Program-made: the position numbers and the translations under genes
The notes under the pieces: model-generated
Database searches by the model: none
Seen by the model: the letters and a program-made list of their open reading frames with translations, nothing else
What the model was told of the DNA's origin: nothing
Assembly: GCA_950097015.1 (NCBI GenBank)
Contig: CATNEN010000001.1
Location: 13,020,001-13,084,000 of the forward strand
Direction: 5' to 3'
Source of the DNA: Macrostomum hystrix
Taxonomy: Eukaryota; Animalia; Platyhelminthes
Length of the DNA stretch: 64,000 nt
Shown here: positions 1 through 64,000 of the stretch, piece by piece
Layout: the number at the start of each line of letters is the position of its first letter
Numbering within the stretch: the stretch's first letter is position 1

Positions 1-430
1 CTTTATGTTATATTCTACTTGCCTCAAAAACCACTGGGCAAGTGCCTTAAAGGTGGAAACTATGCCCAAATTTTAAATGTAGCAGAGAAAATCAATTTTA
101 AGTTTTTTAAAATATTGCCTAGCTAAATGAATTGACATATTTCATGCTCTATGCTCTATGTTATATTCTACTTGCCTTAAAAACCAATGGGCAAGTGCCT
201 TGAAAGTGGAAAGTATGCCCAAATTTTAAATGTAGCAGAGAAAATCAATTTTAAGTTTTTTAATATTGCCTAGCTAAATGAATTGACATATTTCATGCTC
301 TATGCTCTATGTCATATTCTACCTGCCTCAAAAACCAATGGGCAAGTGCCTTAATAGTGAAAAGTATGCCCAAATTTTAAATGTAGCAGAGAAAATCAAT
401 TTTATGTTTTTTTAATATTGCCTAGCTAAA
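1..430. repeat. Tandem repeat, ~153-bp unit, ~2.8 copies (continues off the left edge)
   Basis: Unit ctYtatgtYatattctacYtgcctYaaaaacca...ttgacatatttcatgctctatg recurs at ~1, ~154 and ~306. Confidence 0.9.
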
Positions 431-969
431 ATAATATTGTGATTTTCAAAGGTATATTCATTGTTAAAGCTGAAGATTTGGAAAATGGAACTTTGACTTT
501 TGGCAATTAAAAGTTAAAGTACATAGTTTACATTGTGTTGTGTAGTGTGTTGTAGTAAGTTTGGAATAGTCTAATTAAGAGGTCCAAAATCCTTTGGAGG
601 CAGTTTTCAAATCCTGCAGTTCACATTATTTTGTCATCTCCTTTCTGATGCCAATCTGGTCACAGATAACATTGGCCATATGGGGATTTTAATTGTTCAT
701 GGCCCATAGCTCTAAAATGCAAGGGTGGTAGCAAAAAATAGATCTAAAATTTGCCTTTCAAATATATTGGCTCGGGAACTGCCTGTACTCCACAAATGCA
801 CATTAGTGATAATGACCAGTGAAACGTCAATCCCTATTCCAGCCATTTCCGTATGAGTCAATCAAAATTGATTGATATGCTTGATAAATTATTTGTATAC
901 TTAAAATATTGTTTGTATTTATATGCAAAAGTTTCAGCAATTTACCAATTCAACTAACTTTCAGCGAAA

Positions 970-2059
970 ATGGCTCAAATCCTAGACATACTAAGGGTAG
1001 GTCCATTACCCTTGGATAGGATAATGGATAAGCCAATTGTGCCAATGGTTACATGTCCTGCACCAGGATCGGCGTGTTTTGTTACAGCCAAGGCCAAGGA
1101 TTGTGTACGAAGTCTCTGTCCCTGCTTGAGAATTGTTAATGCTGCCGGATCGACAGGCAAAAGTATGGCGTATACGTCAGGGGACGCTGTAAGTCTGAAG
1201 TTGTAATCCTTAGACTTTTGTAAGCCTAAGGACTTTTCTTAGTCTTAAAAAGTGGAACTTGTACTTTTAGCAAATAAAGTGGAACTTGGACTTTTGGCAA
1301 ATGAAGTGGAACTTGGACTTTTGGCAAATAAAGTGGAACTTGTACTTGAACTTGAACTTGGTTAAGTTAAAGCCTTAACTTTGACTTGCCTTTCTCCTTC
1401 AGATACTGCAGTACTTTCCGGATCAAGCATACTGCCTGTATCGGCACGGAGTGGGTAGTTGTAAACAATTGCTCAGAGCCTTGGGCAGGCCTGCCGCCCC
1501 AGCCGCCCCTGCCGCCCCTGCCGCTCCTGCCGTGCAAGCCAATGCCCCAACGCCTGCTGCAATGGCGTCTGGGGCACTGAATCAAGCACTTAATGTGTTT
1601 ACTCTTGCAGCCGGAGAACACTTCGGCGGACTCCTTCCGCCATTATCACAGCCGGTAGCAGAAATGCTACGGGCTGTGATAATGTGTCTCGAAAGGCGGG
1701 ACTCTAAACGGCTCCTTTGTCTGGCAAAGGCCACTGCCGAGGTAACGGCGCTGGCAATTGGTGCAGCTGCTGCATCAGTTGACCTCGCGGAGGCCCCTCC
1801 TCATCCCGCCAACGCCGATCCCGCCGACGCCGATCCCGCCGACGCCGATCCGGCCGATCCCGCCGACGCCGATCCGGTCGATCCCGCCGTTCCCGCCGCC
1901 ATACCACCGGACCAGTTTGGCGGGGCCGGTCCCGGCCCGTCGGCGGTAGCGGAGGACGAGGAGGAAGAAGAAGAAGAAGAGCAGCAGCCGAGGGCCAAGA
2001 GGCAATGTGTGAAAAAGGCTGCCCCTAAGAAGGCTGGCCGAAGGAAGCGACGTCGCTAA
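970..2059 (+). CDS. Putative spliced gene of unknown function with Ala/Pro/Asp low-complexity repeats and a basic NLS-like C-terminus
   Basis: ATG at 970 follows ttttcag. Phase-0 donors at 997 (gtaggt) or ~1188 (gtaagt). Acceptor ttcag at 1402 puts 1403 in frame with the GC-rich ORF ending 2059 (ADPAD repeats, poly-E, KKAGRRKRRR). Confidence 0.5.
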
Positions 2060-2169
2060 ACTATTTATATATTTTTTTGTATTATCTGGCGCCTTTTCCT
2101 TTTGCGACAATACGCATTTATTATTATTTTATTATTTTATTTTTTTATACCATAAATCTAGCCAGTCTA

Positions 2170-3079
2170 TGGACCAGGAGGGAGCCCAGCCTGTGTGGCG
2201 TCCTTAGTAACCGGCCCCTGGAAACAGCATCTGGCATTCCAGCATAAGTCAACTTTTTATATATTGTTGTAGACTTTGACCATGCCACCTGGTGTGCTGC
2301 TCAGCCAGGCCAAGAAGTGGTCGGAACTGCGTCTCGTCGTGGAGGGGACAACGGTAAGCAGTTGATTAAATTACTTTCTTGATGCCAGCAAGAAAGAAAA
2401 AAAGCACGCAACCCCGGACACAAGTGGCCAAAAGAGGGGAAGCGTCAGATCGCACGCCGCGCAGCCTGCCCCGCAAAAAGGCCGCCCTGCCCGCCCTGTC
2501 CGGTACCCCCGCGAAAGTCAGCAGGCCGTCCAGGTAACTGGTGGTGCGCACCTGGCTGCGCCTGCGCAGACCCGGCAGCGTCAGCAGCAGGACGTCCTGC
2601 AGCGGCTCTGGGCAGCAGGACTCGGCGCGAATCACATGCCCGGCCAGCGCAGGTGTCGCTGACGCAGCAGGTCGGAGGGCCACGACAGGTGCACCCGGTC
2701 TCGCCGCTTGGGCCGCCGCGGACGCGCAGCGTCGAGCTGTCCCGCAAACGCCTCGGTCATCGTCCAGATCTCGGCGTTATTGATGCCATAAGACGCATAA
2801 CACATGATTGTCGGGTGCAGTCTGTGCAGCTTTCTGCGGGGCACGATGGAAGGACATTTCAATGTTAATGCGTGCAGATAGAGTACTTGGAATATGCTTC
2901 ATAAATGTTTTCCATCATCACTTTTGCCCTTTCAGCTCGTCTATCACTTGGTGGGCCAAGTGGGAGCAGGAGTTTGTGCTAGCCAGTTCTCGCAGATTAT
3001 TTACGACTCATTCTGTGAGCAAGCCTTCCAGAGCAGCCAGAACAGCCAGACAGGTTCATCAATGAACCCCAACGAGTGA
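2170..3079 (+). pseudogene. Probable degenerate multi-exon gene of unknown function
   Basis: GC-rich exon-like blocks flanked by splice signals (tag|actttgaccatg...acg|gtaagc at ~2273-2353; tttcag|ctcgtc...tga at ~2936-3079). No continuous frame is recoverable. Confidence 0.3.
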
Positions 3080-3729
3080 ACCTGCAGAACTGAAAGCACA
3101 GAAGCTGACAATTTTTTACTTGTGTTGAGCATTTCTAGGAGCACAATGCTTCATAGCTGAGTCCTTCCACTGCTGCATAAAACAGTTATTGATAGTCTCG
3201 AATACTCTATGCAAATTTAATATTGCTATTAAAGAAGTATTTTAACCTATTTTAAGGGTCTAGGAGTATTCAAAGTGGTTTAACCCATTCGAAGTGGGTT
3301 TAAGAGTATTCAAAGTGTATTTTTAGTGTATTTTTGTGCAAAAGTGTATTTTTAACAATTGAAGGCTGAAAATAGTATCTATTATATGTTTAAAACATCT
3401 GCAATTTGCTGGCAGGCATCTCGAACTTGTTGTTGTATTATTGCCCTCTATAAAAAAATATATTTCTGTTGATGCATTGATGCTTAGTTGATGCAATGTA
3501 AATGAACCCTCTTAGGAAGCAAGACTAATTACTATACAAATAAGACACAAGAAGCAGTTGAATGCTCATACCGCCACCCATTGGCAATCTTTGTTATGTT
3601 GGTCCAAATACTCAGATTTCAATGCGATTCTTTGTGGTTCGCATTTCTTCATTCATTTTTGCTTTTGTTTACTTGTGTTTGTAACAGTAGTTGGTTGGGC
3701 ATTTTCTCCCTGTATTTCCTTCGAATTTG

Positions 3730-3860
3730 ATAGACAAATAGCCAGATAAATAGACATACAGAGAGATAGACATACAGACAGATAGACAGACACACAGATA
3801 GACAGACAAGTAGACATGCAAATATAGAGACAGAGAGACAGATATATAGACAGATAGAGA
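3730..3860. repeat. Degenerate (AGAC/AGAT)n microsatellite
   Basis: tagacaaatagccagataaatagacatacagagagatagacatacagacagatagacagac... Confidence 0.85.
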
Positions 3861-4434
3861 GGCCACAAACATTACTGCCTAACAAAACAAAAACACTTTA
3901 CCCTATGGTCACAAAGTCTATGCCAATTGTGATGATAGTTGATTTCAAAATAAAAGTTGGTCTAAACATAACATCAGACAAAGGCTAAAATTGTTTAAAT
4001 CCAAATGGCAGAATGCATTAAAATGATTTTGATGGGTAAGAATATTATTTATACACTTCAGAGCAAGACCATTTCTCGCAAAAGATTATTCAAAACAAAA
4101 CCTATACCATGCCCAAAAATGTTAGAGAAATTTTAGAGAAATGCATATTACAAAATAAAATAGGATTTATTTATTTATTGCGAATGTTCATCATAGATGG
4201 AAAGATTCAATTACTTTTTTGATTGGCCAAAAACATTTCTGTCCCTCAAAGCAAAAATACTTCACTTGGTCACAAAGTCTGTCAATTGTGATGATAGTTG
4301 ATTTCATGAAAAGGACAAAGAGTACATGGCTTAAACATAACATCAGGGATCTGGCAATGGCAAGATTGTATAAATCCGAATGGTAGAATGAATTAGAATG
4401 ATTTAGATGGGCAAAAATATTATTGGTACACTTC

Positions 4435-5460
4435 GGGGGGAGAATTAGTTCTCTGCTGCTGGGGGGAATTAGTTCTCTGCTGCTGGGGGGAATTAGTTCT
4501 CTGCTGCTGGGGGGAAATTAGTTATTTGCTGCTGGGGGGAATTAGTTCTCTGCTGCTGGGGGGAATTACTTCTCTGCTGCTGGGGGGAAATTAGTTATTT
4601 GCTGCTGGGGGGGAATTAGTTCTCTGCTGCTGGGGGGAAATTAGTTATTTGCTGCTGGGGGGAATTAGTTCTCTGCTGCTGGGGGAAATTAGTTCTTTGC
4701 TGCTGGGGGGGAGAATTAGTTCTCTGCTGCTGGGGGGAATTAGTTCTTCGCTGCTGGGGGGAATTAGTTCTTTGCTGCTGGGGGGGAGAATTAGTTCTCT
4801 GCTGCTGGGGGGAATTAGTTCTCTGCTGCTGGGGGGAAATTAGTTATTTGCTGCTGGGGGGAATTAGTTCTCTGCTGCTGGGGGGAATTACTTCTCTGCT
4901 GCTGGGGGGAAATTAGTTATTTGCTGCTGGGGGGGAATTAGTTCTCTGCTGCTGGGGGGAAATTAGTTATTTGCTGCTGGGGGGAATTAGTTCTCTGCTG
5001 CTGGGGGGGAATTAGTTCTTTGCTGCTGGGGGGGAGAATTAGTTCTCTGCTGCTGGGGGGAATTAGTTCTTCGCTGCTGGGGGGAATTAGTTCTTTGCTG
5101 CTGGGGGGGAGAATTAGTTCTCTGCTGCTGGGGGGAATTAGTTCTCTGCTGCTGGGGGGAAATTAGTTATTTGCTGCTGGGGGGAATTAGTTCTCTGCTG
5201 CTGGGGGGAATTACTTCTCTGCTGCTGGGGGGGAAATTAGTTATTTGCTGCTGGGGGGGAGTATTATTTCTCTGCTGCTGGGGGAGAATTAGTTCTCTGC
5301 TGCTCGGGGGGGAATTAGTTCTCTGCTGCTGGGGGGAAATTAGTTCTCTGCTGCTCGTGGGGAATTAGTTCTCTGCTGCTGGCGGGAAATTAGTTATTTG
5401 CTACTCAGAGGACATTAGTTCTCTGCTGCTTGGGGGACATTGGTTTTTTACTGCTGTGGG
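4435..5460. repeat. Minisatellite, ~24-26-bp unit GGGGGGAATTAGTTCTCTGCTGCT, ~40 copies
   Basis: Tandem array is directly visible. The LLGG-repeat ORFs are artefacts of it. Confidence 0.95.
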
Positions 5461-5577
5461 GATAGTATTCACATGTACCTCAGTAGCATTAAGCTGAGTT
5501 GTATCAAACGTAAGCTACTTGTGTAATTTTGCCCCAATGGGGCTCTTGGTGTACAGACCGGATGTCTCAGAATGTAT

Positions 5578-6234
5578 TGTTGTACCTGTGGTAGCGTGGC
5601 ACACACAATTGGTAAAATAACCAAGACAGGAACTAGATTCCGAGAGAGAGAGTTTATACCGGCCTCAACACTGAATGCTTCGTAGCAGTGGAGCAACCTG
5701 GTAGTCAGGCTAGATTACCTAGTTTTCTCGGTCGCTATCTAGGCTCTAGCAGTAATTCCTGCTACTTTGATTCCCTGCTCTGAAGCCTGGCGATGTGCTA
5801 TGCTTCTAAATGCAACACACGGCCTTGCTTCACAATAATGTTAGCAGACAAGATACAAAGATTGCAAAAGAACACAATCGATGTGAAACGCATGAAGACT
5901 GGAGGACAGAAACGTGCCATATTCGTACAGAAGTTGTGCTACCGCGGTACTAACACCATCTCAAGGATTCGTCGGACTGTGCTCTACTTATAGTAGGAGC
6001 ATTTGAGCGTTGTTATGCCAGTCTTCTTCCGAACTTAAGCGATTGCACCATGGTGTGCAATGTGACTCAGTGCGCAGACAGAGCTGGAACGAGAGAACGA
6101 GAGAGGAGGGGGGGTGGCGAGCGGAAGTGACAGTGCACGGGAAACACTAACTACCAACCCTAGCCCTCCCACAGACCTAGAACAGCCTGACTCACAGATT
6201 GCCTGGAGGCTGCTCAGCAGTCTACAGCACATCA
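5578..6234 (-). mobile_element. Solo LTR (family A), 657 bp
   Basis: TG...CA termini. 4-bp TSD GTAT at 5574-5577 and 6235-6238. Homologous to 60217-60840 in the opposite orientation. Confidence 0.85.
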
Positions 6235-6399
6235 GTATTCAAGCTCAGACAGACTATTTTTGTATTTAGTGAGAATTCAAATTCTCTTTGATTCGCTATC
6301 ACGTATATTCGCAATCAGGGAAATTATTACTGACGAAATAGGTTTTCGTTTTTGTTTGCTTTCAGGTGTGTTTTGTCCTTCTGCATTGCACAAGATTTT

Positions 6400-6445
6400 T
6401 TTGTCTGACCAGTAGTGCTCCCCGAAGGGGGGCAAAACTTGCTAG
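6400..6445 (+). mobile_element. Helitron 3' terminus (array unit A; 5' end not located)
   Basis: GC hairpin ctccccgaagggggg, then caaaacttg-CTAG. The same terminus occurs at 8311-8338 and, on the minus strand, at 45261-45290. Confidence 0.75.
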
Positions 6446-7029
6446 TCCACTATACTAAAAATGAAATGGTTGGTTGGTTGTAATTGATTTTCTCCCGAAC
6501 GGCTCAACCGATTTTCACCATTTCTTCACCAAAAGATGCTAAATATGGGGACAATTATACACGCATTTTTATTAAGCTTAACTTTATTGCTAAGGGGATT
6601 AAATATTCGAAAAACATGAGTTTTTCAAAGGTCAAACCATCTTGGCCTATTGAGAATTTTACTCACTGCCGCTGAATTAGAATTGCATCGTCAAATTGCG
6701 CAACAACCCCTAGCTGATTTAATTTGACGCCTGCACTCTGGAGACAAATTTGAAATAAATGTACACAACCAACCGCGAGACTGAGTGTACTCTATTTTCT
6801 CACTTCATTGTACAAAGCCAGAACTTTGAGAATTCATTTTATAAGGCAGATTTTTGCACCCACTAACCAACAGTCGGAATAGCCTATGTGTAGGCACTAG
6901 GAATAGGTTAGGCCAGGCTAGGGTTCGATTCTGCACTGCGACAAATCAATTAGAATAATTGTCAGCCAGTAGTGATTGAAAATTATTTTAATTTATTTTT
7001 TTCATTTTATAAATAAAAATCATAAATTA

Positions 7030-7620
7030 TAGCAAACCTGAGTTTGAATCATTGCAAAAATAGAGTTTAAATCATGTCTAAACCAGAGTCTGAATCATGG
7101 CTAAACCAGAGTTTGAATCGTGGCTAAACCAGAGTTTCAATCATGGCTAAACCAGAGTTTGAATCATGGCAAATCCAGAGTTTCAATCATGGCTAAACCA
7201 GAGTTTGAATCATGGCTAAACCAGAGTTTGAATCATGGCAAATCCAGAGTTTCAATCATGGCTAAACCAGAGTTTGAATCATGGCTAAACCAGAGGTTGA
7301 ATCATGGCTAAACCAGAGCTTGAATCGTGGCTAAACCAGAGTTTGAATCATGGCTAAACCAGAGTTTGAATCATGGCTAAACCAGAGTCTGAATCATGGC
7401 TAAACCAGCGTCTGAATCATGGCTAAACCAGAGTCTAAATTATGGCTAAACCAGTGTCTGAATCATGGCTAAACCAGCGTCTGAATCATGGAAAAACCAG
7501 CGATTGAATCATGGCTCAGCCAGAGCTTGAAGCATGGCTAAACCAGAGTTTGAATCATGGCTAAACCAGAGTCTGAATCATGGCTAAACCAGAGTTTGAA
7601 TCATGGCTAAACCTGAGCTA
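7030..7620. repeat. 21-bp minisatellite (AATCATGGCTAAACCAGAGTYTG-like), ~28 copies
   Basis: Tandem array is directly visible. Confidence 0.95.
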
Positions 7621-7664
7621 TGTTGTTCTTATCAATTTTCTACAAAAGCAGCTAATATAAAAAT

Positions 7665-8245
7665 TCAACTGGGGAACATTGTCAGCTGGGGAGTCATCAT
7701 CAAATAGGGGATCATGGTAAACGGGGGGATAATCGTCAACTGGGGGATCATGGTAAACTGGGGGATTATTGTCAACTGGAGGATCATTGTCAACTGCGGG
7801 ATAGTTGTCAACAGCGGGATCATTGTCAACTGGGGGATCATCATCAACTGGGGAATAATTGTCAACTGGGGGATCATCATCAACTGGGGAATCATTGTCA
7901 ACTGGGGTATCATTGTCAACTGGGGGATCTTTGTCAACTGGGGGATCATTGTCAACTGTGGGATCATTTTAAACTTGGGGATCATTGTCAACTGGGGGAT
8001 CATCATCAACTGGCATGGGGGATCATTGTCAACTGGGGGATCATTGTCAACTGGGGAATCATTGTCAACTGGGGGATCATCATCAACTGGTGGATTATTG
8101 TCAACTGGGGGAACAATGTCAACTGGGGATCATCATCAATGGGGAGTTATCATCAACTGGGGGGATCATTGTCAACTGGGGAATCATTGTCGACTGGGGG
8201 AGCATTGTCAACTGGGGGAGCATTGTCAACTGGGGGATGATTGTA
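7665..8245. repeat. 18-bp minisatellite GGGGATCATTGTCAACTG, ~30 copies
   Basis: Tandem array is directly visible. A few units also occur (reverse complement) at 45358-45420 next to the other Helitron 3' end. Confidence 0.95.
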
Positions 8246-8727
8246 GCTTAAAAAAAGCTGAAACTACAGCTGCTAAAAAGTATATACTGGAAGAATTTAA
8301 AATATATCTGCTCCGCGAAGGGGGGCAAAACTTGCTAGTTTAATAATAATAAACTTGTGATATCTGACACGAGTTCGTATTTGGGAAGGAAGAACCGGTT
8401 ATAAGTCTATTTTGTTATTTTAGCATTTCAAATAATCAGATCATCTCAAGGGTGAATAAGCAGGGCAATACGTGTAGCTTTTAAAGAAGGGGCAAGCATC
8501 ACTGGCAGAACGAAGTGAAGATAGGGCGGGTTTGTACCATAGACTAAACTTCAATGCGTGTAATGTCTCCCTTCAGACAGAAGTTGAACAGCAACAAAGG
8601 GGTGATAATAAGTAGGGTTCAATGAGGTGCAAAGATGGGCTAGTTAATGGATTCAGTCCAGTAATTTAGTAAAGCAACTAGTTCAATGTATAACTACTAG
8701 TATGTTCAATGCTTCTTAGATATAAAA

Positions 8728-11467
8728 TCATGGGGCATAACGGCTTGGCGGCCTGCGCTCGCGCGTGCTTCGGCGATATCCGACGGGTTCGTGTGCTTGC
8801 GCCTCTCCCGTTGGTGCAGCATCGGCGGTGTTTGCCATCGTGTCCACGACTTCAGTGTCTAGCGACTCGCCGTCATCCGGCAGGGGTGCGAACTGATTCT
8901 CGCTCGCCAGGCGGAGGTCAGCCCCATCCAGCACCCAAGCCGTATTGTGTCCGCGGTTCATTTCGTACTCAACGGTGGAGGGCGGAGCTCTGGGTACCGG
9001 CTGATAGAGAACCCGCTCGCCTTGATTGAACGGAGATACCAGTGGCACACGAAGTGGGCGTCCGAAAACAAGCTCAGCAGGACTGCGGCCGCGTGATTGC
9101 GCAGAGTTGCGGTGGTGGAATAGGATACGCTGTAAAAAGGGGGTAAATTCAGCATGAGTGATCTTTTCGGTCCACGCGCGTAAAGCTCTCTTGACTGTCT
9201 GAACAGCTCGTTCAGCAGCACCATTTGCTTGCGGGTAGTAGGTGGGTGACTCAAGCTTTCTGACTCCATTCAACTTCAGCCATGTTCTGAATGCGTCGCT
9301 GACGAACTCTGGTGCATTGTCTGAGACCAGCAACTCTGGGACACCAAATCGAGTCACAACTGTTCGCAGGGAGCGAATCACAGAGTCGCTAGACCTGTCT
9401 TTGCATGGAAATGCCTCAATCCAGCCGGAATAGGCATCGACCACGATAAGAATGTTTCCGACATCTTTGATATACGCCCAATCGATATGAAGCTTTTGAA
9501 ACGGGTAGTCCGTGTTGGGCCAGGTGTCTCTAGTCTTTAGAAGTCTAGGTCTCAATTTGCTGCAGTCAGTGCACTGCCGGACAAATCGCTCAACGTCTGA
9601 GCGCATCCCGGGCCACCAACACGACAGGGACATCAAATTAAAGGTGGCGATGTAGCCGGAGTGGGTGCTGTGTGCTGTTTTGAAAGCTTCCTTGCGAAGC
9701 CGCGGTGGAATATAGGCTTGGCGGCCTTTGAATAATAGTCCGTCTTCAATAGTGAGCGACTCAGCCACTCTCTCGAAAGCCTGCTCAGCCTGGGAACACC
9801 GGTGCCAATCGCCGGAACGAACCCGGGTCATGATCTTTTGAGAAAGGGTGTCCAGGTCAAGTTCGGCCAAAAGGCGTTGATGTGATATGACAGGGGTCTC
9901 GAACGCAACGCAGTTTATAGCCTCGGAGACGTCCTTGGAGTCAAGCGTTGCATCAGTGAAGCGCAGTCGAGACAGAGCGTCAGCATGCGGAATATCGCTG
10001 CCCGGCACGTAGCGAATGGTGTAATTGTAGTGCATTAATGCCATTGCCCAGCGAGAGATTCGCGTTGAGGTGTTGAGTGGGATTCCGCTTGCTTGTCCCA
10101 GGAGACTGATCAATGGTTTGTGGTCCGTCTGAATTGTGAAGTTTCTTCCTAGCAGATAGTGTTTCAGTCTGTTGACGGCCCAAAATATTGCCAGTGCATC
10201 CCGCTCGATATTCGAGTAGTTTTGCTCCGATTTTGTGAGGCTTCGAGATATGTAGATAACAGGGTGTCCTTCCTGTGTGACTACACCAGCGATAGCACCT
10301 TTCGAGGCGTCAGTTGTGAGAGTGAGCTCCTTCTCCAATGAGTAGGGCTGAACCACAGGCTTTGATGCGATCTCGTTTTTAAAAGCTTGAAATGCGCGCT
10401 CGCATTCATCAGTCCACCGAAATGGCGTGTCAGCTCGGCGAAGGCGATTGAGCGGCTCGACCTTGCAAGAGAAGTTTGGGATGAGTCGGCCGAAGAAATT
10501 GACAAGCCCTACAAACTGTTCCAGTTCCTTTTTATCAGTTGGTGAGGCAATTTTGCGTATCTTTTCCACCAGCCTGTCGTCTGGCTTGATGCCAGCGGCA
10601 GATATTTGGAAGCCCAAGAAAGAAATTTCATCTGCTTCCTCGACACACTTGTCTTCGTTGATGGTGACGTGCTTCTCTGCTAATCGTGTCTTTAAAGCCC
10701 GAAGCCTCTTTTTCAGGGAATCTTGGTTCTCGGCAAACACTAAGACATCGTCCTGGTAGATGAGAACTCCTTTGAGGTCCGATAGAATGCTCTCCATTGT
10801 TCGCTGGAAGATGAAGGATGCATTCTTCATACCCATCTTTCGCAAACTTCTTTGCATTTTTTAACTTTGCCAGCAGATACTCCACACTTGGGATCGGATA
10901 GTCTTCGGATTGGATCTTAGCATTTACATGCACGCTATAGTCGGCGCACATCCGTAGCGTGCCGTCCTTTTTATTTACCCAGACCACCGGGGAGGAGTTA
11001 CTCACCGGTCTGTCGATGGGTTCAATTACGCCAAGTTGCTGCAGTCTGTTCAGCTCGGAGTTCACGGCCGACTCGAGTGCAAGTGGCACCGGGCGAGCGC
11101 GGCAGAACTTGGGCGCAGCGCCATCCACCAGAGTCATTGTTGCTTTCTGGCCTTTGATTATTGGCAGATTCTCAATCTTTGGCACATTGTTGGTTCCAGC
11201 CGCAACGCTAAAGATGCTATCGGAATCTAGAAGGTCTCGGCCCAGAAGACCAAAATCCTTGCTGGCTCTGACAACCGTCATGGTAACAGGGTGTAGCCGA
11301 CCTCGGAATTCGATTGCGGTTGGCAATGAGCCCATAACTTGGAGCTGATGCCCGTCATATGCTTGGAGCCTGCGGTGAGACGTCTGCAGTGCGGGACGGC
11401 CGATGCGGTCCCAGATGACGGAGGATATTATGCTTACCGCAGCACCTGTATCCAGCTGCATGGGCAC
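8728..11467 (-). pseudogene. pol: Gypsy Pol (protease, RT, RNase H, integrase), disrupted
   Basis: Protease LDTGA. RT LRMCADY and YQDDVLV. RNase H TTDAS, YSNIER, TDHKPL, ADALSR. Integrase H..H..C..C, IDW, SDNAPEF, NGAAER. Frameshift at ~11470 and a deletion/frameshift at ~10837. Confidence 0.92.
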
Positions 11468-12351
11468 ACGGCCCCCATGATGACAACGTCTTCCATAGCA
11501 CTGCTAGCTATGGCATGAATTGCGTCGGCGTCAGAGAGGTGTAGAACTTCCGGCTGCGAACAACTGGCAGGGTCATCGTCGGCATGATGTACGTGTTTTG
11601 GCCGTGAGGAGCGGCACACCGAAGCGAAATGATTTGCCTTTGAACATTTGCTGCAGGTCTTGCCAAAGGCGGGGCACTTGCCCGTTGCGTGAGATTTGCC
11701 ACAGTAACCACAGTTACGGTTTGCTGCCTGTCGCCGAGAATCGCTGTGGTTTATCTCTGCGGCAACGTTGCACCGCTGATTCGGTGATGCCTGAGACTCG
11801 ACGAATTGCTTCATCTGACCTAGCTGATGCACCAGTTCGATAATTTCAGCAACAGGAAGCTCCTTCACTTGCATGGCCTCAAGAACCTTCTGTTGGGTCC
11901 GTGGACAGTGCATGCCGGCTACAAGCGCGAGCTTGATCATTTCGTCCTCGGGGCTCGCCGCCCGCTTCAGTTGGTCAAACTTGCAGGTGCGAGCTGCCTT
12001 CTTCAAACGCACAAGAAAGTCCGGCAAGGCTTCGTTGTCGTGTTGTCGAAGCGAGTAAAATTTCGTCCTTTCGCTGAGAACCAGCCGCTCTTTGGGCTGG
12101 AGATATGTTTTGATGGCATCTTCGATAGCGCTAAATGTTTGTGTGTCTACTTCTGCAGGAGCCAGCAGGCATGAGAGCTTTTCCAAGGAATTCAAGCCAC
12201 AAAGAGCTAGGAAGTTGTCTGCAATTTGTCGACTTTCGACTGTATCTGTCCACTTTCGCGCTCGAGCCAAGGCGCGAAATGCAATAAGCCATGTCAATGC
12301 ACGGTCCGTATCGTTTAGGTCTAAAGAACCAAGCTGTGCTTGCGACGCCAT
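11434..12351 (-). CDS. gag: Gypsy Gag with CCHC zinc knuckle
   Basis: ERTKFYSLRQ..E...DF..RL...A..C.F gag motif. CGYCGKSH...CPAFGKTCSKCSKANHFASVC is a Mag-type knuckle arrangement. Confidence 0.9.
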   Translation of the reverse strand: MASQAQLGSLDLNDTDRALTWLIAFRALARARKWTDTVESRQIADNFLALCGLNSLEKLSCLLAPAEVDTQTFSAIEDAIKTYLQPKERLVLSERTKFYSLRQHDNEALPDFLVRLKKAARTCKFDQLKRAASPEDEMIKLALVAGMHCPRTQQKVLEAMQVKELPVAEIIELVHQLGQMKQFVESQASPNQRCNVAAEINHSDSRRQAANRNCGYCGKSHATGKCPAFGKTCSKCSKANHFASVCRSSRPKHVHHADDDPASCSQPEVLHLSDADAIHAIASSAMEDVVIMGAVCPCSWIQVLR

Positions 12352-12564
12352 TGTGATATCTGACACGAGTTCGTATTTGGGAAGGAAGAACCGGTTATAA
12401 GTCTATTTTGTTATTTTAGCATTTCAAATAATCAGATCATCTCAAGGGTGAATAAGCAGGGCAATACGTGTAGCTTTTAAAGAAGGGGCAAGCATCACTG
12501 GCAGAACGAAGTGAAGATAGGGCGGGTTTGTACCATAGACTAAACTTCAATGCGTGTCAAAACT

Positions 12565-13295
12565 AAAAATGAAAATCTTGCTTGCTTGCTTGCTTGCTTG
12601 TTTGCAATCAACTAGCTCCTGAACGGCTCAACCGGTTTTCACAATTCCTTCGCCAAAAGATCACAAATGGGCCCGAATCGGTACACGTATTTTTATTAAG
12701 CTTAATTCACTTGACAAGGGGATTAAATATTCGAAAAACTGTTTTAAATAGGCTTTTCTAATGCATTCTTGTTTTTAGCTTGTGCACAGTGAGGCTCCAG
12801 TGCCAATTTTAATGATTGCATCAGAGCCAGGTTTGTTAGGCGAGCGTACTGATAAGAAATTTATCACCCAAATGTACATGGCTGTGTCAACCCCACTGGC
12901 GAGATAATTACTGCCCAATGTGCACAGGCTGAGCTGGCTTCTGTTATCTGTTCGGCACTGAGATATTTTATAATTTCATTTTGAGTTTTTTTCAATCAAT
13001 ATAGCAGATTCACAGCATACTCCAAAAGGCTACAGCTGAGAACTGAATTGCTCCAAGTGATCGGCCTTTTTGGCAGCAATTTTTTTCTAGCAGAGCGAAG
13101 CGAAGTGAACCGAATTCCAGGCACAACAATGACACAGCCAAATAGCATGAATACAAATCCAGGCTCAGAATCGATACATATCTAGGCTCAACATTTTATA
13201 GACTTCTAGGCTCAGCCTTGATAGTTATCTGGGCTGAGCATTAATAGATATCTAGGCCCAGTATTGATAGATATCTAGGCTCAACATTTTTATGA
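12565..13295 (+). mobile_element. Helitron 5' portion (array unit C; begins at ~8339 before the Gypsy insertion)
   Basis: actaaaaatgaaaatcttgcttgcttg matches the Helitron 5' end at 55296(-). It shares blocks with 6490-6615 and has short tandem repeats (atatctaggctca) at ~13175-13290. No 3' end was seen. Confidence 0.7.
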
Positions 13296-13329
13296 TGTCC
13301 TTGAGATCCTCTACTCTTAACAGACTGCG

Positions 13330-14110
13330 GTGACCCTCCGCAGTGTCCTCGACGGATAGTTCTCAATAGTCGCTCACATGATTCCTGCGATCCGTATTAG
13401 TGAATTTGTTCAGGACTCTAATCTGCCCACTTTCCGAGCAGCCACCTTTGTCTATCACGGATATTTGGATAGGTGCTGGCGGGTTATCTATCGTGAATAC
13501 CCATTCGCAATGCTTCGCCGGTTCACCCTAAATCGGACTAGGTCGCAGTCACATTGTGAATGAAATTCGCAGATGGTCAGAAGTCGTCCATGCCCCGCGA
13601 AGGGTTCGCATTTTCTGGCTGATTGTCCAGCAATCATCCGGACGAAAGACTTGCAAGAAGCGCTTCGCCTGATCCATGCCTTGTTCTTTGTTCTGCTCGT
13701 GAAGGACCATGAAGCACTGCCCCGCAACTTGGAGGCTCAAGTTGGAGATCTAAACAGAGCCTTTATATCAGAGCAGGATCGTTCCCCTGAACAAGCCGGG
13801 AATGCCACAGAGGTCATCCATGACTGCAAAGCGGTCTGGGATAAGAACTTGCGCCGCAGCTCACCATTTTGGAAAGCCTGCAACCAGATTATGGAAGAAG
13901 TCAAGCAGCAAATCGCTGATTTGGCAGTCACTGACGACCACGATATCACGCGCATCACTGAGGAAGCATCGAATCGTCCTTTTTTCTCTTAAACTTGCTC
14001 AGAAGCTCCTCGATGACCTCTACGCCTGGCTACCCTGCTTCACGAGCATCATGACACAGCCAGAGCGATATGCTAATGACAAGCAAGTCCCAGTCACTTC
14101 AATCCAGCAC
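13330..14110 (+). pseudogene. Degraded transposase-like remnant (Mutator/NOF-FB-like)
   Basis: Frameshifted peptides ...SHFLADC... and SNRPFFSLKLAQKLLDDLYAWLPCFTSIM resemble the 'N.Y.......LL...Y..LP.W/FT.IM' block I recall from NOF-type MULE proteins. Confidence 0.4.
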
Positions 14111-14399
14111 CGATTTACTGATAAGTATAAAACTTTTATGCTAAAAAATTTTCATGGACCAGAGAAAAAAAGAAAAAAGAATTGATAATGACGAGCTTAA
14201 GACAAATAAATATGAACAAAGAAGGATTAAGTTAGCGCAAAAGTGCGTTCGTACACTATCGAAAGTTACTTTAATAGAGAGTGAAAATAGAATTACATGG
14301 TGCTACGCCGATTCAGCATACTTTTGAAGAATTTCCTTCAGAATACTCGGGTACAAAAACAGGACGTGACGATTAGCTAAAAAACTTCCCACAGCCTTA

Positions 14400-14985
14400 T
14401 ATTGCATATGTTATATTGCCCTGACGACGCTAACGGCTTTCTGCTCTCTTGCAGGACAAGCAGTCGACACCCCGAAAGACGACTCTCTGTCCTGGCGTAC
14501 CCGGACGACCTGGCGCTGCTGTCCAGCTCAATCGAATGTGCTCAGCATCTGCTGGACAAGCTGTGAACACCAAGAAAACAATGGTGCTGACCATCCCAAA
14601 TGACCTCAACGGCGAGATCTTCTGCCACAACGTAAATGGGCAAGCGGTACTGCTGCCGCGCTGCGAGACCTTCATTTATCTCGGCGGTCAAGTGCCCGAC
14701 ACCCTGGACGACATGGCGCGACGCAGGGCGCTTGCCTAGGCAGCCTTTCGCACCCTGCGGACTTTCCTGCAGTGCCCCACGCTGCCGGATCGGCTGAGGG
14801 CAGTTGTTCTAAGCCGTAATAGATACCGTCCTTCTCTACAACGCTCAAACTTGGACTCTGAATGGCACGCCAGAGAGGCAACTCGATGCCGCCCATACCG
14901 GACTCCTGCGAGTCCGGTCGACTATTCCCCGACTGCCGTCACCAACACGAGCAACGATGAGCTTTATCGCCGGGCCTTCGCTCCT
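14400..14985 (+). mobile_element. Non-LTR retrotransposon RT C-terminal fragment (RTE-like), degenerate
   Basis: VNTKKTMVL...FIYLG...DMARRRALA*AAF..L...LF.AVIDTVLLYNAQTWTL...LDAAHT.LLR...SNDELYRR, with stops and frameshifts. Confidence 0.75.
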
Positions 14986-14989
14986 GTGC

Positions 14990-15481
14990 TCTTCGTGTCA
15001 CTCTCTTACCCGTTTGGAGCACAATGTTTTTACTACAATTCTCCGTGTGCCAGTTATCGAAGGCGACGATCGCGACTTTCCGCATCTTGTGCGTGATTCG
15101 ATGTTTTCGTCCTCAGACCAAAGCGATATTCTGTGTCGAAATGGCACAACTGGCCGGTGCAGCCACCATCAGGCGCTGTCCTTATTGTCAACGTTTTTGT
15201 GCATCGGCATTGGCCGTGTCTCTATCGGCCGAAAAGGAATGCAAAAATCAACTTCTCCAATCCCAGTCGAACTAACTCTTGGTCTTAGTGGAAAATCCTA
15301 CAAGCTCCGAGCAGCGATTGTTCACTTTGGCCGTTCAGTTGATAGTGGCCACTACGTTGCCTATACATTTACTGAAGAGTACGGCCGCCTTTGTCTGAAC
15401 GATTTAGAAGTGCGTGCTGCCTCATTACCTGCTGTTTTCGAAAGTATCAGGCGCAATTGCTGCGCTCTTTTTTATGGCTAA
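14990..15481 (+). pseudogene. USP/C19 peptidase-like C-terminal fragment (His box)
   Basis: YKLRAAIVHFGRSVDSGHYVAY...LND..V...ALFY is the USP His-box pattern. No Cys box was found. Confidence 0.7.
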
Positions 15482-15570
15482 AGGCTCATTCACACCGCAA
15501 ATTAATTGACTTACATACAAAGAAAAATACGACAAATCGCGTGATCACTTATGTCAGTGTGAATGGACCC
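15482..15570. mobile_element. Tiny MITE-like inverted-repeat element (PIF/Harbinger-like)
   Basis: aggctcattcacac ... gtgtgaatggaccc are imperfect TIRs flanked by TAA and TTA. A related end occurs at ~16358. Confidence 0.45.
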
Positions 15571-16669
15571 TTACTTTGACCCTGGTCACTTTTTCTATAC
15601 TCGTCGTTTCAATCTTCCGTAAGTTTTGCAGCTGGCTACTTTTTTAGGCCAATAATTTGGGTACATCCTCAGTTCAGCTGAAATTCCAGCAAGACTATTT
15701 TTTATGAGCAACGCCTTTTATAATGACTGGTAAACCTCTTACTGTGCCATCATGTTCTACTCTTAACGAAATATTAATATACACGACATGTACTGCCACG
15801 TGGGGTGGCATGAAGAGAAAGAGAAAGAAAAACAGTTTTCTTTTCTGACAAGTTTGTCAATTTTGACGGAAATAAAACGGTTAATTTATTGTTGCGAGCT
15901 TCCTGCTTTTTCATACAAATGAAGCCAGGCCAGCATTACTATTGTCGCTCTAGGTGCCTGTCGATACAGATACAAAAAATGCCTCATAGGGAACTGTTGT
16001 GGCTAATGCACCCAATGCCGAAAAACGAAGTACTCTCGACACTATTAGACAATTATTAGACCAATAGGCAATTTTTTTCTTCAATTAGTATAAGTCATGC
16101 GACGATTTCGCCGAAGATAGACTTGTCGAATTTTTTGTGCACGATTTGGTGAGACGCTGCTAAGAAAGCTGTTTAAAGTCAGTGCAACAGTGAGACGTTG
16201 AGTAATATACACAAACTATAGAAAAGTTGACACAGTAAGGACGAATAATGGCATCAACATTATTGGAAACACTTTAAAGTAGGCCTTTCATCGAAACATT
16301 ATTGGAACATAAGAAGTGAACAAAGAAATATCCAAAAAGCAGTGGAGAAGCCCCCTAAAGGCTCATTTTCACAGACAAATTATGTCCACTTCTTGTTTAA
16401 TTTTTAAGTACGACGGAATGATCTGTCAGAAAATTCAACAAGCTCGTACTCATGCAATTGTTATTTGGCGTTGCGAGCAGGCCCAGAGTAAATTCAGCAG
16501 CGTGTTGTACAGACGGTCCTGAACAATGCATCGTCTCCCCAGTCCGATAAAGCAGAAATGGATGGTAAAAGCATTGGTAAGTTTCATAGACATTAGCTGA
16601 AGTACATAGTTTATAAGTGGTACAAAAATACTACGCTTTTAATACGAACTACAGAGTAAAACGTCACAG

Positions 16670-17200
16670 AAGAAGCGTCACTTGTCCTTTCTTCACTTTC
16701 CTTTCGGTTCTGCGGCTTTTGCAACTTCTTTCATTAAATTCATTTGCATTTCTTCCTAGTCGTCTTTTGCGATTGGCTTTCGCCTCCATTCGAGCAGACT
16801 CCGCCTCCCTTCGAGCCGACTCCTCCGCCTCCCTTCGAGCAGACTACTCCGCCTCCGTTCGAGCAGACTCCTCCGCCGCTTCTCGAACTTCTCGACTTCT
16901 CCCCTCTTCCATCAGATCATCCAGAGAAATTTCTTTATCCGTGACCTTGCTAGAATTTTCCACTTGATTCGCATGCTCAATCTCGCTCTTAAGATGGCGT
17001 AGACAAGGAAGAAACATTTGAATTGGAAGATACCACTTAGCTGAAGCTAAACCTGCTGCACTCTCTAGGTGCTCTACCGCGGTACAAATATGCTTCATTG
17101 CAATTTCGTCGCTTTTGTAGTTTGTAAGGTAAGAACGCTGCCAATTGTGCTCCTCGAGCCGTCTTCAACGGCTCTCTAGCGTTTCGCAGAGTCCAGCCGC
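16670..17200 (-). pseudogene. Degenerate ORF of unknown function with 24-bp (EAEESARR) repeats and a basic tail
   Basis: ORF 16844-17098 reads through a TAG inside the repeat array (16785-16880) to ...RKVKKGQVTLLL*. Confidence 0.4.
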
Positions 17201-18161
17201 ATCTCAGGGTTTCTTTTGCGAAAAATAGCAACACCATCAGAGAAAGCCAACGAAATACCATTCTCACTAATATACTTCACATTTAAACCTCTCACAGTAC
17301 GAATCGCTAAATTTAAAAATCTCAAACCAAGAAGTCGCGCAGCATAGCTTCAAGTCTGAAACCGACAAAAACATCCGAATCAGGCAAGTTGCCAGGTAGA
17401 GGACCTTGCGCTTCAAAAACAGCAAAGGCGTCGTTAACAAAAGCCTGAAAAGGGAAAAGAAATGATAATAAGACAATATTTAATAGGAGTACATTCTAAT
17501 TGAGCTTTTAGGTCCCTGATAGAGGCTAGCAATGAAAACACAGAAAACACAATTGAATCTGAATACTGTGCCAGTAGCTAAATTGACTTTTTCTGAACTA
17601 AATGCTAAGCCCACTGACTGTTTAAAATAAAATCAATCAATATTTAGTGGTAAATAGTACATGCCAATTGTGCTTTTAGGTCCCTGATAGAGGCTATCAA
17701 TGAAAACACTCAACATAATTGAATCTATATTTATTAAAGAAGTTTAAAATTTGGGGGCATTGGCTAACATAAGCATAATTTAGCTACTATTGCTCTTGTG
17801 TATTACTTTATATAAGCAAGAGCACTGTTTATCAAAGCAGATGTCCACATATATAATGTTAAACTCAAACCCAAAGAATAGCTAGGCCCCTAATTTATAC
17901 GAGTATATTAAATTGCATTAGAATATAGGCCTAACATTGATATTTATAATTATACTCTTGATTTATTATAATGTCAATATTTACTGTAATTTAATAGGCA
18001 ATGCTTTGCTGTAGTAGTATTTAAATCAACGAATGAGTGCTTGGAGAGTTTACAAGTCATGCTAGACTAGGCAAGATTGGAAGAGTCTTGATATTAACAT
18101 AAGTAGGTCTATAGATAATGAAAAACTTTTACAACATGTGCTAAAAGGATAAAAGTGACAT

Positions 18162-19425
18162 TGTGTAATAAAATGAATGTCCTAGCTGGAGCGTGAGGAA
18201 TTTAAAGCTAGCGACTATTCACTATTCACCGGGGTCGGTGTCCTACCAATCGGTTCAATAGCAGCAGGGAATCTGGAATTAAATAGCGTTAGAGACTGGT
18301 AGCGAGCGAAGTGGAATAGATAAGCGATGAGGCCCGTGTCGTCCCCCGGCCCGGCGAAACTCCCAATGAAAAAGAATAACACAGTGTGAACACAAGACTC
18401 GAATAATTTGATTAGAAGTGATTTGATCAGCTGTGACTCAGATACGAATAGGAATTACTTTGAATATCGTTTACTTGACTTAAAGGTTATACTGACAGAA
18501 TAGATGTTCGCACAGAAATAAATTATAGCGCGCTCACAGTGAGAAGCAAGTCTGGCCTAACAATTTGGATATAACAATTTTACCTAACTGGCCTAATCCG
18601 CGCCCTACTCTTCCCGAGAGGCTCCGGTTGTCTCTGCTTTCAGCGCTGCCCCGACAAATCCTATCGGTTGGCACTCCTTCTGCCGGACGGCGGAGTCTCC
18701 GAAGAGAGCACGTACTGACTTCGACAACCAGCGCCTATCTAGACCACCCTTGTCAGCGGCGCACTCTCAAGACGCGTAGCGCCGAAAGCTACCTAACTGA
18801 ACAAGCGGAGCGTGGTCGGGCGGGGAAGGACAAAACAAGTGGACTTAATTTGCTGGCGCGTGCTTCTCACAGTGTGAGGCGAATTGCCGATAGCGATAAT
18901 TTGCACGTGCTTCTCACAGTGTGAGGCGGATTGCAGAAAAAGATAATTTTGGACTACAAAAACACGCTTCGTTATATAGAGTCAATTCAACCCCAAACTA
19001 GGTCGATCGGCGAGGTGGATGCCTGGCTGTAGCTTGAGCCAAGGTGACAAATCACAGTAGACTAGCGACCGCCGTTCTGAGCCCCGGGGTTGCTTCTTGC
19101 CGAGGGTAGACAGGTAGTGAGGCCAGGTCGCTCGCTGATTGGCCGGGACCGTAGCCCAGGGGTAGCGCTCGCGGGGTGGTGGGCGTCCGTTCCCCCAGCT
19201 GGTCCGGCCCGGCTTGGCGTGGGTGACTCTTAGCAAAAAACACACGCGTCTAAAAATAGATAATTAAGCACTGAAAAATAACACGGGGAGATAGAAGTAC
19301 AAACAAGCTGACACTACAATTGCAGATCCATTTTAGCAATGTACTAAGAATAAGTGAATAACCAAAAGTAAAGTAAATCATATTGCTAAGCGTACAATCA
19401 TTATTTACTTGGCCGCGCTTACACA
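18162..19425. mobile_element. Probable solo LTR (family B), ~1.26 kb
   Basis: 7-bp terminal inverted repeat TGTGTAA...TTACACA. Flanks ACAT/ATAT give a 3-of-4 TSD match. The block is richer in GC than its flanks. Confidence 0.5.
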
Positions 19426-19615
19426 ATATTATTCCTTAGTGCATACCGCTACACTACAATTGTGTGATCATTGGTCTTCATTATTCTTTCCACAACTTCA
19501 GCACAACCGAATGACCTCGTTTTCAGATTACCAAGTTCAGTTCCACATAATTAAAATCAAGCAAAATAAGCAATTATTTATACAAAATGCATTTGACTAA
19601 ATGCAATAAAGAAAT

Positions 19616-21937
19616 TGATATGGTTGGGTCTTTTGCAATCCGATGACCTGTCCTCATAAGAGAAGGGAGTGTGGGAATGGCGATAGAGTCAGTCGTACCG
19701 CAAAGCCTCGCGAGTTGTCGCGGAAAGAGGGATGAAGGGAGAGATGAAGGGAGAGACAGTGGACGCAGGGAGTGGTCCTCTCGGCCTCAGGCTGGCCAGT
19801 CCCACTCAACCCATAGGCCACAGGCATGACTGCCGTGCCTACCCCAAGCAGTGCTCGAAACCGGCTAAAAGTCTAAGAAGAGGGTCGGGCTGCCCGGAAT
19901 CGGACAGGGCAGGGCTAACTAGTCTACTGCCGTCAGTAGCATGTAAGTAACTGACTCCTAACCTTGGTAGCGGTGGTCGAAACGGCCTAGGCTCTTGTCT
20001 TAGAAATGCGGAAAGGCTAATGGCGAAGCGGAAAATGATCTAGGGTAGCGCCACCACCCAATGCGCCTACGTTGCCACCGCAGACATTTGGGAACTTGGG
20101 TCCCCGGAGTACACAGCTCCTAGTTTATCACGCAGATCTAGACAAGCCGAAAAATAGGGCATTCTGCAACTTCCGTTTTAGACTGGGGTGAGACCCCAGA
20201 ATGGATCGAGACACGCCTCAAAAGTGGATTCCTGAATTCGCGCTACAGGGGTCTAGAAAGGTGGTACTCAGAACTCGAATGGAAATCCATAGCCGGAATC
20301 CTACTCATGAAACATCAGGCACATTCTTACATTAGACTGCAGCCCACACGTTAGGTAACTAACAAATCCGAATCTGTGTGAGATGAGGAAATCAGAGGCT
20401 GGAGAGATTAGGCTGAACACTGGCTGAGTGATTATGCAAGCGTAAGGTTAAAAGGTCATCACCCCCCACTTCCCTGGCGGTAGAAGCGAGAGGGGGAAAC
20501 AGAGGGAAACTCAATTGGCAGGGGAGCTTGACACGCACTCCCAGATCCGCCAGGAAACGAGGAAAACCCGCCAGGGAATTCCCCACCCCTGGGCAGAAAG
20601 AAATACGTGCTACACTCCGCATCTTACTTGCACATCCCTAGCTCCATATTACTCTCATGCGCGCTCACAATTGCCTTCCTGCCGCAGCCTTCAGCTCGGC
20701 ATCACCAGAGCCCATTCCCCTAATAGATTAGCCACTCATGGTAGAGGGCTGTCTAATGAGAAAATGAAGAGGAAATAACAGCATGGCGGAAAAGATTTAA
20801 ATTGTTATTAAATTTGGCCTAATGTTTTAATAATTGGCGAATGAATAGTCCGTATATTAAGCCTCAAATCCTAAGCTCGTGCCCACTAATAGCCGCCTAA
20901 TTAATAGAAATCCCCTTAGGAGCAATAATTGCAAAAACCGCTGCGCGGGTTACTTAGCTGAAGTCGCTTCGGCTGCGTGCTGCAATCCTGTTGTTCTCGG
21001 GGAAGAGGATGGGGTAAGACAGCAAAGGCCGGGAAGGGAAAAGTGCTGCGAGTCGGCAGGGGCCAACACGCTTGGAGCTCAAGGCTCAATTTGACGGCTC
21101 ACCCATAGAGGTGGCTCGCGCTCAGGGGGAAATAGGAACAGGCAATGGGCCTGCGCTAGCCGTGGAGCTCTGAGCTCTAGGGTCTAAATCCTAAGTGGAT
21201 CTGGGGGGGGTAAGTCCTGGGTCCGGTGGGATCCCGGCCCGGCAAAGGTAAACCGGCAGGGAGAAGGGGAAGAGCCGGTGGGAGAAAAGAGGGTCCTAGA
21301 GGGAGCAGCGCAGCGCGCTTGCTTAAATAGGTCTTGCAGCACGCCAACCCCGACATCCATCAAAGCAACCCACATTCGCGCCCGCCTGTCAACGGGGAAT
21401 CGAAGCGACGACAGGCCGCCCCAATTGCCCAATGAACCGGCGGCGGGAAACGACAGGTGCTCATCGAGAGCAGCCATCGGCAGACGGCCAACAATTGTTA
21501 CTCCGCCGGGACAATGGAAGCGCAGGCGCCGACCTGCCTACAGTGACATTTACGTGTATCTACAAGGGGGAGATCATAAAGTCGAGCTGGGCTCGAATAC
21601 TGTAAAGAAGAGGGGACATGAAGAATTTAATGATCACTCATAACGCGCGAGTGAGCCCCTATATCTGATCGCGGTTTGGAGGGGAATTATGACCTAAACT
21701 AGTTCATACAGTAACATTATGGCCGCGATCAGTCATTCCTACGGGGAGTCTAGACAACTCCGGAGAGAGAGGATTCGACAGCTACTTGATTCACCGCCGC
21801 CTCAAACCCGGCCCTAAGATTAATGATCTTGTCTTGTGGCCAGCTGCTATGTGGGTCGCAATTATTAGTTACTTAAAAATTTGAAAAATTATGCTGGCTC
21901 ACATTCCCGCTCGATTCCCGCAGCACACTCCACATCA
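19616..21937 (-). mobile_element. Long solo LTR (family C, copy 1), 2322 bp
   Basis: TGATATGG...CCACATCA termini with a perfect 4-bp TSD AAAT (19612-15, 21938-41). Colinear with 27863-30197 in reverse complement. No credible ORF. Confidence 0.85.
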
Positions 21938-22939
21938 AAATAAAAAATAAGCTACTAGAAACTGTTAACAAACTACTTACATCATTTAAAAAAAATCAAT
22001 TAGCAGTATTTATTTGAATTAAATGCATGAAAATGTATCGCGTCGATCCGAGATTTTGGAGCGATTGTGGTCAACTTTACGTGTGGACTAAGGCAGAGAG
22101 ACTGCGACTTAGAGTTGACGAAGATTTACAGCGATTTATTTATTGACTCACGAGTTAAATAGCAATCAGTGCCAAGGTGTAAAAGTGAGAGAGAAAGGCA
22201 TGCACGCGGTTGATGTACATTAGACACCCAGAGAAGTGAACGCATATGTACGATGCATTGCCACACACTACATACGTGCTTTAAGCCATTTGCATGAACA
22301 AAATACATCTAATATGAACTTTTATTACTATTCGATTTTGGCAAATTGAAAATAATTCGTTTGCTCAAATATTTTTCTTGACTTTTTAGGGCATACGAAA
22401 GTCATACGAGTTTAAACAAAGTTTTCTAGTTTTTTTTATTAATTTTCTTTCCCAGTTAACTCTGAGCTTTTCTTTAAGTATATTTTTCTTCGCAACAGCT
22501 CTTTGTTGAAGCTAGTGGAAGACATGTATGCCAGATTCAAGCTTTGGAATTTCATTTGAGTGTTAATTTTCCAGGGATTGTTTAGATTGATGTTTGATTT
22601 AAAGATTTCGAGAATAGTCTGGTTTAGTTTTTGTGTCGAATCTTTAGCCAGTAGGTTAGGTAGCTTTTAGTAATAGAGCGCGATGGTGGTGAGATGCCTA
22701 ATTCTGCTTGCAGGACGCTGTTACTAGTGTGCCTTGGAAGGTTTAGAAGACATTTTTTATTTAAATTCGATGCTGTCAAGTTCCTTTAACTCAGTGAGGT
22801 TCGGAAGAGGTCCCCAAATTTCACTTCTCTACAATTTCGCAGTCGCAACGAAACAACAAAAGACAAAGCGATGCAAATTTTACACCGCCTTCATCAGCGA
22901 AAACACAGAGATCGGAGACGGAGACTAATGCAGCCCCAG

Positions 22940-23015
22940 CACCCTGCCTCGCCTGCAACGACATGGTGCATGAAGGCATCGAATGCGACGCATGCAATCG
23001 CTGGTGCCACCAGAG
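22940..23015 (+). pseudogene. PHD-finger fragment (likely LINE ORF1-derived)
   Basis: Translates as ...HEGIECDACNRWCHQ, matching PHD core residues I.CD.C..W.H. Confidence 0.45.
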
Positions 23016-25035
23016 TAGTCATAGAAAATTTGACAGAGAGGGGGTTTTCAAATGGCGAAATGCATAGGAAGTACACAATAGGAAAATTCCAGTCTAAAGG
23101 CAGGTGTAGCTTGAGAGAGCGAACAATTTCAATCTGAACATAACGTGCGGACTTGAAAATTTCTTTCTCTTTCTCTTTAACTCTTAATTTTGTAAGCGCT
23201 AAGTCTTAGAAAACTTCCGAGTTCATTCAATTGTCTTTTCAACAAGTCAATTAGATGCACGACAGCGTAAATTACCACAGGTACAAAATCTAAATCTTTC
23301 GCAGGTTACTGAAAATGAATCCAATTCATTAAGCACATTTGACAATACTATTAATTAGCTACTCGTCAGTAAACTGAGCAATACGATAAAATCTCTCTCG
23401 AAACTTGACAAGAATAAATTTTCAACATGCTTGTACCAAGACAAGGTGCAAGTACGGCGGGGCTTTGGTTCTTGATATAAAGACAGGCGATTCGAAGCAG
23501 TAAGATTCAAAAGGTTCTCTCAACATAACACGGAATTCAATCGACGAAGTAAAAAATGTCTCGCTCTCAGTTCGACAGACGCTAATAACTGCTCCAGAAA
23601 TTAATTGCTTAAGGTAAGGCTTTTTGACACATACTCAATTTGCATTTGGCATCCATCTATGAGTAGTATAAATCTTGTTTAATACCTTTCAGCTGCAAAT
23701 AACAACGCATTTGCTCACCACAACCTACATCGAATGCAACACCTCAAAGGTCTAATAAGAGAACAGCAACAACAGCAAACGAGGAAAGCCTAGGCATGCG
23801 ACTCCTGATCATCCTACCTAATGACTCAATGCAGCCACAAATGCTGGAGATGATTCACGAAAATTAAAAAATCAGAATTGTAGAGCTGGACGCTACCATC
23901 CACAAGATCAATGTTGAAGCACGAAACAAGGAAGCGATCTCTATCGCGTTTCGGAACCTAACGAAATGAAATACAATTTGACTATCAGAAATACAAAAAA
24001 ACTATCACTATTTTTAGAACTAAAATTTTAGTATGCTATATCTAACAATGTTACTTGTAAATATTTCTTTTATAACCAATACAGTAATATACTATTATAA
24101 AAACAAAACAAATAATGTTTTTCATTAATCAGTAACAAATGCATATATTCCTTTGTACAAATTTTGTATACTTTGGCAAAAATACAAGGTAGCTATTATT
24201 AAAACAATAAAAACCAATTGCAAAAACCACGGCATAAAGCAAATAGAAAATCGAAACAAAATGAAAAAATACACACTTTTTAATGACACAATTTTTTAAA
24301 CAAAATTCTAATGCTAAATGAAATGCAGTATTTATACTATATGCATATGAGAAACTAAAAAAAAATAAAAATAAATGCTAAATAAAGCTTTTTGTGAATC
24401 TACGTATAAAACTATACTTCTTTTTGTGTTCTTTCTTTCATATGTAAAGTGTAACATTTTACAATAATAACCCATATGATTAATCATTTTGATTAAACCT
24501 AAATAATACTTACAAATCTATGATATGATACCAAAGTAGTAGACATTTCAATTCAACCAGCCAATACCAAAAATTGAACAAACTGGTAAACATCTTAAAA
24601 TGCTAAATCTAACCTAAAAAAACTTGCGTTGATAAATCTAGCAAGAAACGCAACATCTTTTTATGCTTTATATTGCTTTATAGGCCCGAACAGGCGTGAA
24701 GCACATCAGAGACCTGGCACTGAAGCGCGCGATTTGACGCTCCCCTCTTAGCCACTTTTCGTGGTCGGCGTGGGGCGTAACTGTTATTATTATTCAACCA
24801 ATAGAATTGCATCAGATCAGATATATCCTACTGACAATGTGGCATTCAAAATATGCTAGACCTACTAGCTAAAGCTTAAACAGAAAATACAAAGTCACTT
24901 GATTCTTCTAAAACTGACAGTTCTGTCGGCATGGCTCGTTGAACAGGAGTTGAAGCGAACACAGCATGATGAGTAGAACTCCTGAAGAAAAGAAATAATC
25001 ATTTTCAAAAACAAAGATTTTAGTACTTTTTTATT

Positions 25036-25290
25036 TTAAAGACTTGAAGCATTATCACGAATCACTTGCCTGTCTTCCTTCGTTTTAAAATAATAAAACA
25101 AGCTGGAAAAAACTAGCATACCAACTAGAAGACATACAACGATGCTGGGTATAACGAGGCAAATTACCTTAACATTGAAAATAGATTCGTGCACTAATGC
25201 TAGCGATTGATCAACATCTTTCATTCCGAGGCACAGCTCTTCATTCTGTGATTTTAAAAACTTCATGACTTTATCAATTTGTGAGCTCAT
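25036..25290 (-). CDS. Small single-pass membrane protein, possibly a Polinton accessory gene
   Basis: 84-aa ATG ORF with a hydrophobic stretch VICLVIPSIVVCLLVGMLVFSSLFYYF followed by a basic tail. It lies next to the Polinton genes. Confidence 0.4.
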   Translation of the reverse strand: MSSQIDKVMKFLKSQNEELCLGMKDVDQSLALVHESIFNVKVICLVIPSIVVCLLVGMLVFSSLFYYFKTKEDRQVIRDNASSL

Positions 25291-25968
25291 TTTTTAGAAG
25301 TCGGTGTAAACACATGAAAATAACAAAATTCTGATAAAAAATATTACCATACTATATTCCTCTGTCAATCTACCAAATGATTTTTCTATCGACACAATCA
25401 CTAAGTTTTATAATATAGCGGATTAAATAATACAAATTAAAACAAAAAATCTGTTCATTAATTTATTCGCTATAAAGCCTCTAGTACATAGGAAAAATTA
25501 TTAAATTGTTTGTAAAAGCAAACCTCTTAGACCATGATTAACTATATTTTAATATATCGAATACATCCAAACAAATTTCATTACTTAGTTTGCTAGATTT
25601 CTTAACCAATGTGTCAATGTTTTTGTTAGACTTATAGTTACTTTAGACGAAGTAAATGAAGAGAATTAATTTGTTAACGAAATCAGCATGCTGAACGAAA
25701 TCAGCATGCTAGTTTTAATTGGCACGTTGAGTTGAGTTCAATAGGTTAGTGATTCAAGACTTCTTTAATTACTTCATGTAATGATTATTGCTTTCAGTTT
25801 GTTAGGGTTGCATGCATGTTATTAGCATAGTCATTGTTTTTCCAATGCATGCTGAATCTAATTTAACTATAATCAGCAGGTGCAGTTTTCAAACCCGACA
25901 AAAATTTCTATAAAAGACGAAAAAATTATTACCCTAAAAAGCACCAGCTAGCTTTACTTAGGAAATAA

Positions 25969-26593
25969 TGTGACGATAAATTGATGAAGGCAGTAAGTCC
26001 GTAGCGGCGGCAGTTAAAGTTCACTCCCAGTCTTAGAGTCAGTTCCAAATATGTGGTGTAGCGGTAGCACTTTATTCTCGTTATACACTGGGATACACGA
26101 CAAGCAGAGAGTAAGAAAAAGTAAAGGTGCAGGAGCTCAACGATGGCAATGGTAATAACGAATGGTACGGCACGGCGAGGCAAAGAACGGAAATAGTACG
26201 GAACGCGAAGCTAGGGCCGACAAGAGAGAGAAGAAGCCGCGGTGGTGCGCAAGCGGGCCCAAAGCCCTTAGTTAAATAAACTTAATAGACTGCAGAACAG
26301 GGCGATCGATAAATCTAGAAACTGGCCCCAGCCAATGAGTGTGTAAGTACACCGGTCTGGGCAGACGACAATTAGACACTAGCAAAAACAAGCTGGGGGC
26401 AGCGCGATGTGCACCAACGCCTACTAACAGTAACACTCTAAGAATTACAGCTTAACCATACGAAACTGAAAAATGAATGCTAGCCTAACGACATCAGTAA
26501 AACGGCCCTAGTTAGTACACACGTAAATTAGCTATGTAAATTAACACGCAAATTAAATTCCTAGGGGCGCTTACAACAAGTGACAACGTCACA
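25969..26593 (-). mobile_element. Probable solo LTR (family D), 625 bp
   Basis: TGTGACG...CGTCACA terminal inverted repeat. Flanks ATAA/ATAG give a 3-of-4 TSD match. AATAAA is present on the minus strand near 26070. Confidence 0.6.
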
Positions 26594-26654
26594 ATAGAAT
26601 TAAGGCTTTTAAATTATTCGCTACTCTTTCAGCATCAGTTTCGTGAATCTAGCA

Positions 26655-27528
26655 ATGTCTGGTATAAAGCGCGAGTTTGTTTTTCGCTCCAATTCATCCA
26701 AGCCGATAATCTATATCGGTGGAGACTCGACGTCGAACAACACCAACTGTCAGTTTCGTTCGGTCGCTTGCAAACCTAACTCTGCGACGCAGAGGTGGGC
26801 AGAGGTGGCAACCGATAATAATACAAACAGCTGCACCCATGTATCTCTTGCGAGGTATTTTTGATCGTCCTGAATTCGATCCTCCTACAGCACAAGAGAC
26901 AGAATCCCTGTTGCAAACACTCATGCCGCGTGCTCAATGTCTCGTCTGTCAAAAGACATTCGGTGGACAGGCCGAGCTCCACGCGCACTTCCATGGTGAA
27001 TGCTTCTCACCAGAGCAACTCCTCGCGGATCCTCTTCAGACAATCATCGAGAACCCGCTGGAGGGATGGAGCATCGTAGCGCGTGAGTCAGCCCACCAAG
27101 GCCGTGTAACCTTTATCGAGTTCAGTCCAATACAGCAGCAAGAATTAGAGGATGAAAACATAAATATTTTACCGAGTGACTACCTTGCACAGTTGAGACT
27201 TCCAATTTACAATCTTTTGGCAAAGATCGGTTCGCCAAACTTGCTTGTCCGGACATGCATTCACCTAAAGGTTAAATTATCCAGACCAAAGTCAGTGGAG
27301 GAGCAAAGTCAAGACGAAGTCATTTCAGTCTATTTAAACACAAATATGGCTACTATATCGTTTGATGAGACTGTCCCCAACTCTGACTTGTTACTATCAC
27401 CGGAAGCCTTCAACGATTGGTTTTCCCGAATTCTGTCTCAGCTAACGACAAAGATAGACAATTTCCAATCCCGTGGAAGTAATTGGCAGTATCGTAGCAT
27501 TGAGCAACTCGATTTGATGGGTGGGTAA
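26655..27528 (+). pseudogene. Polinton/Maverick protein-primed DNA polymerase B, N-terminal part, truncated
   Basis: C2H2 finger CLVC...H...H. KIDNFQSRGSNWQYRSIEQLDL matches the 'F...GSGW....I..L.I' block that precedes the pPolB catalytic region. The ORF is cut at ~27515. Confidence 0.75.
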
Positions 27529-27862
27529 AGCAGCTCTCGGCTTTACCCGTTTTTAATGTCAGAGCGCGCGGCCCTCCTCTCTCTCTGCCCTCTCTCCGCC
27601 GCCTACCGCCCACCCCCTTTTGCGTGTTCATCTATGCTCGTACATTTCCGAGACTGCACATTTGAAGTCCCGGGGCTGCGCCCCAATATATGTCGCCCCG
27701 TGTTGAGAAGCGAGGATCGCTGTCGCTGTCTCAAAAAAAATTTTTTATTTCAGTTTTATCTGCTGCTTTAATTCAAATAAACTCGCGCTAACAGTCACAT
27801 CGCTCATGGGCTGCTTCTCGCCTGTGGGCGCTCTTTCGCCAACTGCCTTGTATTTGCTCCAT

Positions 27863-30197
27863 TGATGTGGAGTGTGCTGCGGGAATCGAGTGGGAATGTG
27901 AGCCAGCAGAATTTTTCATTTTTAGGCAATAATAATCGCGACCCACATAGCAGCTGGCCGCAAAACAAGATCATTAATCTTAGCGCCGGGTTTGGGGCGG
28001 CGGTGAATTGAGTAGCCACCGAATCCCCTCTCCCTGGATCTGTCTAGACCCTTGTAGGAATGACTGATCGCGGGCCATAACTCTACTGTATGAGCTAGTC
28101 TAGGTCATAATTCTCCTCCAAACCGCGATCAGATATTGGGAATCACTCGGGCATTATGAGTGATCATTAATTCTTCATGTCCCCACTTCTTTACAGTATT
28201 CGAGCCCAGCTCGACTTTATGACCCTCCTCCTTCTAGATACATGTAAATGTCACTGTAGGCAGGTCGGCGCCGGCGCTTCCCATTGTCCTGGCGGAGTAA
28301 CAATTGCTGGCCGACTGCCGACGGCTGTTCACGCAGAACACCTGTCGTTTCCCGCCGCCGGTTCATTGGGTGATCGGCCTATCGCCGCCCCGATCCCTCG
28401 TTGACAGGCTGGCGAATGTGGGTTATTTTGATGGATGTCGAGGTTGGCGTGCTGCAGGACTATTTAAGCAAGCGCGCTGCGCTGCTCCCTCTAGGACCTT
28501 CTTCTCCGCCTTTTACTCCCCCCTCCTACGGCCGGACCTACCTTTGCCGGGCCGGACTCCCACCGGACCCAGGACTTCTATTCCGGACCCAATTCCCCCA
28601 CACAGGGCTTAGACCATAGAGCCATAAGCTCAGCCAAGCACTCACAGGCCCATTGCCTGCTCCTAATCCCCTAGCAGCGCAAGCCACCTCTTTAGGTGAG
28701 CCCTCAAATTGAGCCTCGGAGCTCCACTAGTGTGTTGGCCCCTGCCAGCTCATATTTAGCTTTCCCCTCCTCTGCCTTTGCTAACTTTGCCTACCCCTCC
28801 CTCGAGAACTACAGGCCTGCGGCACGCGATCGGCACCCAGATAAGTAACCCGCGTAGCGGCTTCTGTTTGTTACTCCAAAGGGACTATTCTTTTAGCTAG
28901 GCTGCACTTTAGTGGGAAAGGGCATTGGGACTTTTGGGCTTAAAATAAAAGTTCATCATTAGCCAATCAAATCACTTTAGGCCAATTTAAAGTACAATTT
29001 AAATCCTTTCATTCTGTGTCCGCCTCGATGTTTATTTTATCTCGTAGACAGCCCTCCGAGATGAGTGGCTAATCACCTAGGGGGTGGGCTCTGGTGATGC
29101 CGAGCTGAAGGCTGCGGCAGGATGGCAGCTGTGCGCGCGCATGAGAGTAATAAGAAGCTAGGGATTTGCAAGCAGATGCGGAGGCAGCATGTGCATTTCT
29201 TCCCAGGGGTTGGGGGAATCCTTGGCCGGCTTTCCTTCTCCCGATTGGGCGGGCTCAAGGTGTACCTGTTGAACTCCCTTTCCAATGGAGTTTTCCCCTT
29301 TCCCCCCTCTCGCAACTGCGGCCACGGGAGCGAGAGTGATGATCTATTAATCTTTCGCTTGCATAATCACTCAGCCAGTGTTTTGCTTAATCTCTCCAGC
29401 CTCTGATCTCCTCAACTCACACAGATTCGGTTTGTTAGTTACTTAATGTGTAGGCTGCAGTCTAATGTATAGAATGTGTCTGATTTTTCATGAGTAGGAT
29501 TCTGGCTATGGATTCTCATTCAAGTTCTTAGTACCACCTTTCTAGACCCCTGTAGCGCGAATTCAGGAATCCATTTTTGAGGCGTGTCTCGATCCATTTT
29601 GGGGCTCTCACCCCAGTGTAAAACGGAAGTTGCAGAATGCCCTATTTTTCGGCTTGTCTAGATCTGCGTGATAAAGTTTGAGCTGTGTACTCCGGGGACC
29701 CAAGTTCCCAAATGTCTGCGGTGGCGACGTAGGCGCATTGGGTGGTGGCGCTACCCTAGATCATCTATCCGCTTTGCCGATAGCCTTTCCGCAGTTCTGT
29801 GACGAGAGCCTAGGCCGATTCGACCACCGCTACCAAGGTTAGGAGTCAGTTGCGCACATACTACTGACGACAGTAGGCTGTCTAGCCCTGTCCTGTCCGA
29901 TTCCGGATAGTCCGATGCCCCTCTTCTTAGACCTTTAGCCGGTTTCGTGCATTGCTCGGGGTAGGCACGGCAGCCATGCCTGTGGCCTATGGGACGAGTG
30001 GAACTGGCCAGCCTGAGGCCGATAGGACCACTCCCTGCATCTACTGAACCTCCTCATCTCTCCCTTCATCTCCTCCCTCTCTCTCCGCGACATCTCGCGA
30101 GTTGCTAGGCGGATGTTTAATTGACTATGTCGCCCGCCTCTAGTAATCACCTCTCATGAAGGCAGGTCAGTGGTTGCAAAACTCCCGAACCATGTCA
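27863..30197 (+). mobile_element. Long solo LTR (family C, copy 2), 2335 bp
   Basis: TGATGTGG...CCATGTCA termini. Inverted, diverged homologue of 19616-21937. TATA-like TATTTAAG at 28461. The flanks CCAT/GGAT are not a TSD. Confidence 0.8.
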
Positions 30198-30370
30198 GGA
30201 TAATCTTCTCCATGACTAACCATTTCACCATGACAAAGCAACTCTACAAGAGCTACTTCATAGAAACCAGATGACAAGTTGAGAGGTTCAGCTAATCTGA
30301 CTCGAAAATGATTAGGCGAATTTTCTGGATAACTAGTATCATTCGAAGGTAATGTTACATAAAAACTCAT
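30198..30370 (-). pseudogene. Polinton minor capsid (penton-like) protein N-terminus, truncated by the LTR
   Basis: MSFYVTLPSN...YPENSPNHFRVRL..PLNL...YEVALVEL is the characteristic N-terminal motif. Confidence 0.8.
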
Positions 30371-30411
30371 TTGAAGCTTTCTACAAAACATTTCCGATGG
30401 CTAAGTTAACA

Positions 30412-30700
30412 TTAAAAATTGCTTATAGCATCTGCATCGGATGCTCGCATATATACGATATGACGATCACCAGGGAAAATTCCACTTCTTAGCCGTAAAA
30501 AATCTGGTGTCTTTTGTCGCAGATCAATGAATAAATACGAATATGGTTTATTATTCGTTGCTTCCTCGTACGCTTTTACTAAATACCTGCTATCTCGGGG
30601 GAACATTTGTCGCCCAAGATGTTCAACACTTGCTCGATCGCGCACACTTCTAGTAAGGCAAATATGACTGGCAGATAAACTTCTTGCGCGTGCTTCTGGG
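30412..30700 (-). pseudogene. Polinton packaging ATPase (A32/FtsK-like), C-terminal part
   Basis: RD...VEHLGRQMFP...YL..AY.EAT..PYSYLFIDL.Q.TPD.LRLRSGIFP. The Walker A region is missing. Confidence 0.85.
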
Positions 30701-31089
30701 TCAGAACGATTAAACGGTCCGCAGAATGATGCTGTTGTCCATAACCTTCTTCTCACTCTCAGCCAGCTCGGATTGACTTTCAGCTTTCAGCGTGAAGACC
30801 TGTTCGTCCATTACGATGCTTTTCGAATTCTCGGATTGGTTCATTGTAGCAGACGTCAAGGCTGGAAGTAAAGTATAGGAAAATGAAAATGGAATCTTTG
30901 CCTTTTCAGGTGCAGGTGTTGGCGGGGACGCGCTATCTTCACAGTCCATATTTTCTAAGTCTACGAACACTAGTTTTTCTAGCTTACGAGCTTCTTGTCT
31001 GGGAGATTTCATACCTACGTTCTTAAGCCTTGAACACGAAATAATTTCTAAATATTATTTAGAAGAGTCAGACTCACAAGACTGGATGA

Positions 31090-31646
31090 TTGGATACGCC
31101 GATAGATGCGCTTGGGAAAGATATGATGTCAACAAGAACAGAAATGGATACACTCGATAAAAGTATAGAAAAACATCCAACTCCAACGGCACAACTAAAA
31201 CGATCAGCTTTGGAAAGTAAACTTCTAAAATCTCGAAACGTATATAAAACTGGTCAGAGCAAACCTGTTGTTCGAAACAGTCCTGAAAACGGTTTGAGTC
31301 TGACGAAACAAGGCAAATACCAAAAGTTCTCCGCTCACGATTTGATCTCCTCTCAAAGAGTCTATTCTCCGGTGAGTTGGATTCAGAATTGAGTCCAATG
31401 CTCGCTGAACTAAGTGATAAAGAGGTTGAAGATCTAATGGAGTATGTTGTTAGAGACAAGCCACTAAAGCGACATAGAATTCAACCTCCTAGTGGATTGA
31501 AAACATTTCTTGAATATTTGAAGAAACGGAAAATTGCTCCGAATCAGGTTGGCCAGCATATTCAAAAAGAGTTACAACCAAACATAGAAATTGATTCTAC
31601 TATTCAAGATTTAAGCCTCCTTGAACGATATCAGACACTTGAATAG
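31090..31646 (+). pseudogene. Conserved Polinton uncharacterised protein upstream of the integrase (frameshifted)
   Basis: DL..YVVR......P.G...FL..L.....P..VG resembles the conserved Polinton ORF usually found before the integrase. It is split across two frames (31090-31392, 31377-31646). Confidence 0.5.
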
Positions 31647-31908
31647 AATATATATACATATATAAGCGAAACCATTTGACGAAATTTTGGAATTGTGAAA
31701 CGATCTTTTCTTTGTCATCAAAATGGAGCCTACCTGGAAAACTTTTTTAGATATTTTTAAAGTTCTTGTTGTCGTGCATTTATTAAAACCTGCCGCAAGT
31801 ACGATTCAGCCGATGCTGATTTAATAATTGAAACGAGCATCACCTGCTGTATTTCAACGTGTAACGAAATTGAAGATATCGAGATTAGGGATGCAGAGTA
31901 AGGATATT

Positions 31909-32115
31909 ATGCATAATGAAGTTTCCGAGTTTCTCACAGATGCATTTTTCAACTTGGAAAATGCTACCTCCTTCAGTGGTAATAAGCCTGAACTAGTGCG
32001 TGCTGTATTGAAAAAATTTCCACGGAAAAGTCGAAAAGAAGCTATTCAGGATGTTACAAACTGCAATCAACAAAAGAGCATCATCTTTTTCGAAAGGCTC
32101 GCCGAAGATTTTTAA
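31909..32115 (+). pseudogene. Polinton retroviral-like integrase N-terminus, truncated
   Basis: L...FFN.EN.TSFSG....L.RA..K....SRKE resembles the 'L..IYY.P....SF.....L' N-terminus of Polinton c-integrases. The catalytic core is absent. Confidence 0.55.
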
Positions 32116-32464
32116 CTCCAAAAATAGCATACCACCTGTTCCAAGCTGTGCGAGGGCCCTGTAAAGTGGATTCTGCTACAGCTGTTTGGCATGAAGCGGC
32201 CGGATAGTAATGCATGTCAGTTTTTATTTGCCTGTGTAACATACTTGCTTAGACAGTTTAGGACTTACTAACCAGTTATTCCATCCTTATTCAACTTTTG
32301 CTCTACAGCGTCGCCCGTACTGCGAAACTCTATTCCACTTATTGACGCGCTGACGGCCACCATTCGTGTGCCCAGAGGAGCCACTTAGCGGCCACCGAGG
32401 ACGCTACGCGACCTTGGGCATTTCAGGGGTCACGAACTGGAGGCCTGGCTCATGTTGTATGGGC

Positions 32465-32630
32465 CCTCCGCCGCTGCTAGTAAGCAGGCTGCCTCTGTCG
32501 CCGCTGCTAGTAAGCGGGCTGCCGCTGCTGCCGCTGCTGCTAATAAGCAGGCTGCCCCAGACATCGCTGCTGGAAAGCGGGCTAGCGCTGATGCCGCTGC
32601 TCCTAATAGGCAGGCTGCCGCCACAGCTAC
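32465..32630. repeat. GC-rich ~30-bp degenerate tandem repeat (gccgctgctagtaagcaggct...)
   Basis: About five related units are visible. Confidence 0.7.
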
Positions 32631-33875
32631 TTTTTTCATTCCAGTCGGGACAGGTATGTCTCAATTGACTGCTCAGGTTCATTGACACAAAGTCAGAAGC
32701 CGAGCCTCTCAGATCCTAAGGCTGAGCAATCATCCTACCTCACAGACTTTCAGGCAGAGTCGCCCGTACTCCGGCAAAATACTCCGGCTGACCTTGCCGC
32801 ATACGGTGCCGCTGCCGCGAACACCTTTTGAAGACCTCAAAATTTCAAACAGAAACCGCTGCTACGCATGATGTTGGTTTCTCTTTCGGAAAGAATAAAG
32901 TTACAGAAGTTGAGATAGATGAGGTGTGCAATATACTCTGAATTTGTTTCGAGTTCTCTAATGAATCTGCTGACTGGTTAAAAGTCTCTACAATATTAGA
33001 GTCGTTCTATCAGTGTATACCTTAGTATAGTGGTAGACTGGTAGTGCGGTTGTGATTGTGACTAGTGCCTGCACTGCCTGGTAGTGTGGTGTGGTTTAGT
33101 AGTTTCCGCCGCTTTTGCCCAATTAGCTTTTGGCTTTCTTCTACCTATCTTAGCCTTTCTTACTTAGGGCTTTTCATAATTTGTTCCATATGCCTATGTC
33201 TATGTCTATCTATGTAGTATGTATGAATATGCGGCTATGCCCTAGCCCCTATGGTCTTTTGGACTACATAATATATAAGGAATTAATTAAGCCAAGGCCA
33301 ACCTGGCCAAGGGCTAGGCCCTAAGCTAAAAAATGGGGGGGAAACAACAAGTTGGAAGCCTTATTTTGAGACACTTCAACCAATGTAGTTCATTTTATGT
33401 CCTTTCATTTCTAAGCATGATAAGTTTCTTAGGGATACGGACTTTTAGGATAGATTATATAATATCTTTGACTTGACTTGGAATTTATAGGGTTGCACAA
33501 TTTGCCATAGCAGCTCAATTAAAAGTAAAATTTTGTTTCTAGTGTTTAAAATGAATGACTGATGACACATTTGTTGTACTGAACATAGAACAATATGTGT
33601 ATCTTATGACATATTCATTAATCTTCATGTAGTAAATCCTTCTAGAACTGTAGACTTTCTCTCAATGAATTATTAGTTAACAAATTTGGGACAAAATGAT
33701 GTTTATATAAAAAAATTCACAAACAGATGTCATATTTTGATATTTCTCTGTGTTCTAACTAGTTCAATATGGGTTTATACCCTGGGCCTATTATATAAAT
33801 TGTATTTGTATTATTATTGACAGCACAACACTTGCCTTTCTCACTTTCAGTTGATAAACTGGTGCCGCCACTGCC

Positions 33876-36718
33876 ATGAGTCAGAGGTGCAGCCCAACAG
33901 AGGTTGAGCATGGCAGTGAAGTGAACCCTGACCAGGGCTATGAAGTGGATGTGTTGCATGTGGATGTCGAAGTTGCTGGAAATGCTACCAAGGATGCCCT
34001 GCAGCTACAAAATCCATGGCCTTACCTGAATGCACACTTCCAGTTTATAGCTAGGGACAGCAATGGCAACCTATCCTACCTGTGCCTCCTGTGCAAGCCA
34101 GCTAGAAAGATTATCAAGTGCCATGAATCATCTCTGAACAACCTAAAGAGCCACATGTCGCGGAAACACAATTCACAGAAAGACTCTTTCTTTGATCTTC
34201 TGTCCAAGAACTCTCTCCGTGGTCATAGTTTGACTGACCAGCAAAGTCAGGTGACAAAGCCATCAGCAATGTCAACTTTGTCAATGTCAAGTCACTCCAG
34301 TGAAAGTCAAGTCACTCCATGCACCAAAGGCAGACGCAGATGCAGTGGTACCAGTACAAGCAGCTCAACGAGTCAAATGGTGGCAGTGTCACCTGCACAG
34401 TCAGCACGTTCGCCACCGCCAGCCAAGAAGCGCAACATGTCCACAGGCCATCAGCTGACGATCGGACAGTCGTTTGCCTTCGTGGGAGCGCCTGCTAATG
34501 TCCCGCAGGGGCTTGTCGACCAGGCAATTGTGGATTGCTTTGTTGACAACATGCTTCCCCTCCAGCTTGTTGAGCAGAAGTCGTTTGTGAAGATGTTGAA
34601 TGTGCTCAACGACCGGAAGACTGTAATGTCGAGACGCACACTAGGACGGCGGATCTCTGGCACCTATGCCAGATTGAAGATTGAGGTGATCAGGTGAGAG
34701 CAGAGGGTAAAATTGAATTCGATGGTTGTGTGTGTCAATGTGAGTATGTGAATGCGTGCAATTTGTCCTAATTTTTAATAAGAAAGTTTAAATAACGACT
34801 TATAAATAATAATAATGTGTCTCAAATTTACATTCGCCCTTTTGGCATTGCCCGCTTTGCCTTTGCAGCACTCTCCGCCAAGTGCCATACGTCGCCACAA
34901 CCGCTGACTGCTGGACCCAGCACCAACGAGCATTCCTCGGCATGATTGTCCATTGGATTGATCCGAAGAAGCGACAACGCAAGTGCGCCGTGCTCTGCTT
35001 TGAACGGCTGACAGGCCGTCACACGGGCGACATGCTTGCCCAGGCCATCATGTCTGTCCATGCCAAGTTCCTCATCACGGATAAGGTGGTCCGCACCACC
35101 ACTGACAATGGAAGCAACTTTGTGAAGGTAAGAGTATCATTTTGGGTTTTGTTTTTCTCAATCTCTCCTTGACTGACCTTGAGTTTCTTTCTTCCTTGCC
35201 ATATCCAGGCCTTCGCCGACTACGCACGGGTCTGTGAGTCGCTGAGGACAGGAAACCCAAGCAATGTGAACGTCACAGGCGGCGGTGTGACCGGTGTCCA
35301 CAGCAGCAGCTCTGGCGAACGCGGCGACGAGGACAGCGTCGGCGACCGGGCCGACCACGATGCCAACAATGTTGACGATGGCGACGAAGTGGCACAGGTG
35401 GAGGCGGAAGCCGCAATGACTGTGGCGGTAACTGATGAGCTCACGCAGGCAACCTTAGCCTGCGATGGCCTGCCGCCGCACATGAGGTGCGCATCGCACA
35501 CGTTGAACCTCGTGGCGACTGCCGATGTCCAGAAGCTCCTAAGTGATTCTGGCAGTGGGTCCAATCCCAGCGGCAGCATTGGCGTCTTCCGGAAGCAGTA
35601 CGTCGGTACCATGGGCAAGGCGCAGGCCCTTTGGAACTTGCAGGGGCGCAGCAGCGTTGCAGCGGATGCCATCAAATCCGAATTGGGCCACAAGCTTCGA
35701 GTGCCGAATGCAACACGGTGGAATTCCATGTATGACAGTGTACGCCAACTGTGCCTCATTCTCAAGCCAGATGACAGCGAAAAGGAAACCTTTCCGGCCA
35801 AGGACCAGAAGCGGCTGGCGCTGAACTCCATCATGCAGCAGGCGCCGCAGAAGATTCCGGCATTCCAACCGGACGACATCCGCTTTATGATAGAATATGA
35901 GCGAGTAATGGCTCCGGTGGCTGTGGCGATTGACTTGCTGCAAGGAGAGCGGAACGCCTATCTCGGCATCTTGCTGCCGACAATTACGGCCACCATTGCA
36001 GGGTTGAAAGGGTCACAAGAGAAGGGCCTTCGCTTTTGCGGTGCCCTGGTCACCGCTATGCAGGAGGGTGTTAACAAGCGGTTTAAGAGTGCCTTCGATG
36101 ACAAGGACTGCATGCTCAGCGCAGCCTTCCATCCTCGGTTTCGGCTGGCATGGCTGCAGAATGTGGATAAGGAGAAGGTTTTGGAGGTGCGGAACCTGAT
36201 GGTGGACACTGTGAAAGCCGCCATCGAGGATGGTAATGATGCAAGCCGTGGCAGCATGAGCAGGAGCAGCAAGGAGAATTCTGTTGGCGGCACTGGTGGG
36301 TTGTCTGAGTTGGAGTCTAACACAGAGACTGACAGGGACAGGGAGGACTTCTTCCATGGATTGACACAGCCGGACAAGCCACTCCTAGAATCAACAAAGA
36401 CCTCTGCAGACAGGGCACGCGACATGGTGCATGCGTGGATTAATGCGCGGGCCATGAGGAAGGAGGGGCTGGCCGACAGCGTCTTCCTATATGAAAGACA
36501 CCTCAGCGATCTGTTCTTCCGTTTTAATACGCCAATACCATCCAGCGCTGGGGTGGAGCGCGTTTTCCATGTGTAAGGAAATTCTGCGGTCCAAGCGCGC
36601 ACCACTATCAGACAGCATGCTTACCTGCCTGACATTCGTGCGCGGCAACTCCGAGCTGCTCAGTACCAACCAAGACGTCCAAGAGTCTGATTCAACTCAA
36701 AAATCAACATCCAACTGA
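33876..36718 (+). CDS. hAT-superfamily transposase with BED zinc finger, 3 exons (33876-34693, 34869-35127, 35209-36718), frameshift near the C-terminus
   Basis: BED finger CLLC...NLKSHMSRKH. Motifs TADCWT, TTDNGSNFVK|AF, RCASHTLNL, NATRWNS, HPRF and SSAGVERVF. Splice phases are consistent (2, 0). A 2-nt loss at ~36565 shifts the dimerisation-domain tail. Confidence 0.92.
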
Positions 36719-38039
36719 TAGAGACAAGTTGACCTTGACATTGTGTGTATTCCCTCCCGCCCCCCAAACTTCTACTCTTTCTCTCTGCAGAAGCGACCCG
36801 CGTGTATTAATGCTGAAAAAAAGCTTTTCCACTATTTGTGAAAAAAAATCTGTTATGGACTTATGGTTAGATGTGCTTCCGTTGCAGCAGATATGATTTG
36901 TTTGTACAACAGTAAACTGGAGAGTCTAGAGACATCAAAGTTCCACCTTTATGAAAAAAGTAAAACATGTCTTTTATTTGTTCTCTGCTTCTGTGCTTTT
37001 CTATTTGTTGGCTAGCGGTTTATTGCAGTCTAGATGTCTTGAAGGCTATAACTACTAACGACTATCGACACTCAGTATCTCGGCTGACTGGTGTGATCTC
37101 GTCCGAGTTCTTACCTCGGGATCAGATCAAGAACGAACGCGAACACAATGAATTTTCTGATAAGTTTAGCTTAACGGAACTCAAACTGTATCTCTACTTA
37201 ACTCGCGGGGCGAATCTTTTTTCGCGCTCCGCTCCGATATATATAGCGTCTTTAAAACTCCTCGATCCGAGGGGAAGAAAATACCATAGCAACAGTACGC
37301 ATGAGAATTTGAGGCGAGTGAGGTCGCAGCCTCGAGTCTAGTACAGTTACTGTCATTAAACTAGTTGGTTGGCGGGCACACCAACCCCTTTCCTACGGAG
37401 GGTGGGTAAAAGTCTTAAAAACGCCTTGGTTGAGTTAAGATGCGTTCCCACTTCTACTGAGACCTCTTTCCTACTGTTCATTATCCCCTTTCCTTTCATC
37501 GATCCAGTCTTCTTGTGCGGTCCCGGCCTCCTCCAGATCTCGATACCGATCGGGTCCGGGCGGCTCCAATTTCAGGCTGGGCTGGGTCGATGCAGGCAGC
37601 TGCGGGTCGGGACAGGCCGGGTTGATTCCGGCAGCTCCACGTCAGCGCAGCTGCGGGTCCGGTCTCGGGTAGCTCCACGTCGACACAGCTGTTGCCATGC
37701 CGAACCGGGTTTGTGCTGAAATGATTGAGTGATCTCGGGGCGGATTTTGTCTAATCATTCTCCTTTCGGTTGCTAGCCCTTTCTGCCGTTGCTATTTTTA
37801 GCTTTCGCTTCCTGCTGACGAACTCTTAAATTCCCTTCAGATTTCTAAGTCTTATATTTTTATTCAAAATTAGAACATTGTCTGTGCTTTTTATTCACTG
37901 CTGCGCTACTTTTGACATTTTACCCGGTGGTCAGTGGTCACACTGTTAATGCATCAGCTGACTCTGGAAACACCACTTGAAAAAGGTGTCTCATGAAAAT
38001 TACTTTGGAAATCATATGTTGCCGTGTTGGTTTCTCGTG

Positions 38040-38212
38040 CCCTTTATTAATTTTATTTTTTAACGCTTTTAAATTAACGCTTTTTAACGCTGAAACGTAA
38101 ACTTTTTCTGAAATTAACGGCTAATGTTGTAAAACGTTAACTTTTTTGTAATTTTAACTTAAACGGATCGATGTTTAATCCGTTAAAAAAAAGTTAACGA
38201 TGCCCAACACTG
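38040..38212. mobile_element. hAT right terminus: TIR (CAGTGTTGGGCATCGTTAAC on minus) and TTAACG subterminal repeats
   Basis: A CAGTGTTGGG terminus is typical of Ac-like hATs. TAACG/CGTTA motifs cluster at 38060-38200. No matching left TIR was found. Confidence 0.7.
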
Positions 38213-38220
38213 CGCCTAAG

Positions 38221-38477
38221 GAGCATAAAAAGAACAATCTAGTCATCTTTGGCCTGCCAGACAGAAATTAGGGCAAAGAAGTGCTAGAAAAACTGATGGT
38301 CGAAGGCCTTGACATCAGCCCATCCATGGTGCCCATTGTGGGAACTAGACGTATTGGTCGCCAACCAATGGGCTCTGAAAAGCGCAACAGGCCTCTCCTC
38401 ATCCACCTAGAAAATCCGGCTGACAAGGCAGCTTTTTTGGCAATCTGCAAAAGCTACGTGAAAGTGGCGACTACTCC
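38221..38477 (+). pseudogene. Older LINE ORF1 fragment (CR1/L2/Jockey-type RRM-like), target of the LOA/R1 insertion
   Basis: KKNNLVIFGLPD...RRIGR...RPLLIHL motif with an internal stop. The sequence resumes after 44649. Confidence 0.65.
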
Positions 38478-38746
38478 GCTCGCACCGGCGGGACACAGCG
38501 CCTGTGAGGTATGAGTCAGACCAGGCCCACGGGCTAAGGTCTGCGATGCCTCACACCTGCAGTCGCTTTTTGAGCAGGCCTGGCAGGAAGGAGCCCTGTT
38601 CCTTCGGGTGCAGGAATCCCTCCACGCTGTCCCGTCAGCTGACCCATGGGTACACGTCCCGCGAGTGTTCAAGGCTGACCCTAGGGCAGCCGGACAGAAT
38701 GGGCAACAGCGCTGGATGACCCATCCAGGGCCTCCGGCCAAACTGG

Positions 38747-39200
38747 GTACCTCTAGCCCTGGCTGGAGGGAAAGGTGTCACCCTTTGACCTTAACAGGGT
38801 ATGCGGCCAGTCCGCAGCGTTCGTGCACCTGTGCGTGATCAGGTACCTCTGGCTACGGCTCTGAGGGACAGGTGTCACCCTTTGACCTTAACAGGGTATG
38901 CGGCCTGTCCGCAGCGTTCGTGCACCTGTGCGTGATCAGGTACCTCTGGCTACGGCTCTGAGGGACAGGTGTCACCCTTTGACCTTAACAGGGTATGCGG
39001 CCAGTCCGCAGCGTCTCGTGCACCTGTGCGTGATCAGGTACCTCTGGCTACGGCTCTGAGGGTGAGGTGTCACCCTTTGACCTTAACAGGGTATGCGGCC
39101 AGTCCGCAGCGCTCGTGCAGCTGTGCGTGATCAGGTACCTCTGGCTACGGTGTCAGGTGTCACCCTTCGACCTCAACAGGGTACGCAGCCAGTCTGCGGG
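38747..39200 (+). repeat. ~97-bp tandem monomers in the LINE 5' UTR (~4.7 copies)
   Basis: ggtacctct... unit starts at ~38747, 38842, 38939, 39037 and 39134. Confidence 0.9.
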
Positions 39201-39325
39201 CCTGGCACTGCTTTAGGTGTCCTCTTATGCCTAACGTCTCACCGCGCTGAGGGGCTGAAAGGTCCGGGGAGTCTATCCGGCCATTAGCGGTTTTTATTTT
39301 TTTCTTTCTCTCTTTCCAGCGACCT

Positions 39326-40805
39326 ATGCAGTCCCACTACAGCTCCAGCACGTCCCAGGACCCTGCTGAAACGCCGACCCCGGCCGGCGACGCAGATCCT
39401 CAGGACCAGCGCCAGGGCGACACCGGTTCCACCGGCGCCCAAAATTCATCCTGCTCCTCCGCCACTCAGGAAAACACCAGAGCGGCTGGATCAAAGAGCA
39501 AACGCTCCCCTTCCACGCAAGCCCGCAGCTTCGCCCGCCTCCAGGAATTCCGGCGGCGAAAACAGGAACAGGCTGCGAAATCCGCGCCAACCACCGCCTC
39601 CGAGGAGGGGGCCGGCAACTCTGCGAACATCGCGGAGGAACCGGCACCCAACAAGGAGGCGGACTCCTCACGCCGTCCGGGAAACCCGGAAGCGCGGAAA
39701 AGTGCCGCCCAGGCCTCTGGGGCATCCGGTTCCTCTCGCGGCGGAACCTCTCAGTCATCCGGAAACTCCGACGACTGCTGGGGGGCCCGTTGCGGGAGGC
39801 GCCGGACAAACCACAAGGCCAAAGCGCACTTACGCTGCTATGGCAAAGAGGCAGCCGGCCTTGGTTATCCGAGGCCAGGAGACGCCCCTCTCAACAGCAC
39901 AACTCGACCAGATCTGGCGCAGATTGGACTCCCATCTGGTCAAACTGGCACTGAGCGGTACTGTATTGCACGTCCTGAAGACCGACATCCAGGACCAAGC
40001 CCTCATTGTCCAGCCTGCCGACAACCAGTCCGGACAGCAACTCCTCGAGATGCTGAAATCCTTCGACTGGGGCACGGATATGGGCAACCTGTTTATCTAC
40101 AGGGAGGACGAGCGCCCCCAGACACACCGTCATCGTGTTAGGATCCCAGCTCGCAGCGCCATCACCAAAGCCGGAGAACTGCGCCGCCTGCTGTTGGCAA
40201 TCCACTCGGATCTGCCAGCAAACGGTGTCGTGGTTCATGAAACCATCACCAGACCTGGTGGAGACGGTTTCACGGCCATCCTAGGATTGTCGGACAGCTG
40301 GATGCTCCGCTGCCCAGACATGTCCTACATCAGTGCAGGCCTCACTCGAATGCAGATTTTCAGCTTCGAGTCCGACGCCACTCGCCCGCCGCCCCCGGAA
40401 AAGCGGAAACGGACGAACCAGAGCTCTGCCGGGCCCCTGCGCCCTGGAACACAGACTCCTGATCGTCACGACCACTCCGAGGATGCGGACCCTATCAGGG
40501 GCAAAGCCGCGCGAGCCGCAACGACAGGCGGACGTGGTAAGGGCCGGAAACCCGCCCGCAACACCATCCGTACCGGCTTGACTCAGCGCGCCAGACAGCT
40601 GTCGGACCCCAACAGTGGACGCCACCGCAGCACCACCCGGCCCAATGTTTCATCGGAACCCCCAGCGGAAAACCGGGCTGAGGATACGGACGCCGCTTTT
40701 GCGGCAGCACCGGCCTCAGCTCTGGATCCGATTCAGGAGGAACCGATGGAGCTCGGGCAAAACACCGGCGAGGACGACGAATCGCTCCTGAACAACTCGC
40801 CGTAG
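39326..40805 (+). CDS. LINE ORF1 (LOA-like, DUF4780-like core), split across two frames
   Basis: ATG at 39326 opens a low-complexity N-terminus. The globular core (TYAAMAK...LVI...) is in the 39702-40805 frame. It sits directly upstream of ORF2. Confidence 0.7.
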
Positions 40806-40840
40806 GCCAGCAGATAGCCGCACGGACCGCCCCTCCTGGG

Positions 40841-43800
40841 GTGAGCTTCCTGCAGCTGAACCTGCACCACTGCATCGCGGCCTCGACCAACCTGGCGCGT
40901 GTGGTGGACTTCGAAAAACCGGGCATCATCCTCCTCCAAGAGCCCTGGACGAAGAAAGGTAAGATTCCAAACATTCCTGTAGGTTTTGACTGTTTTTTCA
41001 TGCCCCAAAACCCCAGGGCTGCTGTGTTCGCGACTGCCGATCTCAAAGCTTGGTATAGACCAGACCTCTCTGACAAAGACCTCTGTGTCATCCAAACCAA
41101 CCACATTCTCCCGAACCGCACCGTCATCATCGCCTCTATCTACATTCCTGGTGACGGTCCTGCGGTTCCGCCCAGTCTCACTTCCCTCGTGGACTACTGC
41201 TCAGACCGTGACTTTGAGCTGCTGGTGGCAGGCGACATAAATACCCACCACACCCACTGGGGCAGTGTTACTTCAAACTGCAGAGGCGAGGATCTCCTTG
41301 CCTACATCTGCACCACCAATATTGAGTTCTGCAACTCGGGTGGCACACCCACCTTTGACAATGGGCGATGGACGGAGGTCCTTGACGCCACCCTCGCCTC
41401 TCAGGGCCTGATCCCTCTGATCAGGAACTGGCAGGTGTGGGACGAAGAGGAATCTCTGTCTGACCATCGCTTCATTCGTTTCCGGTTGCTAAGCTCCTAC
41501 TCCAAGCCTGGTATTCTGTAGAAAAGGAACGCCCGGAATACTGACTGGACGGCCTTTAGGGAATCCGTGAAGCGCCAGACCAACCAGTTAGAATCCGTTG
41601 TTCCTGCCACCTGTCAAGAAGTGGACGATCTGGCTGATCTACTCAGCATGACCATCTTGACAGCTCATGAAACCTCTTGCCCCCTTAAAGCCTACAAAGG
41701 CAAAAAATCCGCTCCCTGGTGGAACCCAGCGCTTGGAACCCTCCGGCGCAAGGCCAAATCCCTCTAGCGGATTGCGCGGAAAAGCAAGGACCCAGCTGAC
41801 CTGACCGCCTACCAGAATGCGATTCGTGACTTTAGGCGTGACACCAGGAAAGCGAAGTCCGAAAAGTGGCGCCAATACTGCTCCGAGCTGGAGGGCGCCC
41901 GCCCAACTTCTCGCGTTGTAAAAGCGCTCACTCTTGACAAAATGTCGAAGCTCTCAGTGATCAAAAGACCGGACGGCCGGCTTGCTGAGAATCCTCGCGA
42001 ATCGCTGGACGTCATGCTCGCCAGCGCTTTCCCCCAGACTGCGCCGCTTCAGGACCCGCCGGACCACAATCCGGGTGGACACATCCTTGCGCCAACTATT
42101 ATCACTAGAGAACGGACAGCTCGCGCTGCAAATTCCTTCTCGCCTTTTAAGTCGCCTGGACCTGACAACATTTACCCCGCCTTCCTACATGAAGCGGTGA
42201 AAAATGACAGGTTCCTCGGCCTCCTTTGCAACCTGTTCAAGGCCTGTATCACCCTCGGGTACGTACCCAGGTCTTGGCAGGAAGCCACTATCGTCTTCAT
42301 CCCCAAACCTGGGAAGGGAGACTACCACTCCGCCAAAGCCTTCCGCCCCATCAGCTTAACATCTTTCTTTCTTAAGCTGCTTGAAAGGCTTGTTCTTTGG
42401 CGCCTCCTTCACGTTGAGCTGAGGAACTCCTCGCTCTCCGCCAACCAGCACGCTTTTCGATCCGGACGTTCCATCGAAAGTGCTCTGCATGCCATTGTCG
42501 ACAAGCTGGAGCGCGCCGTGCTTGGCACCGGTTTTGCTCTCTCGCTTTTCCTCGACATTGATGGTGCCTTCGACAATGTGCCTTTCGGAGCCTTTAGGCG
42601 AGCCCTGGAACGCCGGGCTACGCACGAGCACCTCACCCGCTGGATCATGTATATGATCTCTCACCGAACTGCCACCTCGCACCTGCTTGGACACTCCCGT
42701 TCTGTGAATGTCCAGAAGGGAGGCCCACAGGGTGGCGTTCTCAGTCTGATCCTTTGAAACCTTGTCATGGACGAGCTGCTCTGCAGCCCTGACCCGGACC
42801 CGGTCCAAAAAATCGGCTATGCTGACGACGTCACCGTCCGTGGCCGGACCGTCTCCCCCGGTCCTTAAAGACCTTTTGCAAGCTTTCATCCACCGTGCCG
42901 AGCGCTGGGCCAATAGCTGCGGCCTCAAACTCCAAGAGTCCAAGACCGTCGCCATTATGTTCACCAGCAAACGAAACTGGAGGATTGAGCCTCTCCTTCT
43001 CTATGACAAACCCATCGCCATGGAGAAGCAAACCAGATGCTTAGGTGTCATCCTCGACCACAGGTTGAGCTGGACACCTCACGTCAAATTCAAAACCCGT
43101 AAAGCTCTTGCGACGCTCGCGCAGATCCGCAGAGCCTTCGGCGCCACCTTGGACCTCACCCCCCGCCGTCTCTGGTGGATTTACACTACCATTGTAAGAC
43201 CGGCCATCTCTTTTGCCGGCTTCATCTGGAATAGTGCCCTGGAGACCAAAGGGGTCCTGGAGGCCCTAAACAAGGTGCAAGGCCGTGCTTGTCGAGCCAT
43301 CATGAGTGCGGCACCCTCCACTCCCTTCGCTGGCATGAATGCCTTCCTGGAACTTCCCCCTTTAGATCTTTTTATCAAGGGGAAGGCGATGAAGACGGCT
43401 CGTCGTCTTCTGGACGCGGGCATCTCCATCCGGAAGCAACTTGCCTTCAGCAAGCGGAACCTCCAGCCCCATGGCGACCTCAGCCTACGGGACCTGGACG
43501 CAGCAGGAGGTCTCAAAATTCTCTCCGACGGAATCCCGTCGACGCTGTGCCCACCGCAAAAATTCAAAACCAGCATTCCGTCTCGCCAGGAAGTACGTGA
43601 CCACGGCCAACCCCGTGAAATTCACTGCTTCACCGACGGATCGCAAATCAACTCGGTCTCTGGTTTCGGCTACTGCATTATGTCCGGAGGGAAAACTGTG
43701 GCGACCTTCTCCCAGCACACCGGCATAAACTCTACCGTTTTCCAGAACGAAGTTCTCGCCATCAGCTCCTGCGCCCTGGAGCTGATCAACCAAAGCGTCC

Positions 43801-44543
43801 ACGGAGCAGAAATCTTCCTCCACTCGGACAGCCAGGCGGCGATCCATGCCCTTGGACGCACGCACACCTGCTCGCGCACAGTCCTCGACTGCGTCGCGCA
43901 ACTCAACCGCTTAGGGACCCACAACAAGGTGTCCCTAAGGTGGATTCCAGGGCACTCTGGCCACCCTGGTAACGAATTGGCCGACAGCCTCGCCAAGGCC
44001 GGTTCGACGGGTTCGCTTTTTGGCCCCGTGCCTGCGGTCTCCACCCCTACCGCCGTCGTCAACACTCGGATTAACCAGTGGGTGACCTCAAAGCACAAGG
44101 ACAGATGGATCAATACCGCCGATTGTCGGCAGTCTCGCGCTGCTGTCCCTTGTCCCTCCACTGCCCTTCGCAAAGCCTTGCTTGGACTGAACCGCAAGGA
44201 CATCAGGGCAGTTACCATGGCCCTCTCTGGCCATGGCTGTTTCGCCAGGCACCGCTTCCTGCAAGGCAAAATCCGCAGTGAGGAATGCCCATTCTGCCTC
44301 TCCTATGTTGAGGATGCAGAGCATTTTATTTGCGACTGCCCCGCCTTCACTCAGGACCGGCTCACCTATCTCGGCCCAAACCCGGATCTCCCCGACGTTT
44401 TCAGGCCTGAGAACATCTGCCAGCTCGTCCGATACCTGAGGGCCACCGGGCGAGCAACCCTCCACCTCCTGGACTCTCCGGAGGAGGACCGCGCTGCGGA
44501 CGCCGGCACCACCGGATCCCCCTGCGCGACACCGCAGCTCTAG
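40841..44543 (+). pseudogene. LINE ORF2: AP endonuclease, reverse transcriptase, RNase H, CCHC
   Basis: APE motifs QLNL, LLQEPW, GDINTH..WGS, LDAT and SDH. RT motifs KSPGPD, FRPISL, LDIDGAFD, PQGGVLS and YADD. RNase H motifs FTDGS, VFQNE, SDSQAA, WIPGH and GNELAD. C..C..E..EH...C. Stops at 41519, 41765 and 42755 and a frameshift at ~42838. Confidence 0.95.
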
Positions 44544-46644
44544 TTGCCCGTGGTCGCCAGGGGCTAGCGGAATGGGCGGCAACGCCTCCCCGCTGCATCC
44601 GGAAGATGCCCCCTGCAGCTAAGTCAAGTCAAGTCAAGGCGACTACTCCAATCGATTGATCGAGCTATTCGTCAAGCAATAAAAGCCTTTCCACGGCCGA
44701 CAGACTTTCGAAAACGACGCCCTTCTTCGAATTACTCTTTTACCGTCTGCGAATGCACAACCGTGTTCGTCAGCATAACATGCTATGGGCACGTATAAAC
44801 ATATTCTATTCAAGAGACTGAATCAACTATTGTGCAGATTAGTTTGCCGCACGGGCGCAACACGGAGACGGAGATGACGGCAGCTCGGGAGGAGAGTCTG
44901 AGTCTGTAAGTAAGCAAAGTTCGATAAAAAAATAGCATAGAAGGAATTTTCGACGAGAAAGCACAGCAAGATAATCGCAACTTTAAGTTAAACCATGAAT
45001 TTCAAAGTCAAGAAGATTTTTTCTGCGACCAGTCGGCAAATAGTGAAGTATTTGAGATCGACTTAGAAGCTAATGACGAAAACAAAATTAGTTTGCAATT
45101 GGTTGAGACGTGATTTTAATTTTCTCTTCTGGATACGAACAACGCAATGAGCAAGGCAACACGAAGGATTTTAACTTGCGTTTTAGCATTTTGTTTTAAC
45201 ATTTTAGCATTTTCAAAAGCCCCAGACTCAAGAAGGCAACAAAATAGTTTTAGACAAATACTAGCAAGTTTTGCCCACCTTCGGGGAGCAGAAATATTTT
45301 TAATTCGTCTCGTATATACCTTTTAGCAGCTGAATAATTTCAGCCGTTTCAAAGCTACAATGATCCCCAGTTGACAATGATCCCCAGTTGACAATGATCC
45401 TACAGTTGAAAATGATCCCTCACCAAACTATATCTCTGTGAACAAATAAATACTAATCGAATTATAATATTATATAACGATTCCGATCTTTACTAAGGTG
45501 CCGCATTAAAGTCTTAACGATACTGAAATAATTTAAACGGCCGACTTCACAACTCTCTTTATTACAAATCATAAAATCGAAATTAGTTTTACGAAGTCTT
45601 TTAATTTAAACAAATAATTATATTAGCTTTTTTCTTATTCTACATTTTTAAAAGGACTGCAATTATAAGCAAATATGTGCATACTACTTTCATTGCACCG
45701 TCTAATGATGTTATTATAGTTAGTTGCTATAATACTTTTTAAATGACAAAGTTCTTAGAAGACGGCGGAACCTATGTTAATACCTCTAGTCAGTATAATG
45801 AAAGATAAACAGAGCTGTCTTTTTATGCACGTACTTAAGAAATTTTGTATGCTTATGTTTTTAATTGTCACCTCTTTTAAGATACATTTTCTCACAAATT
45901 ATTAGCCAGTAGAACCCTTTAATAAAGAAACCAAGCCACTCCAAAAAGTAACTTTTCAAAAGTGTTTGAAATAAAGTAAACAATTTATTTTTTACATTAG
46001 CTGCCGTTGTAGAAAATGGAGAAGAACAACAATAAAATCTATATTAGGCAAAATTATTATCATCCAAATATATATCACTATGATGTTATAAGATAACAAA
46101 ATCAAAGTGTAGAGAACTCAATTCAATGACAATAGAAAAAAAGGCTTCGTGTCTAAAAATTATTTACAAAAAAATGAAGATGAATTTGCAGAAGGCTCCG
46201 CCAACAAGACAGTATCATTGCACAGATCATTGCATTGCACTGCTGGTCAGAGGCATTCACTGGGGCAAGTTAAGTTCACGCACTCAACATCACGCAAAAA
46301 TCTTAGCTATCACAAGTCTCTAGGTTTGCTGGAGCTGCTTCAAGCCTCTCAATGGCTGCATAACCTCCGTTTTAGAGTGGAAGAACCTCTGAATCGTGAA
46401 AACGCTGCGAACACGTTATTTCAACCACTCTCTCAAGGCCCATCGATATGCAGCCAACCTGCTTTATTTACCTATATTACCTAAATTAATCTCATTTGAT
46501 AAGTTTAGCTATTTGTAATACAAATTTGAGCACACAAATTTGCACAGATAGTTTCCGATAATAAGTAGATAAAGAGTTTCACTCATGGCAGAAACTTTTC
46601 ATTACCTTACAGATACCCCTCTTACTAATCTTAATTCTGGTATG

Positions 46645-46900
46645 GAATGACCCCAATTTAGTTATTCAATGATCCCAATTTAGTTAGGCCTATGCTATAA
46701 TTCCTCTTCTTGTTTGCTATGATCCTAATTTAGTTATTCAATGATCCCAAGTTAGTTATTCAATGATCCCAATTTAGTTATGCAATGATCCCAATTTAGT
46801 TATTCAATGATCCCAATTTAGTTATGCAATGATCCTTATCTAGTTATACGACAATTCCGATTCTGGTTTGCTGTGATCCCCATTTAGTTATGCAATGATT
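46645..46900. repeat. ~22-bp minisatellite AATGATCCCAATTTAGTTATKC
   Basis: About ten degenerate units are visible. Confidence 0.85.
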
Positions 46901-48939
46901 TAAGTATAGATCCCGTTTTGATCCCATCTTATTTGAAATTCTTAGGCGAATACGGCAGGATTTGTCTCAGCGGGCCATTTACATATCAGGATGAACTACT
47001 TGTGATAACTATTAAACACAGATACCTATGTGACACTCGCACAAAGACAAAAATGCACACAAGAAATACTCACGTTAATTGCAACTTTATTAGTCTTTTA
47101 AGTCTTACTCGTCCATGCAATCATGTGTTGGTCCAGGCTTCTCGGACTCATTGGGAGCCTTAGGGGTTGACATAGCCGGGATATGCTGACTTCTGTAGAC
47201 TTGATCTCGAGAAAATGTGACCTGTAAAATGAAATTAACATAAACATATTTTTATTCTTATTTTTTTATTATTCTAAAATAAACCTTATCTTTAAGGATA
47301 AGAGGCCTCATTGAACCAGTTAATAGCAAAGAAGTTAATTTTAATGATGGATCTACCCAGTGGGAAAGGCGACGTTGATCTAACGGAGTTCCAACGGAAG
47401 CTGGTCAGAAAACCGTTGGGAGGAGAGATCAATGCAGAGTGCATTGAAACATGCATAGAAATGAAAATTATGCGATTCCTTTATTCATTTATGCAATACA
47501 CTGCATATGTTTGTCACCGTTGAGAAAGCGTTGTTATTGCACAACGTTGAATTGGAGTTGTTTTCACAACAGTAAAACGTCGCTGCTTCATTAGACGTGT
47601 GTCAACTTTTTTAGCAAGTATTAAAATATCTATTTAATGTCTAAATCTCACGATGTAAGAAATATTTACAAGAATTTGTTTTATGTTTTAATTTTATAAT
47701 GTTTTGAACTGATTTTTCAAAATTGCTCGTGCCGTGATTTCTTTATCCCTAGACTGTCGTCTGTTATTGCGTCTTTCTCTTGTGTTTTCTACAGCGGAAC
47801 TAATTTCATTAATTGCATTCTTAGAGTTTTGTGCTCTGGAATATTGTTTATATTTTCAAGACCATAATAAGTTTCGGGCCATACTCGCTGCAATACATCG
47901 CAATATATTTTCGGTGCACTGCGCAACTCTGACTTTGTGGCACATAGGCCTAACATTTCTGGACAAAATTGTATTATGCATTTCTTATCAACAGGGGTGT
48001 TTTCAGTGTGGTGATCTCACTGAGTCCTGAGTCAAGGCCCTTGGCAATAAGTGAGAAAGTAGGATTGCTTCTTATGTAATCAAGGCCCCTTCTTGATTTG
48101 ATTTTTGCATTTTTATCTAACTGGCAACTATGTTTCGATTTGGTCAATTCAATCTTCTAGCATGGTCATTAATGCTAGTAGATCTATCCAACAAGGATCT
48201 TTTAGACAAACTAGGCCATTTGCAATAATTAGTTATTTTTTAATTATAAAATATAATACACCTACTTTTGGGCCAAGCTGCTTTTAACCCAAAATATAGT
48301 CAATTATAGAATACTATTCTTGCTACCTTAGCAAATCCCAGCATTATGCCAATTCTAAGCCCATTCAAAAGTCAAATTTCTAAGATGCCACCTAGACTTA
48401 AATATTCTCTTTCAAGGGTTTTTCTTTTGACTATTATTTTGTTGTATTTTCCTATGGCCATAGCCATATGATACCTTCAGTACTATTGCTCCTAGATTAG
48501 TTATTATTATTTAATTATGTTATCTATATATCTATATTTATTATGCTTTGCTAGACTAATTGGCATAGTCTCTTGTGTCCCTATTTTAGCCATGGTCAGA
48601 TCCCTATCTCTACTATACTGTTAAGGTACATATTTATTTATATAGTCAGGCCTATATATGTGATAATTGTGCTGCATCCCTTCATATATGATTATGTAAT
48701 GTCTTATAAGTTTGCATATAACATTAGTAGACTTGTCTATTGACAATTTATATATATTGTATTTATATTGTTTCTTTCTATACAATATAAATATAGATAG
48801 AAATTATATATAATTTAATTTATATTTTTTGTACACACAATGTAGTCTTACATTCTTTATAAAATTTAGGAAGTTGTTTAAGCTCCAATATGATTTTACA
48901 CTTAAGCTACACTTGACTACACACTATTTTTTACTTCAG

Positions 48940-50857
48940 ATGTCTAAAAGAACATTTAATCGCAATGTGATCAAGGACCTAATTCGGGAAATCTCCACCC
49001 CTGCTGGTGAAGAAGAGATCCAAAGTAATGTTGATGAGGACGAGGCTTTCATGGGGGAGCAAGATTTTGATGAGTTGGACATTGAGTCAGAGGTTGATGC
49101 TCTCACTCATTTTCTCAATGGTTCTGATGAGAGTGATTCTGATGACCTTGTCAATGAGTTGGAGCAGGATTCTGCTTCTTTTAGTCAGGATCCCTCTGGA
49201 GAACTTGTGAAAGACAGTCTGGGCACAGAACTGCTACTCTTCTTTGTTCTGTTCAACATCCCTCGGATGGCCATGCAGCACCTGCTCTCGCTTCTCTGCC
49301 GCCATGGAGTGCCTGTTCCGCCTTCTGTCTATCTGCTCAAGAAACAAAGCAAGGACTCGATTCATGCCACTGAGATAGTTGGGACTATGAAATCTGGACA
49401 GTTTTCATATGTGTCGATTGCTAAAAACCTGGAATTCTGCATCAAGAACACGCTTTTTGAGTTTGACAAGTGTGCTCGTGACCCTGTCACACTCGCGCTT
49501 CTAGTGGATGTTGTTGTTAACATAGATGGGATGCCGCTGTACAATAGTTCTTTACTATCCGCTTGGCCAATTCTTTTGAAAATTTCTGCCTTCGCTCGCC
49601 CACTCCCTCTTGCTGTTTTTGTTGGCAAAAAAACCACAGTTAGATGTCTTTCTAACTGATTTCTGTGCTGAACTGAGGAATTTCATGGAAAATGGTGTAA
49701 CTGTGCAGGATCATTTGATTCAGTTTCGTAAAGTCATTCTTGTTTGTGATGCACCTGCACGCTCATTCATTTGTAATGTTTTTGGTCATAATTCTCGAGT
49801 TGGTTGCAACTATTGCCGCGCTTTGTGTAGCTATGCTGAACATCGTGTCATTTTTCCAACACAAGTGAGTGAAGCTAGAACAGATGAATGTTACTCTCGT
49901 GTAGGAGAGAGCAATCAAAAACGTGATTGTTCCACTCCACTTGTCACAGCCGTGCCGATGATTGGCTTGTACTCTTGCTTCCCACCTGACTATCAGCATG
50001 CTGTCTGCTTGGGTGTCACACGCAAGCTTTTTAAGTATCTTTTTTCTTCTGCGTTTGGCTCTCGTTGCAAAATATCTCGCACAAAGCTGGCTGAGTTGTC
50101 TGATTTTATTGAGCACTGCGCAAAGTTCATTCCTGCCGAATTTCAGCGCCGTCCACGTCGCCTTGACAGCGAGCTAGCGCACTTCAAAGCAACCGAATAT
50201 CGATTGTTTCTTCTGTATCTGGGTCCCTACTTTTTCAAAAAGTTTGTTCCTCAACGGAACTATCACCATTTTTTGCTCTTGCACTTCGCAATGTATGTTT
50301 TTTCATCTGGCATTGAAGTACTTTATTCCCATGCCAAATGTTGCATTGAGATCTTTGTCCGTGACATGGAGCAGCTATATGGGAAATCATCACTTTCGTA
50401 CAATGTTTATGTGTTGCTGCACTTTTACGAATTTGTACTCCGCTATGGAACTTTGAATAACTTTTCAACCTTTGACTTCGAGAACTATTTGGGCCACGTC
50501 AAGCGAAGAATTGTTGTAACGCGCTTTACTTTTCAACATGTCTATAATCAGTTTCTTAATGTAAGATCTAGGCTGACGTCCCATCCAGAGGCTGATCTGT
50601 TTTTTTCTACAGCTTCACCAAACAATTGCGCAATCATTTGCGGCGTCCCTGTGCTAGTTCGATCAGTCGAGGCTGGAGTTGTTTCAGGACGTGTTTTGAA
50701 GTTTCGTCGACCTCTCTATGCTTATCCCTATTCATCTGAGGCGCTTAACATTGGCTTCTACTATTTGTCGCAAGAAAAAGTCTCTGGCATTGCAAGCTCT
50801 AAGTGTATTCTGATCCCGGAATGCGGAAATGAATTTTTCGTTGCTCCCTTCTGCTAA
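48940..50857 (+). CDS. EnSpm/CMC-type DDE transposase, intronless, one frameshift in an A7 run (~49630)
   Basis: NIDGMPL..SS...WPIL, CDAPARSFI..GHN...GC..C, DYQHAVCLGV, P.EF.RRPR.L...FKATEYRLFLLYLGP, YNV..LLH and FENYL motifs. Confidence 0.9.
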
Positions 50858-50878
50858 GCAATTCTCTATTTTTCAGCA

Positions 50879-53607
50879 ATGAAGTTTATCGTCATTTTTC
50901 ATAAAGACAAGGAGATCGTTGAGGTTTCTGGCGAAGACATCTGCCTGAACCAGTTTGCATCGTTTAGCATCGACGAATGGCGACAGCTGAAGACTAAGGC
51001 TGTAGTGACTGCTTTCTACGACAATCAAGTGTGGCCATGTACAATCTTGCAGGTCAGTTTTTTACAATTGAAACATTTTCTTGCTATCTGAACTGCTAGT
51101 GATAATAAGATAAGCACATTGTATATAATATATAATAATCATAATGCAATATACTATAAGAAATATTTATAAATTTATAAATTAAGCCAAGGTAAATAAA
51201 CTATGCTATTTCTTTTCAAATTATTTTCCAAATAAGAAGTTTCTTTTATACTTTTTAGGAGGCCAAATTAGCTAAGCCATTACTAATTTTTAATTTCAGG
51301 TTGTTCCTTACGGAGTTGAAGCTTCGAGTGTTGTTGACTGGTTGCGAGCCTTCAGACGCAGGAAAAACTGCAAAATTGATACTCTTTTGCAACTCGTCTC
51401 CCGAGTGGCCGATTGTAACAAAAGGCAAAGGTTTATGCCAGTCGAGGTAAATATTTACTTTCTTATCTTTTAGTCAGCGTCCGTAGCATTATATTTGTGA
51501 AATTAAAAATGGAAATTTTGAAATGAACTCAGCATCGGCTCCGCGCATGCTCCTTTAACCAATTATTCTGCCATACTTATCTTCTCATGTAGTTAAGTAG
51601 CAGTAGCAGTAAAATGGTTTATAAGCTATATTGGAAAACGAGCTGTGCCTACCCGAACCAACGTTGCACCGTGAACGATCTAGGCCTTAAGCAAAATGAG
51701 TGTGCCTATATATGCTTATCTTGTTTTATCATTTTTCTTTCTTTTCTAGAATCTGCAGACTGAATCTGACGATCAAGTGGAAGATACTAACATCGATCAG
51801 CCAATCAGTGCTTCCGCCCAGCCCCTCGGTGGCGAATCGCCAACTATGGCTTCACTGTATACAGCTGGGCCCACATCAGAGCTCCTGTTACCGCCACTCC
51901 CACCATCTATGCTGGTTTCTGAATCGGCTTCAACTGTGTCAAAGTCTCCCCGGCCTGCAGGGCAGAGCTCGTGCCCTCAAGGCGATCGACTGACGGCTGA
52001 GCCACCTGGTGCTTCATCAGCCACATCACGACATCATTCGGGTGCATCACGGCAGGGATCGTTCCTTCGAAGCAATGAACTGACGACTGAGTCACCTGGG
52101 TCATCAGCCACACCACGACACCATTCTGGTGCCTCTGGAGTCGATTCTGGATTCTGGAGTCGTGCATCACGACAGGGTTCGGTTATCCAATGCAGGACAA
52201 CGAATCGAGAGCAACTGAGCGCGCTGCAATCATGTCCTGATTTTGCTGATTTAGCATCTTTGAATTTCGGTGCCAGCAGCCTCACCACCCTACGGTCTAA
52301 GATGGAGGATAAGCTGGGTGTTGATCTTAATTCGTCTGGAGGACTGTGCCTGCTTGGACTGTTCAACCTTCGTCGGACAAGCATGTGCATTGCTGCCGTA
52401 AACGAAGTCAAGGGGCTGCTCCAAGCTGGTTACATCGGCGGTGACTCCGGCGGCGGATCTGTGGCTTCCGCAGAATCTAATTTGCCTGTTGATTCCTGGG
52501 AGGATTACATTTGCTACGCTAATAATCCGGAATTGGCCAACGATCTGGTAAGTTTTTCGTGAATTCTGTGACTTCTTACTTCATAATTGCGGGCGTAGTT
52601 TTTTTGTATAGATGATGTATACATGCTTGCTTCTTGTATACACGTCTTGCAGTATGAATGCTTGCTGTATATCTTACAAGCTCGTATACTTTTCCGTTGC
52701 TGCTGCTCCAGTCACCGGAATGCAGCTTGAAATTAAGATTGTACTTTTACTTACGGGTAAGTAATTTTAGTTAATTGCATAAAGTACTCATTAATGACTA
52801 TTTGTACACTGGGTAGAATAGACGCTCTTGGCTAAAATATTTGTATTCGGTAAAATCGGACCTCATCTGCTTCATTAATCATGAATGAGTTACGTTCGAA
52901 ATAGTTTTTTCGGTAGGCAGGATGGTAAAGTAGAAAAAATGCATATAATTCCGAGGTTTGATTAATTGCCCTAATAAGAATTCAGCATGGCTCAACAGGA
53001 CCATCTGGGAATTCTCTGCTCGATTGTTGACGTACTTTGTCTCTATGCAGCATGACTCGTTTTATTTCTACAGAAACCACATCTTCGTCTGTGCAAGTCC
53101 GCTACAACACGCGACACAGTACGCAGAATGGTGCGAAAAATCCTGTCTGACAAAATGCTTGCCCGAGTGAACTACAATGGCAAGGGACTGCAGAAGCTGT
53201 CGGGCTCTTCTCTATCCGATGGGCAGTTGGCTTTTCGCGCCACGTTTCTTCCTATTATTAAACGTAAGCTTTTCGCTGTTATATATGCCGCTGCCTAGCT
53301 AGCAAGTACAGTTCTCGTCTTTTAATATAAAGCTTAAATAAAAATCTTTATAGAATCCGTCAGATCAATCTACGGCGCCAGCAAGCCCCAGCCAGCTGAG
53401 TGCGAGCCGGCCGAGAGCGAGGTGGAGAAGGCCGTGATCGCAACTCTGAAGGCTGGTAAGGACAACAGGAGATCTGGCGAGAAGCGGTCGAAACTTCCTG
53501 CTGCGAAAAGCCAGCTACGGGGCCCCAAGCGAAGTCGCGGTGCCGTCGCCTTCGTCAGCAGCGGCAGCAGCAGCAGCAGCGTGGGCAATGACAGCGACAG
53601 CAATTAA
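50879..53607 (+). CDS. Accessory DNA-binding protein (DUF4806/BEN-like C-terminus), 5 exons: 50879-51052, 51300-51446, 51750-52547, 53074-53263, 53354-53607 (~520 aa)
   Basis: All four GT-AG introns are phase-compatible (0, 0, 0, 1) and give an uninterrupted ORF. VRRMVRKILSDKMLARVNYNGKG...AF resembles DUF4806. It is homologous to 61105-62654. Confidence 0.85.
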
Positions 53608-55791
53608 GCGTACTATGATTAATGACTAGTGACCAGTGTTGAGTAAGTTACAGTTCCAAAGTCAAGTTAATTAATAAAATTATAATAGGCCAGAGCACTG
53701 AGTAATTCTTTTTTGCATGCTTATTATTTTCAGCGACAGAAAGACAGTCGATTTAGTAAGACAATTGAGCAGTGACGGAGTTAGTAAGGGGAGCAAAATG
53801 GCAACTGTTCAAGTTTAATGACATGTAAAATGCGCGAACCTTGTGCGAAACTTACATTACTGTCACTTTACGTTGTGATTATTTCTATATAACTAAACTT
53901 TGTCAACTGAATCTGTTAATAATCTGTCATTTCGATCATAAAAACGCCATTTTTATATAAATAAAATATTGTGCGCAACGCGCGTGCAACGTATTTGTAT
54001 CATTGTACGAGCTATCGCCAATTTAACAAGAAAACACAAATTCATTGTTTCACTTTCGTCTCATTATCTCTTTCTTGAAGAAATTCAAATGTATGCCCGA
54101 AAAGTATGCATAAAAGTGCACCCGCAATCGACTTCACAGGCGTTGGTTTGTGCCGGTTTAGCGTTGCATAACCGTCGCATGCCGCCGTTGTACTAACGTT
54201 TTTGCGCCGGACACTTGTAGCCGTTGGTCCGCCGTTTGTAGACAACGTTGTTCCAGCGGTGCCTTTTCCGATGGGTAAGAAGTGAATTACTTAATGCTAC
54301 TTTAGTAGACACCATGTTACTATTTAACCCATACATAATAAAACCAAATTACCTCTGTCTCCAAAGCGCACTCTAATTCTTCGCACTTCATCGAATTGGT
54401 TGAACATTCGCTCTGGGTAGTGCAATACCATTTCGTCGTCATGGATAGCATTTTTCTCCCGCTGGGAGCTTTGCGTCACGCGTAGCTCCTCGAAGCACTG
54501 CTGGCTAGAAACCGCATCCTTGTACCACTGGGTAATGACGGAGACATCGGCAGAGTCTTCTGGCCAATGCTGAATTTCCGCTTTTGAACATCCGAGGCTG
54601 ATTGTCAGTCAGTTCTTCACTGACTGATTTAAATAAGTTTCCCTAGAAATAGTTCGCTAACCTAAAAATCAATGGGGAATATATATTCCACATCCTTTCC
54701 ATTTTATTTTTAACAATTGCAACAAGCAAACTTACATTTTCATTTCACAGTCCGAAATCTCTTTTATCTTCTTATAGCTCGGTGCACGTCGAGTGACGGT
54801 CTTGATGGTCCTCACAATGGCACCACTTTGGTCAATTGAAACTGTTAGCTCGTGCTCATTGTCCGTAGGACCTGGGATCCGCCTTTTTCACCCAGCCGCC
54901 GGATATGCAGACGGCGACGCCCTCACGGCACACGTCTAGCCTCAAGCCTTAAGATCTTTCCGAATACGCTTACACGAATATCGCCGGTTTCGTCCCAGAG
55001 GATAAAGGAGAACACTTGGCCTGGTCCTCTTTTGCCTTCAAAGTCCATGATTTTGGACAGCCTCATTACCAGGCCAACGATCGCAGCGTGCATCAGGCCC
55101 GGAAGCAGAGCAGAGATACAAACTTTGCTTTTCTTGGCTCCTTCGCATGACTCCATATTGCTCGATTGTTGATTGCCAAAAATATAGAACTTTATTATCA
55201 TTATTATAGATCTAAAATAAATAAAAAATTCTCTAATCAAAAGTGAACACACACAAGCAAGCAAGCAAGCAAGATTTTCATTTTTAGTATAGTAGAAAGC
55301 TGTTTGTAAAATTGCTGGACGTAGTGGGCTATATAGCTTTGTTATGCAGAATCCTCCGAGAAATGATAAATACACGTTTTCTGTATAATCATATGGCCAA
55401 TTCGATCAATCAAAGTCGACCTACAGCTGCGTTAGACGAACGAAACACGAAGAGAGACAAAAATTTGTAGAACAAATTCGTGAAGTCGGAGCTACGGAGA
55501 CCTACCGAAAAAATATGTGCTCAGACTATAATTTTTCTTAATTCTTATTAACGTGAAAACCTGGGGACGGCTCAATGCGAGCGCCGGAAATCCTAGGGTT
55601 GCGGATTCCAAGTTGGAAGGGGATCAGGCCTTACTCTCCCAGTGTCACCCGCCATAGTGCTGGTTCGTAGTTGGTTTGTGGAGAATTGTGATGCCCAGGT
55701 CTAAAGTAAAAAAGGGTGCGCTTGAGTAGCTAAACTGACTAAAAACCGACCAGTTTAGCTAGTTTAGAAAGTTGATTATAACAAATGATAA

Positions 55792-56135
55792 TGATGTGCT
55801 GTAGACTGCTGAGCAGCCTCCAGACAATCCGTGAGTCAGGCTGTCCTAGGTCTGTGGGAGGGCTGGGGTGTAGGTAGTTTGTGGTTCCCGTGCACATTCA
55901 CCTCCGCTCGCCACCCCCCTTCTCTTTCTCTCTCTCGTTCCAGTTGTCTGCGCACAGAGTCACATTGCACGCCATGGTGCAATCGCTTCGGTTCGGAAGA
56001 AGACTGGCAGAATATCGCTCAAATGCTCCTACTATAAGTAGAGCACAGTCTGACGAATACGCTGGGTTGTGTTAGCATTATGGTAGCACAACTTCTCTAC
56101 TTTGGTGGCACTGTGTGTACTGATTTTCTTCATGC
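55792..56135 (+). mobile_element. Truncated, more diverged copy of solo LTR family A
   Basis: tgatgtgctgtagactgctgagcagcc... matches 60217 onward. Homology stops at ~56135. Confidence 0.8.
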
Positions 56136-56309
56136 TTTGCCGGATCCTTGCGAATTAGAGGACCTTACAGTCCAGTGAGCGGAAAAATCCAGATAGAACC
56201 GTATCCACGCCAGAGTATCACATTTCTGGTACGGTTTTAGGGGCCGCTCAGTTAGCACTCTTACCTCTCTAAGGGGTAACCTTCTATACCCTAACCCTAG
56301 GTTAGGCTA

Positions 56310-56850
56310 GTTTCTCTCCTCTCCTTGCCTCCTCTCTAAGTGGAAGCGCCTTTTTTTCCTTCTCCCCTTGCCTCCTCTCTAAGAGGAGGGCCTTCTCCCT
56401 TTCTCCCCCTCCTGCTCCTCCTCCTCTCCCCTTCCTCTCCTCCTCCCCCTGCTACCCTCTCTAAGAGGCTAGCCCCTGTCCCTCTCCTCTGCCCGTCCTC
56501 TGCTCCCTGCTACCATCTTTAGAGGTTAGCCCCTGTTCCTGTCCCTGTCCCTGCCCTGTTTTCCGTGCCCCTGCTCCCGTCCTCTTGCTTCTCTCTTGCT
56601 TCTTTACTTATTTGTGCATTATTTATATTACTTTTAGTTTTACTTTTATTACAGTTTTAATTGCTGTTTTACTGAAGTTTTACTTTATTTATACTGTTTT
56701 ACTTAATTTAATTTACAGTTTTACAATTTATTTGCTCTAATTTTTTTTAATTTAATTTGTATTGCTTTATACTACTTTAATAATCATATTTGCATTATAT
56801 TACTTTTATTGAATTGCACTTTTAATTGAATTTAACTGCATTTATACCTG
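56310..56850. repeat. Low-complexity CT-rich then AT-rich tracts
   Basis: cctcctctctaag repeats are followed by tttattta-type sequence. Confidence 0.7.
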
Positions 56851-57646
56851 TGCAGAGAGTCAGGGACAGAGCAACTGGTACTGCAGAATCAACGAGGCAC
56901 CCAGTGTCCATGATGTCAGCATTATGCCGTAATTATGTTGACGCGTCAGCATATTTTTGACAAGCAAAAATAATTCCAAACGTATGTTGCATTGATATCT
57001 GTTTGATATTCATTGAAGGTGCTTTCAGTTTCGCTAGCAATTCTTTCTTTTTTAGGCGCAGCATCAAACTAGAAAAAATTTGGCCTGTGCATGCCACAGC
57101 ACAATTAAGGCATTTTGTGCTAAACATATGACTGAGAAATTTAGAAGGAAAAATATTTTATGCGGTTCCTGAATAGTCCCAAATTTATTATAGTCTTCAA
57201 ATATACCCATGGACAAATTTTACTGTCCACATAATTTTCGCATATATACAGCATGCAAATGCTGTCATTTCGTCGATTTGGTATAATTTGAATTGTACAT
57301 TGTTATTATATATACTAAATGGACTAAACATAGTAGTCATACAAGTAATATTTAGATGGTTTATCTCAAGCTATGTTATCTTTTGGCCATAATAGTTATA
57401 CATGTTTTTTATTTTTTGTTCTAATACTAAATATTTTACAATATTGAACAAAACTATAGCACATTTTTAATTGATGCTTTTTACGCTATTCGTCTTAGAC
57501 CTAACTTCTGTCTTTCTTATATATGTATGCCCAAAAAAGACCTTTTCTAACAACGCATTTGTATATTAGTTTCTAGCAATAGTAGTGGGTGCAGTCTGGC
57601 AGTTTTCTAATTAGCTAAGGCTGTATATATGACGTTATATACGTTA

Positions 57647-57769
57647 GGCTTACGTTAAGTAATTTTCATGCTAGAATTATTCCGGAATAGTAGCCAGACA
57701 TACATGCTGGAATTATTCTGGCTTTAAATTCCGGAATAATTCCAGCATGAAAATTACTTAACGTAAGCT
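57647..57769. mobile_element. Short palindromic MITE-like element (~45-bp arms)
   Basis: ggcttacgttaagtaattttcatgctagaattattccggaat ... attccggaataattccagcatgaaaattacttaacgtaagct, with TA flanks. Confidence 0.7.
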
Positions 57770-57870
57770 TACTTACGTTAAGTAAGCCTAACTAGGCTCT
57801 AGCCTCTATATAGGCATAGGCCTATGTGAATTTTGTGAAATATTGTACTTGTAAGATTTTATATATTATA

Positions 57871-58515
57871 GGGTAATGTATCATCAACCAAACAGTGTAT
57901 CTTCAAAACCGAACAAGAATTTTGACTTCTTCCTTGGTCTCATGCAAGACAGATACAAGCTATTGTGTTTCACAAAACAACTAATTTGAAAGTTAAAGAA
58001 ATTATCTACAAGCTGAGGCATGATGTGCAATGAAGCATTAAGAGGAAAGAAAGATATTGATGTTTCAGTAGAATTTTTTATTGCAAAAGCATACTTTTTA
58101 ACAACATTTTTTCAGTATGTACTTTAGACAAAGATTGTATGTGGTTCGTGGTTGCTTGCCAATTAAATGACCATAAATGTAGTTATTTATAGAGCATGAA
58201 AAATGCTTTCAAATTACATAATTCATGATAGTTCACTCCTTAAACTAAGATTAAACCACTCACTCAAATTTTAAAACCAAACATCAAATTCTCTGTTTGG
58301 TTTGAAGATACATGAAAATCATTGTTCGGTTTTAGATAAAGAGCAGGAATAACTTTTTTCTATTTAATAAAATAGCAAAAGCAGTTACTTTTTAGAAAGA
58401 TATAGCTGTTTTCTATAACTTGGCTTTTAGTTTATCATATCTCAAATAGAAAATCAGTAGCTTAGGTTTGAAGTTAAAAAATACACATTCTTGTTTGGTT
58501 GATGATACATTACCC
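57871..58515. mobile_element. MITE, 645 bp, perfect 24-bp TIR, TA flanks (Tc1/pogo-like)
   Basis: gggtaatgtatcatcaaccaaaca ... tgtttggttgatgatacattaccc, with internal TIR-like repeats. Confidence 0.85.
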
Positions 58516-59173
58516 TATGCACCAGTTTTTAGTTGCTTTGTTGTATATATTGCTGTTAAAATATGATATGATATAATACTATTCCTTGTAGTTTATATTG
58601 CAAATAGCAAACAATTACATATATGGTTGTCAAAAAAGGTATAAAACTAACGTTAAGTTTTGAACAAATCAATGAAACAAATTATGTTGAAATCTGACAA
58701 TAGGGGCCTAGGCTTTTTCCATCATAACTATTTTAGTACCTATCTAATTATTCATTGTAATTATAGGTTATAGACATAGCTATAATATATTGTATAAGCC
58801 ATAAAACTGGTTTAAACTTTTATATTTATAATTTAGGCCTAATGAATAGGCCCTTAATTTACTCTGTATATATATAAAGCCAAGGTTTTTTAAGGTTAGA
58901 AATCCAATTGTCAGCTGGCCCTTAAGGTTCAAAATCCAGTTGCCAATGGCTATTTTTGGTTGGCCACTGGCAACTAGCCACATTCTTGAGGATAGATATT
59001 TCTAAGGCTTATCAAAACATGTTTGCACTGTATGAATATGTGAATAAGACTGTTTGGGACTTGTTATTGAATTAACATTTAAATTGTCAATTTTTGCAAT
59101 TTTGTATTTGCTACAACTTAAATTCATATGGCATTTTTATTATACTTGCAAAATCTTTTTCTGAAAGTGGCAA

Positions 59174-59653
59174 CCTGGGTTTTTTTAGGCCATATTGTAG
59201 CCACTGGCTACCCAAAAAAACCATTGGCAACTGGATTTGTGGCATCAGAGGCCAATCTAGCAACCAACTTGAACTAAGGCAGTTGCCTATGATACAACAG
59301 TCTCACATTTTATTACTGCTAAGATTGGCTTGGCTGAAAAACTTAAGCCTGAGCTGATTCAAGCATATTATTTTTTTGTCAATGTGTGAAAATTGTTGCT
59401 AAAGCAACTTTATAAAGTTGTTTTGTTGTATTGTGATTTGCATATGATTTTGAACTGGGACACTGAAATAGGTCAGTTGCCAGTTGACAACTGAGGATGG
59501 CCATTGGCAACTAGATTTCGGACAAAAAACCTAGGTGGCAACTGGCACAAGAAAATGAAGTTGCTAGATTGGCCTCTGATGCCAAAAATCCAATTGCCAA
59601 TGAGATTTTTAGGGGTCAAAAAACCCTATATGGCCCAAAAAATTAAACCTAGG
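59174..59653. mobile_element. Foldback/MITE-like element with ~95-bp imperfect inverted repeats
   Basis: cattggcaactggatttgtggcatcagaggccaatctagcaac (~59222) is inverted at ~59560-59602. A related block occurs at ~58900-58980. Confidence 0.65.
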
Positions 59654-60216
59654 CATTACATCCTAATATTCTTATTATTAAATTACTAGTTTAGCTATAA
59701 AGTGCCAATTTATTATCATTTAGTAGGATTTATTTGGTCACCAAAAAAATTATAAATATAATATAATAGTATATAAAGGCAAACTCTATGAGCAAAAAAT
59801 TTGAATTAATAACCATTTATTTAGCTATATTAAATGTGATAAGTGTGATACATATATTTTTTCTATCATAGTTTCTTATTTTTACTAAAGTTTTTTGGAG
59901 CCACTTTATTATGGCTTTTAAAATTCTACTTGTTTATTTTTTATATTAATACTATCATGATTAAATATGTCTAAATATGATATATTGAAATGTCATTAAG
60001 TATAGCAAAAGCAGTAAATATGCAGTGTAGTATATAATAATGTGCATTATAAAATTTTAATATATTGCAAGTATAGCATGTGGTTAAAGAGAGACATTAT
60101 TTTCATATATCAACAAAAAGCAGTCAATTTTATTAGTTTACTGTGGATAAGACTAGGAACAGCATTATCTACAAGTACATAATACTATACCAATTGGGAA
60201 GATATTCTATAATATA

Positions 60217-60840
60217 TGATGTGCTGTAGACTGCTGAGCAGCCTCCAGGCAATCGGAGAGTCAGGCTGTTCTAGGTCTGTGGGAGGGCTAGGGTTGGTAG
60301 TTAGTGTTTCCCGTGCACTGTCACCTCCGCTCGCCACCCCCTCCGCTCTTCTCTCTCTCTTTCCAGCTCTGTCTGCGCACTGAGTCACATTGCACACAAT
60401 GGTGCAATCGCTTAAGTTCGGAGGAAGACTGGCAGAACAACGCTCAAATGCTCCTACTATAAGTAGAGCACAGTCCGACGAATCCTTGAGATGGTGGTGG
60501 TGTCATGGTAGCACTACTTCTTTACTTTCTTGTCTCCAGTCTTCATGCTTCTTGAGCCCTCGGGGTCTCAAACATCTGCTAATTTATTGCGAAGCTAAGA
60601 CCGTATACTGCGTTTAGAAGCAGAGTGTACCGTCTGTTTCAGTGCAGAGTGCTAAGACTTAGGAATCATAGATTGATTCAATCACAGACCGAGGAAACTT
60701 AGCAATTGAAGCCTGACTACCGGATTGTTCCTCTGCTAGGAACCATCTGCGTGTGAGGCCGGTAAAATCTCCTCTCTGAATCCAGTGTCCTGTCTTGGTC
60801 ATTTACCAATTGTGTGTGCCACGCTACCACAGGTACAACA
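60217..60840 (+). mobile_element. Solo LTR (family A), 624 bp
   Basis: TG...CA termini. 4-bp TSD TATA at 60213-16 and 60841-44. Confidence 0.85.
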
Positions 60841-61104
60841 TATATAATATTAAGAATTGAGTAGTATTAAGGATTTTCTTCCTTAATAGTCAGTTTATGT
60901 AAGATTCTAAGACAAGGAAATACAGGGATTGGAGAAGAATAATAGATATAGATTAGAAAAGCAGATATAAAAGATAAAACTATATAAGTGGTTGAAAGGG
61001 GAGAAGACTATGGGAATTAAAGAAAGAAAAGTTTGTAAGTGGGAGTCAAAAGCCAAATAAACATGTTATCTAAAGTCCAATTTATGCATTATTTCTTATT
61101 TCAG

Positions 61105-62654
61105 ATGATCATTCAATTTGAACAATGCAAATTCGTACTGGTGTTTTTCATAAGTGATAAAACTTTTGAAATTGTTTCAAGAGATGCATGTATTGATTGG
61201 AATGAAACGAAGTACAAATCCCTAAAGGTGAATCCATCTCGGAAGACAATCGTGACGGCCACGTCTGATGGAGTTGAACAGTCTGCAATCATTTTCCAGT
61301 GTGGAAATGACTATCAATCATTAAAGACTTGTCGGGATCATCTAGCTCAGCATAAGACTTATAAAAATGGCCAATTGAACGCATGTTGCATGAAATTGAA
61401 TACATCGAAAGATTTCCTGATCCAAATAAGCGTTTTTGACACCAGCCTTTGGACCATTTCATCACTGATGGCGCTGAAACTGATGGCGATCCTGAAGTTT
61501 GCATGAGCCAGGCTTTTCAATTGTCACACCAGGAATGCCCATCAACACCTACTCCAGACCCCGAGCTGGAACATCTTTTGCCACCTTTGCCATGCAAAGC
61601 TTTGCTGGAAGAAGTACCTGATTATGTTTCTCTAGGTGCACGCAGCTTACTACAATCCAATCATCCGGCTATCCAAAAAACGTCTGGTTGTGCTCAGCGC
61701 AGTCCACATCTTATGCCATCGTCATCTAGGAGCCATTTGCAAGAATTGACAAACAGTCCAACTATACCATCTAGTCCAATGCCAGAATCGTTCTTATTCA
61801 ATCTTGGCAATGTGTACAGGATGGCTAGGCGACATGGAGTTCAGCCGAATGAAAATGATCCAGCGACATTTCTCTCTGCTATTACATTAAAAAAGTTAAC
61901 GACTTTAGAGAGCACTGTGAATTTTCAATTTCAGCAACTAAATGCTCGCATTTCCCGACTTGAGCAGTCAAGTGCAGCTGCTTTTTCCATGGAGGAGACA
62001 GTAGAGTTGGAACGTATATCCACAGAAGAGCAATTAAACCTGTTTCTGAATAATCTTCAAGACAAACAATTTGCTTCGCAAATCGAGCAGTCAAGTGCAG
62101 CTGCTTTTTCCATGGAGGAGACAGTAGAGTTGGAACGTATATCCACAGAAGAGCAATTAAACCTGTTTCTGAATAATCTTCAAGACAAACAATTTGCTTC
62201 GCAAATCAAGACACATTTGGTTCGGCATGGTGGAAAGTGTGGAGCAGATTCGGTTCGTCGAATGTTAAAAGCACTTTTTTCATCTTCGTTTCTCTCTCGC
62301 TTTAATCGCAATGGACTAAATGGCAAACTCAAGTTCAAAGGAGTACTTGAGGACTTCATTAAAGACTGTGCTATTGCTGCTGACGACACGCTTGACCATC
62401 AGATCATTGAGAAAACCATAGCTTCCTGCATTAAGGTTGCTCTCAATGAATGCCGTAGCCTCTCAGGTGCATGTGCAGATGGAGGAACAGATTTTGGTAG
62501 AAGCGACCAAGACCGAGAGAAAACACGAAGACCAAGATCAAGAGACCAAGAGACTAGAAGACGAAGACCAAGATCAAGAGACCAGAGCCAAGAGCCAAGA
62601 GACAAGACACACAGATCTGTGCGGTACATTTCGCCGATCTCTGATGTGGATTAA
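61105..62654 (+). pseudogene. Intronless DUF4806-like accessory gene of the second CMC element (frameshift ~61368, TGA ~61437)
   Basis: The N-terminus KFVLVFFISDKTFEIVS parallels MKFIVIFHKDKEIVEVS. The C-terminus has GG....SVRRMLKALF.......FN.NG..GK.KF. Confidence 0.75.
61962..62207 (+). repeat. Exact 123-bp in-frame tandem duplication
   Basis: 61962-62084 equals 62085-62207 (41 aa, EQSSAAAF...FASQI, twice). Confidence 0.95.
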
Positions 62655-62740
62655 CTATCAATAGAATTTTATAGTAATCTAAGATAGTTTTCAAGGCCTT
62701 ATTATTTATCATTCAAATTCATCTTTCTAGTAGTGCGTAT

Positions 62741-62937
62741 GGGGCGCTATCACAAACCCTAAAAATCACATTCCCTAAAAGCAGTCTAAATCATAAACCC
62801 TAAATATCATAACCCCTAAAAATCGCATTCTCTGAAATCTGACAGGACACATCACAAATTTTTTTATCACCTTTTAGTAGTAGCCCTTATCTTTTGGAAT
62901 TTAGAGAATGTGATTTTTAGGGTTTGTGATGCCCCCC
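62741..62937. mobile_element. MITE, ~200 bp, ~35-bp TIRs with GG termini
   Basis: atcacaaaccctaaaaatcacattc ... gaatgtgatttttagggtttgtgat. Possible degenerate 8-bp TSD gtgcgtat/gtgcataa. Confidence 0.7.
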
Positions 62938-63313
62938 GTGCATAAACACCGCGCTTTAGCTTCATGCAAAATGCAAAATGAGCACCCTAATTTTTGTGTG
63001 GTCTAGACTCAACCTTTTATTTCATTTTGCTGTTTGTCTTAGATATCATTTACACTTGAAGTCAAAATTTGCTGCTTTAGTTATATTTAGCTATTGCTGA
63101 CTTAGATTAAAACTGGACACATTGTACGTTGTAATTTAATATTTTGCTATGGTTTATAGCACCCCCAATATTTGCACAAACTTTATCTTCACGTACCATT
63201 TAAAAAACTATGGAATATGGGACTACTTAGTTGTGAATATGCCGATAGTTTTGGATTTACCTCTGTTGTCTGTTGTCTATCTCTTACAGGCTGGACGAAG
63301 GCATGTATTGCGC

Positions 63314-64000
63314 ATGTCCTGGCAGTCCATTGAGGACATAGAGGAGCCTTCCGGTGTGGCGTCTTTTCCTAGTGAGTCTCCTTGTGCCACTGAAGACGAG
63401 GAGTATTATGATGAGTATGACTTAAGCAATTCGGAAGCAGCCCTTTTTTCGGATGAAGATGCTGCGGGTATTGCGGACGAGCCTGTCGTCGGTATTGCAG
63501 AACAATTAGCCGAGCCTGATTTTTCTGGTAATGGTGCTGCCAGTGGTGTAAGATCAGGTAGTGGTAGCATATTTCCAGAGTTATGCACATTTTTTGTTCT
63601 CTTCAACCTTCCACGCTCTGCAATTGTTTTCCTTGTTCGACTTCTTGCCAGGTTTGGTTTAGAAGTCCAAACAACGTATTGTGCATTTCGACGATACGTT
63701 TCTAACTCTCATCCACAAGCCAAATCAATGCGTAATGGCAACTACGCCTACTTTTCTTTGTCCGATAATCTGCGCTATGCCTTTCAAAATTCCTTGTTGG
63801 GTAACGAGTCTCGTTCTGGTGAGGTGCAACTTTCGCTTAAGGTCAATGTTGATGGCTTGCCGCTATGGAAAAGCTCGTCGGTTGAATTTTGGCCTATCTT
63901 GGTGCAGTTGGCATATGTAAGCACGTTTTTCCCGTTTCCATTTTCTGTGGCACTGGAAAGCCTCCCTTGAATCTGTTCCTCCAAGACTTTATTCGCGAAG
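63314..64000 (+). pseudogene. EnSpm/CMC-type transposase N-terminal part (frameshift ~63925), truncated by the window edge
   Basis: EL..FFVLFN.PR.A...L..LL, G.Y.Y.S...NL and VNVDGLPL.KSS...FWPIL, then in the alternate frame PVSIFCGTGKPPLNLFLQDF. It parallels 48940-49680. Confidence 0.88.

What the first reader, a model, noticed from the sequence alone, without database searches (positions are those of the whole stretch)
47356..64000. Two-gene CMC/EnSpm cassettes with swapped gene order: each ATG sits behind a splice acceptor and the upstream gene is always intronless
Seen: element 1 is transposase (48940, intronless) followed by a DUF4806-like gene (50879, 4 introns). Element 2 is a DUF4806-like gene (61105, intronless) followed by transposase (63314). 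All four starts follow a pyrimidine tract plus AG: ttcag|ATG at 48940, ttttcag|caATG at 50879, tttcag|ATG at 61105, and ttacag 24 nt before 63314. Known: maize En/Spm makes TnpA and TnpD by alternative splicing, and some invertebrates resolve operons by SL trans-splicing. Inference: one promoter feeds both genes through competing acceptors (cis or trans), so the upstream ORF is a skippable cassette and gene order is interchangeable.
Basis: partly seen in the sequence, partly recalled or inferred. Interest (0 to 1): 0.8.

Follow-up and report, generated by a model that had tools for sequence, protein, structure and literature searches.

The report
Transposon genes entered by splice acceptors
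Two damaged animal cut-and-paste transposon cassettes place a splice acceptor directly before each of their two genes, a layout known from the En/Spm family, and the second transposase likely borrows its start codon from a spliced-on leader, while the proposed gene-order swap remains unproven.

Summary
The four acceptors are real and beyond chance. Element 1 (47356-54275, CCCA..TGGG ends, TA duplication) is an animal En/Spm (TRC-type) transposon: an intronless transposase, then a five-exon DUF4806 gene whose relative folds as a BEN DNA-binding domain. This layout is the family norm (38 of 59 related loci show the accessory gene downstream, none upstream). One transcript skipping the transposase ORF is already published for maize Spm and Schistosoma SmTRC1. 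'Upstream gene always intronless' is not a rule: transposases are mostly intronless anyway, and two close relatives have introns. The 'swap' is unproven: the window ends inside the second transposase, no terminus was found, and a relative's contig seems to carry two accessory genes. New: element 2's conserved transposase N-terminus lies between the acceptor and the first ATG, so its start codon likely comes from an upstream exon, plausibly the flatworm spliced leader, which ends in AUG. Relative L007 shows the cis version, a coding exon in phase with both acceptors. No RNA evidence was obtainable. The scan noted another EnSpm element in this genome, not this architecture.

The parts
47356..54275 (+). 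Element 1: complete animal En/Spm (TRC-type) DNA transposon, 6.9 kb, imperfect terminal inverted repeats (12 of the first 15 nt match), subterminal AACG/CGTT repeats, TA duplicated on both sides
47655..47660 (+). Best donor-like site of the 5' region (6 of 8); a weaker one lies at 48051. Use untested
48925..48939 (+). 3' splice acceptor abutting the transposase ATG
48940..50857 (+). Intronless transposase, about 638 codons; one frameshift at the A-run 49627-49633; Tyr in place of the first His of the family's YNxHxxxH motif
50858..50878 (+). 19-nt spacer made up of the second acceptor (ends 50876); no AATAAA or ATTAAA
50879..53607 (+). Accessory gene, exons 50879-51052, 51300-51446, 51750-52547, 53074-53263, 53354-53607; 520 aa, intact; weak DUF4806 match; AATAAA at 53673 and 53960
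60217..60840 (+). Solo LTR (TG..CA, TATA duplicated) inserted 264 nt upstream of the element 2 acceptor; related LTR sequence at 55791-56103 and 5578-6234
61090..61104 (+). 3' splice acceptor abutting the element 2 accessory ATG; a GTAAGT donor-like site lies 70 nt upstream at 61035
61105..62654 (+). Intronless accessory gene (weak DUF4806), broken: frameshift, in-frame stop, 123-nt tandem duplication 61952-62197
62741..62937 (.). Small inverted-repeat element in the 635-nt spacer, with an imperfect 8-nt flanking duplication; ATTAAA at 63106
63275..63289 (+). 3' splice acceptor of the element 2 transposase, phase 0
63290..63313 (+). Eight in-frame codons between the acceptor and the first ATG that carry the family's N-terminal basic motif; likely coding
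63314..64000 (+). Element 2 transposase, N-terminal third, no intron visible, frameshift near 63920, cut by the window end

Best explanation
These are damaged animal En/Spm (TRC-type) transposon cassettes in which a transposase gene and a predicted BEN-fold DNA-binding accessory gene each begin at their own 3' splice acceptor, likely on one transcript, and in this host (likely a Macrostomum-like flatworm) the acceptors likely receive the spliced leader, whose terminal AUG would supply the start codon of the element 2 transposase. Shown: termini, TA duplication, gene models, acceptors, breaks, the family order. Inferred: one promoter at the left end; choice of the first acceptor gives a transposase message that still carries the accessory ORF behind it, choice of the second discards the transposase ORF, so accessory mRNA would outnumber transposase mRNA as in Spm and SmTRC1; the BEN-like protein would bind the subterminal repeats as TnpA does. 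The accessory-first order of element 2 is most likely an extra intronless accessory paralog placed upstream, or a true swap made harmless by acceptor-based starts; the window cannot tell these apart.
For: Shared unit: 19-nt spacer without poly(A) hexamer; acceptors enriched before both genes in relatives (strict rule: 8 of 39 and 13 of 38 against 55 of 582; one search graded score set: 22 of 42 and 24 of 29 against 98 of 659). Donated AUG: the 22-residue window starting at the 63289 acceptor is the best match to the family N-terminus in the first 120 residues; 0.28% of 3212 null windows and 0.34% of 5000 shuffles score as high; none of 5 strong donors in 57200-61090 or 3 weaker ones in the spacer has an ATG in phase 0. 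Host: best named hit is M. lignano at 57%; its leader ends in ATG, its trans-splice motif is YTNCAG and operons are common (PMC8629364). In that relative's cluster all 6 members named Mlig021851 have odd gene numbers, and 4 of 9 members are 5'-partial within three residues of the Met; that annotation cuts transcription units at leader and poly(A) peaks (PMC5730564). BEN fold: top five VIA-align rows are BEN domains, best Z 10.3, rmsd 1.9 over 83 residues.
Against: No transcript data. Host identity rests on one transposase hit and unnamed hits at 53-54% follow closely. The rule for gene numbers is not stated in the section read, so odd numbering is only suggestive, and partial 5' ends can be plain truncation. 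YTNCAG also fits 2 of the 4 internal cis acceptors of the accessory gene, so it does not mark trans-splicing. Donor-like sites exist upstream of both elements (47655, 48051, 61035). At 50876 a leader AUG would be out of frame (2 nt). Element 2 is decayed, so its ATG could have been lost by a small deletion. Relatives L007, L040, L078 use the cis layout. The fold is of relative P0154, not the window's protein, Foldseek E-values were only 0.03 or worse, and Z 10 is not conclusive for a helical domain.
Confidence: 0.5

Rival explanations
1. Classical cis alternative splicing: a short 5' exon near the left terminus is joined to either acceptor, as in maize Spm and SmTRC1; the AUG for the element 2 transposase came from an upstream exon now broken up by insertions.
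For: L007: an 11-codon ATG exon with a GTAAGA donor is in phase 0 with both acceptors, and neither gene has its own start (686 and 146 open codons). L078 and L040: an exon ending 31 and 64 nt before the transposase ATG matches the phase of the ATG-less accessory exon. Donor-like sites at 47655, 48051, 61035. PMC1636069 reports ESTs skipping the transposase ORF and a bicistronic clone. Flatworm acceptors are often shared by cis and trans splicing (PMC12582326), so both may occur.
Against: No ATG-bearing phase-0 donor found upstream of 63289. Donor motifs within 600 nt upstream of relatives' transposases are at chance level (19 of 31 sense, 17 of 31 antisense; 11 against 6 of 41 at 20-140 nt). 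Of 7 ATG-less loci inspected, 3 gave a clear match, L063 is compatible, 3 gave none. M. lignano gene models start at the ATG.
Confidence: 0.33
2. Element 2 is a three-gene cassette (extra intronless accessory paralog, transposase, then a normal intron-bearing accessory gene beyond 64000), not a swap. This concerns gene order and is compatible with either splicing mode.
For: P0013, sister to the element 2 transposase in a quick tree (SH-aLRT 91), P0154, collinear with the element 2 accessory gene, and P0124, a second DUF4806-like ORF that looks like a last exon, are each listed on an ENA contig of 5498 nt. All 38 informative loci have the accessory downstream.
Against: Equal contig length is indirect; the DNA and gene order of that contig could not be seen. 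The tree used 131 columns and the careful search did not finish. The 59 loci are mostly a more distant clade.
Confidence: 0.45
3. The two element 2 genes belong to different, nested or decayed elements that happen to lie in tandem.
For: No left terminus recognised, region full of insertions, 635-nt spacer with an ATTAAA.
Against: No terminus like element 1's in the spacer; the closest relatives of both genes appear on same-length contigs.
Confidence: 0.2
4. Each gene has its own promoter and an ordinary 5' UTR intron; no shared transcript.
For: Possible for element 2 (about 430-nt spacer without the MITE, ATTAAA at 63106); Arabidopsis has EN/SPM families with separate tandem genes (PMC13547354).
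Against: In element 1 the promoter and first exon of the accessory gene would have to lie inside the transposase ORF and the transposase has no room for a poly(A) signal after its stop; no GT[AG]AG donor in the element 2 spacer.
Confidence: 0.12

Closest known systems
SmTRC1 and animal TRC elements of the CACTA/EnSpm superfamily (PMC1636069, parts 1-3 of 6 read)
   Same: CCC termini, 2-bp target duplication, one intronless transposase ORF, most transcripts splice past it to downstream exons, a bicistronic transcript was cloned; flatworm host
   Different: cis splicing only; no leader or gene-order change reported in the parts read; its accessory protein had no detectable homology, here it is DUF4806/BEN-like; direct sequence relationship to SmTRC1 not tested
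Maize En/Spm tnpA/tnpD and Arabidopsis EN/SPM families (PMC1636069, PMC13547354 passages)
   Same: Transposase plus DNA-binding accessory factor from one unit by alternative splicing, or as head-to-tail genes; turnover between the two layouts is published
   Different: CACTA termini, 3-bp duplication (recalled), intron-rich transposases (PMC4158355, listing only), unrelated accessory fold, no trans-splicing
M. lignano Mlig021851 transposase cluster (P0001, P0143-P0147)
   Same: 57% identity over 98% of the C-terminal 425 aa; same MSKR start; sister to element 1 in the quick tree (SH-aLRT 90)
   Different: DNA and partner gene not visible here
Flatworm leader-resolved operons and leader-supplied AUG (PMC8629364, PMC9851317, PMC12582326)
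   Same: Acceptor before each cistron, short spacers, leader AUG used as start codon in over 40 S. mansoni cDNAs
   Different: Described for host genes; 'transpos' occurs 0 times in PMC12582326 and once in PMC8629364

Membership tests
Animal En/Spm (TRC) elements, CMC clade | Terminal inverted repeats starting CCC | tested here: met
   Element 1: CCCA at both ends, 12 of 15 nt. Element 2: ends not found or outside the window
Animal En/Spm (TRC) elements, CMC clade | 2-bp target site duplication | tested here: met
   TA on both sides of element 1; no empty site seen
Animal En/Spm (TRC) elements, CMC clade | DDE transposase with C(2)C and H(3-4)H motifs (PMC12730594) | tested here: met
   NIDG, CDA, CxxC, YNxHxxxH, FENY columns in alignment A1; placing the motifs is my reading; this copy has Tyr for the first His
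Animal En/Spm (TRC) elements, CMC clade | Transposase_21 (PF02992) domain | tested here: inconclusive
   No Pfam hit for the window's pieces or P0013; homologs P0079 and P0091 carry PF02992 and others PF13960
Animal En/Spm (TRC) elements, CMC clade | Alternatively spliced transcripts from one unit | not testable with these tools
   No RNA run listed; anatomy fits
Leader-resolved operon | Same-strand genes under 1 kb apart with an acceptor before the downstream gene | tested here: met
   19 nt and 635 nt; criterion from PMC8629364
Leader-resolved operon | Leader sequence on the mRNA at the acceptor | not testable with these tools
   No reads available
Leader-resolved operon | No cis donor upstream of the acceptor | tested here: inconclusive
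   None in the two spacers; donor-like sites at 47655, 48051, 61035
BEN-domain proteins | BEN fold | tested here: met
   Model of relative P0154, residues 213-334: five BEN chains lead (Z 6.8-10.3), next row 5.9; DUF4806 above cut-off; link DUF4806-BEN noted in PMC10789644 (one passage)
BEN-domain proteins | Sequence-specific DNA binding | not testable with these tools
   Inferred from fold only

The most novel reading that the evidence does not exclude
A flatworm En/Spm lineage has turned the family's cis-spliced cassette into a leader-resolved operon: the transposase has no start codon of its own and is translated only from the host spliced leader's AUG, which ties transposition to cells rich in trans-splicing (stem cells) and frees gene order, so that an intronless accessory gene can sit in front.
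Probability: 0.2. Interest if true: 0.72.

Novelty: new variant of a known kind. Interest (0 to 1): 0.42.

Why it matters
If the leader supplies the transposase start, a DNA transposon depends on, and can be limited by, a host-specific RNA processing step; this would restrict horizontal transfer and may aim activity at neoblasts, where 85% of marker genes are trans-spliced in M. lignano (PMC8629364). It is directly testable in existing leader-read tracks. The comparison also gives animal En/Spm elements a named accessory factor, a BEN-fold protein in the role of TnpA. My searches (listings only) showed no paper on leader-resolved CACTA elements or on BEN proteins in EnSpm, but subscription journals and Repbase reports are not covered. 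If only the cis model holds, this is an ordinary family member.

Tried and rejected
No whole genome was held, so copies could not be collected. Viral contig scans found no relatives. Two word-based protein searches for the accessory protein gave nothing new, so even-numbered Mlig021851 genes were not found. The accessory N-domain profile built from distant loci did not hit the window's genes; the link rests on the C-domain profile. The terminus search in loci gave mostly low-complexity or palindromic matches and was not used. A candidate left end for element 2 at 57206 has TA|CCCA but none of element 1's subterminal motifs: rejected as unproven. Donor counts upstream of relatives' transposases were at chance. 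Splits in 7 transposase loci (L023, L050, L052, L058, L060, L072, L074) are stops or frameshifts, not introns. No poly(A) remnant was seen by eye after the element 2 accessory gene, so a retrocopy origin is unsupported. The careful tree did not finish. Earlier-finding look-ups by sequence and words were blank. Supplements of the cited papers were not opened; those of PMC5730564 or PMC8629364 may list trans-splice status per gene.
Full report
Observation. Three lie 0-2 nt behind a strong acceptor, against 9 of 1021 plus-strand ATGs in the window under the same rule; the fourth lies 24 nt behind, against 84 of 1021. Element 1 runs from 47356 to 54275 with CCCA ends, 12 of 15 matching terminal bases, clustered subterminal motifs and TA on both sides. 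Its accessory gene has five exons and an open 520-codon frame. Some may be assembly errors; I could not check.

Identity. The transposase has 273 homologs among 5802 candidates; the best named is a Macrostomum lignano protein at 57%. Pfam gave no hit for the window's transposase pieces and only sub-threshold DUF4806 hits for the accessory pieces; the intact relative P0154 passes the DUF4806 cut-off. A model of P0154 (mean pLDDT 69.6, C-terminal domain above 90) matched BEN domains in six of the top seven Foldseek rows and more, with weak E-values, and in the top five VIA-align rows. CCC termini with 2-bp duplications define the animal TRC branch of CACTA/EnSpm (PMC1636069). The host is inferred to be a Macrostomum-like flatworm from that one hit.

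Family comparison. Scans gave 79 loci (the best 80 kept of 286 confirmed) and 2 more, which collapse to 59 clusters. An accessory domain lies downstream on the same strand in 38 of 59 and upstream in 0 of 59, including 0 of 14 with at least 2 kb upstream. The accessory gene is always split: the frame closes 53-167 codons after the N-domain start in 27 of 27, and both domains lie in different ORFs in 8 of 8. Of 49 near-full-length transposases 41 are one ORF, 7 are broken by stops or frameshifts and one, L002, has a 47-nt intron; L001 also has N-terminal introns. The ranking favours unbroken ORFs, and all but L001 and L002 of the loci placed in the tree fall in the more distant clade. So element 1 is the family norm, and lack of introns follows the transposase, not the position.

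Acceptors in relatives. With a rule fixed beforehand, 8 of 39 transposase starts (p 0.048) and 13 of 38 accessory starts (p 6e-5) have an acceptor within 40 nt, against 55 of 582 flanking ATGs (loci without a visible N-terminus or Met were left out). A graded score chosen afterwards, on hand-set starts, gave 22 of 42 and 24 of 29 against 98 of 659. In L007 neither gene has its own start; an 11-codon exon with a strong donor is in phase 0 with both acceptors. In L078 and L040 an exon just upstream of the transposase matches the phase of the ATG-less accessory exon downstream of it, placing the transposase inside an accessory intron. This is the layout published for maize Spm and SmTRC1, where most transcripts skip the transposase ORF and the long transcript is bicistronic.

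The element 2 start. The family's N-terminal motif (Met, one to three residues, a basic pair, then a further basic residue) is at the ATG in element 1, but in element 2 it lies in the eight codons between the acceptor and the ATG at 63314. The window starting at the acceptor scores -2.4, the best in 120 residues, above 99.7% of 3212 null windows and of 5000 shuffles, and within the family's leave-one-out range of -16 to 17. The protein therefore likely starts from an AUG joined in phase 0. No donor with such an AUG was found among 8 examined. The M. lignano leader ends in ATG, and flatworm leader AUGs are known start codons (PMC9851317). Loss of the ATG in a decayed copy is the plain alternative. 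Further hints for trans-splicing come from the M. lignano relative: 6 of 6 Mlig021851 transposases have odd gene numbers and 4 of 9 cluster members begin one to three residues after the Met, in an annotation cut at leader and poly(A) peaks. These hints are indirect.

The order of element 2. The order is as read, but no left end was recognised among a solo LTR and MITEs, and the right part is outside the window. The nearest relatives of its two genes, P0013 and P0154, and a second accessory-like ORF, P0124, are each listed on a 5498-nt ENA contig, which suggests one subfamily with an intronless accessory gene and possibly two accessory genes. I put a three-gene cassette at 0.45, a true swap at 0.35 and chance adjacency at 0.2.

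Papers seen: PMC1636069 parts 1-3 of 6; PMC8629364 part 2 of 4 and passages; PMC5730564 passages and section 31; PMC12582326 passages and section 14; PMC12730594, PMC13547354, PMC9851317, PMC10789644 passages; PMC4158355 listing only. No supplements.

Verdict. Real features, known family, known competing-acceptor logic. The intron rule is not supported and the swap is open. What may be new is a transposase start supplied by the host leader, and a BEN-fold accessory factor. New variant of a known kind, interest 0.42.

Noticed in passing
L007:319-351, 471, 2605: One 11-codon exon appears to supply the start codon to both transposase and accessory gene through alternative acceptors: the cleanest cis example seen.
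   Followed up: yes
L064, L067, L072, 15-50 nt after the transposase stop: An acceptor, a 24-30 nt mini-exon and a GTAAGT donor follow the stop directly.
   Followed up: no
window:50879: The element 1 accessory protein starts about eight residues inside the N-terminus of relatives P0123, P0135 and element 2; an upstream phase-1 exon was not found among strong donors.
   Followed up: partly
window:53640-53733: Donor-like and acceptor-like sites suggest an intron in the 3' UTR of the accessory gene.
   Followed up: no
window:54926-55405 (-): ORF with a weak OB-fold match (PF01336, E 0.0024), part of a multi-exon gene next to the right end of element 1.
   Followed up: no
window:8355-12557: LTR retrotransposon on the minus strand, gag and pol ORFs, with 207-nt identical terminal repeats.
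   Followed up: no
window:39288-44543: Non-LTR retroelement with endonuclease, reverse transcriptase and RNase H regions in several frames.
   Followed up: no
window:33858-36573: hAT-like transposase ORFs, named by recalled motifs only.
   Followed up: no
window:19616-21938 and 27862-30197: 2.3-kb inverted repeat at 82% identity flanking a region with a 272-codon ORF.
   Followed up: no
window:57645-59613: Three different inverted-repeat elements in a row, upstream of the solo LTR.
   Followed up: partly
L011: The contig is a perfect inverted duplication of the cassette, probably an amplification or assembly artefact.
   Followed up: no
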